DNA of 64,000 nt, from NCBI RefSeq assembly GCF_013003965.1, contig NZ_CP053069.1, positions 525,419 through 589,418 of the forward strand. The letters run 5' to 3'. The notes under the pieces were generated by a model that saw only the letters and a list, made by a program, of their open reading frames with translations, had not been told where the DNA came from and did not search any database. Shown one piece after another: positions 1-64,000 of this stretch. Source of the stretch: Usitatibacter rugosus. Its GTDB lineage: Bacteria; Pseudomonadota; Gammaproteobacteria; Burkholderiales; Usitatibacteraceae. The translations under genes were made by a program, and so were the position numbers. Positions within the stretch are counted from its first letter, which is position 1; the number at the start of each line of letters is the position of its first letter.

Positions 1-77
1 GTCCGGCGAAGCTCAGGCGCCCGCGGCTCCAGCGCTGGAGGGGCACGACGGCGGCGGCATGTGCGAGGGTCCACGGC

Positions 78-2204
78 ATGCCGCGATCGTGGCCGCCAAT
101 CATGGCGGTGAACGGGCGGAAAAGTGAATTTTCACCGGCGCCGTGGCGCGCCCCGGGAGGCGCGGGGCGGCTATACTGGCCGCGGCCATTTCCCGGGGGA
201 AGCGGAGTCGTGGCAGAAGCGGCACCAACGAAGCGGCTGGTCTCGTGTCCGTCGTGCGGAGCACCGCTGCGTTTTCGCGGTGCAACGTCGGTCGTCGCCG
301 TCTGCGCCTATTGCAAGGCGACTCTCGTCCGCGACGGCGTCAACCTCGAGAACATCGGCAAGCAGGCCGAGCTGCTCGAGGACGACACGCCGATCCAGAT
401 CGGCGCCGAGGGCAAGCACCGCGGCGTGGGCTTCACCGTCGTCGGGCGCATCCAGTACAAGTACAGCGCCGGCGTGTGGAGCGAGTGGCACGTGCTCTTC
501 CCCGGCAGCAAGGGCGCCTGGCTCTCGGATGCGAGCCGCGAGTACACGATCGCCTACCTCGTCCCGCCGCAGCCATTGCCCCCCTTCGAGCAGATGAAGC
601 CGGGGCAGAACCTCATCGTGAAGGGCGACAAGTGGTACGCGGGGGTCTACACCGTGACCAACGTCGACGCGGCCGAGGTGGTCGCCGGCCAGGGCGAGCT
701 CCCGTTCCAGTTCAAGTCCGGCTGGAAGGCGAACGTGGTCGACCTTCGCGGCGACGGCGCGCGCTTCGCCACCATCGACTACTCCGAGACGCCGCCGCAC
801 CTCTACGTGGGCGAGAAGCTGCCGTTCGACACGTTCTCGTTCTCGAACCTGCGCGATCCGGACCGCATTGGGTTCACCAAGGGCACCGCGCTCGCGTTCA
901 AGTGCGCGGGCTGCGGCGCTCCGATCGAGAAGCGCCTCACGACGACCGAGGTCGTGGCCTGCGACTCCTGCGGCTCGATCACCGACGTGAAGGGCACCAT
1001 CGGCGAGCTCGTGCAGAAGAACACGCGCAACGAGATGGCGGGCCGGCCCTACATCCCGCTCGGCACCGTGGGACGCTGGAAGAACGTGCGCTACGAGGTC
1101 GTGGGCTTCATGCGCCGCACGATCCGCGTCGACGGCATTCCGTATACGTGGGGCGAGTACCTGCTGCACAACGTGGAGCAGGGCTACGCGTGGTTCACCG
1201 AATACAACGGCCACTTCAACTACGCGAAGACCGCGGCGGAGATCCCCAAGTCCACCAGCGTCATGATGTCGCGCGGCCCGGCAGTGCGTTACCTCGGCCA
1301 CACGTTCGGGCATTTCTCGCGCTCCAAGCCGGCCGTCAGCTACCTCGTCGGCGAGTTCTACTGGATCGTGAAGCTGCAGGACGAGGCGATGTGCAACGAC
1401 TACGTCGACCCGCCGCTCATGCTCTCGTCCGAATCGACGGGTAACGAGATCACGTGGACGATCGGCGAGTACGTCGAGGGCCCGGAGCTGTGGAAGGCGT
1501 TCGGCCTCAAGGGCAAGCCGCCCAAGCCCGTGGGCGTGGCGCCGAACCAGCCCTCGCCGCACAAGGGCAAGGTCGGGCGCTACTGGCTCGCGTTCCTCGC
1601 TTTCCTGGTGGTCGGGTTCTTCGCGCAGATGCTGTTCTCCATGCTGCAGTCGGCGATCCGACCGAACCCCATCGCGTTCAGCACGGCGCCGGGACAGACC
1701 ACGCACACGGTGAGCCCCGTCTTCAAGCTGGGCGGCTTCGGCAGCAGTCGCGCGACGGTGCGTACCGAGACCTCGCTCAACGACCAATGGGTCTCGCTCA
1801 CGATGCGTCTCGTGGAGGCCGACAACGGCCGCGCCTACGAGCTCAAGCGCTCCGTGGGCTACCAGAACGTGGGCGGCGGCCGCAGCGGCAGCAGCGACGA
1901 CGTGGGCGAGATCCTCGGCGTTCCGCCCGGGCGCTACACGCTCGCCATCGACGCGCTGAGCCCTTCCGGAGCGCCCGCCACGCAGGGCAAGGTGCAGGTC
2001 TACCGCTCGAAGGTGGATTGGTCGAACTACTGGCTGTTCGCGTTCTTCCTGGTGCTCTGGCCATTGGGTGCCTGGGCGCGGTCCCATTCGTTCGAGAAGG
2101 AGCGCTGGTCGGAGAGCGACTATGCGCCGGGCGATGACGACGACGATGAAACGGGCACCGGCGGCCTGCTGAAGCAAGTGCTGGACGTGGTCGACGACGA
2201 CTGA
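78..2204 (+). CDS. DUF4178-like protein with two tandem modules, each headed by a CxxC...CxxC zinc-ribbon-like motif, then two C-terminal TM helices and an acidic D/E tail; true start may be the internal GTG near 210
   Basis: 708-aa ORF. Repeated CPSCGAP...CAYC and CAGCGAP...CDSCG modules followed by conserved W/G-rich segments. Hydrophobic stretches YWLAFLAFLVVGFF and YWLFAFFLVLWPLGAW. Possible SD GGGGGAAGCGGAG before the GTG at about 210. Sits beside DUF350 and speE genes. Confidence 0.55.
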   Translation: MPRSWPPIMAVNGRKSEFSPAPWRAPGGAGRLYWPRPFPGGSGVVAEAAPTKRLVSCPSCGAPLRFRGATSVVAVCAYCKATLVRDGVNLENIGKQAELLEDDTPIQIGAEGKHRGVGFTVVGRIQYKYSAGVWSEWHVLFPGSKGAWLSDASREYTIAYLVPPQPLPPFEQMKPGQNLIVKGDKWYAGVYTVTNVDAAEVVAGQGELPFQFKSGWKANVVDLRGDGARFATIDYSETPPHLYVGEKLPFDTFSFSNLRDPDRIGFTKGTALAFKCAGCGAPIEKRLTTTEVVACDSCGSITDVKGTIGELVQKNTRNEMAGRPYIPLGTVGRWKNVRYEVVGFMRRTIRVDGIPYTWGEYLLHNVEQGYAWFTEYNGHFNYAKTAAEIPKSTSVMMSRGPAVRYLGHTFGHFSRSKPAVSYLVGEFYWIVKLQDEAMCNDYVDPPLMLSSESTGNEITWTIGEYVEGPELWKAFGLKGKPPKPVGVAPNQPSPHKGKVGRYWLAFLAFLVVGFFAQMLFSMLQSAIRPNPIAFSTAPGQTTHTVSPVFKLGGFGSSRATVRTETSLNDQWVSLTMRLVEADNGRAYELKRSVGYQNVGGGRSGSSDDVGEILGVPPGRYTLAIDALSPSGAPATQGKVQVYRSKVDWSNYWLFAFFLVLWPLGAWARSHSFEKERWSESDYAPGDDDDDETGTGGLLKQVLDVVDDD

Positions 2205-2214
2205 AGGAGACATC

Positions 2215-2406
2215 ATGTTTCGCATGTATCTCGCATCTGCTGTCATCGCCTTCCTGTCGTACGGGACGGCGCAGTACAAGGGCTGGTCGATGTTCGCCTC
2301 GGAAGCGCAGGAGTTCGAGCGCCAGAAGGCGGGATCGTCGTCGTCGAGCTGGGGCCGCGGCAGCTCGGGCGGCGGCGGCTCCGGCGGTTCATCGGGTCAC
2401 AAGTAG
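2215..2406 (+). CDS. small hypothetical protein (63 aa) with N-terminal hydrophobic helix and Gly/Ser-rich C-terminal tail
   Basis: Strong SD AAGGAGA 7 nt before the ATG. Sits between the DUF4178 and DUF350 genes on the same strand. Tail SSSSSWGRGSSGGGGSGGSSGHK. Confidence 0.4.
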   Translation: MFRMYLASAVIAFLSYGTAQYKGWSMFASEAQEFERQKAGSSSSSWGRGSSGGGGSGGSSGHK

Positions 2407-2427
2407 GCAACGCAAGGGAGAAGAGCC

Positions 2428-2643
2428 ATGTTCGAGTACCTGAAGCCCGTAGCGCTCATCGGTTCCATCGTCTATTCGGTGATCGGGTTGCTCCTGGTCA
2501 TCGTCGGGTTCGTCGTGATCGACAAGATCACGCCGTACGACCTGTGGAAGGAGCTGATCGAGAACCGCAACCAGCCGCTCGCCACCGTCGTGGCGGCATT
2601 CGTGCTCGCCATCGCGATCATCGTGGCCGCGGCGATCCACTAG
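2428..2643 (+). CDS. DUF350 family small membrane protein
   Basis: 71 aa, two TM helices, sequence MFEYLKPVALIGSIVYSVIGLLLVIVGFVVIDKITPYDLWKELIENRNQ typical of DUF350. SD GGGAGAAG. Stop TAG overlaps the GTG of the next gene (TAGTG). Confidence 0.7.
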   Translation: MFEYLKPVALIGSIVYSVIGLLLVIVGFVVIDKITPYDLWKELIENRNQPLATVVAAFVLAIAIIVAAAIH

Positions 2644-4214
2644 TGTCCGAGCCCGTCACACCCGCGCAGGCGGGTGCCCAGACACCTCCGCTCCCAGGCG
2701 AGGTGCTGACCCGCGCCTTGCTCGGGTCGGTGTTCGTCATCGCCGCCTGCGGGCTCGTCTACGAGCTCATCGCGGCGGCGGCCTCCACCTACCTGCTGGG
2801 CGACTCGGTCACGCAATTCTCCGTCGTGATCGGCATCTACCTCGCGGCGATGGGCGTGGGCTCGTACGTCTCGAAGTACGTGACGAGCGGACTGATCGTG
2901 CGCTTCATCGACGTGGAGCTGATGATCGCGGTGCTGGGCGGCTTCTCGGCGGCGGTGATGTTCCTCTCGTTCGCCTATGCCGGGCCGGGCTTCCGCGTGG
3001 TGCTCTACGGGATCGTGGTGCTGGTGGGCATGCTCGTGGGCCTCGAGATCCCGCTCGTGATGCGGATCCTGCGCGACCGCCTCGGCTTCAAGGACCTCGT
3101 GGCGCAGGTGCTGACGTTCGACTACCTGGGCGCGCTCGGTGTGTCGATTGCTTTCCCGCTCCTGCTCGCGCCGCGGCTGGGGTTGATCCGCACCGCGTTC
3201 CTCTTCGGGCTGATGAACGCCGTCGTGGCCGCGTGGGCCGCGTGGGTGTTTCGCGATCGGCTCGCCGGCCGTGCGTCGGGCGTGGCCGCGCGCTGCGCCG
3301 TCGTGATCGCGCTGCTGCTGGGCGGCTTCATGTTCTCCGAAGAGCTCACGAAGCTCTCCGAGGACCGCCTGTACGTGGACCAGATCGTGCACGCGGAATC
3401 GAGCCGCGCGCAGCGCATCGTCGTGACCCGCTGGCGCGACGACTGGCGCCTGTACCTGAACGGCAACCTGCAGTTCAGCTCCATGGACGAGTACCGCTAC
3501 CACGAGGCGCTGGTGCATCCCGCGCTCGCCACCATGCCGCACGCACGGCGCGCGCTGGTCCTGGGCGGTGGCGATGGCCTCGCCGTGCGCGAGATCCTCA
3601 AGTACAAGAACATCGAAGCCGTGACGCTGGTGGACCTCGATCCCGCGATCACGAAGCTCTTTACCGAGTCGCCAGCGATGCGCGCGCTGAACCACGACTC
3701 GCTGAACGACCCGAAGGTGAAGGTCGTTAATGCCGACGCCTTCATCTGGCTCGAGAACTCGCGCGACTTCTTCGATTTCGTCGTGATCGACTTCCCCGAT
3801 CCCAGCAACCACTCGCTGGGCAAGCTCTACACCACGTCGTTCTACTCGATGCTGAAGCGCCGCCTCTCCGCGAAGGGGATGGCGGTGATCCAGTCCACCT
3901 CGCCGCTCTACGCGCGCAAGTCGTACTGGTGCGTGGTGACGACTCTCGAGGAAGCCGGCTTCGAGGTCACGCCCTTCCATGCGCTGGTGCCGTCGTTCGG
4001 CGAATGGGGCTTCATCATCGCCTCGCAGGAGCCGTGGATCCCGCCCGCGAAGTACGACGTGCCGGGCCTGCGCTTCATCACGCCCGAGATCCACGCCGCG
4101 CTGCTCGCCTTCCCCAAGGACATGGAGCGCGTGCCCACCGAAGTGAACCGCCTCAACAACCACGCGCTCGTCCGCTACTTCGAATCCGAGTGGCGCCGCG
4201 GCCCCGCCCAATAA
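2643..4214 (+). CDS. speE: polyamine aminopropyltransferase (spermidine synthase) fused to an N-terminal polytopic membrane domain
   Basis: GTG start overlapping the DUF350 stop. N-terminal roughly 200 aa with multiple TM helices (LLGSVFVIAACGLVYELIAAAASTYLLGDSVTQFSVVIGIYLAAMGVGSY). C-terminal spermidine-synthase fold motifs (LVLGGGDGLAVREILKY, VDLDPAITKLF, VVIDFPDPSN). Confidence 0.75.
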   Translation: MSEPVTPAQAGAQTPPLPGEVLTRALLGSVFVIAACGLVYELIAAAASTYLLGDSVTQFSVVIGIYLAAMGVGSYVSKYVTSGLIVRFIDVELMIAVLGGFSAAVMFLSFAYAGPGFRVVLYGIVVLVGMLVGLEIPLVMRILRDRLGFKDLVAQVLTFDYLGALGVSIAFPLLLAPRLGLIRTAFLFGLMNAVVAAWAAWVFRDRLAGRASGVAARCAVVIALLLGGFMFSEELTKLSEDRLYVDQIVHAESSRAQRIVVTRWRDDWRLYLNGNLQFSSMDEYRYHEALVHPALATMPHARRALVLGGGDGLAVREILKYKNIEAVTLVDLDPAITKLFTESPAMRALNHDSLNDPKVKVVNADAFIWLENSRDFFDFVVIDFPDPSNHSLGKLYTTSFYSMLKRRLSAKGMAVIQSTSPLYARKSYWCVVTTLEEAGFEVTPFHALVPSFGEWGFIIASQEPWIPPAKYDVPGLRFITPEIHAALLAFPKDMERVPTEVNRLNNHALVRYFESEWRRGPAQ

Positions 4215-4271
4215 AGGGGTCAGACCACTTTATTCATCGCTGTTCGAATAAAGTGGTCTGACCCCTTTATT
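4210..4271. repeat. palindromic element, inverted pair of the 25-bp unit AATAAAGGGGTCAGACCACTTTATT separated by 12 nt; includes the speE TAA stop
   Basis: Perfect 25-bp arms. Member of a six-locus family (see findings). No U-tract follows. Confidence 0.8.
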
Positions 4272-4279
4272 GTTCTTCC

Positions 4280-5905
4280 ATGCAACGCCGCGACTTTCTC
4301 CTCACCTCCGCCGCCCTCGCAGCTGCCGGTTGCGCGAAGGGTGATCCTCCGCTCCCGCCGGGCGAGATGCTGGCGACGAGCCACGCGCTGGGCCACCGGA
4401 TGCGCGATGGCGGGCTGCCGGCAGCGACCGAGAAGCGCAAGGCGAAGGTTGTGATCGTGGGCGCAGGCCTCTCGGGGCTCTGTGCGGCATGGCGGCTGCG
4501 GCGGGCGGGCTTCAGCGACTTCGAGATCCTCGAGCTGGAGAGCGCCCCCGGAGGCAACGCACGCTGGGGCGAGAGCGCCGTGACGCGCTACCCGTGGGGC
4601 TCGCATTACATCCCGCTGCCGACGCGCGAGTCACGGGCCTTGCGACTCCTGCTCGCGGAGCTGGGCGTGCTCCTCGGCGACCCCGAAGCGGAAACACCGC
4701 GCTATGAAGAGCGGGCCCTATGCCAGGCGCCGCAGGAACGCCTCTACCGCAACGGCACCTGGGACGAGCACCTCGTGCCGATCGCCGGTCGTTCGCGCGG
4801 CGAGGTCGAGGAGTGGGAGCGGTTCCAGCGCCGCATGCGGGAATTCCAGCAGCTGCGCGGCAAGGACGGACGCCGCGCGTTCGTGATTCCCGTGGAGCAT
4901 TCGTCGCGCGACCCGGCCATCCTCGCGCTCGACAGGATCACGATGGGTGCGTGGCTGCAGGCCGAGGGCTTCCACTCCGAGGCGGTGCGCTGGGTCGTGA
5001 ACTACGCGTGCCGCGACGACTATGGCTGCGAGTACCGCGTGGCGTCCGCCTGGGCGGGCATCCACTACTTCGCATGCCGCGTCGGTTCCGCGCGCGACGC
5101 CGACCACGACGCGGTGCTCACCTGGCCCGAAGGCAACGGCTTCCTCGTGCGGGAGCTCATGAAGCGCTACGCATTCGACGTGAAGCCCGCGGCGATCGTG
5201 CACCGCATGGAAGAGACCGCGAAAGGCGTCACGCTGACGGCATTCCTCGCTCGCGAGAACCGCTCCGTCGCCATCGAAGCCGAGCACGTGATCTGGGCAG
5301 CCCCTTTCGGATTCGCCGCGCGTGCCTTCGCCAACGCACCCCCACCCATCGCCGAGGCCCTTCGAAGCTACGACTACGCGCCGTGGATCACCGCCAACGT
5401 CGCGCTCTCGGAGCTGCCATACATCCACCACGGAGCGCCGCTCTCCTGGGACAACGTGCTCTACGACAGCCCGTCGCTCGGCTACGTCGTCGCCACGCAC
5501 CAGGGCCTCCAGGCGCGGCCCGGGCCGACCGTCCTCACCTGGTACCTCCCCCTCGCCACCGACACGCCCGCCGCGGGTCGCAAGCGCCTACTCGAAACGC
5601 CGCGCGAAGCCTGGGCGGAGATGGCTCTAGCGGAGCTGGCCAAGCCGCACCCCGAGATCCGCCAGATCGCCCAGCGCGTCGACGTCTTCGCCAACGGGCA
5701 CGCGATGGTGATCCCGAGGCCCGGACGCATCTGGGGCGGCGCAGCCCAGGTGATCGCTGCGCGCAAGGGCAGGGTCCACTTTGCCCACGCCGATGCAAGC
5801 GGCGTTTCCCTCGTCGAGGAGGCGGCCGATCGCGGGGTCGCCGCAGCCGAATCCACCCTGGCCAGTTTTAGCGTACGTACATCGAGCATGCGGTGGAATA
5901 GTTGA
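4280..5905 (+). CDS. Tat-signal FAD/NAD(P)-binding oxidoreductase, flavin amine-oxidase-like (possible polyamine oxidase)
   Basis: N-terminus MQRRDFLLTSAALAAAGCA (twin-arginine motif). Dinucleotide-binding motif VVIVGAGLSGLCAAWRL..ELE. 541 aa. Adjacent to the speE-like gene. Confidence 0.6.
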   Translation: MQRRDFLLTSAALAAAGCAKGDPPLPPGEMLATSHALGHRMRDGGLPAATEKRKAKVVIVGAGLSGLCAAWRLRRAGFSDFEILELESAPGGNARWGESAVTRYPWGSHYIPLPTRESRALRLLLAELGVLLGDPEAETPRYEERALCQAPQERLYRNGTWDEHLVPIAGRSRGEVEEWERFQRRMREFQQLRGKDGRRAFVIPVEHSSRDPAILALDRITMGAWLQAEGFHSEAVRWVVNYACRDDYGCEYRVASAWAGIHYFACRVGSARDADHDAVLTWPEGNGFLVRELMKRYAFDVKPAAIVHRMEETAKGVTLTAFLARENRSVAIEAEHVIWAAPFGFAARAFANAPPPIAEALRSYDYAPWITANVALSELPYIHHGAPLSWDNVLYDSPSLGYVVATHQGLQARPGPTVLTWYLPLATDTPAAGRKRLLETPREAWAEMALAELAKPHPEIRQIAQRVDVFANGHAMVIPRPGRIWGGAAQVIAARKGRVHFAHADASGVSLVEEAADRGVAAAESTLASFSVRTSSMRWNS

Positions 5906-5956
5906 CCCGCCCCAAGCGTTGACCCGTGGCGGGAATCCAAACCCAGGGAGAAGAAA

Positions 5957-6751
5957 ATGACCAAGGTTCGAGCAATCGCAGTGGCAACCCTGCTGGCCCT
6001 TCCGGCCGCGCAGGCAGCGGACATCGAAGCGGGCAAGGCCAAGGTGGCGGCGGTGTGCGGCGCCTGCCATGGCGTGGCGGGGGTGAGCGTCGGCGAGACG
6101 ATTCCCAACCTCGCCGCCCAGCGCGCCGGCTACATCGAGGCGCAGCTGAAGGTGCTCAAGGACGGCACGCGCAAGAACCCGGTCATGAACGCCATCGCGA
6201 GCCAGCTTACGGCCGACGAGATCTCCAACGTCGCGGCGTACTTCGCGTCCCTTCCGGGGGCAGGCGCGGCGGCCAAATCGGACTTCATGCCGCAGCTCAC
6301 GAAGACGGGCGTCACCTTCCCCGAGGGCTACGACAAGTCGTTCGTGAAATACCACACGATCAATTTCCCGGCCACGAAGCAGGTGCGCTACTACTTCGCC
6401 AACAAGGCGGCGGTGGACGCAGCCAGGGCGGGCAAGGATCTACCCAATGGCGCGTATCTCTTCGCGGAAGTGTGGTCGGCCAAGCTCGACGAGGCGAAGA
6501 ATCCGGTCAAGGGTGCCGACGGTTTCTTCGTCGCCGACAAGCAGCTCTTCTACACGGCGATGGCGCGCGATGCGGGCTGGGGCAAGGACATCCCCGACAT
6601 GCTGAAGAACGAGGACTGGAACTACGCCGTCTTCACGCTCGACAAGAAGCATCGCCCCAACGTGAACCAGGCCGAGTGCCTCGCCTGCCACAAGCCGCTG
6701 GACAAGGTGAGCTATACGTTCACGCTGAAGGAGCTGGCGGCGGCGAAGTAG
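5957..6751 (+). CDS. di-haem protein: N-terminal class I cytochrome c domain fused to a C-terminal cytochrome P460 (c-prime-beta) like domain
   Basis: Signal peptide, then first CxxCH (CGACHG) with the downstream Met typical of class I cyt c. Second CxxCH (CLACHKPLDKVSYTF) a few residues from the C-terminus, as in cytochrome P460 proteins. SD GGGAGAAG. Confidence 0.55.
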   Translation: MTKVRAIAVATLLALPAAQAADIEAGKAKVAAVCGACHGVAGVSVGETIPNLAAQRAGYIEAQLKVLKDGTRKNPVMNAIASQLTADEISNVAAYFASLPGAGAAAKSDFMPQLTKTGVTFPEGYDKSFVKYHTINFPATKQVRYYFANKAAVDAARAGKDLPNGAYLFAEVWSAKLDEAKNPVKGADGFFVADKQLFYTAMARDAGWGKDIPDMLKNEDWNYAVFTLDKKHRPNVNQAECLACHKPLDKVSYTFTLKELAAAK

Positions 6752-6760
6752 GGCGCGAGC

Positions 6761-7504
6761 TCAGCGGCTACGAAAACGCGGCTGGAAGGGCTGGCTCACC
6801 GCCAGCTTTTCCGGCCGGCCGACGAGGCGAAGGTCCATGCGGTCACCGTCGCGCTGGATCGAATCGATGCGCGACGCATTGACGATGGTCCCGCGATGCA
6901 CTTGCCAGAACGCCTCGGAATCGAGCCCGTCCACGAGCTCCTTGATCGAGCGCCGGATGTGCACCTCGCCGCGGTCGGTGACGACCTTCGTGTATTTCGC
7001 GTCCGCCTGGAAGTAGTGAACTTCCTCGACGGGGACGATGCGGATCCGGTTTCCCACCGTGGCCTGCACCCAACGGATGTGGCCCTTGCCGCTCGAATTC
7101 GCGAGGTCGCGCAGGAGCGATTCTAGGTCCGCCGGAACGCTCGTCATCCGCTGCCGAAGTCGCGCGACCGTGACGGCCAGGCGGCCGCCTTCGATCGGCT
7201 TCACGACGAAATCCACCGCGCCCTGCTCGAACGCGGCGATCGCGTGTTCCTGGAAGGCCGTCACGAAGACGACGTGCGCGCGCCCGGACACTAGCCGTGC
7301 GATTTCGAGGCCATTCAATCCGGGGACCTGAATGTCTAGGAAGAGAACGTCCGGCATGTGCTCTGCAATCGCGCGTGCGGCTTCCAGCCCGTCCGGTGCC
7401 TCCTCGACGTGCAGCTCCGGCCACAGTTCGGCAAGATGATCCCGGAGAGCCTGACGAAGCAGGGGTTCGTCCTCTACGACCAGTGCTCGCGGTGCCTCAG
7501 CCAA
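6761..7504 (-). CDS. LytTR-family response regulator (receiver plus LytTR DNA-binding domain)
   Basis: Receiver motifs LVVEDEP..DVLFLDIQVPGLNGLE. C-terminal LytTR region (IRIVPVEEVHYFQADAKYTKVVT). Overlaps the upstream kinase gene by 8 nt. Confidence 0.85.
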   Translation of the reverse strand: MAEAPRALVVEDEPLLRQALRDHLAELWPELHVEEAPDGLEAARAIAEHMPDVLFLDIQVPGLNGLEIARLVSGRAHVVFVTAFQEHAIAAFEQGAVDFVVKPIEGGRLAVTVARLRQRMTSVPADLESLLRDLANSSGKGHIRWVQATVGNRIRIVPVEEVHYFQADAKYTKVVTDRGEVHIRRSIKELVDGLDSEAFWQVHRGTIVNASRIDSIQRDGDRMDLRLVGRPEKLAVSQPFQPRFRSR

Positions 7505-8480
7505 GGGGCACCACCAGTTGCGCCTCGACGCCGGCGGGTTCCGCGTGTGAAAGCTCTACGTGCGCCCGGTCGCCATGCAAGCTCGCGAGCCTCTCACGGA
7601 GGTTCGTGAGCCCTGTGCCGGTGCCCATCTCCGCGCCGAACCCGAGGCCATCGTCGGTGACGCGCAGCACGAGCTGGCCGCCGCGGCTTTCCCCTGCGAT
7701 CACCACGCGGCCGCCCGCGGCGCGACGCTCGAGGCCGTGCTTCACGGCATTCTCGACCAGCGTCATCACGCTAAGCGGCGGGACGGACACGTCGTTCAGC
7801 GCGGTCGGCACGGCGATCTCGTACCGCAGGCGCTCGCCCATGCGGATGCTCATGATCGAAAGGTACGCCTCGGTGCGGGAGAGTTCCTGTCCCAGCGTCG
7901 AGCGGCCCGAGCGGACGTCGGGGATGCTGGTCTTCAGGTAGCGGATCAGGCTCTCCAGCATGCGGTCAGCGGCCGCCGCGTCGCTGCGTACGAGCTGCTG
8001 CACGTTTGCGAGCGTGTTGTAGAGGAAGTGGGGCTCGACCTGCGCCTGGAGCGCACTCAGGCGCAACTCCGCGAGTTGCCGTTCCTGCGTTGCACGCGAG
8101 AGAGCGTCGCGTTGCAGGATCGCTGTCACGAGGAGCGTCGCCGCGAGCAGTGCGGCCAGGCCGAGATCGAACGCGAGGTCGGCATTCGGAAACTTCATCG
8201 CGGCGTTGCTCCAGCGTAATGCGGCCGTCGCGATGGCCGCGCCGAGTGCGGACGCCACGAGCGCCAGCGCGACCTGGAAGCGGATATCGCGACGCGAGAG
8301 GTATGCAGTTGCCAGGACTAGGCCGGCATGCGCGATGGCGCACGCCAGGGCGAGCTGGAGAAAACGGCCCAGCCACGCACTCCATCCCGCGTAAGCGAAG
8401 GCGCAGCCCGCGACGATCGCCGCGGCGATCCACGCCGCGGGCGATCCGAACGGCGCCGAATCAGGATTCGCCGAAGCCAA
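7497..8480 (-). CDS. LytS/YehU-type sensor histidine kinase (membrane domain plus His_kinase/HATPase)
   Basis: About five N-terminal TM helices, then the H-box-like region LSALQAQVEPHFLYNTLANVQQLV and a GHKL ATPase region (VENAVKHG...DDGLGF). Confidence 0.8.
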   Translation of the reverse strand: MASANPDSAPFGSPAAWIAAAIVAGCAFAYAGWSAWLGRFLQLALACAIAHAGLVLATAYLSRRDIRFQVALALVASALGAAIATAALRWSNAAMKFPNADLAFDLGLAALLAATLLVTAILQRDALSRATQERQLAELRLSALQAQVEPHFLYNTLANVQQLVRSDAAAADRMLESLIRYLKTSIPDVRSGRSTLGQELSRTEAYLSIMSIRMGERLRYEIAVPTALNDVSVPPLSVMTLVENAVKHGLERRAAGGRVVIAGESRGGQLVLRVTDDGLGFGAEMGTGTGLTNLRERLASLHGDRAHVELSHAEPAGVEAQLVVPLG

Positions 8481-9051
8481 GGTTGCGGGGCGTCTTCGGA
8501 AGCGAGTCGGTGGAGGGGGTCTTCGCCGTGACGGGAACGGCGTCCCCCACGACCTCGAACTTCACGTTGCCGAGCCACAGCGCGCCTGCATCGGTCATCA
8601 GGACGCCCAGCGCGATCAGCTTCGCCTCGGGCGCGACGTCCAGCACGATCTCGTGGCGCGTCCAGCCCGTGGTGCCCATGATCGGGCGCTTGCCCATGTT
8701 GTCGAAGGCGAGCGTGCGGCCCGGCTCTCCATCCACGCGCATCCAGAGGCCGGCCCATTTACGCAAGCTCTCGGCACGAACGTCCGCGGAGAGGCGTACG
8801 CGCTTGCCGCGGAAGTCATCCGCGGCGAACTGCTGCATCATCGTGCCGAAGCCCTCGGTCGAGGTGCCCTTCGCCCGAAGATAAGCGGCGGGCTCGCGGT
8901 TCGGACCGCCGGAAGGGTCCACGCCCATCTGGTAGCTGTCCGGTTTGCTGCCCGCCATGAACCAGCCGGGTACCGTGGTCGATTCGGCGATGGCTGCGAA
9001 GGCCACCACCGAAGCGATGGCAAATGCGGCGATGAGGGATTTGAAGGTCAT
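8461..9051 (-). CDS. secreted hypothetical protein (first gene of the LytS/LytTR operon)
   Basis: Signal peptide MTFKSLIAAFAIASVVAFAAIA. No recognisable domain. Start chosen at the internal ATG that gives the signal peptide. Confidence 0.45.
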   Translation of the reverse strand: MTFKSLIAAFAIASVVAFAAIAESTTVPGWFMAGSKPDSYQMGVDPSGGPNREPAAYLRAKGTSTEGFGTMMQQFAADDFRGKRVRLSADVRAESLRKWAGLWMRVDGEPGRTLAFDNMGKRPIMGTTGWTRHEIVLDVAPEAKLIALGVLMTDAGALWLGNVKFEVVGDAVPVTAKTPSTDSLPKTPRNLGFGES

Positions 9052-9153
9052 GTCCAGGATCCTCGCTGTGAAGATGGCCACACCCTAGTACTGCGTCCCG
9101 CCCCGGAAAAGGGGATTGCGACGAAACCCGGCATCTGCGCGACGGATTCGGCG

Positions 9154-9504
9154 CTACGGATCGCCGCCGGCGCCGCCACCACTGTCGCCGCCACCGCCTC
9201 CGTCACCACCGCTCGCGCTTCCATCCTGCGCGTGATCGCCGGAGTGATCTCCATCTCCGATTCCCGGACCCGATGCCTGCGACCCGATGGCGATCTCGGC
9301 TGCGATATAGCCGATGAGCCCGCCGAGCCCGACCGATCCCAGCAAGGTGACGAGCGATCGCGTCATCGACCAATCGCTGAAATGCGGCCCGCCGATCATG
9401 GCGGCGGCAAGGCCTCCCACGAACAGCCCGCCCACGAGACCGATGCTGCGGTATCGCTCGACGATGGCGCTCGCTTCCCTGGGAGTGGTGTCGGTGGAGC
9501 TCAT
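9154..9504 (-). CDS. small membrane protein with Gly/Asp-rich C-terminal tail
   Basis: Two hydrophobic helices rich in Gly-zipper motifs. ATG overlaps the stop of the upstream gene (ATGA). Confidence 0.4.
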   Translation of the reverse strand: MSSTDTTPREASAIVERYRSIGLVGGLFVGGLAAAMIGGPHFSDWSMTRSLVTLLGSVGLGGLIGYIAAEIAIGSQASGPGIGDGDHSGDHAQDGSASGGDGGGGGDSGGGAGGDP

Positions 9505-10619
9505 CCTCTTGCCGGTTTCTCGGAGCGGGTCTTGTAGAACTTCAGGATAGCCTCCGCGGTGTCACTGACGAGATAGTCGGCCCAGAGGCCCGCGTACCAG
9601 TTGAAATTCGTCGTGATGCGCGTGCCGACCTTGATGGTGAGGCGTGTACCGCCGGCCTCCGGCGTCAGCGTGTAAGAAGTCTCCTCGAGATCGAAGTACT
9701 TCCCGCCGATGACGATGTGGTCGTCGAGCGAGCCGGGCGGAAATGAGTCCGGCCCGAACTTGTACACCCAGGCCACGCGCCGCTTCGGCTCCCACGCCGT
9801 GATCGTCTCCTCGAACGTCACGCCGCGCTCCCACTTGAGAGTGCGGGTGCCACCGACGCGTCCTTCGATCGTGCGTGCCTCGATCGGATAGGGAACGCCG
9901 ATCCGGTAAGCGAATCCTTCCGAGAGCTCGCTCGGCTGGATGTCGAGCGGGTAGTTGATGTGCTGCCACACGCTCTCGGGCTGCGCGGCGATGTGGACGC
10001 TGCGCGTGATCACCTGGTGCTCGGTGGGGCTCGGAAATTGGGCCTCCAGCGGACCACCTACCAGGGGTATCAGGAGAACTGCCGGAACCAGCTTCGAGCC
10101 GCGGCGCTTGGGCGGGGAGATGAAAGAGCCGACGATCGCGCCGATGATCCCCGCTACGAAGAAGAGCGGCGCGGCCATGACGATGCAGATGGAACCTTCG
10201 CGCAGGACGGCACCCGCCGTGAATACGAAGAGGGCGATGGAAAGGGTGGACAGCGCTCCCGTTCCGGCCACGCCTGCATTCGTGCGGCGCCTGGCGATGA
10301 ACCCCACGAGCACTCCGATGGCCAACGGGACGCCGACCAGGAACGATACGAGCATCAATCCGCTGGCGCTCGCCTCGCGAATCGAAAACACGTCCGCGAA
10401 AGTCTTGTAGGCCGCGACTCCATAGATCGCGCCGAGACCCAGGACGAGGAGGTACACGCCGATCATCATCAGCCCGCCGGCAATGTTCAGCGGCTTGGCG
10501 GTCTCGGGCTTCATGAGCACGGGCCGCCATTGGTCCCGTTCCTTGAAGTCCGCACCGCAGCCAGGACACTTGAACGCGTCCGGCGCGATCTCGCGAGCGC
10601 AGTTCGGGCAATAGGCCAT
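9501..10619 (-). CDS. zinc-ribbon / multi-TM / SRPBCC (polyketide-cyclase-like START/Bet v1 fold) fusion protein
   Basis: N-terminal YCPNCAREI...CPGCGADF, then about four TM helices, then a C-terminal roughly 150-aa SRPBCC-like domain (HIAAQPESVWQHI...WEPKRRVAWVYKF). ATG overlaps the upstream stop (TGATG). Confidence 0.55.
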   Translation of the reverse strand: MAYCPNCAREIAPDAFKCPGCGADFKERDQWRPVLMKPETAKPLNIAGGLMMIGVYLLVLGLGAIYGVAAYKTFADVFSIREASASGLMLVSFLVGVPLAIGVLVGFIARRRTNAGVAGTGALSTLSIALFVFTAGAVLREGSICIVMAAPLFFVAGIIGAIVGSFISPPKRRGSKLVPAVLLIPLVGGPLEAQFPSPTEHQVITRSVHIAAQPESVWQHINYPLDIQPSELSEGFAYRIGVPYPIEARTIEGRVGGTRTLKWERGVTFEETITAWEPKRRVAWVYKFGPDSFPPGSLDDHIVIGGKYFDLEETSYTLTPEAGGTRLTIKVGTRITTNFNWYAGLWADYLVSDTAEAILKFYKTRSEKPARG

Positions 10620-11290
10620 CAGGCCGTGGTCTTCGCGACCATCGCCTCTCTCGCAGCCGCCTCCGCCATGGGATTGAGCGTTGGCTCGCCGACCTTGCGC
10701 AGCGTGTTGCGGTCGGTGTGGTGGAAGGGTTCCGCCTGCCCCGGGATGATCAATATCGTGTCCAGCTCGTAGGACCACGTTCCATCCGGGTTGATCGTGA
10801 CCGTGACGGTGTAGCTGTCCGTTCGGAATGCATATTCGAGAAACGGATTCGACACGATGCCGTTCGTCGTGGACCCGCGCACTGCCTCGAGACGAAACGT
10901 CTTCGCATCCGCGGCCGCATGACCGACGGCCATCGCGACCTGCGCACGCGGGATCGAAAGCGTCTGGGTCACGGTGCCCGTCGCCGGCTCCCAGAGCCAG
11001 TAGCCCACCTGGTCGTGGAACGTCTCGACGTCGTTCGGCTTCACGATGCGCGTGTGATAGCGCAGCCCGTAGAAGAGTTGCGGCCCGTTGGTCTGCGCGT
11101 CGATCGGCTGCAGCTCCATGTGCTCGATGTACGCCTGCTTCTCGGGGCCGTCTTCCTTCGGGTTCACGTCGAGGCCGCGCGAACCGGCCCAGATGCCCGC
11201 CATCTTGGTGAGCGGTCCCAGGTTCGCGAGCGTGTTCGGGTCCGGCTCGGGCTCGGTGTAGATGTCCTTCGGATAGTTTTCCATGGTCAT
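10619..11290 (-). CDS. nitrobindin/THAP4-like haem-binding beta-barrel (DUF1794-like) protein
   Basis: GPLTKMAGIWAGSRG...YGLRYHTRI...VGYWLWEP pattern of the nitrobindin-type lipocalin-like barrel. Start taken at the ATGACC that overlaps the upstream stop (ATGA). Confidence 0.45.
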   Translation of the reverse strand: MTMENYPKDIYTEPEPDPNTLANLGPLTKMAGIWAGSRGLDVNPKEDGPEKQAYIEHMELQPIDAQTNGPQLFYGLRYHTRIVKPNDVETFHDQVGYWLWEPATGTVTQTLSIPRAQVAMAVGHAAADAKTFRLEAVRGSTTNGIVSNPFLEYAFRTDSYTVTVTINPDGTWSYELDTILIIPGQAEPFHHTDRNTLRKVGEPTLNPMAEAAAREAMVAKTTA

Positions 11291-11679
11291 TTCTTCGCCG
11301 TCGAGTTGCACTCGGTCTTTGCGGTGGCCATCAGGGATGGACGTTCTTTCTCCAGCTTCTTGCCGATCTCATTATTCGGCATTCCGGGATTGGCTTCCCG
11401 CATCTCCCTTTCGAACTTGCCGGAGTTCGCGGCCCACCAGGCGAGCTCGCACGCTCTCGTCTGGTCCGCGGCGAGCCGGGCGGGGTCCTCCTTCGTCCTC
11501 ACCAGGACGATGCCCACCACGAACGCGAAGGGAATCAGCGCGGCCAGGAGGTACCAGACCCGCTTGCGACGCCGGCTTTCGTCCCGCTCGAGCTCGTCCA
11601 CCAGCGCGCGCACATTGTGCACGGCCTCTTTTTCGCGGGCACGCAGCGGGTCGGCGGGATCGTTTGGCAGGGTGTTCAT
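11287..11679 (-). CDS. hypothetical single-pass membrane protein
   Basis: 130 aa with one TM helix (VWYLLAALIPFAFVVGIVLV). First gene of a four-gene translationally coupled operon. Confidence 0.4.
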   Translation of the reverse strand: MNTLPNDPADPLRAREKEAVHNVRALVDELERDESRRRKRVWYLLAALIPFAFVVGIVLVRTKEDPARLAADQTRACELAWWAANSGKFEREMREANPGMPNNEIGKKLEKERPSLMATAKTECNSTAKK

Positions 11680-11721
11680 CGTTCAGTCCTTTCTGTTCAT
11701 GACTATTTTGCTCCGTAGCGC

Positions 11722-12177
11722 CTAGGGGTAGGGACTGCCATCCTTGTGCACGAACCGGCCGTCGGAATTGGAGCTCATCAAGTCGATGTCCGAACAGGTG
11801 GTGAGGTCGTCCGGATTCCGCGAGCCCACTTCCAGGTAGAGGGCCACCGCGGAAGAGTTGTTCTTCAAATGATGACCGTTGCCCGTGCCCTTTGGAAAGG
11901 CCGCGCAATCGCCGGCGCGAAGCAGCGTCTCGCCGTTGTCCTCGACGAGCGTGAGCTCGCCTTCGAGCACATAGACGAATTCGTCTTCATGGCTGTGCCA
12001 GTGACGTTGGCTCGACCACCCACCGGGCGGAAGAGTCATCAGATTCACGCCGAAATCGCGAAGGCCGCCGGCGTCGCCCAGGCGGCGGCGAGTGCGATTT
12101 GCGCAAGGTGCATCGAATGGGGCCGGGTAGCCCGAGCCCTTTCGTACCGTAATGTCGGCGAGGTCGATCTTGGGCAT
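11722..12177 (-). CDS. cupin-domain protein
   Basis: Cupin motifs HWHSHEDEFVYVLEG and GDCAAFPKGTGNGHHLKN. Confidence 0.7.
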   Translation of the reverse strand: MPKIDLADITVRKGSGYPAPFDAPCANRTRRRLGDAGGLRDFGVNLMTLPPGGWSSQRHWHSHEDEFVYVLEGELTLVEDNGETLLRAGDCAAFPKGTGNGHHLKNNSSAVALYLEVGSRNPDDLTTCSDIDLMSSNSDGRFVHKDGSPYP

Positions 12178-12180
12178 GGG

Positions 12181-12588
12181 CTAGGGCGTGACGACCTGCT
12201 CGCGGCCGTTCTCGCTCCTCAGCTTCAGGGAGCTCGCTGTGCCCTTGGATTCCAGGATCACGTACGTGTCCTTCGTGCCCGTCGGCCCCGCGAAACTGAG
12301 GCCCGAAGACGGTTCCGACGCGGCGATCTTGACCGAGGGACGCCCGCGCTCGGTGATGAGTCGCAACAGGACGGTCTCGGCTTGCTCGTCACCGTTCGGT
12401 GACTTGGACGCGGGCAGGACCTTGATGCTCGCGCGGACGCGGCCTTCGGCGTCGACGATCTCTAGGCCGCGTGCTCGCAACACGGACGCGTCGCCTTGTG
12501 CGAACGCTGGTCGAAGCTGAAAGGAGATGGTGACGAGGAGCAGGACCAGATTCACGACGGTCAGGGCAAGCAAGGTTGCTCGGTTCAC
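12181..12588 (-). CDS. hypothetical membrane-anchored protein
   Basis: Start taken at GTG with a perfect AGGAGG 5 nt upstream. N-terminal TM helix ATLLALTVVNLVLLLVTISF. Confidence 0.45.
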   Translation of the reverse strand: MNRATLLALTVVNLVLLLVTISFQLRPAFAQGDASVLRARGLEIVDAEGRVRASIKVLPASKSPNGDEQAETVLLRLITERGRPSVKIAASEPSSGLSFAGPTGTKDTYVILESKGTASSLKLRSENGREQVVTP

Positions 12589-12631
12589 GACGACCTCCTC
12601 TTGTTCAGCGGCTAGCGGCTGTGCACACCCA

Positions 12632-13138
12632 TCAATTGCAGGATTGCTTCGCAAGCTCCTCGCCCAGCACGCGCCCGGAGGCTTCGGTGATCGGGGGCTT
12701 CTTCGTGGCATAGGCCCACCGGCAGATTCCGCGCGGCGCGCGCTGCATCAGCGAGTACTCGGCTTGGGGTGGATCCTTGGCACAACCTCCATGGGCCCAC
12801 GCATAGAGCACCGCGACCTCGGTCTGCCGCACGATCTTCCAGGTGAAGTCCTTGCAGTCGGGGCCGAAGCCGCGCCGCACCGCCTGGACGAGGCGATCGA
12901 GCGGAACGCGGGCCGCCGGATCCACGAAGAGTTGGCGCGTGACCAGCTCGCTCCAGTTGTGGACCGTTTCGCCGGGAAGGACGTATTCGTCCAGCTCCTG
13001 CTGCACGGTCTTCGCGGTGTATCCCGACTCCCACTTCTTCGAGAGGAGCTGGATTCCATCCGCGGCCCAGAGACCGGTGGCCATCGAGAGCAATCCCAGG
13101 GCGTACGCGCAGTTGAGCAACACTCTCTGCGAACTCAT
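12632..13138 (-). CDS. secreted hypothetical protein
   Basis: Signal peptide [25 protein letters not shown]. No known domain. Confidence 0.45.
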
Positions 13139-13485
13139 CGAAGGACCTTCTCCATGGATTTGCCCTTGGCGAGCTCATCCACGAGCTTGTCCATCTGTCG
13201 AATTCGTTGCATCAGCGGATCCTCGATGTCCTCCACGCGAATGCCGCAGATCAGGCCCTTGATGAGCGAGCTGTTCGGATTCATCGCCGGCGCCTGGGCA
13301 AAGAAGGTCTCGAAGTCGACCTTCTTCTTGATCTGACCTTGCAGGGCGGACTGGCTATAGCCCGTGAGCCAACAGATGACGCGGTCGACTTCTTCCTTCG
13401 TGCGGCCCTTGCGCTCGGCCTTCTGGACGTAAAGGGGGTACACGGTCGCGAAGGGCATGGTGAAGATTCGATGTCCCGGCATCAC
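13135..13485 (-). CDS. DUF2200-like protein
   Basis: 116 aa. Motif [38 protein letters not shown] closely resembles the DUF2200 family consensus as recalled. Confidence 0.5.
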
Positions 13486-14000
13486 GTCACCTGTTGATCT
13501 TCAATGCCGGCCCACCTGAGGGCCTCCGCGCGTTCGCCAAAGGTGAGGTATTGCGTGATCTTTCCGTTGCGAAACACGAAGCCATCGGCGAATCGTCCGT
13601 CTACCCAGTCAGTCGAGTCCTTCAAGCGAACCCGGACGTGGAGGTACACGACAAGTTTGTCTCCGTTCGCCAGGAATTTCTCGGGCTCGCAGGTTCCTTC
13701 GGCCCAGGTCCCGCGTCCTTTCGTGACGTGCTCTTGGACTTCCGCGATACCCCGATAGGTGCCGGCCGTTGGGAAGCCCTCGGGCTCGACGCGCACGATC
13801 TGCGGGTCGAGGTCCTTGGTTATCGTCTGCATGTCGTTGCGGTTGATTGCGGCGAAGAACTGTTTCAGGGCTTCAACTTCCGTGCTTATGCGACCTGGCG
13901 GAGGCGACTCGCGCTGTGCATCAGGATGGTTCGCTTGTCCTGGGTTGCGTTGGTTGAACTGGTCGTTGAGCCACTTGTCCTTCCAGAAGTCGTTGGACAT
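13482..14000 (-). CDS. NTF2-like (SnoaL/ketosteroid-isomerase-like) protein
   Basis: Internal ATG ([10 protein letters not shown]) chosen. [14 protein letters not shown]...GKITQYLTF pattern of the SnoaL-like fold. Confidence 0.55.
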
Positions 14001-14017
14001 TGTCCTACCCGCGAAAC

Positions 14018-14401
14018 CTAGAATGTGGTGACAAGGTCGTAGCTGTCGCTCTTCTGCTTCGCCTTCGTGAACGTCCACCCCTTGATCTTGTTGGACAGGC
14101 ACGTGCCGAAGGCCGAGCTCTGGAGCTTGGTATCCACGATCGTGATATCGGTCGTGGTGCCGTCGGTGTTCACCTTGAATCGCGCTGCCATGTTGCCGCT
14201 CACCTTCGGCTCCTTCTTCTTGGCCTCGTCCTTGCACTTGTCGATGTCGCCTTTCTTGAACACCATTTCCTTGGAGATGTCGCTCTTGGAGAGCTTCTCG
14301 ACTTCCTTGGTCTTGGTGACGCCCGGGATGCTCATCTGGGCGTAGGCGGGGACGGCGAAGGCGGCTGCGACTGCAAGCACTGCGAGTTTGGTAGTGGTCA
14401 T
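14018..14401 (-). CDS. secreted Lys-rich hypothetical protein
   Basis: Signal peptide MTTTKLAVLAVAAAFAVPAYA. Lower GC than its surroundings. Confidence 0.45.
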   Translation of the reverse strand: MTTTKLAVLAVAAAFAVPAYAQMSIPGVTKTKEVEKLSKSDISKEMVFKKGDIDKCKDEAKKKEPKVSGNMAARFKVNTDGTTTDITIVDTKLQSSAFGTCLSNKIKGWTFTKAKQKSDSYDLVTTF

Positions 14402-14518
14402 GAAAAGCTCCCTGGAGAATTGGAAAGCCGCCTCTGGAGGACGGTTCGTCGCAATGCTACCTCCGTGCCGGAAATTGCGCCGACGCGCCGGTCGCGCGCT
14501 CGAACCCGTAGCGGGGCC

Positions 14519-14905
14519 TCAGTGATATGAGCCTGGTAGCGATTTGAGAAGCCGCTGGTCATCGACTTTGACCGCGATCCCGCTGACGTATGCGGCAGAC
14601 CACGAGAAGGCGGTCACCCGCCGCCCCCCTTTTGCATTTACAACTGCGTTTGCACCGATCTTCTTGGCCTCGGCAGCCAACAGGGGATACAAGCTCACTG
14701 CGCTATCGTAGCCAGCTCGCGCGTCGGCTTGTACGGACCCGAGCACTTTGTATTCGATGCCAGCGGGAATTGCGGACTGCGTCACCAGGATCGGCCCTTC
14801 CCACACGGGCCCTCCAGGCGCAAGGGCGGTGGACGAAGACGTCGTCGAGCAGCCCGTGACCACGAGTAGCAGGGAAACCACGATACCGGCAGTCTTTGCG
14901 CTCAT
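14519..14905 (-). CDS. lipoprotein, possibly YbjQ/UPF0145-like
   Basis: AGGAG SD, then ATG. Lipobox LVVTGC. C-terminal KKIGANAVVNAKGG resembles YbjQ-family proteins (weak). Confidence 0.45.
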   Translation of the reverse strand: MSAKTAGIVVSLLLVVTGCSTTSSSTALAPGGPVWEGPILVTQSAIPAGIEYKVLGSVQADARAGYDSAVSLYPLLAAEAKKIGANAVVNAKGGRRVTAFSWSAAYVSGIAVKVDDQRLLKSLPGSYH

Positions 14906-14936
14906 TCGAGGCTCCTGTGAGGGTGAGTGACCTGGT

Positions 14937-15464
14937 TCATTTTGCGCTGATGTTGGCCTTGTCCCAGTCCTTGAACCAGGGCTTGAGGTCGTCCTGCGAC
15001 ATGGACACCTTCGACACGTGCACTTCGACGCAGTGGGTTCCAGCCGCCGCCGACACAAGATGCGCATGCAGGAGAACGGCTCCACTCGCGGGTGCCGCGT
15101 AGATGGCGATGAAGGTCTGAGCGTTGATGCGGGCCTTGTAGATCTGCGCCTGCGGTGGCACGCCGGGTCTTTTCGAAAGCGCTCCTATGGTCGAGCTGGC
15201 GCATTCGAGCGCGCTCATTCCGGCGTCGGCGGTCGGCATCAGGACGGATACGGTGTACGACCCTTCGGATCCCAGCAACCTCGCGTGAGGCTGCGTCGCG
15301 CTCATGGGATGACGCTCCATCTTCATCGCGGGAACGTTCGGCACGGTGATGGTGACGTCGGGGGACGAAACGTCGATGACCAGCTCACCCGCTCCGCAGA
15401 GTGGCGCGAACAGTGTGGCGATCGCGAGCGTTGCGAGCTTCACCAGGGTCATGCGAGTCTCCAT
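14937..15464 (-). CDS. secreted hypothetical protein
   Basis: Signal peptide MTLVKLATLAIATLFAPLCGA. No domain. Confidence 0.4.
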   Translation of the reverse strand: METRMTLVKLATLAIATLFAPLCGAGELVIDVSSPDVTITVPNVPAMKMERHPMSATQPHARLLGSEGSYTVSVLMPTADAGMSALECASSTIGALSKRPGVPPQAQIYKARINAQTFIAIYAAPASGAVLLHAHLVSAAAGTHCVEVHVSKVSMSQDDLKPWFKDWDKANISAK

Positions 15465-15536
15465 GGAGTTCGAGGTGAACCTACGTCAAGGCGAGGAACA
15501 ACGACGTCTTTCGGCGCTACCCGGAGCCGGGAAATT

Positions 15537-15563
15537 GAATAAAGTGGTCTGACCCCTTTATTC
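15537..15563. repeat. single copy of the palindromic unit (GAATAAAGTGGTCTGACCCCTTTATTC)
   Basis: Same 25-bp unit as at 4210-4271. Lies in a divergent intergenic region. Confidence 0.8.
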
Positions 15564-15590
15564 ACGCCGGTACGCCCCCATGTCCCCCGG

Positions 15591-16682
15591 ATGATGACCG
15601 TCGTCCTCGCGTTCCTGCACGTCTATATCGGCCTGCGCCTCCTGGCCCCTTTCCCGCTTCCCGTGCAGATCGCCGGCTGGGCTGTCCTGGCGGCCGTCCT
15701 CTGGTTCCTGCCCCGGGGCTTTCGCTTCCGCGGCGACAGCCCGTGGCGGATCTTCCTGCCCTGGGTGATGACGGGCGTCTTTTCGTCGTTGCTGGTGCTC
15801 ACCTTTGTGCGCGACTTCGCGCTGATCGGCCTCGCCATCGCCAACGCCCGCCTGCACGACGCGTGGGTGCAGCCCTCGGCCATCCTCGTCGCGGCACTCG
15901 TTCCGGTGGTCACGCTGATCGGCTATGCCATGGCGCGTCGGACAGCCCGCGTGACGGACGTGAAGGTGCCGATCGCCAACCTCCCCGCGGCGCTCGAGGG
16001 CTTCACCATCGCGCAGATCAGCGACATCCACGTCGGGCCGACGATCAAGAAACCCTACGTCGATGCGATCGTCGACCGCGTGAACGGCCTCAAGGCCGAC
16101 ATGGTGGCGATCACCGGGGATCTCGTGGACGGCAGCGTCGGCGAGCTCGCGAAAGACACCGCCCCGCTCGGCCGCCTCGCATCGCGCCACGGCACGTACG
16201 TCGTCACCGGCAATCACGAGTACTACTCTGGAGCGCGCGCTTGGGTCGCGGAGCTGCGAAGGCTCGGCGCGCAGGTGCTGATGAACGAGCACGTGGTTCT
16301 GGAGCATGACGGTGCCCAGGTCACCGTGGCCGGCGTCACCGACTACTCCGCGCATCACTTCGATGCCACGCAGAAGAGCGATGCCGTCGCCGCGTTGGAC
16401 GGCGCACCGGAAGGCGCGCCGAAGGTGCTGCTCGCCCACCAACCGCGCTCGGCTGCCAATGCCGCGCAAGCCGGTGCCGATCTGCAACTGTCGGGCCACA
16501 CGCATGGGGGTCAGTTCTGGCCTTGGAATCTCTTCGTGCGCCTGCAGCAGCCGTTCACCGCGGGCCTGCACAAGCTCGGCAAGATGTGGGTGTACATCAA
16601 TCGGGGCACGGGCTACTGGGGGCCGCCGAATCGATTCGGCATTCCTTCGGAGATCACGCGCATCCGCCTCGTCCGCGCCTAG
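15591..16682 (+). CDS. membrane-anchored metallophosphoesterase (calcineurin-like)
   Basis: N-terminal TM helices. Motifs DIHVGP, GDLVDG, GNHEY, SGHTHGGQ. Confidence 0.8.
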   Translation: MMTVVLAFLHVYIGLRLLAPFPLPVQIAGWAVLAAVLWFLPRGFRFRGDSPWRIFLPWVMTGVFSSLLVLTFVRDFALIGLAIANARLHDAWVQPSAILVAALVPVVTLIGYAMARRTARVTDVKVPIANLPAALEGFTIAQISDIHVGPTIKKPYVDAIVDRVNGLKADMVAITGDLVDGSVGELAKDTAPLGRLASRHGTYVVTGNHEYYSGARAWVAELRRLGAQVLMNEHVVLEHDGAQVTVAGVTDYSAHHFDATQKSDAVAALDGAPEGAPKVLLAHQPRSAANAAQAGADLQLSGHTHGGQFWPWNLFVRLQQPFTAGLHKLGKMWVYINRGTGYWGPPNRFGIPSEITRIRLVRA

Positions 16683-17827
16683 AGCGGGAAGCCGGGGTCG
16701 GGCCACGTGCCCGGAGGCGCCACGCCCGCTTGCACGTATTTGCGCATCCCCGCATCGGTGAGCGCATAGCCCCAGTTGATGAGCTGACCCTGCTCCTTCG
16801 CCGAGAACTCGTTCAGTCGCGTGCGGATGTGCTGCAGCGCTCCTGAGGCGGCAGAGTCATGTGTCATCGGCGAGCCGGCCTGGTAGTTGTCGATCCGCGT
16901 CGTAATGCCCCAGTAGGTCCCCTTCTTCGTCGCGGGCCTCGTCGGGTTCTCGAGACCTTCCTCCTGCGTCTGCTTGAACTCCTGCATGAGCCACCGCTTG
17001 CGAAGCGCTCGAGTCTGGTCACTCACGATGTCGAGGACGCGGATCGCCTGGCGCGTCCAGTCCGTATGCGGTTCGGCTTCGGCATCGAGTGGCGCACCGG
17101 CATCGGAGACCAGCACCGTCGAGCAGCGCTTCCAGATCGCCTCCAGCCCCATGTTGTCGTAGACGCCGCCGTCCGTGAGCATGAGGCACTCCTTGAGGTC
17201 GTCTCGGCTGCCGAGCTTCGCGTTCGGGAACACCGTCCAGTCCGAAGGCTTGAACTCCAGCTCCACGGGTGAGAGCACCGGCGGAAACGCACTCGATGCC
17301 GCGACCACGCGCGCGACAGGGATGTACGGATTCTGGATCTCGCCGATCTTGTAGTCCGCGATCCGCTTCCTCTCCATGCGCACCGACGATCCGGTCTGCA
17401 GGCTCGTCGCGTAGAAGATGAAGCGCGGTGTCTTCCCCTTCTCGAACTCGGGGATCGACGCGAGCTTCGCGCCGTGGAAAAGACTCTCGTCGTATTTCTC
17501 GGTCACCTTGTCGGAGATCGTGCTGAAGACCGAGAGGAACCCCTCGATACCGGCAAAGACGTCGAGGGTCGTGCTCGCCATCTCACGCACGGGCTTGGCG
17601 ATCACAGGTGCGAAGTTCGTCGCCACGCCGCTGCTCGACCACTGAAGGTCCTTCCAGCGCGTCGCAAGCACGCCGTTCAGGATGGACCCGCCCGAGACGC
17701 TCGTGATGACGTCGATCTTTCGCAGCCAGCCGAGCTCGTTCAGGCGCCAGAGGCTGCCCAGGCTGAAGAGCATCGCGCGGTAGCCGCCGCCGGAGAGGGC
17801 GAGGCCGGTGTCGAGTGGGTCGGGCAT
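16679..17827 (-). CDS. patatin-like phospholipase
   Basis: Oxyanion-hole motif LSGGGYRAML. Ser motif ITSVSGGS. Catalytic Asp region LTDGGVYDNMG. Last gene of a three-gene operon. Confidence 0.8.
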   Translation of the reverse strand: MPDPLDTGLALSGGGYRAMLFSLGSLWRLNELGWLRKIDVITSVSGGSILNGVLATRWKDLQWSSSGVATNFAPVIAKPVREMASTTLDVFAGIEGFLSVFSTISDKVTEKYDESLFHGAKLASIPEFEKGKTPRFIFYATSLQTGSSVRMERKRIADYKIGEIQNPYIPVARVVAASSAFPPVLSPVELEFKPSDWTVFPNAKLGSRDDLKECLMLTDGGVYDNMGLEAIWKRCSTVLVSDAGAPLDAEAEPHTDWTRQAIRVLDIVSDQTRALRKRWLMQEFKQTQEEGLENPTRPATKKGTYWGITTRIDNYQAGSPMTHDSAASGALQHIRTRLNEFSAKEQGQLINWGYALTDAGMRKYVQAGVAPPGTWPDPGFPL

Positions 17828-17846
17828 GGGTGTATCTCCTCGGCGC

Positions 17847-19346
17847 TCAGCGCAGGAAGTAGTCGATGTATCCCGGGGTCGCGATCACCCCGGCCTGCAG
17901 GGCCTCGGCGCTCGGTTGCTCGTTCACGTCAGAGATGACGACGCGCTCTTTCGTCTTCGCCCGCAATGCGTTGAAGAGCGGCGTGGCGGGCATGTCCCAG
18001 CCCGTCTTGCCTTGCTTGCTGGCAGTCGCTTTGTCCAGGGGGATGAAGGCGACGAGGTTGTCCTTCGTCATGAGCTCGAGGCCGCCAGCCTTCAGCGTCG
18101 CGTTGTGGCTGCAGTGGTGCCCGACCTTGTAGAAGACCGTCCGGCCGAGCAGCTCGTGGGCCGGGCAGGGCGTCGTGCGATTCGGAACCTGGAAATTGAC
18201 GGTCGCCCACGATTGCCAGTTGCCTACTTGGGCATCGGCCGGGAAGAGCAGGATGTCACGCGTCTGGATGCATTCGATGGCGAGCACGAGACTCGTGTTG
18301 TTGGTGTCGTTGTCGAGGTCCAGGGCGAGCTGCCCGAAGGCGCTCAGCCAGTCCTCGTCGATTCGGCGCCATGCTTCGCTGGGCTTGTCGTAGGTCGCGT
18401 CGACGAACGGCTGGATCTCCGCGAAGTACGTCCTGGACTGGCCGGCCACCGGCCGCGCGATGCGATGCTCGGCGGCAAAGGGATGGCAGAGCTCGTCTCC
18501 TTCCCCTCCCGGCGCGACCGCGGCGCCCAGCGAGTCGAGGCCGGCCGTGCCCATGCGCGAGAGGTGGTAGATCACGTCGTCCTTCTTCATCTGCTGCGTG
18601 ATCGCACTGGTCTTGAGGAAGCGCGGGTCGCGCGGCGGCCCGAGCACGTAGAACCGGAATCCGGGCAGCTCCTTCTCGACGAACGGCTCACTACCCGGTT
18701 CGAGGAAGCGCAGGTCCTGCGCCTCCTTGCCGCGTAGCTTGAGGTACGCCACGGCGTCGGCGACCTTCTTCCCCTCGATGGAGTCGTCGTCGTTCGTGAA
18801 GCCAAGCAGCTCCGACACGCCGGCAAGAGGTGCGGCTCCGGCGAAGGAGCTGGAGAGGGCCATCTCGAGCTTCGCCTTGGCGACCTTCTTCGCCTCCTTC
18901 AGTTTCCGGGCGTCGGCTTGGGAGAGGTTCTCCGCCCAGCTCATCCACACGGCGCCGAAGTCGATGTCGTCGTTGAAGACCTTCCGCGCCTGGTTGAAGC
19001 CCGAGAGGTGATCCTTGTGCTCGTGTGTGCCGACCACGACGTCGAGGCGTGCGCGGTCCTGGCCGTCCTTCGCAGTGTCGCGGATGTGCTCGACCACGGC
19101 GGTCATCGCCTTCGCGTCGCGTGCGAGCGCCCCGCAGTCGATCAGCATCTGGAAGGGCACCCTGCCCGGGCGCGGGAACGTGAGCAGGAAGCAGTCGCCC
19201 AGCCCGTGCCGGTACATGCGCACGCGTGCACGGTAGCTTTGAGGCGTGCCGGGTGCCTTGATCGGACCCAGCGAGCCCGCCGGTGCTGCCAGCTTCTTCT
19301 TGGTGGTGATGCGCTTCTTCGAGGTGGGCTTCCGCTGGGTGGCCAT
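17847..19346 (-). CDS. MBL-fold metallo-hydrolase with a Lys-rich N-terminus
   Basis: HxHxDH motif (GTHEHKDHLSG) and downstream YKVGHHCSHN. N-terminus MATQRKPTSKKRITTKKK is basic. Start 8 nt after the stop of the upstream gene. Confidence 0.75.
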   Translation of the reverse strand: MATQRKPTSKKRITTKKKLAAPAGSLGPIKAPGTPQSYRARVRMYRHGLGDCFLLTFPRPGRVPFQMLIDCGALARDAKAMTAVVEHIRDTAKDGQDRARLDVVVGTHEHKDHLSGFNQARKVFNDDIDFGAVWMSWAENLSQADARKLKEAKKVAKAKLEMALSSSFAGAAPLAGVSELLGFTNDDDSIEGKKVADAVAYLKLRGKEAQDLRFLEPGSEPFVEKELPGFRFYVLGPPRDPRFLKTSAITQQMKKDDVIYHLSRMGTAGLDSLGAAVAPGGEGDELCHPFAAEHRIARPVAGQSRTYFAEIQPFVDATYDKPSEAWRRIDEDWLSAFGQLALDLDNDTNNTSLVLAIECIQTRDILLFPADAQVGNWQSWATVNFQVPNRTTPCPAHELLGRTVFYKVGHHCSHNATLKAGGLELMTKDNLVAFIPLDKATASKQGKTGWDMPATPLFNALRAKTKERVVISDVNEQPSAEALQAGVIATPGYIDYFLR

Positions 19347-19354
19347 GGTCGTCC

Positions 19355-21307
19355 TTACGCGGAGATGTTGTGGAGGGCGGCAAACGGTTCCTTGCCTTCT
19401 CCGTAGTACGTGACTGCGAGCGGACTGTTCTCCATCGCCTCCTTGAACTTGATGTTGCGAAGGAGCCGCGCCTTGTCGTGCAGGCCCTTGCCGATCACGT
19501 AGGTCACCTTCGATTCGTCGAGGTCGATGACGAGCGTGCTCCCGCACCGGATCGTGTGGCTCTGGCCTTCGTGCTCCATCGTCTCGGTCTGCAGGATGGT
19601 CACGAAGACCTGGTTCAGGGCGCGGCCGTCCTCGCGCGCGCGCCGCGCTTCGCGGAGGCTCCGCACTGAAAAGACCGGCATGCCATTGCGGCGGACCCTC
19701 ACGCCTTCGGGCGCCTGGTATTCCGCCAGCGCCAATCCTGTGAGGCGTTGCAGCAACTCGGCCTTGACCACGGCGTTCTGGATGAAATTGTGAAGGTCGA
19801 TCCGGATCTGCCGCGTTTCTTTCCAGATCTCCTTGCGCGTCTTGAGGTAACGCAGCTTGTCCACGTGAGTACGCAGCTTGATGTCGTTGATGAAGCGCGC
19901 GAGCATTCCCTCGACCTCCCCAGGCTCCCGCTCCGGATCCTCCCCGGGTCGCGCCCAGCGCAAACTGTCCTCGGAGAGTGTGCGGATGTCCTCGGGGTAG
20001 ATGCCACGCCGGCGGAACGCCTCGATGAATGCCACGCGATAGCCACGCTGGTCTTCGGGGTAGAGATCCATGTCCGCAGTGACGAGGGCGCGGAGGTACT
20101 CGCCGAACGTGAGGTCCACGGGCGGACAGTAGTCGAGCGCACGGATACACATGTTGAGGACGTGGCTGGCGGCCATGGCGGCTTCGTCGGCGAGTCGGTT
20201 CACGAGATCGGGGTGGAGGTCACCCTGTTGCAGTACGCCTGTGCCTCCAGAAGCGAGTCGCACAAGGTCGCGCGTGCGGCCTTTGTAGATCGCCAGGAAA
20301 GCATCGAAGATCGCCGCGACCAGGATGGCGCCGCGCTCGTGGACCTCCAGCGTATCGTCGAGCTCCGTGGGGTCGGGGACATGCCGTACCCATTTCTTGT
20401 CGGCATCGAAGCGGCCGATGGCATCGCGCAGCGCCCCGTGCGTTCCGCGCGCGAGCCCGAACTGCGCTGCAAGCTGGGCGAGGAGGTTGTCGCTTTCGAG
20501 GTTTCCGCGCGTCTTGGCGATCTGATGCGCGATGATCTCGGGGAAGGTGAAGTGCTGGAAGAGCGCGACGAGGTCTGCGAAGGCCTCGTGGAAGGCGAGC
20601 ACGTCCGGGTTCGTCGCTTCCAGGAAATACTCATGGAATCCGTCCAGCAGCGCGTGCGTCGTTTCGTGCGCAACGATGTCGTGCGAAAGGCACGTGAACA
20701 CCATGCCTCGCGGAAACTGCCCCGTGCTGCGGTCCTCGGTCGCCGGGAAGTAGCCGCACAGGATCGAGAACTTGCCGCGGCTGTAGTACGCATTGGCCAT
20801 GCGCATCGCGTGCGGGTAGATGCGTAGCCGGCGGACGAACTGCTCGTCATCGCTGAGATGCGTTCCTTTCTCGAAGCGGTCCGCCCAGAAGGCCTTGCGG
20901 CCAAGTGCGCGTTCAAAGTGATCGATTGTCGTCATTGCCACCGCGTAGACCATCTGCTGGTGGAACTGGGGATTCCCCTCGGAGGGGCCGTAGCCGTCTT
21001 CAGCCAGGACGAAAGGATGATCGAGGTCCACCGGTGCATAGAAGCATTGGCTTGCGGGATCGTAGTCGACGACCTCGACGTACTCGCCGATCGGTCCGCG
21101 TTCGAGCTTCTCCCACGGCACGCGGTAGGTGATCTCGCTGACCACGGCGGTATCGAGGCTGGTGGCGAGGCTCGGGTCGAACGCATAGCCGCGCAGCGCG
21201 CGATGCGTCGGCTGCTGGGGCTGCGACGCCATGTGGCGCGGCGCCTTGGCCGGGCCCGACCAGGCCACCTGGACGACATTGCGATTCGCGGGTTTGCGGT
21301 TTGCCAT
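19355..21307 (-). CDS. thermolysin-motif (HExxH ... EAxxD gluzincin) metallopeptidase-like protein with no signal peptide
   Basis: IVAHETTHALLDGFHEY followed 19 aa later by HEAFADLVA (thermolysin-type third ligand spacing). 650 aa. N-terminus not signal-like. Confidence 0.6.
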   Translation of the reverse strand: MANRKPANRNVVQVAWSGPAKAPRHMASQPQQPTHRALRGYAFDPSLATSLDTAVVSEITYRVPWEKLERGPIGEYVEVVDYDPASQCFYAPVDLDHPFVLAEDGYGPSEGNPQFHQQMVYAVAMTTIDHFERALGRKAFWADRFEKGTHLSDDEQFVRRLRIYPHAMRMANAYYSRGKFSILCGYFPATEDRSTGQFPRGMVFTCLSHDIVAHETTHALLDGFHEYFLEATNPDVLAFHEAFADLVALFQHFTFPEIIAHQIAKTRGNLESDNLLAQLAAQFGLARGTHGALRDAIGRFDADKKWVRHVPDPTELDDTLEVHERGAILVAAIFDAFLAIYKGRTRDLVRLASGGTGVLQQGDLHPDLVNRLADEAAMAASHVLNMCIRALDYCPPVDLTFGEYLRALVTADMDLYPEDQRGYRVAFIEAFRRRGIYPEDIRTLSEDSLRWARPGEDPEREPGEVEGMLARFINDIKLRTHVDKLRYLKTRKEIWKETRQIRIDLHNFIQNAVVKAELLQRLTGLALAEYQAPEGVRVRRNGMPVFSVRSLREARRAREDGRALNQVFVTILQTETMEHEGQSHTIRCGSTLVIDLDESKVTYVIGKGLHDKARLLRNIKFKEAMENSPLAVTYYGEGKEPFAALHNISA

Positions 21308-21465
21308 CGGCTTCCCTTTCTAATTGTTCTTGTTAGCGCGCCATCTTTGCGCCGGGATGTTCCAGGGAATACGGCAATTCCGGCGGGCACGAACGGGAAA
21401 ATTCACACCGCGTGCAGAGATGGCCGGCCTAGGATTGACGGCGTCGCGCACCTGGGAGGTCAAAA

Positions 21466-23673
21466 ATGAAAAGAAGCTCGACGCTGGCGCTATTGCTCTG
21501 CCTTTCGCTGTCCACGGCAAATGCAGCCGATGCCGTGCCCGTCGTTCAGGCCACGCCACATCTCGCAAGCCAGGCCCGCGAGAACCTCAAGGCAGATCCC
21601 TTCCTCTTCGAGGATGTGATCATGAAGGCGGGGGCAGCCGCCTTCCAGTCCAGCTGCGAGGAAATCAAGAAGACAAAATCGGATTTCGATTGCGCACCCG
21701 GCAAGCTGGGTGCGGGATCCAACCGTACGGGAGAGGACCAGAAAGCCCAGGTCGATGCTCGAGTCTGGCAGGCGCAGTTCATGTCCCTCCTGTCGGCGGA
21801 GCGACTCGAGCGTCTGTTGGGCCCCTATCAAGCGGCGCTGAACGACCGATACAAGTTCTGCGGGAATACGCGCCCGCAGATCCACACCATCGGCTTCCAG
21901 CCGGAGCTGGTGTTCGAGGCGAGGAGCGATTCTCGCCCGACGAGCGCTGGCGAACGCGCGGTGCGTATTCCCATCGATGGCTTTGCCCTCGATCCGCGTT
22001 GCGTCGTGATGGGAATCCAGATCTCGGGCACGGTGCCCGTCTCGCGATATGGCAGTCGCACCGAGCGCAGCGAAAAAGAAAAAAACTCGGACTTCTATGT
22101 CACCGAACCCACGCCCGATCGGCCGGACACGGCCAATGTCATTCTGCTGGAGCCGTATCTCGATCGACTCAAGACGGGCGACATGCTGACGATCTCGGTG
22201 AGCTTCAGCGAGCGATACCCTCCGGATGAAAAGAAACCGCGGAAGGTTGCCTACTCCAAGCGCGCCTTCACCTTGTTCGAGATTGGTGACTACCGCCAGG
22301 TCTACCAGAAGGATCGGATCGGTCCCCATAGCGCATTTCCGCTTACCGAAGAGGAAATCGACAGCCTCTACGGGCCGCTCATCGCCAAGAACTACTTCGC
22401 CGTGCGGATCTCCATTCGCAACCCCGGAGCCACGGCGAAGCTTGTCAGCAGCGGAGGGATTCGGGTCACGGGAACGGCCCGCGTCGAACCGGAGCCGGGC
22501 TCCGGTGAGCCGCCGTTCGCCATGCCACTCACGCTCGTTCCCCACAGCCTCCAGGAGATCTATTCGATCCTCCAGGACCAGGAGGTTGACCAGGTGCGGC
22601 CCCGGACCTTCCGGGCGCTCGAGCTCGTGGGTGCGCTCGCAACCGGCATCGCCGCGATTACTTCTCCGGGCATCCAGACGACGAAGAACCTCGGTCTCTT
22701 CACCGGGCTGGTAATCCCCGAAACGAAAAGGGCCTGGCCGGATCGCTGGCCGGGCTACCAGAAGAACCTGGTGCGCGACGCGATGCCCGACCTCATCAAG
22801 GTGGGCCCGAATTCGAGGACGGAACAGCCGAAGGTCCTCTTCTTCCCGAAAAAGGACATCGACGGCATGGTGTCGGATCCGTACCTCTTCGGTCGGATCA
22901 GCGGTAGCGATACTCCCGATGGCGATATCCGCAACGCGAAGCCGAAGACATACGTTATAGCGGTGAGCTTCGACAACCTTTCGATCCGGCTCGAAGACCT
23001 TTTCGAGGTGGAGAATCCGGCCATTCGCGACAAGTACCTCGATCTCCTGGGCGAGGTCCCCGCGTTGATCGGAAAGCTCGAGCTCCTACGCCCTTGGTCG
23101 ACGCAAGCGACCGGCGCGAAGCTGTTCGATCTTCCGAGCGGCACCTGGAATGATGCGCAGACCGCGTTGACGGAAGCGGCGAAGAGCGTGACAGCCCATG
23201 CCGACGCGACGACCAAGGCGGATCTCGATGGCAATGTCATCAAGCCCCTGAAGCTGCTCGTCGATGGAGTCAAGCCTGGCGACGCGAAATCGAAGCTGAA
23301 AGCGGATCTGTTCGGCAACGGCAAGGCGGGCGTCGAGGCGCTCAAGCAGGCGCGGGAGACCCTCGAGGGCGTGCGCTCGCGACTCAACACCGAGGGCGAT
23401 CCGTCGGCGTACAAGCCGCGCGTCGACGAGGCGGGTGCTACGGCTACCGCGGCCAAGAATGCGCTGGCCTACTACCAGCTGGTGTCCAAGGCCGTGGCGG
23501 ATTCCGTGCAGCCTCTCAAGGATCTCGACGCGGCGCTGAAGGTGTTGAAGGCGAAGCCGGCAGATGCGGCCGCGAAGACTGCCCTGGACGGCGCGGCGAC
23601 GAATCTGAAGGGCATCCTCAAGAACGTCGCCGACAACAAGCCCGCCGAAGGAATCTCCCTGGCGCTCCAATAG
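21466..23673 (+). CDS. large secreted hypothetical protein (735 aa) with a helical Lys/Ala-rich C-terminus
   Basis: Signal peptide MKRSSTLALLLCLSLSTANA. No recognisable catalytic motif. Lower GC and atypical codons. Divergent from the peptidase operon. Confidence 0.55.
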   Translation: MKRSSTLALLLCLSLSTANAADAVPVVQATPHLASQARENLKADPFLFEDVIMKAGAAAFQSSCEEIKKTKSDFDCAPGKLGAGSNRTGEDQKAQVDARVWQAQFMSLLSAERLERLLGPYQAALNDRYKFCGNTRPQIHTIGFQPELVFEARSDSRPTSAGERAVRIPIDGFALDPRCVVMGIQISGTVPVSRYGSRTERSEKEKNSDFYVTEPTPDRPDTANVILLEPYLDRLKTGDMLTISVSFSERYPPDEKKPRKVAYSKRAFTLFEIGDYRQVYQKDRIGPHSAFPLTEEEIDSLYGPLIAKNYFAVRISIRNPGATAKLVSSGGIRVTGTARVEPEPGSGEPPFAMPLTLVPHSLQEIYSILQDQEVDQVRPRTFRALELVGALATGIAAITSPGIQTTKNLGLFTGLVIPETKRAWPDRWPGYQKNLVRDAMPDLIKVGPNSRTEQPKVLFFPKKDIDGMVSDPYLFGRISGSDTPDGDIRNAKPKTYVIAVSFDNLSIRLEDLFEVENPAIRDKYLDLLGEVPALIGKLELLRPWSTQATGAKLFDLPSGTWNDAQTALTEAAKSVTAHADATTKADLDGNVIKPLKLLVDGVKPGDAKSKLKADLFGNGKAGVEALKQARETLEGVRSRLNTEGDPSAYKPRVDEAGATATAAKNALAYYQLVSKAVADSVQPLKDLDAALKVLKAKPADAAAKTALDGAATNLKGILKNVADNKPAEGISLALQ

Positions 23674-23683
23674 CGCGACCGAA

Positions 23684-24478
23684 CTATGACCGTCGGCCCA
23701 GGACTCGCCGAAGCATCACGAGCGTGGCGAAGAAGGCGAGTCCGCCACCCCCGAACATCAGGATCTCGAACGGCCAGAGATTGTGGGAAGTGGGATCGCG
23801 CGACGTATCGATGACGATCCTCCCTACGACAACCGCCATGACAACCAGCGGTAGCGCAGCGAGCCAGCGCCACGGGCCGTGCCACTTCCAGATCGCAAAC
23901 AACGGCCCGAGCACGATCAAGACGACGAATCCCATCACCGCCAATCCGAAGCCCGACAAGAGCAGCGCCGAGGAGGCGGAGCTCCCCGATCGCGATTCGG
24001 TGCGCTCCTTCTTCACGATGGCCTCGTTCTCGAGGATGAGGTCCGTCACCCATTGCGCACGCGGCGGCGCCTCGGGACCGGGCAGGCCACTCCCGCGCAC
24101 ATCGACCGGAAAGCGCGCGACCTCGAATTCCTTGTAGGGCTTCCCGCCGCCGGCGCGAATGCGCACCTCTTCGACGCGCCCTTCGCCGTTGAGCGAGAAC
24201 CAGCCGAACGTGGTGCCGGAGCCGTCGTAGGCCCGCGAGACGTTGGTCTTCACGCGCGCGAGGGGCTGGCCTCCGGAGTAGGGCGTCGTCCAGAGCCGGA
24301 TATCCACCGCGCCGGAATACTCGATACGAAGGAACACCGGCTCATCGATGCCGACGACGGCCGGCATGGGCGGGCTCGTCTCGACGACCTTCACGCGCAG
24401 CTCTGCCGCCGCGCCGAGGGCCAGCGCGAACAGCGACGCGAAAAGAAGAAGGCCGCGTCGAGCGCGAGCCGGGCTCAC
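23684..24478 (-). CDS. hypothetical protein with signal peptide, periplasmic domain and C-terminal TM helices
   Basis: Signal peptide LLLFASLFALALGAAA. Three C-terminal hydrophobic helices. Confidence 0.45.
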   Translation of the reverse strand: MSPARARRGLLLFASLFALALGAAAELRVKVVETSPPMPAVVGIDEPVFLRIEYSGAVDIRLWTTPYSGGQPLARVKTNVSRAYDGSGTTFGWFSLNGEGRVEEVRIRAGGGKPYKEFEVARFPVDVRGSGLPGPEAPPRAQWVTDLILENEAIVKKERTESRSGSSASSALLLSGFGLAVMGFVVLIVLGPLFAIWKWHGPWRWLAALPLVVMAVVVGRIVIDTSRDPTSHNLWPFEILMFGGGGLAFFATLVMLRRVLGRRS

Positions 24479-25263
24479 GCCGTTCCGCGCACCGTGAGCG
24501 CGCGAGCCAGCAGGGCGATCGATCCGTCGGCAGCGGTGGGCAGCTTGGCGCGCAGCCGATCGCGCAGCTTGGCGCGGGTGGCCTCGTCGAGCGACATCGC
24601 ATACGCGGGTGCCGGTCCCTGGCCGCCGAGGAACGGCTGCCAGTACTCGTCGAAGCTCGCGAAGGGCGTCGGGATGTCGATGGCGCCCGTCTCGACGTTC
24701 TTGAATCCCGCCGCCGTGAAGGCGCTCGCGAGTCCCGGCGCGGTGACGAGCTGGAAGCGCACGCTCTCGTTCGCCGAGGCCGCTTCCGGGTTGATCTCCA
24801 CGGCCGCATCCCAGAAGTAGCGCATGAGGTCCATGCGGCCGGTGTAGTCCCAGATGTACGCCGCGATGGTGCCGTCCGGCGTGATCACGCGCTTCATCTC
24901 GGCCAGCGCCGCGCGCGCATCGGGCACGAAGTTGAGCACGAGCGCGGATACCACGACGTCCACCGAAGCGTCACCGAGGGGGATCGATGCGGCGTTGCCC
25001 TGCAGGAAAGTGGCGCGGCCCGCGAGGTTCTCCGCGGCCGACTTGAGGAATCCTTCGGAGGGCTCGACCCCTGTCACGCTCGCGGGCGACCCGTGGTCCG
25101 CGATCGCCGCGCAGAGCGCCCCGGTGCCACAGCCCACGTCGAGCCACCGGCGTGCCGCGGGAACGCCCAGCCACGAGACGAAGCGCGGAGCGACCTGCCG
25201 GCTCCACCGCCCGACGTAGCGTTCGTAGAGGTCTCCCTGCTTCCAGTTGTCGGACACACTCAT
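24475..25263 (-). CDS. class I SAM-dependent methyltransferase
   Basis: Motif I LDVGCGTGAL, post-I VTGVEPSE, motif II VDVVVSALVLNFV. Confidence 0.75.
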   Translation of the reverse strand: MSVSDNWKQGDLYERYVGRWSRQVAPRFVSWLGVPAARRWLDVGCGTGALCAAIADHGSPASVTGVEPSEGFLKSAAENLAGRATFLQGNAASIPLGDASVDVVVSALVLNFVPDARAALAEMKRVITPDGTIAAYIWDYTGRMDLMRYFWDAAVEINPEAASANESVRFQLVTAPGLASAFTAAGFKNVETGAIDIPTPFASFDEYWQPFLGGQGPAPAYAMSLDEATRAKLRDRLRAKLPTAADGSIALLARALTVRGTA

Positions 25264-25274
25264 CGATGTCTTCC

Positions 25275-25299
25275 AATAAAAGGGTCTGACCCTTTTATT
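25275..25299. repeat. perfectly palindromic variant of the unit (AATAAAAGGGTCTGACCCTTTTATT); contains the M20 gene TAA stop
   Basis: Lies in the 31-nt spacer between two co-directional genes. Confidence 0.8.
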
Positions 25300-26557
25300 G
25301 ATTGGCGCTGAGCCAGTCCAGCGTGAGGGCGCACTGCAGCTTCACGCCGAGCTTCAGGCAGTTCTCGTCGAGGTAGAAGCGCGGGCTGTGGCCGGGCGCG
25401 GAATCGTTGATCGCCGTGGTGGCCGGCGTGCAGCCCAGGCGATAGAAGAGGCCGGGCACTTCCTTCTGGAAGAACGAGAAGTCCTCGGCGCCACACACCT
25501 TGTCCACGACGCCCACGTTCTTTTCACCCGCGATGCGGCCCAGCGTCGGGATCGCCCATTCGGTCAACGCGGGATGATTCACCGTCACGTCGTAGCCGCG
25601 CTTGATCGATACCGAAGCCTTGGCGCCGCCCGCGGCCGCGATCATCTCGCTGATGCGCTTCACGTGCTCGTGGATGCTGTCGCGCTGCTGCTCGTCGAAC
25701 GTGCGGATGGTGCCTTCCATGCTCACGTCGTCGGGGATGATGTTGTCGCGGTTGCCGCCGTGGATGCTGCCCACGGTCACGACCGACGGCTCCTTCGCGA
25801 TATCCATCTTGCGCGAGACGATCTGCTGCAGCCCCATCACGATCTGCGCGCTGGTGACGATGGGATCGACGCCGCGCCACGGCTGCGCCCCGTGCGTCTG
25901 CACGCCCTTCACGAAGACCTTGAACTTGTCCGACGAGGCCATCATCGGCCCCACGCGGTAGCCGACCTGGCCCGTGTGGTGGTTCGACGTGACGTGAAGC
26001 CCGAAGATCGCCTGCACGTCCGGATTCTTGAGCGCGGCTTCCTTGATCATCAGTTGCGCACCGCCTTCTTCTTCATCGGGAGCGCCTTCCTCCGCGGGCT
26101 GGAAGATGAACTTCACGGTGCCGGGAATCTTGTCCCGCATGCCGGAAAGGATCTCCGCCACGCCCATCAGGATGGAGGTGTGCGCGTCGTGGCCGCACGC
26201 GTGCATCACGCCGCACTGCGCGCCGTTCCACTCCGTCGTTACCTGGCTCTTGAAGGGCACATCGACCAGCTCCTTCACGGGCAGGGCGTCGATGTCGGCG
26301 CGAAGCGCGACCACGGGTCCAGGCTGGCCACCCTTGAGGACGCCGATCACGCCGGTGTGCGCGATCTTCTCCTGCACCTCGATGCCGGGCAGCGACCTGA
26401 GGTGCGCGGCCAGCAGCTTGGAGGTGCGGAACTCGCGGTTGCCGAGCTCCGGGTTCTGGTGGAGGTCACGTCGCCACGCGATCACCTTGGCCTCGATCTT
26501 CTCGGCGGCGGTGGCGATGGCTTCGTCGAAGGGGAAGGCGCGGTCGGGTGCGTTCAT
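25295..26557 (-). CDS. M20D-family amidohydrolase (aminoacylase/hippurate-hydrolase-like)
   Basis: ACGHDAHT, FQPAEE, HG..PW and similar M20 motifs. 420 aa. Confidence 0.85.
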   Translation of the reverse strand: MNAPDRAFPFDEAIATAAEKIEAKVIAWRRDLHQNPELGNREFRTSKLLAAHLRSLPGIEVQEKIAHTGVIGVLKGGQPGPVVALRADIDALPVKELVDVPFKSQVTTEWNGAQCGVMHACGHDAHTSILMGVAEILSGMRDKIPGTVKFIFQPAEEGAPDEEEGGAQLMIKEAALKNPDVQAIFGLHVTSNHHTGQVGYRVGPMMASSDKFKVFVKGVQTHGAQPWRGVDPIVTSAQIVMGLQQIVSRKMDIAKEPSVVTVGSIHGGNRDNIIPDDVSMEGTIRTFDEQQRDSIHEHVKRISEMIAAAGGAKASVSIKRGYDVTVNHPALTEWAIPTLGRIAGEKNVGVVDKVCGAEDFSFFQKEVPGLFYRLGCTPATTAINDSAPGHSPRFYLDENCLKLGVKLQCALTLDWLSANQ

Positions 26558-26612
26558 GGGGCCATTCTAATCCCGCGGTTAGAATCCGGCAGAGACCCGA
26601 GAGGAGTGCGCC

Positions 26613-27014
26613 ATGATCGTCCGAGCCCTTGCCATCGCCTTGCTTTGCGCCGTACTGATCCCTGCCCATGCCGACGAGCCGAAGCCCCGCGGCATCCAGT
26701 TCCAGCGCGACCTGCCCAACATCCCGGGCAAGAAGATCGTCACCGTGGTCGTCGAATACCCACCGGGCGGGAAGACCCCTTCGCACCGCCATGCGCCTTC
26801 CGCCTTCATCTATGCCTATGTATTGTCGGGCTCGATCCGCAGCAAGGTCGATGACGGTCCCGCCAGGGTGTACGAAGAGGGCGAGGATTTCTTCGAGGAG
26901 CCGGGCGCCCACCACGTGGTGAGCGAGAACGCGAGCAAGACGCGGCCGGCGAAGATGCTCGCGGTCTTCATCGTCAATGCGGGCGAGCCGCTCACCACGA
27001 TGGACCCGAAATGA
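26613..27014 (+). CDS. secreted cupin-domain protein
   Basis: Signal peptide. Cupin motifs PSHRHAPSAFIYAYVLSG and FFEEPGAHHVVSEN. Confidence 0.65.
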   Translation: MIVRALAIALLCAVLIPAHADEPKPRGIQFQRDLPNIPGKKIVTVVVEYPPGGKTPSHRHAPSAFIYAYVLSGSIRSKVDDGPARVYEEGEDFFEEPGAHHVVSENASKTRPAKMLAVFIVNAGEPLTTMDPK

Positions 27015-27030
27015 ACCGGAGACGCTCCCG

Positions 27031-27996
27031 ATGACAACAACCATCCGTCTCGTGCTCGGTGCCGCGCTGTTCGCTGCCACCGCCGCATTTGGCCAGGCCT
27101 TCCCCAACAAGCCGATCACGCTCGTCGTTCCGGTGGCGCCCGGCGGAATTCTCGACACCGTCGCTCGCATGATCGCGCCCGAGATGTCGAAAGCGCTCGG
27201 CCAGCCGATCGTCGTGGACAACAAGCCGGGAGCGAGCGGCAATATCGGCGCCGCGATCGTTGCGAAGGCAAAGCCCGACGGTTACACGCTGCTCGTCGGC
27301 TACTCGATGTTCCACGTCGGCAACCCGTCGATGTTCAAGGAGCTGCCATGGGATCCCGTGAAGGACTTCTCCTCGGTCGCGATGCTCGTCGTCTCGCCGC
27401 ATGTGCTCGCGGTGCATCCGTCGGTGCCCGCGAACAACCTGAAGGAGCTGGTGGCGCTCGCGAAGGCGAGCCCCGGGAAGTTGAACTACGCCACGCCCGG
27501 CAGCGGCTCGGTGCCGCACGTCGGCATGGAGCTCTTCAAGCAGCAGACGGGCACCGATTTCACGCACGTCCCCTACAAGGGCTCGGGCCCGGCGATGCAG
27601 GACGTCATCGCGGGCAATGTGCAGGTCACTGTCGCTACGCCGCCGTCGCTGCTCCAGTTCGTGCTGGCCGGGCGGATGCGCGCGCTCGCGGTCGCCGCGA
27701 AGACACGTCATCCGTTGTTGCCCGACGTGCCCACCGCGGCGGAGCAGGGCTTCCCCGCCTTCGAGCTCGAGGCGTGGGTGGCGTTGTTCGCGCCCGCGGG
27801 CACGCCGCCCGATGCAATCGCGAAGCTGACTGCCGCCGCGAAAGCGGCGCTCGCCAACCCCGAGGTCGCCGAGAAGACGCGCGCCACGGGGATGACGATG
27901 CGCTACCTCACCCCCACGGAGCTGGATGCCGTGGTGAAGACCGACCTCGCGTACTGGTCGAAGGTGATCACCGACGCGAAGATCAAGGCGGACTGA
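27031..27996 (+). CDS. Bug-family (TctC-like) tripartite tricarboxylate transporter periplasmic binding protein
   Basis: Signal peptide, then FPNKPITLVVPVAPGG and the conserved ..GYTLLVG.. motif. Internal ATG chosen. Confidence 0.8.
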   Translation: MTTTIRLVLGAALFAATAAFGQAFPNKPITLVVPVAPGGILDTVARMIAPEMSKALGQPIVVDNKPGASGNIGAAIVAKAKPDGYTLLVGYSMFHVGNPSMFKELPWDPVKDFSSVAMLVVSPHVLAVHPSVPANNLKELVALAKASPGKLNYATPGSGSVPHVGMELFKQQTGTDFTHVPYKGSGPAMQDVIAGNVQVTVATPPSLLQFVLAGRMRALAVAAKTRHPLLPDVPTAAEQGFPAFELEAWVALFAPAGTPPDAIAKLTAAAKAALANPEVAEKTRATGMTMRYLTPTELDAVVKTDLAYWSKVITDAKIKAD

Positions 27997-27997
27997 C

Positions 27998-28657
27998 ATG
28001 AGCACCGACAAGAACGTCGCCCGCGCGGCGAAGCTGGAGTGTGCCGCGATCAGCGATGCGCTGGACCGCCTGCGCATCGCCGGCCAGTGCTATCGCATCG
28101 TGGCGATCGACAAGAAATTCCGCATGGCCGGCCGCGCCTTCACGATCCTTTATCGACCCGCGACCGTCACCACCGGCAACGTCGGCGAGTACATCGACGA
28201 CGTCCCGCCCGGCAGCGTGATCGTGATCGACAACCAGGGCCGCGACGACGTCAGCACCTGGGGCGGGATCCTCACCGAGACAGCCCATCACAAGGGCATC
28301 GCCGGAACGCTCGTCGATGGTCTCGTGCGCGATGCCTCCGCGTGCCTCGAGCTGGGCTACCCCATCTACGCGCGTGGCCACTGGATGCGCACCGGCAAGG
28401 GCCGCATCGAGCTGGCCGGACTGCAGGTGCCGGTTACCATCGGCCAGGTGTGCGTCTCGCCTGGCGACCTCGTTCGCGGCGATGCGGATGGCGTGGTCGT
28501 CGTGCCGCAATCGCGCGAGGACGAGGTGCTGAAGATCGCCGAGGAAGTCGCCTCGGCGGAGACGCGCGTGCGGGAGATGGTGCGCGGTGGGATGCGGATG
28601 GACGAAGCGCGAAAGATCGTGAAGTATCACGACCTCCAGAGACCGACCGATACCTGA
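27998..28657 (+). CDS. RraA-family protein (RraA / 4-hydroxy-4-methyl-2-oxoglutarate aldolase like)
   Basis: GDVIVIDNQG..DVSTWGGILT and GTLVDGLVRD motifs. Start 1 nt after the Bug gene stop. Confidence 0.8.
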   Translation: MSTDKNVARAAKLECAAISDALDRLRIAGQCYRIVAIDKKFRMAGRAFTILYRPATVTTGNVGEYIDDVPPGSVIVIDNQGRDDVSTWGGILTETAHHKGIAGTLVDGLVRDASACLELGYPIYARGHWMRTGKGRIELAGLQVPVTIGQVCVSPGDLVRGDADGVVVVPQSREDEVLKIAEEVASAETRVREMVRGGMRMDEARKIVKYHDLQRPTDT

Positions 28658-28665
28658 GGACCGCC

Positions 28666-30048
28666 ATGAAGACGATGCGCTCGCTTCTCATCGGCGTGGC
28701 GATGGCCACCGCCATCCTCCCGGCCATCGCCCAGCAGCCCGCGAAATGCCAGCTCGCGAAGATCGCGGAGTGGCCGGTTCGATTCGTCGGAAACAATCCG
28801 GTTATCGACGGTGCTATCAACGGCAAGAAGATCACGATCCTCCTGGACACCGGCTCCTACGTGAGCCTGGTCATGAAGGCATCGGCGGAGAAGCTCGGGT
28901 TGAACCTGAGGGGGACGGGCCAGTTCGCGGGCGGCTTCGGCGGCTCGACGCCGATCTTCGTGACGAATATCGAGGAGATGCGTATCGGCGAATCGGTGCG
29001 GAAGAACTGGCGTGTGCGCGTCGCGGGCGAAGGCGCTCCTCCGTTCGACTTCATCCTCGGCGACGATTTCTTCAGGCAGGTCGATCTCGAGTTCGACTAC
29101 GCCAAGGGCGTGGTGCGCGTCTTCCAGCCGGAGAACTGCAAGAGCGCCTTTCTCGGATATTGGGATGCGAACGCGCAGGTGCTGCCGATGTTGAACGACA
29201 AGCAACATGTCGTGGTGCCCATCAAGATCAATGGCCGCGAGGGAAGGGCCACGCTCGACAGTGGCGCCGCGGGCTCGCTCGTTTCGCTTGCATTCGCGGA
29301 GAGCGTGGGCATCACGAAGGATTCCCCGGGCGTCCTTCCGGGCGGATGCTCGTCCGGCATGGGAGGCACGGGCCTGCGCAACTGGGTGTCCCGGTTCGAC
29401 TCGGTGTCCATCGGCAACGAGACGATCCGCGATCCGATGCTCCGCATCCAGGATTACTCGACGACGGACATGAGGCAGGCGTCCGACATGTTCCTTGGCA
29501 CCGATTTCCTGAAATCGCACCGCGTGTACATCGCGCGAAGCCAGGACAAGGTGTACTTCTCGTATACCGGCGGGCAAGCGTTCACAGCGACGCCCGGCGT
29601 CGATTGCGACAAGCGCGAGGCCGACAAGGGCACGCCGGAGCTGCTGGCGTCCTACCAGCAGGCGCTCGCGGCCAACCCGAATGACACGAAGACGCTGATG
29701 CAGCGCGCGGACCTTCGCCGTCGCACGGGCGATTCGCCGGGCGCGATGGCCGACCTCGACGCGGTGATCAAGCTGGAGCCGACCAACGGTGTGGCACTCG
29801 CAATGCGCGCGTCGATGCGGGCGCAGGCGAAGGACATCGATGGCTCGCTCGCCGATTCCGAAGCGGCGATTGCGCAAGGGATTCGCATGGCGCCGATGTA
29901 CGCGAACCGCGGGGCGATGTATCGATCCAAAGGCAATTGCGAGCGCGCGATCGTGGAGTACGAGGAGGCGCTGAAGATCGATCCCAACCTGCAGTCCGCG
30001 CTGCGCGGACGCGATGCGTGCCGCAAAGGTGAAGCGAAGAACGAGTGA
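28666..30048 (+). CDS. secreted tandem retropepsin-like aspartic protease domains with C-terminal TPR repeats
   Basis: Signal peptide. Two D-T/S-G-A motifs (ILLDTGSYV and TLDSGAAGS). C-terminal TPR-like helices (AMYRSKGNCERAIVEYEEALKIDPN). Confidence 0.65.
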   Translation: MKTMRSLLIGVAMATAILPAIAQQPAKCQLAKIAEWPVRFVGNNPVIDGAINGKKITILLDTGSYVSLVMKASAEKLGLNLRGTGQFAGGFGGSTPIFVTNIEEMRIGESVRKNWRVRVAGEGAPPFDFILGDDFFRQVDLEFDYAKGVVRVFQPENCKSAFLGYWDANAQVLPMLNDKQHVVVPIKINGREGRATLDSGAAGSLVSLAFAESVGITKDSPGVLPGGCSSGMGGTGLRNWVSRFDSVSIGNETIRDPMLRIQDYSTTDMRQASDMFLGTDFLKSHRVYIARSQDKVYFSYTGGQAFTATPGVDCDKREADKGTPELLASYQQALAANPNDTKTLMQRADLRRRTGDSPGAMADLDAVIKLEPTNGVALAMRASMRAQAKDIDGSLADSEAAIAQGIRMAPMYANRGAMYRSKGNCERAIVEYEEALKIDPNLQSALRGRDACRKGEAKNE

Positions 30049-30061
30049 CGCAAAAATGTAG

Positions 30062-30090
30062 TTGACACGTTCGTGGCGCGCGACTAAAGT
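30062..30090 (+). promoter_or_regulatory. sigma70-like promoter TTGACA-N17-TAAAGT
   Basis: -35 TTGACA at 30062-30067, 17-nt spacer, -10 TAAAGT at 30085-30090. Confidence 0.5.
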
Positions 30091-30096
30091 TCGCTC

Positions 30097-30322
30097 CCTC
30101 ATTCAACACAGCACGACTATTAACCGGACATGAAACACAGCCTTCACATCAACCAGACGCAACCACGCGCTTCCGAGCCGCGGGTCGGGACCTTTGCGTC
30201 CTGCCTACGCGACGGTGCGACGTATCGCGACTACTCCGGGAGGATGACGGCCTAAAACCCGCTCATCCATCGTGCTGTGACACGAAGCCCGGAGATCGAA
30301 AGACTCCGGGCTTTTTGCTTTT
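30097..30322 (+). ncRNA. candidate small RNA (about 220 nt), 6S-like long-range closing helix, ends at an intrinsic terminator
   Basis: Predicted promoter just upstream. 5' CACAGCACGA (30107-30116) pairs with 3' TCGTGCTGTG (30270-30279). Terminator hairpin CCCGGAG..CTCCGGG plus CTTTTTGCTTTT. No ORF. Confidence 0.4.
30288..30322 (+). terminator. rho-independent terminator
   Basis: GC stem CCCGGAG/CTCCGGG followed by a T-run. Confidence 0.65.
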
Positions 30323-30334
30323 CTTGCGTTGTTT

Positions 30335-30360
30335 GTCATTCCCGCGAAAGCGGGAATCGC
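30335..30360. repeat. dRS3-like palindrome GTCATTCCCGCGAAAGCGGGAATC (ATTCCC-N8-GGGAAT, GAAA tetraloop hairpin)
   Basis: Second copy at 41820-41848. Confidence 0.7.
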
Positions 30361-30453
30361 TCTTTAACAATTCGGATGTGGTCTATTGGCGCCCGCCGTA
30401 TTTGGCGGCGGGCGCAACGGGCAGGTATCGCCCATGAATTTCATTTCATCAAT

Positions 30454-30530
30454 GCCCCGCTGGCGGAATCGGCATACGCGCTGGTCTCAGGAACCAGTCC
30501 TTCCGGGTTCGAATCCCGGGCGGGGTACCA
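30454..30530 (+). tRNA. tRNA-Leu(CAG)-like, non-canonical: class I length (77 nt) with a 5-nt variable loop instead of the long Leu variable arm
   Basis: Hand-folded cloverleaf: acceptor GCCCCGC/GCGGGGT, Leu-type D-arm GGCGGAATCGGCATACGCG, anticodon loop CTCAGGA, T-arm CCGGG-TTCGAAT-CCCGG, A73, encoded CCA. Confidence 0.5.
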
Positions 30531-30536
30531 ATCAAC

Positions 30537-30614
30537 ACCCTTGTAGCTCAGCGGATCGAGAGCGCCTGGCTACGAACCAGGAGGACGGGAGTTCGATTCT
30601 CTCCGAGGGTGCCA
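30537..30614 (+). tRNA. tRNA-Arg(ACG)
   Basis: Acceptor ACCCTTG/CGAGGGT (A1:U72, one G-U). D-arm GCTC-AGCGGATCGA-GAGC. Anticodon arm CCTGG-CTACGAA-CCAGG. T-arm GGGAG-TTCGATT-CTCTC. G73 and CCA. Confidence 0.65.
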
Positions 30615-30615
30615 T

Positions 30616-30691
30616 GCCTTCCTAGCTGGTCTGGTGACAGCGCCGCGCCGAAATCGCGGAGAGCTCCGCTCGAAACGGAGGGGAGGCACCA
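30616..30691 (+). tRNA. tRNA-Phe(GAA)-like, non-canonical (C33, T-loop CTCGAAA); starts 2 nt after the Arg tRNA
   Basis: Full cloverleaf: acceptor GCCTTCC/GGGAGGC, D-arm GCTG-GTCTGGTGA-CAGC, anticodon arm CCGCG-CCGAAAT-CGCGG, 4-nt variable, T-arm CTCCG-CTCGAAA-CGGAG, A73 and CCA. Confidence 0.45.
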
Positions 30692-30760
30692 CGTTGTCGG
30701 ACATGCAACTTCATGCACTTAAGTCCATTAAGTCCATGAAGCTGCATCTCGGAAGTCCAC

Positions 30761-30834
30761 GGTGATCTTGGTGTAGCGACAGCACATCGCGCTGTGAACG
30801 CGAAAGGTCCGGTTCGATTCCGGCGATCACCCCA
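30761..30834 (+). tRNA. tRNA-His(GTG) with encoded G-1, C73 and CCA; T-stem slightly irregular
   Basis: G-1 then GTGATCT..GATCAC, C, CCA. Anticodon loop CTGTGAA. T-loop TTCGATT. Confidence 0.55.
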
Positions 30835-30991
30835 CTCACGTACAGCAGGGACCACATCCGCATGCGCCTCGAAAGAGGCACACCAGATTCGTCTGGAACG
30901 CATCGCAGAGGGCGAGGCTCGTGAGTCCTCCCTGGCGCGCTCGCCCGAAGTCGGAGGGGCGCGTACCGCGGTACGGGAAGGACGGATACAG

Positions 30992-31065
30992 GGCGACCTA
31001 GCTCAGCTTGGGAGAGCGCCGGCGAAAGCCGGAGGTCGTGGGTTCGAATCCCATTGTCGCCACCA
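30992..31065 (+). tRNA. tRNA-Ala-like cloverleaf whose anticodon loop is replaced by a GAAA tetraloop (74 nt, no anticodon)
   Basis: Acceptor GGCGACC/TGTCGCC, A73, CCA. Ala-type D-arm TAGCTCAGCTTGGGAGAGC. Anticodon arm CCGGC-GAAA-GCCGG. T-arm GTGGG-TTCGAAT-CCCAT. Confidence 0.45.
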
Positions 31066-31136
31066 TTGCATAGCTCAGTCTGGAAGAGCGATCGGCTGAT
31101 AACCGACTGTCGCGGGTTCGACTCCCGCTGCAAACC
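31064..31136 (+). tRNA. tRNA-Ile(GAT)-like with a defective acceptor stem; overlaps the CCA of the upstream tRNA-like; no encoded CCA
   Basis: D-arm GCTC-AGTCTGGAA-GAGC. Anticodon arm ATCGG-CTGATAA-CCGAC. T-arm GCGGG-TTCGACT-CCCGC. Acceptor has only 5 bp (TTGCA/TGCAA). Confidence 0.4.
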
Positions 31137-31433
31137 TCGCGCGGAAGCGCTTGTGCGATGACAGCAGTACCCGGAACCGTCCCCGCGAAGCAGTGCATCG
31201 CTTCGCAGCGCGGACCGGCTTGCGCACCGATGCGTGCGCGATGGATGGAGCGGCAACAGCCGGACGACGCGTCGCTCGCGAGGCGCGGCCGCTTCCCCCA
31301 TCGCGGCGCCCGGAGCCCGCCGGATCGGCGTGGGGCGGTTCCACCCTATTCGTGGTTCAAGGAGCAGTCGCAGCAACAAGGAGCAGTCGCAGTAGAAGCA
31401 TCCATTTGTCCAACAGAGGAAAGGAGGTTGATC

Positions 31434-32567
31434 GTGTTTGGGAAATACCATGTGAAGAAGGACGAGCGAGCGCTCCTGTTCCGCAAAGGAGACTTCGTTC
31501 GCGTGCTCGGTCCTGGGGAGCACAAGGTTCCGTTCTTCGGCGGCTATGAGGCCGAGAAGTATTCGGTCGACAAGCCGCTGTTCGAGCACCGCCTCGCGGA
31601 GTACCTGCGCAAGGCGGAACCGGAAGCGGTCGAACGCGAGTTCGTCGCCCTGGAGCTCGGCCCGATGGAAGTAGGCCTGCGCTACGAGAACGGCGTGCTG
31701 GCGGAAGTGCTCGCACCGGAGACGCGTCGCCTGTACTGGAAGGGCTTCGTGGAGATCCGTTTCGAGACCTTCGACATCACGCGCGATTTCGCCATCGCGC
31801 CGGCGCTCGCGCGCCAGCTCGCGGCCGGTTCGGTGCGTGGCTCGCGCGTCGCAGGCACCGAAGGCGTCTTCGCGGTGCAGGTGCCGCAGTACCACGTCGG
31901 CGTGCTGTACGTGGACGGCAAGGTCGAGAAGCTGCTCGATGCCGGCCTGCATGCCTACTGGAAGTACCACCGCGACCTGCGCGCGGAGCTCGTGGACCTT
32001 CGCCTCCAGTCGCTGGAGGTGGCGGGCCAGGAGATCCTCACGAAGGACAAGGTGTCGCTGCGGGTGAACCTGAACGCGGGGTATCGCGTGACGGACGTGC
32101 GGGTCGCCTACGCGAAGCAGGCCAAGCCGATGGACTACCTGTACAAGGAGCTCCAGTTCGGCCTGCGCGCGGCGGTGGGCACGCGCACCCTGGACGAGCT
32201 GCTCGAGAACAAGGGCGTGATCGACGAGGTGGTCGAGCGCCACATCAAGCGCCGCGTCGAAGGCTTCGGCCTCGAGGTGGACTCGGTCGGCGTGAAGGAC
32301 ATCATCCTGCCGGGTGACATGAAGCTGATCCTGGCGAAGGTGGTGGAGGCGGAGAAGGTGGCGCAAGCCAACGTGATCCGCCGCCGCGAGGAAACGGCGG
32401 CGACGCGTTCGCTGCTGAACACCGCCAAGGTGATGGAGGACAGCCCGATCGCCCTGCGCCTGAAGGAGCTGGAAACGCTGGAGAAGGTCACCGAGAAGAT
32501 CGACAAGATCTCGGTGTTCGGAGGCCTCGACGGCGTGCTGAAGGATCTCGTGAAGATCCGTGCATGA
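31434..32567 (+). CDS. SPFH/band-7 family protein
   Basis: GTG start 6 nt after AGGAGG. SPFH-type domain. C-terminal coiled-coil region. Confidence 0.75.
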   Translation: MFGKYHVKKDERALLFRKGDFVRVLGPGEHKVPFFGGYEAEKYSVDKPLFEHRLAEYLRKAEPEAVEREFVALELGPMEVGLRYENGVLAEVLAPETRRLYWKGFVEIRFETFDITRDFAIAPALARQLAAGSVRGSRVAGTEGVFAVQVPQYHVGVLYVDGKVEKLLDAGLHAYWKYHRDLRAELVDLRLQSLEVAGQEILTKDKVSLRVNLNAGYRVTDVRVAYAKQAKPMDYLYKELQFGLRAAVGTRTLDELLENKGVIDEVVERHIKRRVEGFGLEVDSVGVKDIILPGDMKLILAKVVEAEKVAQANVIRRREETAATRSLLNTAKVMEDSPIALRLKELETLEKVTEKIDKISVFGGLDGVLKDLVKIRA

Positions 32568-32665
32568 CCCCAGCCCGCTGGAGACGTCCGGTCGGCTGGG
32601 CTTTTTCTTGAATCCGAACGGCCCGGGCGCCGCGTCCTAGCTGGACACCGAGGACGGGAGGCTTC

Positions 32666-33577
32666 ATGCGTCACGCCGTGTTCGCGCTGGCCGCGCTGCT
32701 TCTTGCCGCATGCCATTTTCCCGAGCCGAAGGTCGGCCTCGCAGGTCCGTTGCCCCTCGACCTCACCTACCGGGAGGCCCGCGGCGGCCTCGTGATCCTG
32801 ACCGGCCGCGTGGACGACCGCGAGGACGTGGACTTCATCCTCGACACGGGCGCCCCGGTGAGCGTGCTCCTCGACGGCAAGCGGACCACGAAGCTGGGCC
32901 TCGATACTCGCCTCGCCGTCCCGCTCGGCAACCCCAACAATCCCGCGACACCCACGGGCGTCCTTCGCGGCGATACGCGCATCGCGTTCAACGGCGTCAC
33001 GCTCTTGGGACTCACGGTCGTGGTCATTCCCGAGAAGTCGATGCCGTGCAGTGAGCGCTTCGACGAGATCGGCTTCGCCGGCGTGATCGGCGCGGATCTC
33101 TTCCGAAAGTTCGTCGTGGAGATCGATCCCGTCGCCAAGCGCGTTCGCCTGCACGACCCCGCCAAGTGGCAGCCTTCGCCGGGCGCCTCCATCGTTCCCA
33201 TCGCGTTCCGCGACGGCCACCCGTTCACGATGGTGAAAGTGCGCCTGCCTTCGGGTGACACCGTCTCCGAGGACATGAACATCGACATCGGCATGAACGG
33301 CTCGATCTCGCTCGTAGCCGGTAGCCACCCCGCCATCGTCATGCCGAAGGACGGCAAGCCGGGCAACTCGTGCTTCGTGAACGGCGCGCGCAGCGAGATG
33401 ATCGGGGCTCCGCTCGACGTGACGCTCGGCACGAAGAGCTTCCGCGTCGAGGCGCCGCGCTATACCGAGTACCTGAATGCGGTGAGCGACAAGCGCGGCG
33501 GCACGCTCGGCGTGAAGCTCTTCCAGGGCGAGCGCCTCACCATCGACTATCCCGGCAAACGCATAGTGGTAGGATAA
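32666..33577 (+). CDS. lipoprotein, retropepsin-like aspartic protease
   Basis: Lipobox LLAAC. Motif FILDTGAPVSVL. Second half also pepsin-like (IDIGMNGSISL). Confidence 0.65.
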   Translation: MRHAVFALAALLLAACHFPEPKVGLAGPLPLDLTYREARGGLVILTGRVDDREDVDFILDTGAPVSVLLDGKRTTKLGLDTRLAVPLGNPNNPATPTGVLRGDTRIAFNGVTLLGLTVVVIPEKSMPCSERFDEIGFAGVIGADLFRKFVVEIDPVAKRVRLHDPAKWQPSPGASIVPIAFRDGHPFTMVKVRLPSGDTVSEDMNIDIGMNGSISLVAGSHPAIVMPKDGKPGNSCFVNGARSEMIGAPLDVTLGTKSFRVEAPRYTEYLNAVSDKRGGTLGVKLFQGERLTIDYPGKRIVVG

Positions 33578-33661
33578 TTGCTGTAGTTCGGACCCCAGCT
33601 GATTGGCCAGGAATCGTCCGCAAGCCGTTCGATTCCACAACCATCACGCTCGAGGTCCGCC

Positions 33662-35764
33662 ATGCGCCGCTCGCCTTTTCCCCTTGTCGTTCTCTCCGCG
33701 CTGTTCGCGCACTCCGCCTTCGCGCAGCAATCCCCGCCGAAGGAGCAAACGCTCCCCGAAGTGAAGGTCACCGCCGCCGTCGAGGAGACCGCGACCGGTC
33801 CCGTCGGCGGCTATAACGCGAAGCGCTCCTCCACCGCGACCAAGACCGACACGCCGCTTGCCGAGACGCCGCAGTCCGTGACGGTGGTCACGCGCGAGCG
33901 CATCGAGGAGATGGGCGCGACCAACCTGCAGGACGCGCTCAACTACGCCGCGGGCGTGCGCCCCGACGCGTTCGGCGTGGACTCCCGCTCCGACGGCGTC
34001 CTCGTGCGTGGTGGCTACCCCGACGAATATCGCGACGGGCTTCGACGTCTCTTCGGCTACTACACCAGCACGGCTCGCGTCGATCCTTACGCCCTCGAGC
34101 GCATCGAGGTGCTTCGCGGGCCTTCGGCGATGCTCTACGGCCAGGGCACGACGGCCGGCATCATCAACATGGTGTCGAAGCGCCCACTCGCCGAGAATTT
34201 CCGCGAGATCGGCGTGCAGTACGGCACGTGGGACCGCAAGCAGGTCATGGCCGATCTCACCGGCCCGCTCACGAGCGACGGCAAGTGGCTCTACCGCATC
34301 ACGGGCCTGCTGCGCGAATCCGACACGCAGGTCGACTACGTGCCGGACGACCGCAAGATGATCGCCCCGGCGCTCACGTGGAAGCCGAACAGCGACTTCA
34401 CGATCACCTTCCTCGCGAACTGGCAGAAGGACGAGACCGGCTCCACGCTGCAGTTCTTCCCGTGGCAGGCGGTGCGCGGGCCGAACCCCAACGGCCAGGT
34501 GCCGACCAGCCGCTTCATCGGCGAGCCGGGCTTCGACCGCTACGACACCGAGCGCTCCGAGGCGGGCTGGACGCTCGACTACAAGCTCAATCGCGACTGG
34601 ACGTTCCACCAGACGGCGCGCTACTCGCGGAACGAAAACGAGTACTTCACGCTGTACTCGGACTCGTTCACCTCGCCCGGCAACGTGTTCCTCGATCCCG
34701 CGCAGCGCGTGATCGACCGCTTCGGCGAGGGCACGATCCGCAAGAACAGCCTGGTCGCCGCGGACCAGAACCTCGAGGGCAAGATCCGCCACGGCATCTT
34801 CCAGCACACACTGCTGGCCGGCGTCGATGCGCTGCGCTTCCGCGAGGAGTCGAAGAGTGCCTCGAACTACCCGCCCGTCTACGGCGGCACGGTCCCGCCG
34901 ATCGACATCTACAACCCCATCTACACGGGCTTCGACGTCGGGCCGCTCGCCGACCTGCCGAAGACGAAGATGCGTTCCATCGGCGTCTACCTGCAGGACC
35001 AGGTGAAGATCGACAAGCACTGGATCGTCGTGGCCGGCGTTCGCCACGACGAGGTGACGAGCTCCGTCGAGGGCCTGGACGACGACAAGGACGACGCGAC
35101 CACCTACCGTGCGGGCCTCATGTACCTCACCGACTCGGGCTGGTCGCCCTACGTGAGCTACAGCGAGTCGTTCACGCCGATGGCCGGCATCAACACCACG
35201 ACGCTTGATCGCTTCAAGCCGTTGCGCGGCGAGCAATACGAGGTCGGCGTGAAGTTCCAGCCCGCCAACGCGCCGTACAGCTTCACGGCCGCCGCGTACA
35301 ACCTCAAGGAAGAGAACCGCGTCCTCGAGCTGACGCCGGGTGTCGTCACGCAGGTCGGCGAGACGAAGACCAAGGGCGTCGAGCTCGAGCTGGCCGGGCG
35401 CATCCTCTCCGCCCTCGACGTCGTCGTGAACTACAACTGGATCGACAACGACGAGCAGCTCGACACGCTGCCGAAGAACCAGTTCTCCGCATGGGGCACG
35501 TATCGCTTCACCGGCGGCATGAAGGGGCTCTCGGCCGGCCTCGGCGTGCGCTACCTTTCGAGCTTCAAGGACAAGAGCGCGCCGGTGACGCCGTCGAACA
35601 CGCTGGTGGACGCGATGATCGCGTGGGACACGGGTCCTTGGCGCTTCGCGATCAACGGGCAGAACCTCGCCGACAAGATCTACGCGAGCACCTGCCTCGA
35701 CCGCGGCGATTGCTTCTACGGAGCGCGGCGCACGATCGTGGGCAGCGTCTTCTACCGCTTCTGA
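33662..35764 (+). CDS. TonB-dependent outer-membrane siderophore-type receptor
   Basis: Signal peptide. TonB-box-like ETATGPV. Plug domain. Beta-barrel motifs. C-terminal YRF. Confidence 0.85.
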   Translation: MRRSPFPLVVLSALFAHSAFAQQSPPKEQTLPEVKVTAAVEETATGPVGGYNAKRSSTATKTDTPLAETPQSVTVVTRERIEEMGATNLQDALNYAAGVRPDAFGVDSRSDGVLVRGGYPDEYRDGLRRLFGYYTSTARVDPYALERIEVLRGPSAMLYGQGTTAGIINMVSKRPLAENFREIGVQYGTWDRKQVMADLTGPLTSDGKWLYRITGLLRESDTQVDYVPDDRKMIAPALTWKPNSDFTITFLANWQKDETGSTLQFFPWQAVRGPNPNGQVPTSRFIGEPGFDRYDTERSEAGWTLDYKLNRDWTFHQTARYSRNENEYFTLYSDSFTSPGNVFLDPAQRVIDRFGEGTIRKNSLVAADQNLEGKIRHGIFQHTLLAGVDALRFREESKSASNYPPVYGGTVPPIDIYNPIYTGFDVGPLADLPKTKMRSIGVYLQDQVKIDKHWIVVAGVRHDEVTSSVEGLDDDKDDATTYRAGLMYLTDSGWSPYVSYSESFTPMAGINTTTLDRFKPLRGEQYEVGVKFQPANAPYSFTAAAYNLKEENRVLELTPGVVTQVGETKTKGVELELAGRILSALDVVVNYNWIDNDEQLDTLPKNQFSAWGTYRFTGGMKGLSAGLGVRYLSSFKDKSAPVTPSNTLVDAMIAWDTGPWRFAINGQNLADKIYASTCLDRGDCFYGARRTIVGSVFYRF

Positions 35765-35765
35765 T

Positions 35766-37253
35766 TCACCAGCGGCAGTTGCCCTCGCCGAACTCGTTGG
35801 CGATCAGGGGGACGACGGCGGCAAGGCCCAGGCCCGCCCACGCCGTGCGGCAGTCGGGCTTGCGCGCGTTCTCGATCGCGATCTGCTCCTTCGTCTTGCG
35901 CTCGGGCGGCGGCGGCATCGGGAAGGGCATGATCGCGCGGTTGCCGCTGCCTTCGCGTGCCATCTCACGCGCGCGCCGCAACGCGGAATCTCGATCGAGG
36001 CCGGGCTTGGAGCTGAACGGATCGTAGTCGGAGGTCGGCTCCGGCGGCGCGATGCCGGGACGATCGCGCGGATTGAACGGCATCGGAGGCGCGGGTGGAG
36101 GAATGCCCGTCGGGCCGCTGCGTTCCGGCGTTCGTGCATCCGGGCGCTCGGTTGTCGTGGGCGTGGGCGACGTCGGTGCGCGGCTCGGTGCAGCCGTCGG
36201 TGCCGGTGTGTCGCGAATCTCCGGCGGTGCGGCGAGATCGCGTGACCGCTGCGTGCTGTCGCCGCGCGTGCGATCCGACGGCGGCACCTGCACGGGCACC
36301 GGGACCGCGGGCACTTCGACCGGCTTCGCTTCCACCGGCGGCGTGACGAATCGCTCGATCACCGGCGCGGGCACGGCAGGCATCGACACCGGCGGAATCT
36401 CCACGGGCCTGATGTCGACGGGCGGCGCGGGTGCGGGCATGGGCGGCGGCGCCTTCGGTGCGACGAGCGGTGCGGCAACCGCAGGCGCTTCAACCGGCGC
36501 GCGGTCGATGCGCGGCGGCGTCGCGCGCTCGAGCGCCGCGGGCGCAGACGGAATGGGAATGGGCGGTGCCGGAATCACGGGCGCGGGGGGCGGAGGCTCG
36601 GGCGGCGCCGGCACGACGGGTACTGGCACCGGCGGAGCTTCAGGCGGTGGTGTTGGCGAAACGGGCAGCGTGATCGGCGCCGGCGGCGGCGGAGGCTGAA
36701 GCAGCTCTGGTCGTCGTTCCGGCACGACAACGCGATCCATCAACGGCGGAATCACGACCGGCGTCTCCACCTTCGCGGGCTCGGTGCGTTGCGGCGCGGG
36801 CGGCGTCTCCGGTGGAGGTGCGGGCGCGGGTGCCGGCGGCGGAGGGGGTGCGGCAATCTCCGGAGCGGGACGAACCTCCTCCTGCGGAGCGCTCACGGGC
36901 GGTGCGACCGGGGAGATGGCGGGCTCCGGCGCGGCGGCGGGCTTCGGAGGTGCGGGACGCGGTGCGGGCGCGGGCCTCGCACCGGGCGTGAGGTACGTGT
37001 CGCGAAGCGAACGATCGGGCTTCAGTGCGGGCGGGGCCGGCGTGAACGCCTCGCGAATCACGACATCGAGCGAGCCCCAGATCGCGCGGCCCTGCGGGCT
37101 GCCGCCACTCGGCGCCCCGAACAGGAGGATCGCCATCGTGTGCAGCAGCATCGAGAGGATGATGAATTCCCCGAGCGGCGCCGGCTCGATGGAGCGCCAC
37201 GGGCCCCGCGAGCGCGGGCCGAAGGGGGAACGGAATGAGTCGGTGAAGGCCAA
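35766..37253 (-). CDS. proline-rich membrane-anchored protein (TonB-like architecture but lacks a recognisable TonB C-terminal domain)
   Basis: N-terminal TM helix EFIILSMLLHTMAILLF. Long PAPxPP low-complexity region. Convergent with the receptor gene. Could be partly an artefact of GC-rich sequence. Confidence 0.4.
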   Translation of the reverse strand: MAFTDSFRSPFGPRSRGPWRSIEPAPLGEFIILSMLLHTMAILLFGAPSGGSPQGRAIWGSLDVVIREAFTPAPPALKPDRSLRDTYLTPGARPAPAPRPAPPKPAAAPEPAISPVAPPVSAPQEEVRPAPEIAAPPPPPAPAPAPPPETPPAPQRTEPAKVETPVVIPPLMDRVVVPERRPELLQPPPPPAPITLPVSPTPPPEAPPVPVPVVPAPPEPPPPAPVIPAPPIPIPSAPAALERATPPRIDRAPVEAPAVAAPLVAPKAPPPMPAPAPPVDIRPVEIPPVSMPAVPAPVIERFVTPPVEAKPVEVPAVPVPVQVPPSDRTRGDSTQRSRDLAAPPEIRDTPAPTAAPSRAPTSPTPTTTERPDARTPERSGPTGIPPPAPPMPFNPRDRPGIAPPEPTSDYDPFSSKPGLDRDSALRRAREMAREGSGNRAIMPFPMPPPPERKTKEQIAIENARKPDCRTAWAGLGLAAVVPLIANEFGEGNCRW

Positions 37254-37289
37254 GGGTGCCGGGTCGGGTGCTCTCCCGGCATTTTACGG

Positions 37290-40200
37290 TCAGTCTCCCG
37301 ACTGCGCCTTCACCTTGGACGCGATGACGACCGCCGGCGGACGCGGCAAGCGGCCGCGGGCGCGGTTGTACAGTTCCACGCTCTTGCGATACAGGAAGCG
37401 AATGCCGGTGAGCGTGAGGAACGCCTCGCCCAGGGTGAGCGCCATCGCGATGGCGGTGAACCGGCGCTCGGCCCTCCAGTGGAACTTCGCGAAGAAGCGG
37501 TCCTTGGAGATCTCGATCGAGTCGTAGAACGTCGGCACGACGAGGAGCGTGAGCAGCGTGGAGGTGATCGTGCCGCCGATGATCGCCACGGCCATCGGGC
37601 GGTAGAACTCGCCGCCTTCGCCCACGCCGATCGCGACCGGCATCATGCCGGCGATCAGCGCGAACGTGGTCATGACGATCGGGCGCAGGCGGACGCGGCC
37701 GGCGTGCATGAGCGCATCCTCGCGGTCCACGCCCTGCGCCTCTTCCTTGCGCGCGCAGTCGAGCAGCAGGATCGCGTTCTTCGCCACCAGGCCCATCAGC
37801 ATGATGATGCCGATGAAGCTCATGAGGTTGAGCGAGCCGCCCGTGATCTTCAACGCCAGCACCACGCCGATCAGCGACAGCGGCAGCGAGAGCATCACCG
37901 GCAGCGGCGCCGTGAACGAGCCGAACTGCATCACCAGCACCAGGTACATGAGCGCGATGCCCATGATCAGCGCCGTGAACATCTCGCTGAACACCTCGGC
38001 CTGGTCCCGCGAGGCTCCGCCCAGCGTGAGGCCGTAGCCGGTCGGGTAGTCGATGGATTTCGCGATCTTCATCGCATCGGCCGTGACCTCGCCCGAGGCG
38101 CGGCCCGACACGTTGGCCGAGACCGTGACCGTGCGCTTGCCGTCCAGGTGCTGGATCTGCGCCGGGCCCTTGCCCATGGAGATCGTGGAGATCTGGTCCA
38201 GCGGCACCATCATGTTGGTGCCCGTGACCGCGACCGGAAGGTGCTCGATGTTGCTGGCGTCGATGCGGTCGTCCGGATGCAGGCGCACGGCGACATCCCG
38301 CGTCTCGCCCGTGGGATCGACCCAGTCGCCGACTTCGACACCGGCGAACGCGACGCGAAGCGCCTGCGCCGCATCGCCCACGGCGATGCCGAGCTGGTTC
38401 GCGAGGCCCCGGTCGAGCTCGATCTTCAGTTCGTCCTTCGGATCCTGCTCCGAGAGGCCGACGTCAACCGCGCCCGGGATCTTCTTCATCTTCTCCATGA
38501 ACTCGTTGGTGATCGCCATGAGGCGGCGCGAGTCGGGGCCGGAGAACTGGATCTGCACGGGCTTGCGCACGCCGTTGTTGAGGTCGTCGAGCACGACGTA
38601 CTCCGCGCCGACCAGCGACTCGAGCCGCTTGCGAAGGTCCTTCGCGATGTCCCAGGCCTTGCGGTTGCGCTCCCAGGTCTTGCCGAGGTCCACGTAGACG
38701 CGCCCGCCGGTGGCGTTCACGTTGCTGTTGGTGGCCTTCACCTCGGGGATCTGGCGCGCGATCTCCGCGCCTTTCTCGACCTTCAGCTTGTTGTATTCGA
38801 GGCTCGCGGATGACGGCGTGCGGATGTCGATCGCGATCGTGCCGTAGTCGGACTGCGGCAGGAACGTGGAATCGCCCCACTTGATCTGGATGCCGAGGGC
38901 GACCACGAGGCTGGTGATCGCGATGACCGCCATCCACTTGCGGTGGTGCAGGGCCCACGCGATCACGTTGCCGTAGCGGTCGGCCTGGTGGTCGAACCAC
39001 GTGTTGAAGCGGGCGAGCTGCTTGCTGATGCCCGTCTTCTCCTGGTGCTGGTAGCCGACCGGGTCGCCCCAGTAGGCCGAGAGCATCGGGTCCAGCGTGA
39101 AGGAGATGAAGAGCGAGACCAGCACCGAGGCCGCGACGGTGAGCGCGAAGGGGCGGAACCACTCGCCCGCGCCGCCGCCCATGAAGGCCACGGGGATGAA
39201 CACGGCGATGATGGCGAACGTGGTCGCGGTGACGGCGAGGCCGATCTCGGCCGTGCCCACCTGGGCCGCGGTGCGTCTATCCGCACCTCGTTCCATGTGC
39301 CTCACGATGTTTTCTCGAACGACGATCGCATCGTCGATCAGTACCCCGATCGCCAGCGAGAGGCCCAGCAGCGTCATGAAGTTGAGCGTGAAGCCGCAGA
39401 TCCACACGGCGATGAACGCCGCGATCACCGACGTGGGGAGCGAGGTCGCCGTGATCAGCGTGGAGCGCCACGAGTTGAGGAACGCGTAGACCACGAAGAT
39501 GGTGAGGCCGGCGCCGAAGATCAGCGCGTCGATCACGTTGCGAAGGCTGCTCTCCGCGTCCTTGCCGCCGTCCTGCGTGACCTCGAGCTTGGTGCCCGCG
39601 GGCAGCGTCCTGTTGATCTCCTCGACCATCTTGCGAACCTTGTTCGCGACGGTGACGGTGGAGGCGTCGCGCGAGCGCGTGACGGACAGGCCCACGTTGG
39701 GGTGGGCGTTGCGCAGGCTCATGCCCGTGAGCTCGGCGAAGCCATCCTGCACCACGGCCACCTGGCCCAGGCGCACGATCTGCGAGCCGTTGCGCTTGAC
39801 GACGATGTCCTCGAATTCCTTCGGCGTCTCGATGCGGCCCACGAGGCGGATGGACTGCTCGTCCAGGTTGCCCTTCACGCGGCCAACCGGCGCCGTCGTG
39901 TTCTGCATGCGGAGAGCATTCACCACGTCAGTGACGGAGGTGTTGTATTCGCGCAGGCGCTCGGCGCGCAGCAGCACGGAGAGCTCGCGGCGCAGCGACC
40001 CGTTCACGTACACGACCGCGACACCGTCGATGCCGCGCATTTGATCGGCGAGCACGTCCTCGGCAAGGCGCGAGATCTCGGCGTGCGTCTGCTTCTGCGC
40101 GGAGAGCGCGAGCTGCATGATCGGCTGCGCGGAGGGGTCGATGCGCGTGAGAATCGGCTCGCGCATCTCGATCGGCAGCTTGTAGCGCACGGAGTTGATC

Positions 40201-40532
40201 GAGTTGCGGATCTCGTCCGAGGCCTCGACCATGTTCTTCTTGAAGTTGAAGATGATCACGATCTGCGCCTGGCTCTCGGAGGCCGTGGAACGGATCTGGT
40301 AGACCTGCGAGATGCTCTGCAGCGATTTCTCGATGCGGTTGACGACCTCGCGTTCCACCGTCTCGGGCGAGGCGCCCGGGTACGGGATCGTGACCACCAT
40401 CACGGGCTGGTCGACGTCCGGGATCTGGTTCACGCGCAGCTTCTTCAGGGCGAGCAGCCCCAGGCACATCAGCGCGATGATGATGACGACCGTCGAGACC
40501 GGCCGCTTGATGGCGAAGTCGGAAAGGAACAT
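37290..40532 (-). CDS. RND efflux transporter permease (AcrB/AcrD/AcrF family)
   Basis: 1080 aa, 12 TM, typical AcrB N-terminus MFLSDFAIKRPVSTVVIIIA. Confidence 0.9.
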   Translation of the reverse strand: MFLSDFAIKRPVSTVVIIIALMCLGLLALKKLRVNQIPDVDQPVMVVTIPYPGASPETVEREVVNRIEKSLQSISQVYQIRSTASESQAQIVIIFNFKKNMVEASDEIRNSINSVRYKLPIEMREPILTRIDPSAQPIMQLALSAQKQTHAEISRLAEDVLADQMRGIDGVAVVYVNGSLRRELSVLLRAERLREYNTSVTDVVNALRMQNTTAPVGRVKGNLDEQSIRLVGRIETPKEFEDIVVKRNGSQIVRLGQVAVVQDGFAELTGMSLRNAHPNVGLSVTRSRDASTVTVANKVRKMVEEINRTLPAGTKLEVTQDGGKDAESSLRNVIDALIFGAGLTIFVVYAFLNSWRSTLITATSLPTSVIAAFIAVWICGFTLNFMTLLGLSLAIGVLIDDAIVVRENIVRHMERGADRRTAAQVGTAEIGLAVTATTFAIIAVFIPVAFMGGGAGEWFRPFALTVAASVLVSLFISFTLDPMLSAYWGDPVGYQHQEKTGISKQLARFNTWFDHQADRYGNVIAWALHHRKWMAVIAITSLVVALGIQIKWGDSTFLPQSDYGTIAIDIRTPSSASLEYNKLKVEKGAEIARQIPEVKATNSNVNATGGRVYVDLGKTWERNRKAWDIAKDLRKRLESLVGAEYVVLDDLNNGVRKPVQIQFSGPDSRRLMAITNEFMEKMKKIPGAVDVGLSEQDPKDELKIELDRGLANQLGIAVGDAAQALRVAFAGVEVGDWVDPTGETRDVAVRLHPDDRIDASNIEHLPVAVTGTNMMVPLDQISTISMGKGPAQIQHLDGKRTVTVSANVSGRASGEVTADAMKIAKSIDYPTGYGLTLGGASRDQAEVFSEMFTALIMGIALMYLVLVMQFGSFTAPLPVMLSLPLSLIGVVLALKITGGSLNLMSFIGIIMLMGLVAKNAILLLDCARKEEAQGVDREDALMHAGRVRLRPIVMTTFALIAGMMPVAIGVGEGGEFYRPMAVAIIGGTITSTLLTLLVVPTFYDSIEISKDRFFAKFHWRAERRFTAIAMALTLGEAFLTLTGIRFLYRKSVELYNRARGRLPRPPAVVIASKVKAQSGD

Positions 40533-40535
40533 GGC

Positions 40536-41696
40536 CTAGCTCCCCTTGGCGGTGGAGGTCGCGGCGGCGGCCGAAGGCGGCGTGTTGGTGGCGGTGTTCT
40601 CGGTCGTGGGCGAGCCGGGGCCCTGCACGAGCTGGCCGTCCTTCAGGAGGGCCGTCGGGTAGCGGATCACCTTGTCGCCTTCGGTGAGCCCGGTCTTCAC
40701 CGCGTAGTCGCCGGTGCGCGGATCGCGGTCACCGAGGGCGATCTGCGCCTTCTGCAGCTTGGAATCCTTCACGCGCCAGGCGGACGCCTTGTCGCCGTCG
40801 CGCACGATCGAGGTGGCGGGAATGGTGAGGCCGGTCGTGCTGGCCGCTTCGACGCGGCCTTCGGCATAGAGGCCCGCGAGGCGCGGCTGCTTCTGGCCGG
40901 TGAAGTCCACGAGTACTTCCACCTGGCGCGTCGTCGCGTTGGCGGCCGGGTTCACGCGGCGCACCTTGCCGCTGAACTCCTCGTTGCCGTAGCCGTTCAC
41001 GCGGAAGCTCGCGGCCTGGCCGGCCTTCACGTCGCCGATCTGGTCGGCGGAGACCATGCCCTCGAAACGCATGCTGGTGGGGTCGATGACCTTCAGCAGC
41101 TCCTTGCCCATTTGTGCCGTGTCACCGGCGGAGACCTTGCGGTCGGAGACCACGCCGTCGAACGGAGCGCGAACCACCGTGCGCTCGAGCTGCTGGCGGG
41201 CCTGCACCACGCGGGCCTTGGCGGCCTCGACTTCGCTCTGCGTGGTGTTGCGGCGGATCTCGGAATCCTCCATCGCCTGCGCGGAGGTCATGCCCGAGGT
41301 ACGCAGCGTCTTCATGCGCTCCAGCTGGCGCTGCGCCTGGTCGTAGGCGAGGTCGGCGGCGCGCGCGGCGCTCTCGGCGGAGGCCAGGAGGTCGCGGATG
41401 GAGGTGTCATCCAGGCGCACGAGGGGATCGCCACGCTTCACCACGTCCCCGTTCTCGCGCATCACCTGCAGCACGATCGCCTGCACTTCGGCGCGGAGGT
41501 CGGCACGGCGCTCGGGCTGGATCGACCCGGTGATCGACGGGCCGGAGGCGAGCGCGGTGTTACGGACGGTTACCGTGTCCTCGGCGGAGAGCAGCAGGGC
41601 AGGCGCTTCGGCACCCTTCTGGGGCGCGGCGGGGCCCTTCGTGCAGGCGGCCACGGTGAGGGCCGCCACGAGGGCGAGGGCGATGCGAGGGGACAT
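40536..41696 (-). CDS. RND efflux periplasmic adaptor subunit (MFP, lipoprotein)
   Basis: Lipobox TVAAC. HlyD/biotinyl-like and beta-barrel regions. Immediately upstream of the permease gene. Confidence 0.85.
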   Translation of the reverse strand: MSPRIALALVAALTVAACTKGPAAPQKGAEAPALLLSAEDTVTVRNTALASGPSITGSIQPERRADLRAEVQAIVLQVMRENGDVVKRGDPLVRLDDTSIRDLLASAESAARAADLAYDQAQRQLERMKTLRTSGMTSAQAMEDSEIRRNTTQSEVEAAKARVVQARQQLERTVVRAPFDGVVSDRKVSAGDTAQMGKELLKVIDPTSMRFEGMVSADQIGDVKAGQAASFRVNGYGNEEFSGKVRRVNPAANATTRQVEVLVDFTGQKQPRLAGLYAEGRVEAASTTGLTIPATSIVRDGDKASAWRVKDSKLQKAQIALGDRDPRTGDYAVKTGLTEGDKVIRYPTALLKDGQLVQGPGSPTTENTATNTPPSAAAATSTAKGS

Positions 41697-41819
41697 GGAG
41701 GCTTTCCTGGAATTCTTGGTATGGCGCGGAGGGTAGCTCCCCCGGTTTCACCCCGCCAGACACAAGCGACGAACTGCAGGTTTCGGGGGGTGAATTGTAA
41801 GGTATCGAGGGTGAAAACG

Positions 41820-41848
41820 CGTCATTCCCGCGAAGGCGGGAATCCCGG
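41820..41848. repeat. second dRS3-like palindrome CGTCATTCCCGCGAAGGCGGGAATCCCGG; contains the S41 peptidase stop codon
   Basis: ATTCCC-N8-GGGAAT with a GAAG loop. Confidence 0.7.
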
Positions 41849-43225
41849 CTCCATCACGGTGTCGATCCCACGCCGGTAATCGTCGAATTTCCAGGCCACG
41901 GGCCGCTTCGGGGAAAGGTCGCCCGCGGGGACTTCGAAGGGGTAGTTCAGCCAAAAGCAGCGGGAGAGGTCGGACCAGCCGCAGCCGTTCTCCCAGTCGT
42001 GGTATCCGGTCGCGAAGAAGACCCGGATCTTCGAGTTGGGCAGCACGATCGGGGAGCCGGCCTCGGCCCAGAACTGGAGGCGGTCGCCGAGCCTTTCGCC
42101 GAGGATCACGGCTCGGTCGCCCGCGAAGTACTTGGCCCGCGCGGCCGTGACGAGCGCGGCGGAGAACGTGCCGTGGTCGGTGAGGATGTAGACCTTCCCG
42201 TCGCCCGCGACCTTCTTCGGAAGCTCCTTCGTGAAGGTGAGGGTCTTCGTGTAGTCGCCGCCGCCGTTGAAGCGCAGGTCGAGGACCGCGAACTTGAGCG
42301 TGCCGGGCGCGATCGTGGCCATCAGCTTCGCGAGCTGGTCGCCGAGATCGCCGCGATCGTCGTCCGACGTTGCGTTGAGGTGGATGTAGAGGCCGTCGCC
42401 GGGCAGCGCGATGTGGAAGAGGCTGTGGTCGGGATCGCGCAGGACGAGCGGCAGGTCCTGGCGATCGGGGAGCACCGTGGCCCACGGCGCATCCTCGGTG
42501 GTCTGCTGCTGCGGGGCGTAGTCCCGTTCGGGGAAGGGATAGGCCTTCTCGGGATCCGGCGGCGTGGAGGCCAGCACGATCGTTTCCGGGGCGCCCTTCG
42601 CCGATTCGAACGTGAGCTCGAGCTTGTCGTTGGGCATCCGCGGCCAAACGCCTGCGAAGACCGTGGGAGATACGAGGAAGGCGGGGATCGTCGCCTTCGC
42701 GTGGTCCGCGGTGCCGCTCACGTACGGCGTGAACGCGGCGAGCAGCTCCTCGGGCGTCTTGCCGTTGATGCGCAGCACCTTGCGGCCGACGAGATCCGCC
42801 TGCGGTTGCGCCGCGCGGATGACGAAAAGTCCTTCCTCGAACCACTGCACGCGAATCGGCGCGCGCTGGATCCTTCGCAGGCGGCGGCCCACCGTCGTGT
42901 GTCCATTGCCGGCGATCGCGACGAGGCGTGCGACTTCCATCTCGAGCTGCGCGGGGGTGAGCGTCGCGGATTTCGTCAGGAGAACCTGGCGCTCCGCCTC
43001 GAACTTCGCCGCGGCCTCGGGGGTGAAACTGCGGTCGTATTTGGGCAGGAGGGCGAGGAACTCGAGGTCCTGGCGCATCGCGACGGCGCTGTTCTCCGGG
43101 GCCGGGAAGCCGGGATGTTCCACCTCGGGATAGAAGCGCCCCATGAAGGAGAAATACAGCGCGCCCAGCAACAACCCGATACCGCCCAGCAACAGGACTG
43201 CCACGATCGCGACGCGTTTCTTCAT
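41822..43225 (-). CDS. S41-family peptidase (C-terminal processing/tail-specific-protease-like), membrane-anchored
   Basis: N-terminal TM helix. Central PDZ-like and S41 catalytic region (GGGDYTKTL..ILTDHGTFSAALV). Confidence 0.6.
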   Translation of the reverse strand: MKKRVAIVAVLLLGGIGLLLGALYFSFMGRFYPEVEHPGFPAPENSAVAMRQDLEFLALLPKYDRSFTPEAAAKFEAERQVLLTKSATLTPAQLEMEVARLVAIAGNGHTTVGRRLRRIQRAPIRVQWFEEGLFVIRAAQPQADLVGRKVLRINGKTPEELLAAFTPYVSGTADHAKATIPAFLVSPTVFAGVWPRMPNDKLELTFESAKGAPETIVLASTPPDPEKAYPFPERDYAPQQQTTEDAPWATVLPDRQDLPLVLRDPDHSLFHIALPGDGLYIHLNATSDDDRGDLGDQLAKLMATIAPGTLKFAVLDLRFNGGGDYTKTLTFTKELPKKVAGDGKVYILTDHGTFSAALVTAARAKYFAGDRAVILGERLGDRLQFWAEAGSPIVLPNSKIRVFFATGYHDWENGCGWSDLSRCFWLNYPFEVPAGDLSPKRPVAWKFDDYRRGIDTVMEPGFPPSRE

Positions 43226-43347
43226 GGATGATTGGATGCGGTGATGTGTTGCTCTGGATTCCTTAGTTGCCGGCGGCCCCTTATTCAGTTCCCTATTTGC
43301 AGAAAATTACGTCGAAGGCGACGGGACCGGCAGCAGACCATCAGAAC

Positions 43348-44280
43348 ATGGTTCACCGCAAACTGGTCTTGGTTCCGGGTCGCGCGCCGAGGGGGAAGGA
43401 TTCGGCCGCGTTGCGACGGGAATGGCTGCAGGCGCTGGGGAGCGGCCTGCAGGATGCGGGCATCGATCGCCCGATCGACGAGGCCGACGTCCGCTTCGCC
43501 TTCTACGGCGACGTGCTCGACGCGCAGACCGAGGTGAAGGACCCCGCGGCGGAGGTGGTCGGGGGCGCGCATGCCACGCAGCCCGAGCGCGTCTTCGTGG
43601 GCGCCGTGCTGGAGGAAGCGCGCAAGGAAGCCGCGATCACGAAGGCGGAGCTCGCGGCGATCGGCGGCGTGCACATGATGCAGCGCGGTCCGCTGCACTG
43701 GGAGTGGTCCCAGGCCGTGATCAAGGCCATCGACCGCCATGTGCCCGGAGGCAACGGTGCGACGATCGCGCTCGCGGCCCACGACGTGTACCAGTATCTC
43801 CACAACCCCGGCTTCGCGAAATCCGTCGATGACGTCGTGAGGCGCTCGATGCCGTCGGACGAGGATGCGGTCGTCGTCGCCCACTCGCTGGGCTCGGTGA
43901 TCGCCTACAACCTGCTCAAGATGGAAGGCGGCGAACGGCGCTGGAGGGTCCCGCTCTTCGTGACGCTGGGCTCGCCGCTCGCGATCACCGCGATCCGCAA
44001 TTCGCTCGGCGCGCGGGAATTTCCTTCCTGCGTGCGGCAATGGTTCAACGCCTTCGACGAGCGCGACACCGTGGCCGTCTATCCGCTCGACAAGCGCAAC
44101 TTCAACGTCGAGCCCGAGGTTATCGCCAACAAGGCCGACGTCGACAACGACACCGAGAACCACCACGGCGCCTCGGGCTACCTGTCGGACCGGGGCGTCG
44201 CGGAAAAAATAATGGGGTCAGACCCTAATTGCGGATCGCTTCCTCGAGGAGGCGACCGACGACGATCATCTGGGGAATGA
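43348..44280 (+). CDS. alpha/beta-fold hydrolase (putative lipase/esterase)
   Basis: Internal ATG chosen. Nucleophile elbow VVAHSLGSV. About 310 aa. Confidence 0.55.
   Translation: MVHRKLVLVPGRAPRGKDSAALRREWLQALGSGLQDAGIDRPIDEADVRFAFYGDVLDAQTEVKDPAAEVVGGAHATQPERVFVGAVLEEARKEAAITKAELAAIGGVHMMQRGPLHWEWSQAVIKAIDRHVPGGNGATIALAAHDVYQYLHNPGFAKSVDDVVRRSMPSDEDAVVVAHSLGSVIAYNLLKMEGGERRWRVPLFVTLGSPLAITAIRNSLGAREFPSCVRQWFNAFDERDTVAVYPLDKRNFNVEPEVIANKADVDNDTENHHGASGYLSDRGVAEKIMGSDPNCGSLPRGGDRRRSSGE
44204..44230. repeat. degenerate copy of the palindromic unit (AATAATGGGGTCAGACCCTAATT)
   Basis: Core GGGGTCAGACCC conserved. Overlaps the ends of two convergent genes. Confidence 0.5.
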
Positions 44281-45031
44281 CGAAGCCGAAGCGCTCGAAG
44301 GCGGCGCCGATGCCGGGATCGGGCGCGGGCGGCGCGTCCATTGTTGGAACGATGGCATCCGCGGCGCGGGACATGGCCGCGCGAATCGTGGCGACGCCGC
44401 GATCGATGGAGCCGTCGCGGAAGCGCGGCAGCAGGCACGTCACGAGCAGCGCGAGAAACTGCGGCCGATGGCCGAAGTGGCGGTAAAGGCTTTGCACGAC
44501 GCGCGGTCCGTTGGCACTGCCGGGCGCCGCGACCAACTCCAGGAGGGCGCTCACCTCGGGGGATAGATCGGCGGGAGCCGTCATCGCCACGAGGGGACCC
44601 GGAGCCACGGGTGGTGACCACGCGCAGGCATCGAGAGCAACGGAAGCCTTGGCACCACCCAGCACGCGTGAGAGGCACGTCACGGTGAGCAAGTTCACCG
44701 GATTCGCGAGGTTGTAGGCGCGGGCGACGATGCGAATCTCCTCGATCGCCGCATCGTCCACGCCCAGTGCCGTGAGCGCCTCGCGGGGAAACGCAGCAAT
44801 CGGATCGAGCGGCGTTTCCCCGGCGATCTTCCACGCCGTCTCCTGCAGCCGACCCGACTTCCACGCCGGGCCGATCGCGCCCCACGTCCACTCGAGGCCG
44901 CCGGGCAGCGTGGCCAGGTGGCGGAAGATCAGCGCCACCATCGGTACCGCGCCCAGCCGCCGCATCTCCGCGTAGATGCGCGCCTTCTCGCCCGAGGCCG
45001 CGCTTTCCGCGAGCTCCGGCAGCAACGCCAC
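44225..45031 (-). CDS. hypothetical protein (possibly DehI-like), last gene of the catabolic operon
   Basis: GTG start overlapping the upstream TAG stop (TAGTG). Domain call is by weak recollection only. Confidence 0.35.
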   Translation of the reverse strand: MALLPELAESAASGEKARIYAEMRRLGAVPMVALIFRHLATLPGGLEWTWGAIGPAWKSGRLQETAWKIAGETPLDPIAAFPREALTALGVDDAAIEEIRIVARAYNLANPVNLLTVTCLSRVLGGAKASVALDACAWSPPVAPGPLVAMTAPADLSPEVSALLELVAAPGSANGPRVVQSLYRHFGHRPQFLALLVTCLLPRFRDGSIDRGVATIRAAMSRAADAIVPTMDAPPAPDPGIGAAFERFGFVIPQMIVVGRLLEEAIRN

Positions 45032-46008
45032 TACTGGACCTTGATGTTGTTGCGGCGTGCGACGTCGCCCCACTGAGCGAGCGTGCCCTTCGTGAACACC
45101 AGCCACTGGTCGCGCGGCATGTTGTCCACGACGAGGCCGGCGGCGACGATCTTCGCCTGGATGTCCGGATTGGAGAGGACCTTGCGAAGGTCCGCGGAGA
45201 TCTTCGCCACGACATCCGGCGGCGTCGATTTCGTCGCGACCATGCCGCCCCAGCCTTCACCGGCGAAGCCCGGGTAGCCCAGCTCGGCGATCGTCTGCAC
45301 GTCCGGCAACTGCGGAGCGCGCGATGAGCCGGTCGACGCGAGTGCGCGCAACTTTCCGCTCTTGATGTGCGGCAGGTTCGCCGGCACGCCATCGACGGAG
45401 AGCTGGATCTGGTTGCCCAGCATGTCCTGCACGACCTGCGCGCTGCCCTTGTACATCACGCCCTGGATGTCCACGCCCGCGGTCTGCTTGAAGAGCTCGC
45501 CGGTCAAATGCTGCGTGGTGCCCGCGCCGGGGTAGCCCCAGTTCAGCTTGCCGGGATTCGCCTTGGCGGCATCGACCAGCTCCTTCAGCGATTTGTACGG
45601 CGCCTGGTCGTTGGCGACGATGATGAGCGGGTTCCGGAAGATCGGGCCGATCAGCACGAAATCGTTGAAGGGGTCGTAGGGAAGCTTGTCGATGATCGCG
45701 GGGTTCACGACCATCGCGGCGCTGGTGCCCATGAGCAGTGTGTAGCCGTCGCCCTTGGCTTCGCGCGCGGTCACCATGCCGGGGATGGCGGCACCCCCGC
45801 CGATGTTGTCGATCACGACGGGCTGGCCCCACTCGCGGCCGAGCGCCTCGCCGACGATGCGAGCGGCGATGTCCGTCGCCTGCCCCGCGGGGTAGGGGAC
45901 GATGAGCTTCACGGGCTTGTCGGGGAATTTCTGGGCCCACGCGGTGGCGCCGACGGTGGCCAGCAGCAGCGCGAACGCCGCGGATGCGATGCGTCGAATC
46001 ATGTTCAT
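45031..46008 (-). CDS. Bug-family (TctC-like) periplasmic binding protein
   Basis: Signal peptide, QKFPDKPVKLIVPYPAGQ, GYTLLMG. Confidence 0.8.
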   Translation of the reverse strand: MNMIRRIASAAFALLLATVGATAWAQKFPDKPVKLIVPYPAGQATDIAARIVGEALGREWGQPVVIDNIGGGAAIPGMVTAREAKGDGYTLLMGTSAAMVVNPAIIDKLPYDPFNDFVLIGPIFRNPLIIVANDQAPYKSLKELVDAAKANPGKLNWGYPGAGTTQHLTGELFKQTAGVDIQGVMYKGSAQVVQDMLGNQIQLSVDGVPANLPHIKSGKLRALASTGSSRAPQLPDVQTIAELGYPGFAGEGWGGMVATKSTPPDVVAKISADLRKVLSNPDIQAKIVAAGLVVDNMPRDQWLVFTKGTLAQWGDVARRNNIKVQ

Positions 46009-46889
46009 CTCCTCGTTGCGTTTCGTTCGGCGCGCTCGATCACCTTGCGCGCAATCTTGATGTGGACCAGGTCGATCATCCGCCCGTCCTTCGTTTTGAC
46101 CGCACCCTGCCCGGCTTCACCCGCGGCGGCCATGGCTTCCAGCACTTCGCGCGCCCACGCCAGCTGCTCCGCGGACGGCGAGAAAACTTCGTTGGCGATC
46201 GCCACCTGCGTGGGATGGATCGCCATCTTGCCCTCGAACCCGAAGGATGCCGCGTGGCGCGAAGCCGCGCGCATGCCATCCGGATTCGCGATGTCGAAGT
46301 ACGGGCCGTCGATCGGCGCCAGTCCGTACGCCCGCGCGGCGTTGGCGATGCGCGCCAGTGCGAAGTCGAACCGCGGCTCACTGCCTGCGAGGTTGACGGG
46401 CGAGGGGAGCACGCCGACATCGAGTTGGTAGTCGCCCGATCCGAAGATCATCGCGCCCAATCGGCCGCGGCAAGCGGCGATGGCCTCGGCATTCGCCACC
46501 CCCTTCGCGGTTTCCACCAGCGCGGCGATCGCGACCGGCTGCGTGCGCTTCGACGCCATCTCGCCCTCGTGCAACAGCTCGCTCGCGGTGGCGACGTCGT
46601 CGGGCGTCTCGCACTTCGGCAGGATGACGCGGTCCAGGCGCGCGCAGGCGGCCAGCTCCCGGAGGTCCGAAGCCGCCCATTGCGTGCCGAGGTCGTTCAC
46701 GCGCACGCAGAGGATGCGCTTGCCCCAATCCAGCGTGTTGATCGCCGCGATCGCCTTCGCACGCCCCTCGACCTTGAGCGACGGGATGACGGCATCCTCG
46801 AGGTCGATGAAGACCGCGTCGGCGTCGGACTGCGCGCCCTTCTCGAGGAAGCGCGGGTTGGTCGCGGGGACGGCGAGCAGCGACCGCAC
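46005..46889 (-). CDS. HpcH/HpaI-CitE family lyase (citrate-lyase beta / malyl- or citramalyl-CoA-lyase-like)
   Basis: GTG start after AGGTGA. LLAVPATNPRFLEKG..DAVFIDLEDAV..LPKCE motifs of CitE-like enzymes. Confidence 0.7.
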   Translation of the reverse strand: MRSLLAVPATNPRFLEKGAQSDADAVFIDLEDAVIPSLKVEGRAKAIAAINTLDWGKRILCVRVNDLGTQWAASDLRELAACARLDRVILPKCETPDDVATASELLHEGEMASKRTQPVAIAALVETAKGVANAEAIAACRGRLGAMIFGSGDYQLDVGVLPSPVNLAGSEPRFDFALARIANAARAYGLAPIDGPYFDIANPDGMRAASRHAASFGFEGKMAIHPTQVAIANEVFSPSAEQLAWAREVLEAMAAAGEAGQGAVKTKDGRMIDLVHIKIARKVIERAERNATRR

Positions 46890-46891
46890 GG

Positions 46892-47851
46892 CTAGCCCTT
46901 CACCTGGGGATCGTTCGGATTCTCGCGGCCCTTCTTCATGATGATCTCGCGCGTGTTGCCGGCGCCGCGATGGCTTTGCACCGGGATGCCCAGCTTGGCG
47001 GCGATTTCGTGCGCGGCTTCCTGGACCTTGATCGGGTTCATGCCGGTCTTCACGCCGCTCTCCTCCAGCATCGTCACGAGATCTTCCAGGGGAAAATTCC
47101 CGCATGAGCCCGCGGAGCTGGGGATCGCCATGCCGCCGCCGATGCCGCAGATGGCCCCTTCCATCCAATGCACGCCCGCGTCCATGGCGGCGAGGATGTT
47201 GGCCGTGGCCATGCCGGACATGTTGTGGATGTGGAAGCCCAGCTCGATGCCGGGAAACTTCGCGTAGAGGCGCTTGTAGAGTCGGTTCACGTGCGCGGGG
47301 TCTTCCATGCCGAGGGAGCCCGCGAGGTACTGGCGCTTGATGCCGGCGTTGAAGAACTCGCCGACGATCTTCTCGACGTCCTCCTCGGGGATGAGCCCTT
47401 CGTACGGGCACCAGAAGGCCATGCCGATGGCGGCCACGAACGGGATGTTGTTCTGCTCGGCGAGGCGGAACATCTGGATGTTCTGCGCGACGCACTCCTC
47501 GTTGGTCATGTTCTGGTTGTGCTGTGTGTACGTCTCGCTGACGGTGATGAGCCCGAGCATCTCGCCCACCTTGGCTTCGATGGCGCGGTGCGCCCCGCGC
47601 ACGTTCGGCGCCTGGCCGCGGTAGACCGTCCCGGGCTTGCGCGTGATCTTCGCGAAGACGTCCTCCGCATCCTTCATGTTCGGCACCACCTTCGGATGCG
47701 CGAAGGAGGCCACCTCCACGACGGGAACGCCGAGCTCGCTCAAACGATTCGAAAACCAGACCTTGGTGTCCGTGTCGATCCACTTCGGCAGGCTCTGCAG
47801 GCCGTCTCGCGGGGCGACGTCGACCAGCAGCATTTTTTCGGGGAGGTGCAT
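46892..47851 (-). CDS. HMG-CoA-lyase-like DRE-TIM aldolase
   Basis: MHLPEKMLLVDVAPRDGLQS start. HMGL-like fold motifs (GFHIHN). Confidence 0.8.
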   Translation of the reverse strand: MHLPEKMLLVDVAPRDGLQSLPKWIDTDTKVWFSNRLSELGVPVVEVASFAHPKVVPNMKDAEDVFAKITRKPGTVYRGQAPNVRGAHRAIEAKVGEMLGLITVSETYTQHNQNMTNEECVAQNIQMFRLAEQNNIPFVAAIGMAFWCPYEGLIPEEDVEKIVGEFFNAGIKRQYLAGSLGMEDPAHVNRLYKRLYAKFPGIELGFHIHNMSGMATANILAAMDAGVHWMEGAICGIGGGMAIPSSAGSCGNFPLEDLVTMLEESGVKTGMNPIKVQEAAHEIAAKLGIPVQSHRGAGNTREIIMKKGRENPNDPQVKG

Positions 47852-47865
47852 GGTGTCTTCCTGTT

Positions 47866-48552
47866 TCAGAAACCGTCGAAGGTGGCGAACTCGCTCGCCG
47901 GGGCGCGCTCGGTGACGAGCTTGTTCTCGGGGGCGCTCGGGTCCTCGTGGCCGAGGGCCATGCCGCAGACGATGATCTCGTCCTGCGGGATGTTCATTTG
48001 CGCGCGCAGTACCGCGTGCACGTTGGCGAGCGCGGCTTGCGGGCACGTGTCGAGGCCCAGGCCGCGCGCGGCGATCATCACGGCGCCCAGGTAGATGCCG
48101 AGGTCGAGCCAGCTTCCGATCTCGAGGTCCTCGTCGAGCGTGAAGATGAGACCCACGGGCGCGTCGAAGAAGTCGTAGTTGCGGCGGCGTTGCTTCTCGG
48201 TCGCCTCGAAGTCGCCCTTCCTGATGCCCATCAGGCCGTAGAGGTCCCAGCCGATCTTGCGGCGCCGCCCGAGGAAGGGCTCGCGCCAGTTCACCGGGTA
48301 GTAATTCCACTCGCGCTTGTGCGCTTCGTCGCCGTCGCGGTCGAGGGCGGCATGGATGGCCTTCGAGACCGCGAGGCGCTTTTCGCCCGCGATCACGCGC
48401 ACCTTCCACGGCTGGATGTTGCTGCCCGAGGCGCTGCGGGAGGCGAGCGTGAGGATCTCCTCGACGGTGGCGCGCGGCACGGGCGTCGGCAGGAACGCGC
48501 GGATCGAGCGGCGCGTGCGGATCGCTTCGTGGGCGCTGATCGCCGTCGTCAC
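47866..48552 (-). CDS. nitroreductase-family protein
   Basis: RRSIRAFLPTPV...SGSNIQPW nitroreductase motifs. Confidence 0.75.
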   Translation of the reverse strand: MTTAISAHEAIRTRRSIRAFLPTPVPRATVEEILTLASRSASGSNIQPWKVRVIAGEKRLAVSKAIHAALDRDGDEAHKREWNYYPVNWREPFLGRRRKIGWDLYGLMGIRKGDFEATEKQRRRNYDFFDAPVGLIFTLDEDLEIGSWLDLGIYLGAVMIAARGLGLDTCPQAALANVHAVLRAQMNIPQDEIIVCGMALGHEDPSAPENKLVTERAPASEFATFDGF

Positions 48553-48866
48553 GGAATGCGCAGGTCCACCAGCGGCCCGTGCTGCTGGGCGCCGTACACG
48601 TCGCGATCGAAGGCGGATCCGCTGCCGTGCTCGCCCGTCGTCCTCGGCACCGTGATCTTGATGGCCCGCACGCGCTCGAACGGCATGATGCGCACGAGGT
48701 CTTCGGCCACGCCGTAGAGCGGCGCGATGGCCTTCGCGGAGAGGGCGCCCGAGCCGATCACGCGGTCGTAGACGGCGCGGTCGTTGAACATGAGGTCGAT
48801 CGTGATCTGGAAGGGGCCGGCGTTCTTGCTTCTCATCACGTCGGCCAATTCACCTAGCGTTGACAC
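48549..48866 (-). CDS. DUF4387-like small protein (usual partner of AtuA/DUF1446)
   Basis: 105 aa, GTG start. Position after the AtuA-family gene. Confidence 0.45.
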   Translation of the reverse strand: MSTLGELADVMRSKNAGPFQITIDLMFNDRAVYDRVIGSGALSAKAIAPLYGVAEDLVRIMPFERVRAIKITVPRTTGEHGSGSAFDRDVYGAQQHGPLVDLRIP

Positions 48867-48876
48867 TTGATTAGCC

Positions 48877-49000
48877 CCCTAAGGCGAAAGGCGTCCTCCG
48901 CAGATAAACACAGATAAACGCGGATAAACCCTGTATTGGGCTTGGCTCTGCATGGTTTTATCTGCGTGTATCTGTGTTTATCTGCGGAGGGAGCCTTTAG
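48877..49000. repeat. AT-richer 120-bp imperfect palindrome with three direct GATAAAC repeats per arm, in the AtuA-DUF4387 intergenic space
   Basis: Left arm CCTAAGGCGAAAGGCGTCCTCCGCAGATAAACACAGATAAACGCGGATAAACC mirrors right arm GGTTTTATCTGCGTGTATCTGTGTTTATCTGCGGAGGGAGCCTTTAGG. Confidence 0.7.
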
Positions 49001-49002
49001 GT

Positions 49003-50361
49003 TTAAATAGATTCAAGTTCCAGCGGGAACAGCGCGAGCTGATCGTCCACGTCCATGAGGTGATAGACGCTGAACTCGTAAACCGCACCGGCGGAAGTAT
49101 CGGAAGGAGAAGCCGGGAACGCGAGGTTGCCCGCCGTCGTCTTGCGCCCCGGGAACGGGCAATGCAGCAGGGACGATCGCGCGAGAGAGAGCACGTGGTC
49201 CGCGATCTCCTGCGTCTTTCCGATCGCTTCCACCATCGCGCCCACCTCATGCGGGATGTTGTTGCGCTCCGGTTCCAGCAGGCCGAGCACGGCGTCGCGG
49301 CCGTAGTAGCGAAAGCCGAGCTTGTAGTCGCTGTCGGGAACGCCGCCGAGGTTGCGCTTCACGGCGGCGCGCACCGTCTCCTCGATAATCGGGAGGTTCG
49401 CGATCACGGTACGGTCGCGGATGCCGGCGATGGTGAACGAGCGGAAGCCCGCGAGACGCGCGCCTTCCAGCTTGATGCGAAGCCGCGGCGTGGGAATGAA
49501 ACGCGAGCCGGAGACGCGCACGGTCTGCTCGTCGACCTGCTCGAAATCCGCGCCCGTCATGTCCACGTCGCCCTCGGGCTCGTAGAGGATGTGCGGGTTG
49601 CCCTGCTCGTACATCGTGTGGGCGGCCACCGAGTCCGGCGTGCAGATGCGCTGCTTGTGCAGCGGGCGGACGAGGAAATGGTCCTTGCGGATCGTCCCCA
49701 GCAAGCTGTCGTTCGGGGCGAGCGGGATCGCGCACTGCGCTCCGCATTCCATGATCTTCGCCATGTGAAGCGCCAGGCCCGGATCGAAGCCGCGGGCGAT
49801 GGGGAGCGCCGCGTAGATCGCGGTGTCGCACGAACGGCCGGTGAGCACCACGTCCGCGCCCTTGTCGAGCGCGTGGGCGAAAGGATCCGTTCCCATCTGG
49901 CCGACGATGCGCACGCTGTCCATCACGGCTTCTTCCGTGAGCTCGGGGACATCCGCCATCGGGACGATCTTCTTCGCGCGCACGGCATCGCGCACGCGTT
50001 CCTTGGGGATCTCCGAGTGGATGGTCGCGAGCTTGAAGTGCAGGCCTTCGTCGCGCGCGATCTCCAGCAGGATCTTCTTGAAGAGCTGGAGGTTGGGCTC
50101 CCCGCCGCCCATGCCCGCGGAGCCGATCACCAGCGGCACCTTCGCGGCGCGCGCGTTCTTGAGTGCCAGGCCCAGGTCGCGGCGGATCTGCGGCGGCTTC
50201 ACGAGCGATTGGCCGGAGCCGAGGTAGAACGGGCCCGGGTCCGTGGAGCCGGCGTCGGCGCCGACCATCGCGGGATCGAGCTCGCAGCCGGCCGCGAGGC
50301 TGCTGGCTTCGAAGCCGTAGCCCAGGCAGCCATTCACCGAAACGATGCGCATCTCCTGCAT
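49003..50361 (-). CDS. AtuA-family (DUF1446, acyclic-terpene-utilisation-like) protein
   Basis: MQEMRIVSVNGCLGYGFEASSL start typical of the AtuA family. 453 aa. Confidence 0.6.
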   Translation of the reverse strand: MQEMRIVSVNGCLGYGFEASSLAAGCELDPAMVGADAGSTDPGPFYLGSGQSLVKPPQIRRDLGLALKNARAAKVPLVIGSAGMGGGEPNLQLFKKILLEIARDEGLHFKLATIHSEIPKERVRDAVRAKKIVPMADVPELTEEAVMDSVRIVGQMGTDPFAHALDKGADVVLTGRSCDTAIYAALPIARGFDPGLALHMAKIMECGAQCAIPLAPNDSLLGTIRKDHFLVRPLHKQRICTPDSVAAHTMYEQGNPHILYEPEGDVDMTGADFEQVDEQTVRVSGSRFIPTPRLRIKLEGARLAGFRSFTIAGIRDRTVIANLPIIEETVRAAVKRNLGGVPDSDYKLGFRYYGRDAVLGLLEPERNNIPHEVGAMVEAIGKTQEIADHVLSLARSSLLHCPFPGRKTTAGNLAFPASPSDTSAGAVYEFSVYHLMDVDDQLALFPLELESI

Positions 50362-50363
50362 GG

Positions 50364-51341
50364 CTACTGCTCCACCTTGATACCGGACTGCTTGATGAAG
50401 TTGTTCCAGTACGGCGCTTCGGCCTTGATGAAATCGCCGAGCTGCTTCGAGTCCATCACCATCGACTCCAGCTCCTGGGCTTTCAGCTTCTCCTTCATCG
50501 AGTCCGTGCGCATGGCTTTCATCGCCGCGTCGGAGAGCTTGGCGACGACGGGCGTGGGCGTGCCCGCGGGCGCCATCAGCACCAGCCACGCATGCGCGCG
50601 AAGGTCCTCGTAGCCGAGCTCCTTGGTGGTCGGCACATCGGGCAGCGTGGCGAGGCGCTCGGGTGACGTGACGAAGATGGGACGAAGCTTGCCGCCGCGA
50701 ATGAGCGGCAGCGCCGCGGCCACCGTGTCGGAAACGAAGAGCACCTGGCCCCCGGCGACATCGGTCATCGACTGGCTGCTGCCCTTGTAGGGAATGTGCT
50801 GCGAATTCTTGACGCCCATCCGGTAGAGGAACATCTCGGAGGCCAGGTGCGTGATGGTCCCCTGGCCGGACGAGCCGAAGTTGGTGGGGCCGGCCTTCAG
50901 GCGCGCGACGAGCTCCTTGAAGTCCTTCGGTGCTTCGGGCGTGTTGGCGACCACGAGGATGTACCAGGCCTTGGAGAGGCCTGCGATGGGCGTGAAGTCC
51001 TTCTCGGCCGTGTACTTCGCCAGCGGGTTCAGCGCGGGGTTGGTCACGAGCGTGCTCGTGGTGCCGAGCGTGATGGTGTAGCCATCCGCGGGCGAGCGCG
51101 CGACCGATTCCGTGCCGACGATGCCGCCTCCGCCCGGACGGTTGTCCACGATCACGGTGCCGCCGATGAGCGGGCCCATGTCGTTGGCGACCAACCGCGC
51201 CATCACATCGCTGCCCGTTCCGGGCGCGAAGGCGACGACGATCTTGACGGGGCGCTCGGGAAAGTCGGCTGCGGCGATGAAGGGGATGGCGAGTGCTGCG
51301 CCGGCGACGAGGCGCGCGACCGATTTCACGAAGCGGGGCAT
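50364..51341 (-). CDS. Bug-family (TctC-like) periplasmic binding protein
   Basis: Internal ATG after GGAG. Signal peptide MPRFVKSVARLVAGAALAIPFIAAA. The ORF-track N-terminal extension is translation of the palindromic repeat. Confidence 0.8.
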   Translation of the reverse strand: MPRFVKSVARLVAGAALAIPFIAAADFPERPVKIVVAFAPGTGSDVMARLVANDMGPLIGGTVIVDNRPGGGGIVGTESVARSPADGYTITLGTTSTLVTNPALNPLAKYTAEKDFTPIAGLSKAWYILVVANTPEAPKDFKELVARLKAGPTNFGSSGQGTITHLASEMFLYRMGVKNSQHIPYKGSSQSMTDVAGGQVLFVSDTVAAALPLIRGGKLRPIFVTSPERLATLPDVPTTKELGYEDLRAHAWLVLMAPAGTPTPVVAKLSDAAMKAMRTDSMKEKLKAQELESMVMDSKQLGDFIKAEAPYWNNFIKQSGIKVEQ

Positions 51342-51360
51342 TGCGATCTCCGGGGGCGGA

Positions 51361-51450
51361 ATTGGCGAAATCAGGGTCAGACCACCATTTTCGTTTCTGG
51401 CCACTCGACCGGCCGCGAAAATGGTGGTCTGACCCTGATTTCGCCAATTT
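51361..51450. repeat. variant inverted pair of the palindromic unit (33-bp arms AATTGGCGAAATCAGGGTCAGACCACCATTTTCG, 23-nt spacer) in the divergent GntR / catabolic-operon promoter region
   Basis: Shares the GGTCAGACC core with the other five loci. Confidence 0.75.
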
Positions 51451-51491
51451 CAGATTGACTTTGTCCGTTTGTCCGTACAATATGCCGGGGC

Positions 51492-52256
51492 ATGAAGATT
51501 GTCAACGACGTCCGCCCCACCACGATGTACGCCGCCCTCGCGCGCCAGCTCACCGGCGAGATCGAATCGGGCCGCTACAAGGTCGGGCAGAAGATCCCCA
51601 CCGAGGCCGAGCTGCAGCAGCGCTTCGACGTGAGCCGCCACACGGTTCGCGAGGCGCTGCGCGATCTCAAGGACCGGGGGCTGCTCACCGCCCGCGCCGG
51701 CATCGGCACGGTGGTGCGCGCCAAGGGCTCCTCCACGCGTTTCATGCAGGGCATCGGCACGCTGAAGGAGCTCATCCAGTTCGTCGAAGCCACGCGCATG
51801 CAGGTGCTGAAGCGCCGCGTGCTCGTCGCGGATGACGATCTCGCCGAGCGCCTGGCGGTGAAGGCCGGCCAGGAGCTGCACGAGGCCTTCGTGCTGCGCT
51901 TCCTGCCGAAGGAAACGGCTCCGGTGGCCTCCATGTACATCTACGTGCGCGCCGAGCACGGCAACGTCCTCGACCACATCGACAAGGCGGGCCAGCCGGT
52001 CTTCAGCCTGGTCGAGAAGCACCACGGCGTTCGCATCGTGGAGGTGCGCCAGCAGATCGTCGCCTCGAACCTCGAGCCCTCGGAGGCGCGCGTGCTGAAG
52101 GCGCGCACCAGCACGCCCGCGCTGAACATCTCGCGCCAGTATTTCGACAACCAGGATCGCATGGTGATGGCGAGCGTCGGCCTCTATCCCAGCGACCGGT
52201 TCAGCCACAACACGAAGTTCCGAATCCAGAGCCTGGACGAGAAGGAAGCCCCATGA
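51492..52256 (+). CDS. GntR-family transcriptional regulator, HutC/UTRA subfamily
   Basis: wHTH region EAELQQRFDVSRHTVREALRDL. C-terminal UTRA-like domain. Confidence 0.85.
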   Translation: MKIVNDVRPTTMYAALARQLTGEIESGRYKVGQKIPTEAELQQRFDVSRHTVREALRDLKDRGLLTARAGIGTVVRAKGSSTRFMQGIGTLKELIQFVEATRMQVLKRRVLVADDDLAERLAVKAGQELHEAFVLRFLPKETAPVASMYIYVRAEHGNVLDHIDKAGQPVFSLVEKHHGVRIVEVRQQIVASNLEPSEARVLKARTSTPALNISRQYFDNQDRMVMASVGLYPSDRFSHNTKFRIQSLDEKEAP

Positions 52257-53386
52257 AACCCCTCAACGGCGTGCGCATCGTCTCGGTGGAGCAGTTCGGA
52301 GCGGCGCCCTATGGCTCGATGTTCCTCGCCGATCTGGGTGCGGAAGTGATCAAGGTGGAGAACGCGGCCATCGGCGGCGACCCCGCGCGCAAGACCGGCC
52401 CGTACTTGCTGGGCGACACCGACAGCGAATATTTCCAGACCTGGAACATGAACAAGAAGAGCGTCACGCTCGACCTTCGCACGCCCGAGGGCAAGGCGTC
52501 GCTCGAGAAGCTCGTGATGAGCGCCGAGGTGGTGCTGAACAACCTGCGCGGCGACCTGCCCGCGAAGATGGGCCTGGACTACGCGGCGCTCTCGAAGCTC
52601 AAGCCCGCGATCGTCTGCGTGCACTTGTCCGCGTACGGGCGCGACAACGAGCGCGCCTCGTGGCCGGGCTACGACTATTTGATGCAGGCCGAAGCGGGGC
52701 TGATGCACCTGACGGGTGAGCCCGACGGCCCGCCCACGCGCATCGGCGCGCCTTCGATGATCGACCACACCACGGGCCTCACCGCGATGGTGGGCCTGCT
52801 CTCCGCGCTGATCCAGGCGCGCGCGACGGGCAAGGGCTGCGACGTCGACACGTGCCTCTTCGATGCCGCGCTGCATCAGCTCGGCTATGCCGCGATCTGG
52901 TATCTCAACGAGGGCTACACGCCGGAGCGCCAGACGCGCAGCGCGCACTTCTCCGTGGCGCCGGTGCAGACGTTCCCCTCCGCCGACGGCTGGATCTTCG
53001 TGATGTGCCTCACGGACAAGTTCTGGAACGCGCTGCTGGGTGTGTTGAATCAGCCGGCGATCACCGCCGACGCGCGCTTCGCCAACCAGAAGTCGCGCCT
53101 CGAGAACCGTGACGCGCTCACGAAAGCCCTCGATGCCGAGTTCCAGAAGCATCCGACCACGCATTGGCTGAAGGTGCTGGGCGGCGTGCTGCCGATCGCG
53201 CCGGTCTACGAATTGAGCACCGCGCTCGACAGCCCCTTCCTCCGCGCGACCGACATGATCAAGACCGTGCCGCATCCCGCGCGCGCCGATCTTCGCGTGC
53301 TCGCCAATCCCATCAAGATCAACGGGAAGCGTTTGTCGCAGGAAGTCTGTTCGGCACCGGGCGCCGACAACGCCGCGATTCTGTAA
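52253..53386 (+). CDS. CaiB/BaiF-family (type III) CoA transferase
   Basis: GVRIVSVEQFGAAPYGSMFLADLGAEVIKVE N-terminus. ATGA overlap with the GntR gene. Confidence 0.85.
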   Translation: MKPLNGVRIVSVEQFGAAPYGSMFLADLGAEVIKVENAAIGGDPARKTGPYLLGDTDSEYFQTWNMNKKSVTLDLRTPEGKASLEKLVMSAEVVLNNLRGDLPAKMGLDYAALSKLKPAIVCVHLSAYGRDNERASWPGYDYLMQAEAGLMHLTGEPDGPPTRIGAPSMIDHTTGLTAMVGLLSALIQARATGKGCDVDTCLFDAALHQLGYAAIWYLNEGYTPERQTRSAHFSVAPVQTFPSADGWIFVMCLTDKFWNALLGVLNQPAITADARFANQKSRLENRDALTKALDAEFQKHPTTHWLKVLGGVLPIAPVYELSTALDSPFLRATDMIKTVPHPARADLRVLANPIKINGKRLSQEVCSAPGADNAAIL

Positions 53387-53390
53387 GACG

Positions 53391-53453
53391 AATAAAGGGG
53401 TCAGACCACTTTATTGCGAACGACGAGCAATAAAGTGGTCTGACCCCTTTATT
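53391..53453. repeat. palindromic element, inverted pair of the 25-bp unit with a 13-nt spacer, just after the CoA-transferase TAA stop
   Basis: Arms identical to those at 4210-4271. Confidence 0.8.
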
Positions 53454-53459
53454 CGTCCT

Positions 53460-54293
53460 TCACGTACGTTTGGTGTTGGGGGCCTTCTTGGCCAGCTCGC
53501 CCAGCTCCTGGCCGAACTTCAGCGAGGCGAGGGTGAGGGCCTGCTCGAGGGCGGCGCTCGACGCGTCGTGGTAGCGAAGGCCCGCGGGGGATTCGATGAA
53601 ATCCACGTAGCGGCCGAGGTCCGCGTCGGACACGCCGCGGTACATGTACGCGTACGTGGCAATCATGAGGCGTTCCATCATGAGCGCCATCTGCGGGCGC
53701 TCCGCGTCGAATTCGCGGCGCAGCTTCGCGGCGATCTCCGCTTCGCCGCCGGTGGCCATCGCGGCTCCGTAGGCGATCGCGATCGTCATGTTGCCCATGG
53801 CCTTGGCGGTCGCGTTGCCCGCGTCGAGCGCGGAGGTCATGCGCTTCACCAGCGCGAGCCGCGACTCGGGCACCTTCTTCACGAACTCCGCGATCGCCTG
53901 CTGCTGGCGTTGCGTGGCGGCGGAGTCGGCGTTGTCTCCGAACTTCTCCTCGATGCCCGTGAGGCGCTTGCCGATATCGCTCGAGAGCCAGATCAACACT
54001 TCGGCTTCGTCGGCGCCCGTCATCTCCTTGTCGAGGACGAGGCGCACGTCGCGGCGCAGGTTGTCGGCGGAAAACGAGGTTGCGGCCTTCTTGAGGCCGT
54101 TGCGGTCGACGAGCACGCCGGATTTTCCGAGCTCGGTCTCGAGGCCGGAGAGGATCAGCGTGTCGTAGTGCTCGAGCTGCTTCCACAGCCCCGACTTCTT
54201 CATCAGCTCGTCGGTGCGGCGGGTGTCCTGTGCGAACGCGCCGCCCGAAGGCAGCAGGGTGAGCGCGAGGAGCGCGAGGAAGATCCGGATCAT
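53460..54293 (-). CDS. DUF2059-like secreted protein
   Basis: Internal ATG MIRIFLALLALTLLPSGGAFA (signal peptide). YVDFIESPAG motif. Paralog at 55346-56194. Confidence 0.55.
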   Translation of the reverse strand: MIRIFLALLALTLLPSGGAFAQDTRRTDELMKKSGLWKQLEHYDTLILSGLETELGKSGVLVDRNGLKKAATSFSADNLRRDVRLVLDKEMTGADEAEVLIWLSSDIGKRLTGIEEKFGDNADSAATQRQQQAIAEFVKKVPESRLALVKRMTSALDAGNATAKAMGNMTIAIAYGAAMATGGEAEIAAKLRREFDAERPQMALMMERLMIATYAYMYRGVSDADLGRYVDFIESPAGLRYHDASSAALEQALTLASLKFGQELGELAKKAPNTKRT

Positions 54294-54770
54294 GTGTCGT
54301 TGCCCAGGACCATCGCCACGGCCTTCACGAGCCCGCTCATCTGGAAGGGTTTGCTCACGTAGCCGTCCGCTCCGGCGGCGAGTCCCGCGCTCACGTCCTT
54401 GGCGGAGGACTTGGCGGTCATCATGATCACGGGAAGCTTCTCGAAGCGCGGATGCTTGCGCAACCGCACCAGGAGATCCAGGCCGTTGGCGTCGGGCAGC
54501 GTCACGTCGAGCAGGATGATGTCCAGCTCCTCGCCGCGTTTCAGCGCCGCGTTGATCTCCGCGAGGTTCGACGCGAAACGCACCTCGTAGCCCGCGCGGC
54601 CGAAGATGTCGCCGAGCAACGCGCGCAGCGCCGCGTCGTCTTCGATCGCCAGCACGACGTATTTCGTCTTGTTCCGGGGCGGGATACGCGCCGACGCACG
54701 CCGCGCCAGGTTGACGAGGAACCCGGACTTCTCGAGTTGGGCAGTTTCGGTCACCCGCCATTTTAGCGCG
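54290..54770 (-). CDS. stand-alone receiver-domain response regulator with a conserved N-terminal extension (start uncertain, TTG or GTG)
   Basis: Receiver motifs VVLAIEDD, DIILLDVTLPDANG, MMTAKS, GADGYVSKPF. No output domain. Paralog at 59557-60099. Confidence 0.55.
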
Positions 54771-54799
54771 CGGATCGGCTTCAACCGAATTGCACTTGT

Positions 54800-55342
54800 A
54801 TGATCGGCGCGATGAGACCGACCGCACGCGCCCTGGCCGCCGCCGCCGTGTTTTCCTTCGTGTTTCCCGCCCCGGCGCAGGCGCAGAAGCTGCCCAACCT
54901 GGTCGAGATCACGCCCCGGCTCTTCACCTCCGGCCAGCCGGGCGCCGACGCGCTGGGCGACCTCAAGGCGCAGGGCTTCGAAGCGGTGATCTACCTCGCG
55001 CCGCCCACCGTCTCCGACGCCGTGAAGGACGAGCCGCTGATCCTCGCGAGGCAGGGGATCACGTACGTGAACATCCCGATCCGCTTCAGCGACCCCACGG
55101 AGGCGGATTTCGAGACCTTCGCCGCCGTCGTGTCGAGCCTCGCGCCGCGCAAGGTCCTGGTGCACTGCCAGGTCAACATGCGCGCGTCGTCGATGGTCTT
55201 CCTCTACCGGGCGATCAAGCTGAAGGAGCCGCCGGATGCGGCGTACAAGGCCGTGGCGCAGGTCTGGTCGCCCCACGGGCCGTGGAAGAAGCTGATGGAG
55301 GCGCAGCTCCGGAAGAACGGCATCGCGTTCGAGCCGTACTGA
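54800..55342 (+). CDS. secreted phosphatase-like protein (DSP/PTP-like, HCxxxxR-type motif)
   Basis: Signal peptide. Motif VLVHCQVNMRASSM. Confidence 0.45.
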   Translation: MIGAMRPTARALAAAAVFSFVFPAPAQAQKLPNLVEITPRLFTSGQPGADALGDLKAQGFEAVIYLAPPTVSDAVKDEPLILARQGITYVNIPIRFSDPTEADFETFAAVVSSLAPRKVLVHCQVNMRASSMVFLYRAIKLKEPPDAAYKAVAQVWSPHGPWKKLMEAQLRKNGIAFEPY

Positions 55343-55345
55343 ACC

Positions 55346-56194
55346 CTACGCGGGCTTGCGTTCCTTCCGCTGCTTCGCGATCTCGCCGAACTGCTTGCCG
55401 AACTCCCGCGAGGCCTGCGAGATGGCCTGCTCCAGCGCCGCGGCCGTGGCGTCGTAGAACTTGAGGCCGGCGGGCGACTCGACGAAGTTCACGAAGCGCT
55501 CCAGGTCCTCGTCGTCCAGCGACTGGTACTGGTGCGCGTAGCGGGCGACGGCGCCCTGCCGCATGGCGTGGGCGATGTTGTCGCGCCGCGCCTCGAGGCC
55601 TCGCTTGATGAGATCCACGTCGGCGACGGAGAGGTCCAGCGAGCTCATCACGCCGTACATGATGCTGGTGAGGATGTTGGTCACGGTCCGCGTCGACGCC
55701 TCGCCGAGTGCCAACGCGCTGCCCAGGCGTCGCAGGAGAGCAACCCGCGTCTCCGTGAGGCCCTTCCTCGCGTCGGCCACCTGGCCCACGAGCTGGCGCT
55801 CGGGCATCGTGACCGTGATCTCCGCGTACTTCACGTCGATGGCGGCGATGCGCCGGCCGAGGTCGGTGTCCAGCCACGTAAGCACCGCTGATTCATCCGC
55901 GGGCGAGAGGATCTTGCCGAGCGAGGCGCGCACCTCGCCCCGCAGCCGCTGCGGGTTGAACGACGTCGAAACGATGGAGCGAAGCTGCGTGCGCTCCTCC
56001 GGGGTGAGGTCCTTGCCGCGGCGGTTCTGCACCGAATCCGCGATGCCTTCCTCCACGCCGCGAAGCACGAGCTTCTCGAATTGCCCGATCTGGGCGTTGA
56101 GCCCGGACTTCTGCATGAGCTCGTCCGTGCGGGCTCCCGACGCTGAAAGTGCCACGCAAGCCGCGGCTGCCGCCGCCCATCGAAATGCTGCCAT
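55346..56194 (-). CDS. DUF2059-like secreted protein (paralog)
   Basis: Signal peptide MAAFRWAAAAAACVALSASGA. FVNFVESPAG motif. Alignable with the 53460-54293 product. Confidence 0.55.
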   Translation of the reverse strand: MAAFRWAAAAAACVALSASGARTDELMQKSGLNAQIGQFEKLVLRGVEEGIADSVQNRRGKDLTPEERTQLRSIVSTSFNPQRLRGEVRASLGKILSPADESAVLTWLDTDLGRRIAAIDVKYAEITVTMPERQLVGQVADARKGLTETRVALLRRLGSALALGEASTRTVTNILTSIMYGVMSSLDLSVADVDLIKRGLEARRDNIAHAMRQGAVARYAHQYQSLDDEDLERFVNFVESPAGLKFYDATAAALEQAISQASREFGKQFGEIAKQRKERKPA

Positions 56195-56315
56195 TGCCTC
56201 TCCTTTTGGAGGCATCATTTTAGCGAGAGGAATCGCGAAAAACGTGGGGAAAATCCCCCCGGAACAGAGGGGAAGTCAAGGTAAACAATTAAATAAGTCC
56301 CTAGGCATAAGAGGC

Positions 56316-56840
56316 ATGGAGGTCCATAGTGATCGACGTATGCGAAACACTCCTCTCCTGAATATCGTCGACACGCTGCAACTGCAGCCCCGCTTCTTCA
56401 CCCTCGTCGGCGCGCTCCGTGGTGCCGGCCTCGAAGTGCTCCTGCGCAGCGCCGGACCCTTCACCCTCTTCGCCCCCGTGGACAGCGCCTTCACCGCGCT
56501 CGAGCCCGAGCTGCGAGACGGCCTGGCCCGCGACTTCAACCGCATGCGCGCGGTGCTCGAATACCACCTGCTGCGTAACACGCTCCTGGCCTCCGATCTT
56601 CGCCACGGCCTCGCGAAGACCGTCGAAGGCACCGCGCTTCGCATCGGCGCCACGGACGACGGCTTCACCGTCGACCACGCCAACGTCGAGCGCACGCAGA
56701 TCCATTGCAGGAACGGCGTGATCCACGCGATCGACGCCGTCATCATGCCGGGCTATCGCCCACCGGTTGTTGCAGCCGCGCTGGAGGAATCCGCGTGGTC
56801 AGGTCGCAGGCGCACCCCGCAAAAGAGGGTGCTCGTATAG
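56316..56840 (+). CDS. fasciclin (FAS1) domain protein
   Basis: FTLFAPVDSAF and GVIHAIDAVIMP FAS1 motifs. Confidence 0.6.
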   Translation: MEVHSDRRMRNTPLLNIVDTLQLQPRFFTLVGALRGAGLEVLLRSAGPFTLFAPVDSAFTALEPELRDGLARDFNRMRAVLEYHLLRNTLLASDLRHGLAKTVEGTALRIGATDDGFTVDHANVERTQIHCRNGVIHAIDAVIMPGYRPPVVAAALEESAWSGRRRTPQKRVLV

Positions 56841-56870
56841 GTTTCGGTAAAAGTGATCAGCAACACATTC

Positions 56871-56902
56871 AGAGAGCCCGGCATCGACCGGGCGCTTTTT
56901 TT
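56871..56902 (+). terminator. rho-independent terminator after the first fasciclin gene
   Basis: GCCCGG-CATCGA-CCGGGC then GCTTTTTTT. Confidence 0.55.
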
Positions 56903-56926
56903 CCAGCAGCCAGTCAGGAGCTCACC

Positions 56927-57355
56927 ATGAATACCCAGGATCAGGACATCGTCGCGAACGCCGCGAACTCCCCCGATTTCTCCATCTTCTCCAACGCGCT
57001 TCGCGCCGCCGGCCTCCAGGCCGCGTTCAAGGCCGAAGGCCCGTTCACGGTCTTCGCCCCGACCGATGCCGCCTTCGAGAAGCTGCCTCCGGGCGCCGTG
57101 AACCTGCTGCTGAAGGACAAGGCGCGCCTCGCGAGCATCATCAATTTCCACGCCACGCGCGGTGTCATGCACGCGGTGGACATCAAGACCCACGACCTCC
57201 CGAGCCTCCAGGGCGAGACGCTGGCCCTCCAGGTGAGCGGCTCGGACCTCGACATCGGCTACACCGTGAACGGCGCCAAGGGCTCGAAGAAGGAGATCGA
57301 GTCCTCCAACGGCATCCTCCACGGCATCGACACGGTGATGATGCCGGCAGGTTGA
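56927..57355 (+). CDS. fasciclin (FAS1) domain protein
   Basis: AGGAGC SD. FTVFAPTDAAF and GILHGIDTVMMP motifs. Confidence 0.7.
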   Translation: MNTQDQDIVANAANSPDFSIFSNALRAAGLQAAFKAEGPFTVFAPTDAAFEKLPPGAVNLLLKDKARLASIINFHATRGVMHAVDIKTHDLPSLQGETLALQVSGSDLDIGYTVNGAKGSKKEIESSNGILHGIDTVMMPAG

Positions 57356-57404
57356 ACCTCGGGGCCGTCACGGCCCCGACACATTGCGGCGTTGAAATGC
57401 GGGC

Positions 57405-58121
57405 ATGCTTCCCTTCCCCAAGGCGGAACCGGCCCGCTTCAGCCTCGAGCCGGGGCTGCTCGGATCGATCCTGCGGCACGCCAGGCCCCTCGGCCACAAC
57501 GAGGACGCGTCCAACCTCAACCTCGGCTTCGGCTTCGTCTACTACGGTCTTGTAAGGGCGCTGCGCCCGAAGCACATCGTGGTGATCGGGTCTGGCTTCG
57601 GCTTCAGCGTCGTGTGCCTGGCGCTCGGCCTCAAGGACAACGGGGTGGGGCAGCTGAGCTTCGTCGACCCCTCGTACTCCTTCCTCAAGGACGGCCTGCT
57701 GCGCACCGTGGGCGGCACGGACCAGTGGAACGAGCCTGACCGCGTGCGCGAGCACTACGCGCGCTTCGGCGTGGAAGAGTGGGTCCGGCACTACAAGATG
57801 ACGAGCGCGGAGTTCTTCTCGCTCTACCGCGGGCGCAACCTGCCCGCGATCGACATCGCCTTCATCGACGGCAACCACTCGTACGAGGACGTGCAGCACG
57901 ACTTCGTGGAGACGGTGCGCAACTCCCACCGCGACACGTACATGCTGCTGCACGACACCAACATCTACGTGCGCGAGCTCGTGCGCCACGCGGGCGTGAA
58001 GCGGTGGCTGAAGCGCGTCGGCACCGACCGCAAGGCCTTCGAGATCGTGGACTTTCCCTTCGCTTCGGGCGTGGCCCTCGTGAGGGTGCTATGCGACGCG
58101 AGCTGGCAACCCGGGGATTGA
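57405..58121 (+). CDS. TylF/MycF/CmcI-like class I SAM-dependent O-methyltransferase
   Basis: IVVIGSGFGFS and FIDGNHSYEDV motifs. Confidence 0.7.
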   Translation: MLPFPKAEPARFSLEPGLLGSILRHARPLGHNEDASNLNLGFGFVYYGLVRALRPKHIVVIGSGFGFSVVCLALGLKDNGVGQLSFVDPSYSFLKDGLLRTVGGTDQWNEPDRVREHYARFGVEEWVRHYKMTSAEFFSLYRGRNLPAIDIAFIDGNHSYEDVQHDFVETVRNSHRDTYMLLHDTNIYVRELVRHAGVKRWLKRVGTDRKAFEIVDFPFASGVALVRVLCDASWQPGD

Positions 58122-58804
58122 TCGCCACCGCGCTGGTCCTGCTGGCGCTCGCGGGCGCGTACACGTTCTGGCGTTACTTCTGGTTCTTCCGCGACCCGCC
58201 GCGCACGCCCCCGGCCGAGGCCGGCATCCTCTCGCCCGCGGACGGAACGGTCGTGTACGTGAAAGTGGTCGAGCCCGGAGCCGAGGTGGTGAGCATCAAG
58301 CAGGGGGTCGCCGCGACGCTGAAGGACATCACGCGCGAGGACATGGCGCAGCGGAAGATCGTGATCGGCATCTTCATGAGCCCGTTCGACGTCCACTACA
58401 ACCGCGCACCGCTCGCGGCCACCGTGAGCTCCATCCGCAAGTACCCGGCGAGTGCGGAGGGCAACGTGAGCATGACGGCGATGCACTGGCGCAGCATCCT
58501 CGGGATGGAGCCGCGCTACACGGGGAGCATGCACATCGTGCAGAACGAGCGGACCGTGACGCGCCTCGAAGGCGAGTACCGCGGGGAGGCCACGCCGATC
58601 TACGTGGTGCAGATCGGCGCCCTCACGGTGAGCGGGATCGACAGCTATTTCGCGCCGGGCCAGTCCGTGGGCCGGGGCGAGACCTTCGGGATGATCCGCG
58701 TGGGCTCCCAGGTGGACCTCGTGGTCCCCTGGCGGGAGGGCCTCGCGGTGCAGGTGAAGCCGGGGGACCGGGTGACCTCCGGCGAGACGCTCCTGATCCG
58801 CTAG
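58091..58804 (+). CDS. phosphatidylserine-decarboxylase-related protein (Psd-like)
   Basis: N-terminal TM helix. IFMSPFDVHYNRAP and C-terminal GS-containing region typical of small Psd-like proteins. Overlaps the methyltransferase gene by about 31 nt. Confidence 0.55.
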   Translation: MRRELATRGLIATALVLLALAGAYTFWRYFWFFRDPPRTPPAEAGILSPADGTVVYVKVVEPGAEVVSIKQGVAATLKDITREDMAQRKIVIGIFMSPFDVHYNRAPLAATVSSIRKYPASAEGNVSMTAMHWRSILGMEPRYTGSMHIVQNERTVTRLEGEYRGEATPIYVVQIGALTVSGIDSYFAPGQSVGRGETFGMIRVGSQVDLVVPWREGLAVQVKPGDRVTSGETLLIR

Positions 58805-59015
58805 GACTACAGCCGAAACCTCTCCCGGCACGCCGGTTCAGCTAGTGGTACTATTCGCCTGCAGGATCTCAAGAGACGAAGTTTCCGTCTTGTCCCTCCC
58901 AGCCGCCTACCGGTGGCTCCGTAGTGGCAGTCAATTCCCTCCTGATCATCGTGACCGTCGCCGCGCTCGGCTTGCGCGCACCATCGCAGTACATTTTGAG
59001 TAAAGGAAACACGAC

Positions 59016-59219
59016 ATGGCTTCAGGTACCGTCAAGTGGTTCAACGACGCTAAAGGTTTTGGCTTCATCACCCCGGAAGGCGGCGGACCCGACCTCTTCG
59101 CTCACCACAGCGAGATCCAGGGCACGGGCTTCAAGTCGCTGAAGGAAGCGCAGAAGGTCGAGTTCGAAGTGCGCCAGGGACCGAAGGGTCCGGCCGCCGG
59201 CAACATCCGCCCGCTGTAA
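59016..59219 (+). CDS. cspA: cold-shock protein (CspA family)
   Basis: [34 protein letters not shown] with RNP1/RNP2 motifs. 67 aa. Confidence 0.9.
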
Positions 59220-59223
59220 GGCG

Positions 59224-59403
59224 ATGCCGAAACCGAACTACGCATTCCAGAAACGCCAGCGCGAGCTAGCGAAGAAGCAGAAGAAGGAAGCCAAGCAGAG
59301 GGCCAAGGACGCGGAGAAGCAGCCATCCGAGGGCGCAACGCCCGAAGGTGATGATCCCGCGGCCGAGCCGGCTGCCGATGCTCCGAAACCCGCTTCGGAA
59401 TGA
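59224..59403 (+). CDS. small Lys/Glu-rich protein (59 aa) co-transcribed with cspA
   Basis: MPKPNYAFQKRQRELAKKQKKEAKQRAK... Weak AAGG SD. Followed directly by a terminator. Below the ORF-track length cut-off. Confidence 0.3.
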   Translation: MPKPNYAFQKRQRELAKKQKKEAKQRAKDAEKQPSEGATPEGDDPAAEPAADAPKPASE

Positions 59404-59414
59404 CGTTCGTGCAA

Positions 59415-59447
59415 AGAAAAAAGGAGGCTTCGGCCTCCTTTTTTTCG
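59415..59447 (+). terminator. rho-independent terminator (bidirectional A-run/T-run)
   Basis: AAAAAAGGAGGC-TTCG-GCCTCCTTTTTTT. Confidence 0.75.
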
Positions 59448-59556
59448 TTCGCGTTTCCGTAACGCAGGATTAGCACCCGCTTATCCGGATCGGGCGTCTA
59501 CTCGGCTCATCCATTGCGCTTGGGGGCGCCATGTCGATTGAACCGGATGCCTGGGC

Positions 59557-60099
59557 CTAGGCAATGCCCAGTACGAGCTGCACCGACTTGAGGAGGGCAC
59601 TCAGCTTGAACGGCTTGCTCACGTAGCCGTCGGCACCCGCGACGAGGCCTTCGGCCACTTCGTTGGGACCGGCCAGGCCCGTCACCATGATCACCGGCAG
59701 CGTGTTGAGCTGCGGGTGGCCGCGGATGGCCTGCAGGATCGTGAGGCCGTTGGCGTCGGGCAGCTCGCGGTCGAGCAGGAGCACGTCGATCTCGGTGCCG
59801 CGGCGCAGCGCCTGGTTGATCTCGGCCTTCGTCGTGGCCCAGCGCACCTCGAAGCCGTGGGTCATGAAGACGTCGATCAGCAGCTGGCCCAAGTCGGGAT
59901 CGTCCTCGATCACCTGCACGACGTATTGCGTCCCGTTCTTGCGTTCGATGCGGATGGGCGACTGCTTGGTGAAGCTCACCATATAGCCCTGGCTCTCGAG
60001 CTGCGGGGTTCCTACCAACGCTTCCTCGTGCGCGCGTTCCACCTCTTCCACGGTGGGGATGGGCGCGAGGGCATCGGCGAGGGTGAAGTCGCGGTCCAT
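59557..60099 (-). CDS. stand-alone receiver-domain response regulator with a conserved N-terminal extension (paralog of the 54290-54770 product)
   Basis: YVVQVIEDD, DVLLLDRELPDANG, MVTGL, GADGYVSKPF. N-extension QLESQGYMVSF aligns with QLEKSGFLVNL of the paralog. Confidence 0.7.
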   Translation of the reverse strand: MDRDFTLADALAPIPTVEEVERAHEEALVGTPQLESQGYMVSFTKQSPIRIERKNGTQYVVQVIEDDPDLGQLLIDVFMTHGFEVRWATTKAEINQALRRGTEIDVLLLDRELPDANGLTILQAIRGHPQLNTLPVIMVTGLAGPNEVAEGLVAGADGYVSKPFKLSALLKSVQLVLGIA

Positions 60100-60218
60100 A
60101 AGCGAATACTAACCTTCGAAGGAGAAGTAGTTACATCGGGCAGCTTGTAACAGCCCGGAACCCAAGCTGTAGGCAGCCTGTCTTTCAGGGGTCCAGCGGA
60201 TCCCACGGAGATCGGGCT

Positions 60219-61724
60219 ATGGCCATCCGGCTTTGCAATATCGTCGCATTCCTCGCGTGCTTCGCCGCCAGCCAGGCCTTCGCCGGCATCACGCTCCTGT
60301 CCCCCACCCCACAGCGCGCCAAGCTAGGCGAGACGTTCGCCCCGCTCCAGGTGCGGGTGACCGACGACGCGGGCAATCCCATGGTGGATGCGGCGGTTCG
60401 CTATTCGGTACCGACGCCGCCATTCGGTGGAGTCGATACGACGTCCAATGCGGGATGCATCATCGACGCCGGCAAGCTGTGCACCACGCGCACCGATGCC
60501 CAGGGCATCGCCTCCACCCATCCGCTGACGGCCGCGCAGGCGCGGACGCAGCCGAACACGATCCGGTTCGGCCTCGAGGGCGGTAACTACCAGGCCACTG
60601 CCGAGCTTTTCGTCGATCCCGCGATCCCTCCGATGACCATCACGGTGGCGTCCGGCGCGAACCAGAGCACCGCGGTTGGCACGGCATTCCCGCAGCCCTT
60701 CGTGGTTCGCGTCCTGAGCGCGTCGGGGAGTCCCGTTGCGGGCGCACGCGTGACCTTCACCGGCACGGTGTCGGGAGTGGTCAATAGCGCCACGCTCGAC
60801 TTCAACGGCGAGCTGAACACCACCGTGACCACCGATGCGAACGGCCTGGCGAGCGCCTTCGCGCGAGTCGTGAGGGGGATCGGCCCCGGCATCGTTCGCG
60901 CCCAGGTGACCGATACCAACGCAAACATCGTGCTCACCGTCGACATTCCTTACACCTCGACGACCTTCGACGGCCGCAGCGACCTCGACCTCGAGAACAT
61001 GTGGTGGTCCGGCTTCGCGGAGAACGGCTGGGGCTTGAGCATCGCGCAGCGCAGCGACCGGCTCTTCCCTGTGCTCTACGTCTATGACGACAACGGCAAC
61101 CCGACGTGGCGCGTGATCGAGGAGGGCGGCTGGGGCGGCGGTGCGCGCTACGAGTTCTACATCGCAGCGCAGTTCAAGCCGAAGGGCTCGCCGTATTACG
61201 CGTACGACACGTCGCGCTTCGTCATCGGCGATCGCGGTCCCGCCACCACGATCCAGTTCCACTCGCCGATCGCGGCGAACCTGTCGTTCCTGATGGACCA
61301 GAACTTCCCGCCGAGGCCGACGAACAAGAACATCACGCCGATGGATTTCGGCGCGGACGTTCCGAATCGCATGCCCGGCATCGGCGGTATGTGGTGGGGT
61401 GGCCCGTCGCAGGCCGGCTGGGGCATCTCGCTCATGGAACAGCCAGGCGGTGTCTTCGCGGTGTGGTTCACGTATGACGCGAACGGCGATCCGACGTGGT
61501 TCGTGATGCCCACCGGCACGTGGGAGAACGACACGACCTACTCCGGGACGCTCTTCAAGACCCACAGCTCGCCGTGGTTCGCCGTGCCTTATGATTCGTC
61601 CAAGTTCCAGATCACGTCGGTGGGCACGTTCCGGTACCGCTTCGCCAACGTGAACAACGCGACGTTCGAGTGGACGGCGGAAGGGCACTCGGGGTCGATG
61701 CCGCTCGTGAGGATCGAGTTCTAA
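60219..61724 (+). CDS. secreted protein: two Ig-like (Big_1-type) domains plus an undescribed C-terminal tandem W-rich repeat
   Basis: Signal peptide. Big_1-like LGETFAPLQVRVTDDAGNP. Repeats MWWSGFAENGWGLSIAQ...PTWRVIE and MWWGGPSQAGWGISLME...PTWFVMP. Confidence 0.6.
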   Translation: MAIRLCNIVAFLACFAASQAFAGITLLSPTPQRAKLGETFAPLQVRVTDDAGNPMVDAAVRYSVPTPPFGGVDTTSNAGCIIDAGKLCTTRTDAQGIASTHPLTAAQARTQPNTIRFGLEGGNYQATAELFVDPAIPPMTITVASGANQSTAVGTAFPQPFVVRVLSASGSPVAGARVTFTGTVSGVVNSATLDFNGELNTTVTTDANGLASAFARVVRGIGPGIVRAQVTDTNANIVLTVDIPYTSTTFDGRSDLDLENMWWSGFAENGWGLSIAQRSDRLFPVLYVYDDNGNPTWRVIEEGGWGGGARYEFYIAAQFKPKGSPYYAYDTSRFVIGDRGPATTIQFHSPIAANLSFLMDQNFPPRPTNKNITPMDFGADVPNRMPGIGGMWWGGPSQAGWGISLMEQPGGVFAVWFTYDANGDPTWFVMPTGTWENDTTYSGTLFKTHSSPWFAVPYDSSKFQITSVGTFRYRFANVNNATFEWTAEGHSGSMPLVRIEF

Positions 61725-61741
61725 CGCGGTAGGGAGGAAGC

Positions 61742-63223
61742 ATGGCCCTGTGGCTTCGGAATGTCGTCGCGTTCCTGGCGTGCTTCATCGCCAGCCAGGC
61801 CTTCGCGGCGGTCACGCTTCTCTCCCCGACGCCGCAGCGCGCCAAGCTGGGCGAGACGTTCGCCCCGCTCCAGGTCCGGGTGACCGACGCCACGGGCAGT
61901 CCCGTGGCGAACGCGGTGGTCCGCTACTTGGTCACGGTGAACAGTCCCCTCGCGACCACGTCCGAAGAGGGATGCTTCACCGAGCTCGGCACGTTCTGCA
62001 CGACCCGTACCGATGCCCAAGGCATTGCCTCCACCCATCCCCTGAGGACCACGTCCGCGTCAACGCAACCCGGGACGGTCTACTTCGCCCAGGGGGACGG
62101 GCCCTACGAGGTTTTCGCCGAGCTCTTCGTCGATCCCGTGGTGCCGCCGATGGCCGTCACGGTGGTCTCCGGCGCGAACCAGAGGGCGGCGGTCGGCTCG
62201 CCGTTGCCGCAGCCGTTCGTGGTCCAGGTGCTCAGCTCGTCCGGCGCACCCGTCGTGGGGCAGTCGGTCACTTTCCGCTATCTCAGCGGCGCGTCGCTGG
62301 ACTTCAACGGGTCGACCAACGTCACCACCACCACCAACGCGAACGGACTGGCGAGTGCCTCCGCGCGGATCTCGATGGGCATCGGGCCGGGCATGGCACG
62401 CGTGCAGTTCTTCGACACGAACGCAAGCATCTTCCTCACGCTCGACATCCCCTACACCTCGACCACGGCCGACGGCCGCAGCGACCTCGACCTCGAGAAC
62501 ATGTGGTGGTCCGGCTTCGCGGAGAACGGCTGGGGCCTGAGCATCGCGCAGCGCAGCGACCGCCTGTTCCCGGTGCTCTATGTGTATGACGAGAGCGGCA
62601 ACCCGACGTGGCGCGTGATCGAGGGCGGCGGCTGGGGATCCAATTCCCGCTACGAGAACTACATCGCCTACCAGTACAAGCCGAAGGGCTCGCCGTACTA
62701 CGCGTACGACGCCTCGCGCTTCGTCGTAGGCGATCGCGGTCCCGCCACAACGCTGCGCTTCCATTCGGAGATCGCCGCGAGCCTCGACTTCTCGCCCAAT
62801 CCGAACGTTCCCGGCACGCAGCACAAGGCGATCTCCCCGATGGACTTCGGAGCGGACGTTCCGCCTCGCCTGCCCGGCATCGGCGGCATGTGGTGGGGCG
62901 GCCCGTCGCAGGCCGGCTGGGGCATCTCGCTCATGGAGCAGCCCGGCGGCGTCTTCGCGGTGTGGTTCACGTACGACGCGAACGGTGACCCGACGTGGTT
63001 CGTGATGCCAACCGGTGCGTGGGAAAACGACACGACGTACTCAGGGACGCTCTACAAGACCCACAGCTCGCCTTGGTTCGGCGTGGCTTACGACTCGTCG
63101 AGGTTCCAGATCACGTCGGTGGGCACGTTCCGGTATCGCTTCGCCAACGTGAACAACGCGACGTTCGAGTGGACGGCGGAGGGGCATTCCGGCTCGATGC
63201 CGCTCGTGCGGATCGAGTTCTAG
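61742..63223 (+). CDS. tandem paralog of the preceding Ig-like / W-rich-repeat secreted protein
   Basis: High identity to the 60219-61724 product over its full length. GGGAGG SD. Confidence 0.6.
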   Translation: MALWLRNVVAFLACFIASQAFAAVTLLSPTPQRAKLGETFAPLQVRVTDATGSPVANAVVRYLVTVNSPLATTSEEGCFTELGTFCTTRTDAQGIASTHPLRTTSASTQPGTVYFAQGDGPYEVFAELFVDPVVPPMAVTVVSGANQRAAVGSPLPQPFVVQVLSSSGAPVVGQSVTFRYLSGASLDFNGSTNVTTTTNANGLASASARISMGIGPGMARVQFFDTNASIFLTLDIPYTSTTADGRSDLDLENMWWSGFAENGWGLSIAQRSDRLFPVLYVYDESGNPTWRVIEGGGWGSNSRYENYIAYQYKPKGSPYYAYDASRFVVGDRGPATTLRFHSEIAASLDFSPNPNVPGTQHKAISPMDFGADVPPRLPGIGGMWWGGPSQAGWGISLMEQPGGVFAVWFTYDANGDPTWFVMPTGAWENDTTYSGTLYKTHSSPWFGVAYDSSRFQITSVGTFRYRFANVNNATFEWTAEGHSGSMPLVRIEF

Positions 63224-63233
63224 CCCCGTCCGT

Positions 63234-63908
63234 TCAAGCCGTTGCAGGCTTCTGCAGCGGCTCCGCGATCATCCGGTTCAGTCGATCGAGCAGCGTGAAC
63301 AAGCTCTCGATACCGTAGCCCGCGACGAAAGCGAGCGCGAGCGGCAGCGAGAGCGTGGTAGCCATCACGGCTCCCGGCGTGGCCGAGTAGAACCAGCCGA
63401 TCACAATGCCCGCCACACCGCCCGAGGCGATGCGAACGGCCGCCTCGAGGGGGTTCATGGCCGGCACGCGCACGTTGGTGATGTTGCGCATCAGGAAGAT
63501 GGCGGCGCCGAGGAGGCCGTAGGCGAAGGGCAGGATCCACGTGACCCGCATCGACATGCTTTCCTTGAGGGCGGGAATCCGGGCGTACTCCGTGCCGGTA
63601 TCGGACAGGAGCATCCCGTTGCCGGTCGGGAACAGGACATTGAGATAGAAGCAATTGTCGCCACTGACATCCGCGATGATGTGCTTCATCCAGGCGGGGA
63701 AGCCTCCCGCATTCTCCGGAAGCTGGACGCCGCCCTCGGGGTCCACGGCGCAGATCTCCGCGGGCGCGAGAGGGCCGGGGGGCTTCGTTCCGTCGTAGGG
63801 CAAGTCCGATAACGCCTTGCCCTCCGCCTTTCCCTTGTCACCCTTGCGCCCGTCTTCGGCGGCCATGGCGGAGGGCAGCAGCCACGAAAAGCCCGGCACG
63901 AGCGGCAA
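63234..63908 (-). CDS. hypothetical membrane protein (may extend upstream beyond the listed ATG)
   Basis: 224-aa ORF with three C-terminal TM helices. No domain recognised. Open reading frame continues toward the window end. Confidence 0.35.
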   Translation of the reverse strand: MPLVPGFSWLLPSAMAAEDGRKGDKGKAEGKALSDLPYDGTKPPGPLAPAEICAVDPEGGVQLPENAGGFPAWMKHIIADVSGDNCFYLNVLFPTGNGMLLSDTGTEYARIPALKESMSMRVTWILPFAYGLLGAAIFLMRNITNVRVPAMNPLEAAVRIASGGVAGIVIGWFYSATPGAVMATTLSLPLALAFVAGYGIESLFTLLDRLNRMIAEPLQKPATA

Positions 63909-64000
63909 CGCCGTGGCCTTCCTCGCGTCGTTGAAGGTGTTGAAGAGCTTGCCGTTGATCAGCCGCAGCTCGGTGATCTCCTGGTGGAATTTGTCGAAGA

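Follow-up and report, generated by a model that had tools for sequence, protein, structure and literature searches.

A tRNA-rich block upstream of a slipin gene

The locus lies in a 64-kb window (the whole stretch of DNA analyzed) and comprises six tRNA-shaped genes at 30454-31136 and a slipin gene, all on the + strand, with the last tRNA-shaped gene ending 298 nt upstream of the slipin start. ARAGORN called the six genes exactly where a preliminary description of the sequence had placed them and found no further tRNAs in the rest of the 64 kb. The features are as follows.

30454-30834, + strand: part A, a four-gene accessory tRNA array
30454..30530, + strand: gene 1, class-I tRNA-Leu(CAG) (ARAGORN; Rfam, 52.9 bits)
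30537..30614, + strand: gene 2, tRNA-Arg(ACG), the most canonical member, with encoded CCA (ARAGORN; Rfam, 62.4 bits)
30616..30691, + strand: gene 3, variant tRNA-Phe(GAA) (ARAGORN; the cloverleaf is the minimum-energy fold)
30692..30760, + strand: AT-rich spacer with a long hairpin, ATGCAACTTCATG / CATGAAGCTGCAT (MFE, -24.5 kcal/mol)
30761..30834, + strand: gene 4, variant tRNA-His(GTG) (ARAGORN, at 30761-30833; Rfam, 45.7 bits)
30897-31136, + strand: part B, a structured leader and two fused tRNA-shaped domains
30897..30991, + strand: conserved structured leader, ~95 nt (alignments; RNAalifold)
30992..31065, + strand: gene 5, tRNA mimic domain 1 (b7a-type) (ARAGORN, "???" with a 2-nt anticodon, "aa")
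31066..31136, + strand: gene 6, tRNA mimic domain 2 (b7a-type) (ARAGORN, Ile-GAT at 31064-31136)
31137..31433, + strand: remainder of the long 5' segment ahead of the slipin start (alignment; RNAalifold; comparison with related locus L001)
31434..32567, + strand: slipin (SPFH/Band-7, stomatin-like), 377 aa, GTG start (Pfam Band_7, E = 2.4e-29)

Five of the six genes matched the Rfam tRNA model at 45.7 to 62.4 bits (threshold, 29). The Phe-like gene of the window had no Rfam tRNA match and was called by ARAGORN alone; its orthologue in the related locus L003 scored 48.4 bits. Canonical structures from standard tRNA finders had been named beforehand as evidence against the hand folds, but ARAGORN itself returned the 2-nt anticodon and the short Leu. 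Neither rRNA nor tmRNA was detected in the window by Rfam, and ARAGORN likewise reported no tmRNA, so the region is neither an rRNA-operon spacer nor a tmRNA, two identities that the preliminary description had raised against its own reading. Single-sequence folding of the six tRNAs gave weak z-scores (-1.9 to +0.2), as is usual for tRNAs, and the structural evidence is therefore that of covariation: the same structures are seen in dozens of related loci with compensatory changes, which argues that the six cloverleafs are not chance folds.

The six genes are two different things. A 7-nt anticodon loop with an anticodon conserved among orthologues is present in genes 1 to 4 and absent from genes 5 and 6; gene 6, unlike the CCA-flanked genes 1 to 5, has a 5-bp acceptor and no CCA. 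Genes 1 to 4 are an accessory array, and genes 5 and 6 are nondecoding tRNA mimics. The earlier view of the block as resembling a tRNA array or decoy tRNA-like RNAs rather than a set of housekeeping genes holds in general, the block combining an array with tRNA-like noncoding RNAs, but its treatment of the six genes as one class does not. In our main reading, to which we assign a probability of about 0.65, these 683 bp form the RNA-coding front end of a slipin (SPFH/Band-7) locus and divide into two parts, A and B.

A sigma-70 scan did not find a convincing promoter directly upstream of tRNA-Leu, and the window has no sigma-54 motif ahead of the slipin gene. The locus is chromosomal; no integrase or phage genes flank the array, and mobile-element genes were not found nearby. 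BLAST of a 951-bp region against phages and plasmids found no syntenic relative and returned generic single-tRNA matches of 70 to 86% identity.

A conserved leader and two tRNA mimics

Part B begins in the 158-nt gap before gene 5. The three hairpins that the preliminary description had assigned to this gap and to the 70-nt gap upstream are all present, but all three lie here: GCCTC-GAAA-GAGGC (30866-30879), CCAGA-TTCG-TCTGG (30883-30896), and the palindrome CGTACCGCGGTACG (30962-30975), the last inside the conserved leader. What the 70-nt gap holds instead is the different, AT-rich hairpin of the array spacer. The leader follows the pattern CAG(C/A)GG..GAGG-loop-CCTC..CTGG, then GCGC...GTCGG...GCGCGTACCGCGG, and is nearly 100% identical between the window and L001. 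RNAalifold, applied to 21 loci of both locus types, gave 13 pairs in the leader, 6 of them with double changes, and a second run recovered the structure again. No Rfam family matches it. A Y-RNA-like closing stem joining the leader to the region 3' of domain 2 was also considered and rejected, RNAalifold yielding only a 3-bp, poorly supported helix.

Domain 1 has normal acceptor, D, and T arms followed by ACCA. Where the anticodon arm should be, it has a 5-bp stem capped by a GAAA tetraloop (CCGGC-GAAA-GCCGG), and the Rfam tRNA model matches it at 49.2 bits with the 7-nt loop deleted. The hairpin had been correctly recognized, but the Ala-like label then attached to the gene needs correction: G3:U70 defines alanine identity, and gene 5 has C3:G70. 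Among orthologues, the corresponding loops are GNRA, UUCG, or 0 to 18 nt long, and in many loci the domain is wholly reduced to a 7-bp minihelix plus ACCA. Domain 2, described earlier as Ile-like, does have the 5-bp acceptor (TTGCA/TGCAA) and the overlap ascribed to it, its 5' end lying inside the preceding ACCA, and it lacks a CCA of its own. Its D and T arms are invariant, its anticodon-like loop is CTGATAA, and its Rfam match is limited to model positions 3 to 68. The 5-bp stem covaries among orthologues (TTCCA/TGGAA, TTCGA/TCGAA, and CTGGA/TCCAA), and the "anticodon" varies, with a UUCG or GNRA tetraloop in its place in Pseudomonas and Burkholderia. Judged from the sequence, genes 5 and 6 are fused tRNA-shaped domains that would be unable to decode.

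In 77 of 84 sources, a covariance model of the tandem matched close to slipin. An unfitted MAFFT alignment of the tandem from 21 loci has 95.3% of its cells paired and double changes at 27 of 40 pairs; slid controls are 36 to 48% paired. RNAalifold independently recovered both cloverleafs and the leader. The mimic tandem is much more widely conserved than the tRNA array, which precedes it in 24 loci.

The slipin gene and a probable link to RNA repair

The slipin start was set from a homologue alignment and the ribosome-binding site AGGAGG that precedes it. An exact-protein look-up of the longest-ATG reading frame came back empty, since the gene in fact begins with the GTG at 31434. Homologues of 73 to 94% identity are named slipin family protein or HflC-like, and comparison with the PH stomatin structure 3bk6 gave an E value of 2.8e-21; neither PADLOC nor NCBIfam holds a slipin-specific model or family. 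An AlphaFold2 model built from a 12-sequence alignment (pLDDT, 41.6; pTM, 0.24) was too poor to judge RNA binding. Between the mimics and the gene, the 5' region holds a conserved motif, GCAGTACCCGG (31164-31174), a GC hairpin, and two direct repeats of CAAGGAGCAGTCGCAG (31358-31392).

We compared 83 related loci, that is, 80 genome loci together with L001 to L003. About 50 of the 83 encode RtcB beside slipin; rtcR (PF06956 plus Sigma54_activat) lies divergently upstream in 40; and RlaP, a nucleotidyltransferase, occurs in 28. In 32 loci, a sigma-54 motif, TGGCAC-N5-TCGCW, is located 460 to 590 nt before the slipin start, and the leader and mimics therefore fall within the 5' region of the operon. 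What activates RtcR is 5' tRNA halves with a 2',3'-cyclic phosphate end (PMC7790460). Because the relatives have an RtcR-dependent sigma-54 motif upstream, and RtcB then often RlaP downstream, we infer that the leader-mimics-slipin unit belongs to a tRNA-damage response and RNA-repair system. The window itself has no RtcB match at E <= 1e-5, and neither RtcR nor RlaP was found in its 64 kb; the loci with RtcR and the sigma-54 motif (32 to 40) are more distant relatives of the window. The predicted repair link in the window thus draws on slipin-gene and leader homology and not on the genes encoded nearby. Arrays and RtcR never occur together (0/39 versus 24/38, as plain locus counts), which points to a new association: slipin loci without RtcR appear to carry tRNA arrays instead.

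The position of the mimics raises an alternative that we consider unlikely but worth weighing, namely, that leader and mimics act in cis, as a structured 5' leader controlling expression of slipin and, where present, rtcB. Such a leader could gauge the capacity of the cell to process or modify tRNA, titrate a protein that binds tRNA, or set when RNase P cleaves the mRNA. Consistent with this are the placement of leader and mimics between the sigma-54 motif and the slipin start in the 32 loci, a mimic-to-start-codon distance that stays at 220 to 550 nt across loci, direct repeats that flank the ribosome-binding site, and conserved structure that extends beyond the cloverleafs on both sides, in the leader 5' and in the GCAGTACCCGG motif and GC hairpin 3'. 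However, YrlA, the Y-RNA analogue, works as a free ribonucleoprotein RNA although it too is intra-operonic; the ACCA that often follows domain 1 suggests that a tRNA-like 3' end is released; and no terminator or antiterminator alternative was seen.

The accessory tRNA array

In the related Betaproteobacteria, colinear arrays of up to 16 genes occupy the same place as part A, with the order Leu...Arg...Phe...His conserved over the 24 array-bearing loci, as is position relative to slipin. His-GTG is the commonest array member (20 loci), and the four species of the window are among the five most frequent, with Leu-CAG, Arg-ACG, and Glu-TTC tied at 12 loci each. The array of the window is a shortened, colinear version of these larger arrays, eroding in this lineage, with 4 of up to 16 genes kept; in L001, which lacks Leu and Arg, 2 genes remain.

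The tRNA-Leu was described from the start as class I, and the sequence confirms its Leu-type 3-bp D stem, its A73, and a 5-nt variable loop, TCCTT, where a class II tRNA would have a long variable arm (a stem-loop of ~11 nt or more). It also has a long D loop, G1-U72, and an encoded CCA. The same short Leu is found in L004, L009, L010, L012, and L027, and normal Leu-CAG genes of 85 to 88 nt are found in sister arrays (L021-24, L029, L032, and L066). Across 47 distinct sequences of the class-I family, stems are 98.8 to 100% paired and A73 is invariant.

The Phe-like gene starts 1 nt, rather than the 2 nt first reported, after the CCA of tRNA-Arg; the C33 and the T-loop CTCGAAA noted at the same time are as described. 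It has the D arm GCTG-GTCTGGTGA-CAGC, the anticodon loop CCGAAAT (hence C33), a 4-nt variable loop, and an encoded CCA. Its nine orthologues have 97.9% of cells paired and double changes at 13 of 21 pairs (slid controls, 37 to 55% paired), C33 being confined to the window and L001. The AT-rich spacer that follows forms a hairpin with z = -4.68, and 0 of 200 shuffles fold equally well. The spacer has diverged in L001, where by eye the inverted repeat is kept with 9 of 11 arm positions pairing, and it is missing from L003, where Phe and His are 7 nt apart.

In tRNA-His, an encoded G-1 pairs with C73, six further pairs follow, and nucleotide 7 is unpaired; the D loop has 7 nt and no GG, the T stem has 4 bp, one nucleotide is absent where the T stem meets the acceptor, and the CCA ends at 30834. 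Six orthologues show 100% pairing in the acceptor, D, and anticodon stems, and five of them have a mismatch at the first pair of the T stem. Between the window and its 94%-identical relative L001, T5-A68 has become C5-G68, a double change. The preliminary description had taken Arg and His to be the only genes that look usable. That judgment is not supported: the Leu and Phe families are well paired, and His is itself noncanonical in its D loop and T stem.

These oddities bear on a second alternative, which we regard as improbable: that genes 1 to 4, perhaps all six, are functionless, decaying pseudogenes of a horizontally acquired phage-type tRNA cluster. The class-I Leu occurs in 58 viral contigs as well, some copies being almost identical to that of the window. 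Array size falls along the lineage (up to 16 genes at most, 4 in the window, 2 in L001), and a residue other than U at N33 is found in 22 of 161 array tRNAs versus 18 of 565 tRNAs of viral arrays. Phe C33, the His D loop, and the mismatched His T stem fit this picture as well, and Phe C33 and the weak His T stem could be early decay. Against decay, the array stems are 94 to 100% paired with many double changes, one of them even between the two closest relatives, and all four genes retain CCA and the correct discriminator base. Their order and position relative to slipin are conserved over 24 loci, and C33 comes back as a trait fixed in particular lineages, for example as CCTTCAA in Glu and as YCGTGAC in His. 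As for a phage source, the flanks lack integrase and phage genes, and no slipin or RtcB is encoded at the viral loci with class-I Leu. The Phe-variant D arm has 0 matches in viral contigs and the leader motif has 1, at a contig edge, and we therefore regard the slipin module as not viral. The odd features of genes 1 to 4 are inherited, conserved family traits rather than random defects. The class-I Leu, the Phe T-loop CTCGAAA, and the 4-bp T stem of His are all found again in relatives, with compensatory changes. That the block is an ordinary housekeeping tRNA operon, over-interpreted, is very improbable: five of six genes do exceed the Rfam tRNA threshold and Arg-ACG (found in 12 slipin-linked arrays) looks normal, but gene 5 lacks an anticodon loop, gene 6 has a 5-bp acceptor and no CCA, the orthologues of both carry arbitrary "anticodons," the Leu is class I, and the block goes with a slipin gene rather than with rRNA or translation genes.

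Comparison with known systems

A b7a-tRNA with a Band-7 gene next to RtcB was predicted by Burroughs and Aravind (2016), as summarized in a later account (10.1101/312249). By that secondary description, the leader-mimic-slipin unit matches the predicted "band 7-associated tRNA" (10.1101/312249): both are predicted noncoding RNAs that resemble tRNA and lie beside, and co-oriented with, a Band-7 gene, with RtcB adjacent in most homologous loci. Unlike the module so described, the window lacks RtcB, RtcR, and RlaP, and the family link is one of orthology of the slipin gene and the RNA. In addition, the element in the window joins two tRNA-like domains in tandem behind a conserved leader, and a true tRNA array lies upstream of it, features set here against the same secondary description. 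Recent biochemical work on Pseudomonas RtcB-RlaP operons makes no mention of the b7a mimic.

YrlA/YrlB with Rsr (Ro60) offer a parallel, in that a tRNA-mimicking noncoding RNA lies inside an RtcR/sigma-54-controlled RtcB operon and is paired with a ring- or cage-forming scaffold protein. A permissive-E-value Rfam search returned only tRNA, noise, and a weak YrlA (RF02553) match at 31019-31119, which at 31.2 bits is far below the threshold of 69 and spans the join of the domain 1 T arm and the domain 2 D arm. In contrast to the YrlA system, the partner in the window is an SPFH/Band-7 protein, the RNA has two complete cloverleafs instead of one tRNA-like module, the Ro-binding stem is absent, and there is no Ro60/TROVE gene among the neighbors.

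For the array, the closest parallel is with the L-arrays, exemplified by the trn operon of Anabaena PCC 7120, which also comprise extra, horizontally spread tRNA genes, several of them noncanonical (PMC8421152, PMC10272220). [quoted passage not shown] The array described here differs in size (four genes in the window and up to 16 in relatives), in its host group (Betaproteobacteria), and in being physically fused to the b7a-slipin unit, whereas the Anabaena array is merely coregulated. tRNA array units, defined by at least 20 tRNA genes at a density of >=2 per kb (PMC4758250, PMC5966550), are likewise dense clusters of non-housekeeping tRNA genes of varied specificity, but the six genes of the window and the up to 16 of its relatives fall short of that size. 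Phage tRNA clusters that counter anticodon nucleases (PMC10264068, PMC11555353) share with the array the class-I Leu family and anticodon-loop deviations such as C33; the array of the window, by contrast, is host encoded and sits beside a predicted repair module.

A possible role in the response to tRNA damage

A response to tRNA damage is the likely role of the locus. Under our main reading, the RNA block would be cotranscribed with the slipin gene, and processing by RNase P and an RNase Z-type enzyme would free the array tRNAs and the mimic. The mimic may then offer the slipin oligomer the L-shape of a tRNA and, in this lineage, an ACCA terminus. It could serve slipin as an RNA cofactor, or else be a decoy for, or a sensor of, tRNA-directed ribonucleases, much as Y RNA is paired with Ro60 in the rsr-yrlBA-rtcBA operon. 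His, Asp, Asn, Lys, Arg, Glu, and Gln tRNAs, all species found in the arrays, include classic ribotoxin targets, and the array might supply spare, possibly nuclease-insensitive copies of the tRNA species that ribotoxins commonly hit.

A bolder proposal, which we advance tentatively and hold to be doubtful as it stands, is that in RtcR-less slipin modules a phage-type array replaces the damage-sensing regulator, producing a self-contained "tRNA insurance" unit. The class-I Leu, the C33 forms of His, Glu, and Phe, and the His without a 7:66 pair would then be substitutes that escape anticodon or acceptor nucleases attacking the housekeeping set. The mimic, with an acceptor minihelix and ACCA as its core, would, as decoy or sensor, link attack on tRNA with the slipin scaffold.

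Implications

According to the secondary account, the Band-7-associated tRNA mimic has stood as a prediction since 2016. Our analysis adds its anatomy, a conserved leader followed by a domain 1 that is often an ACCA minihelix and a domain 2 with a 5-bp acceptor. It also adds its placement: where RtcR is present, a sigma-54 motif lies upstream, which puts the element in the likely 5' region of the operon. Cultured carriers include Pseudomonas citronellolis, Burkholderia contaminans, Ralstonia pickettii, Variovorax, and Undibacterium. Pseudomonas sp. 21 likewise carries the mimics, and "Betaproteobacteria bacterium GR16-43" (CP019169) combines an array, the mimics, and RtcB. Our literature search on class-I phage tRNA-Leu returned nothing relevant, and the class-I tRNA-Leu found in phage arrays may represent a functional class so far undescribed, one that bacterial LeuRS charges without a variable arm. 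A large tRNA-Leu family that lacks the long variable arm, present in both phage and bacterial arrays, bears on LeuRS recognition and on the idea of accessory tRNAs built to evade tRNA-targeting toxins.

Tandem tRNA-like genes upstream of a slipin gene

A search of the 64-kb window with ARAGORN returned six tRNA-shaped genes, all on the plus strand, and no further tRNA gene in the rest of the sequence. These are the six adjacent genes of the preliminary description, with exactly the same coordinates, and they lie upstream of a gene for a slipin (SPFH/Band-7 protein).

Features of the RNA block and its flanks
28663-30045 (end also given as 30048), retropepsin-like aspartyl protease with TPR repeats, upstream of the RNA block
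30454-30530, plus strand, gene 1, Leu-CAG (ARAGORN)
30537-30614, plus strand, gene 2, Arg-ACG (ARAGORN)
30616-30691, plus strand, gene 3, Phe-GAA (ARAGORN)
30761-30833, plus strand, gene 4, His-GTG (ARAGORN)
30897-30991, conserved leader of ~95 nt, directly 5' of domain 1 of the tandem mimic (RNAalifold)
30992-31065, plus strand, gene 5 (mimic domain 1), called "???" with a 2-nt anticodon (ARAGORN)
31064-31136, plus strand, gene 6 (mimic domain 2), Ile-GAT (ARAGORN)
31434 (GTG start), same strand as the RNA block, stomatin-like slipin, 377 aa
32666-33574, second retropepsin-like aspartyl protease

The Rfam tRNA model matched five of the six genes at 45.7 to 62.4 bits, against a threshold of 29; in its alignment, gene 5 has 4 nt in place of the 7-nt anticodon loop, and the match to gene 6 is limited to model positions 3 to 68. 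Every oddity described earlier is present in the sequence: the 5-nt variable loop, A73, and CCA of the Leu gene, C33 and the T-loop CTCGAAA of the Phe gene, CCGGC-GAAA-GCCGG in gene 5, and the 5-bp acceptor of gene 6 and its overlap with the preceding ACCA. Other details required correction. The Phe gene follows the Arg CCA by 1 nt, not 2; gene 5, labeled Ala-like, lacks alanine identity because it carries C3:G70; and the His gene, which had been taken as usable, is also aberrant (its CCA ends at 30834). The three hairpins named in the gaps are real, but all lie in the 158-nt gap and none in the 70-nt gap, which holds a separate long hairpin (z = -4.68).

Genomic surroundings

The window has a G+C content of ~66%, and its genes include TctC, RraA-like, and TonB-receptor genes; no integrase or phage genes flank the RNA block. 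An AGGAGG ribosome-binding site precedes the slipin GTG, and just upstream of this site CAAGGAGCAGTCGCAG stands twice in direct orientation, 19 nt apart (31358-31392); both copies persist in diverged form in L001, a homologous slipin locus, and may serve as an operator or in translational control. The closest slipin homologues are 73 to 94% identical and mostly metagenomic, one being from "Betaproteobacteria bacterium GR16-43." The RNA block and slipin lie between the two protease genes, a pairing kept in L001 and partly in L002; the upstream protease has a weak match to PDC-M08B, a candidate defence component in PADLOC (E = 9e-15).

Between the upstream protease gene and the tRNA array, a sigma-70-like promoter (TTGACA-17-TAAAGT, 30062-30090) is followed by ~230 nt of strongly structured sequence (minimum free energy, -89.4 kcal/mol; z = -5.54; none of 200 shuffles as stable) that closes with a terminator-like hairpin (30285-30313) and a T-run. 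This region (30062-30325) is 97% identical to L001, has no Rfam match, contains a 41-aa open reading frame (30130-30255), and is a candidate gene for a small RNA or small protein. Two copies of the palindrome GTCATTCCCGCGAAAGCGGGAATC are present in the window (30335-30358 and, with one mismatch, 41821-41844), against none expected by chance, and they look like a REP-like extragenic repeat.

A conserved tandem tRNA mimic

Exact protein look-up yielded three homologous slipin loci (L001-L003), all of which have tRNA arrays directly upstream of slipin. A slipin alignment scan with one genome per species added 80 loci, on which ARAGORN was also run. Two layers emerged. The first, the counterpart of genes 5 and 6, consists of paired adjacent or overlapping tRNA-like genes ~250 to 430 nt before the slipin start, with arbitrary and often impossible "anticodons" (2 or 4 nt); its carriers include Pseudomonas, Burkholderia, Ralstonia, Undibacterium, Dechloromonas, Azonexus, and a Synechococcus. 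The second, the counterpart of genes 1 to 4, is an upstream array, found in closer relatives only, with as many as 16 tRNA genes of ordinary appearance.

A MAFFT alignment of the tandem mimic from 21 loci, fitted to no structure, supported two cloverleafs: 95.3% of cells were paired, with changes on both sides at 27 of 40 pairs, compared with 36 to 48% pairing in control registers slid by 1 to 3 columns. The covariance model built from it gave a match close to slipin in 77 of the 84 sources. The acceptor of domain 2 is 5 bp long throughout and covaries (TTGCA/TGCAA, TTCCA/TGGAA, TTCGA/TCGAA, CTGGA/TCCAA), and the D and T arms of this domain are invariant. Its loop is 7 nt long in 54 loci, with variable "anticodons" (CTGATAA being commonest), and is a UUCG or GNRA tetraloop in Pseudomonas and Burkholderia. 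In domain 1, the anticodon arm ends in a GNRA, UUCG, or odd-length loop. In many loci (including L021-L034, L039, L041, L044, L051, L059, and L066), domain 1 has shrunk to a 7-bp acceptor-like minihelix with a 1- to 9-nt loop, ~400 nt upstream of slipin. ACCA follows the minihelix in most reduced loci (e.g., GGTGATG-CCGCA-CATCACC-ACCA in L066), as it follows domain 1 in the window; in Burkholderia loci such as L051 and L059, the linkers differ. This reduction suggests that what is conserved at the core of domain 1 is the acceptor stem and NCCA end. Together with the covarying stems and the variable or tetraloop anticodon loops, it means that selection acts on the L-shape and the acceptor/ACCA end, not on decoding; genes 5 and 6 are incapable of acting as decoding tRNAs.

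The leader is common to all locus types, with 13 predicted pairs and double changes at 6 (RNAalifold). The palindrome noted in the preliminary description lies inside its motif GYRTRCCGCGG, and conservation of the two tetraloop hairpins at 30866-30896 is limited to the nearest relative, L001. No Rfam family covers the mimic element; the Y RNA YrlA matches at the domain junction at 31.2 bits, against a threshold of 69. On one viral contig (L139), ARAGORN called two "???" tRNA-like genes with 2-nt anticodons (aa and ca) beside a class-I Leu-TAG (7544-7618), and phages may also carry anticodon-less tRNA mimics.

Association with RNA repair genes

In relatives, the element is linked to RtcR, sigma-54, RtcB, and RlaP. 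The RNA ligase RtcB adjoins slipin in about 50 loci, usually just downstream (tblastn); upstream, 40 loci have a divergently oriented gene whose product carries RtcR and sigma-54-activator domains; and the nucleotidyltransferase RlaP follows in 28. A TGGCAC-N5-TCGCW motif stands 460 to 590 nt before the slipin start in 32 loci, which puts the leader and mimics within the 5' portion of the RtcR-dependent operon. RtcB, RtcR, RlaP, and the sigma-54 motif are all absent from the window. In several of the closest relatives (L002, L004, L006, L008, and L010), an AAA-family ATPase gene (~350 aa) directly downstream of slipin stands where other lineages have RtcB.

The accessory tRNA array

Among slipin-linked arrays, the most frequent genes are His-GTG (20), Phe-GAA (14), Leu-CAG (12), Glu-TTC (12), Arg-ACG (12), Asp-GTC (11), and Lys-CTT (10). 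The window has four of the five commonest species, in the order of long arrays such as that of L012 (Leu-Gly-Glu-Ala-Pro-Arg-Asp-Lys-Thr-Phe-Gln-Ile-Asn-His). Leu and Arg are missing from L001, a relative at 94% identity, where the difference is a clean indel; in this lineage, therefore, the array is modular and getting smaller.

The short class-I Leu recurs in L004, L009, L010, L012, and L027. With a pattern enforcing class-I spacing, we found it in 58 IMG/VR viral contigs, mostly within phage tRNA clusters that have as many as 28 genes, and with neither slipin nor RtcB at these viral loci. Its 47 distinct sequences have stems 98.8 to 100% paired with many pair types, an invariant A73, and, in 24, an encoded CCA. 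The viral genes (L084-L141) are 74 to 78 nt long, with a 5-nt variable loop and anticodons TAG, CAG, CAA, TAA, or GAG, often beside a normal long-arm Leu-TAA. The Phe variant, not found in viral contigs, is marked by an atypical D arm, a variable loop of 4 nt, and the T-loop [C/A/T]TCGAAA; its pairing reaches 97.9%, and both sides have changed at 13 of 21 pairs. In the His variant, G-1:C73 and six acceptor pairs are all 100% paired, with two positions compensated; nucleotide 7 is unpaired and the T stem is effectively 4 bp.

Position 33 is not U in 22 of 161 slipin-linked array tRNAs, compared with 18 of 565 viral array tRNAs, concentrated in His (7/20), Glu (6/12; five C33 and one G33), and Phe (2/14). 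C33, in place of a U33 that is nearly universal in tRNAs, recurs in His (YCGTGAC, CCGTGAA), Glu (CCTTCAA), and Phe tRNAs of arrays in nine loci (L001, L012, L014, L022, L023, L033, L034, L050, and L066) and the window. Phage tRNAs are reported to evade tRNA-targeting defences by anticodon-loop changes (PMC10264068, PMC11555353). It is conceivable that the array consists of pseudogenes of phage origin in decay, but the compensatory changes, one of which separates the two closest relatives, weaken this reading. Genes 1 to 4 are members of a family under selection, and their oddities are inherited traits.

Arrays and RtcR exclude each other

We tallied 77 loci (from L001-L083 and the window) with at least 2.5 kb of upstream sequence. 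Arrays occurred in none of 39 loci with RtcR and in 24 of 38 without it (14 lacking both). Arrays and RtcR with its sigma-54 promoter are thus mutually exclusive upstream of slipin, a pattern rather than a statistical test, since the loci are phylogenetically clustered. This suggests that in one slipin lineage the array occupies the place of the regulator and promoter found elsewhere. [quoted passage not shown]

Possible function and relation to known elements

The block's anatomy, conservation, and covariation are direct observations, and its linkage to the slipin gene is fixed. A housekeeping tRNA operon, already disfavored in the preliminary description, is excluded. The RNA block would be co-transcribed with the slipin gene and processed by tRNA-maturation nucleases; by analogy with Y RNA and Ro60, the mimic could then work with the slipin scaffold as its RNA partner, or act as a decoy or sensor for it, and the array may supply spare or nuclease-insensitive tRNAs. 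On a rival reading, the tandem mimic would be a purely cis-acting leader.

A preprint (10.1101/312249) citing Burroughs and Aravind (2016) describes their Band-7-associated b7a-tRNA as a predicted, strongly tRNA-like RNA adjoining a Band-7 protein and RtcB, possibly redundant with YrlA and never validated. In the accessible literature, we came across no account of the tandem-plus-leader anatomy, the minihelix-ACCA reduction, the array/RtcR exclusion, or the phage-wide class-I tRNA-Leu family, part of which the 2016 paper may cover. The kind of system is already known, as a prediction: a b7a-tRNA/Band-7 RNA-repair module, together with accessory tRNA arrays. At the Usitatibacter rugosus locus, it takes a variant form in which RtcB and RtcR are missing and a tRNA array is fused to the module. 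The finding is genuine, uncommon, and open to testing, yet within a framework already proposed.
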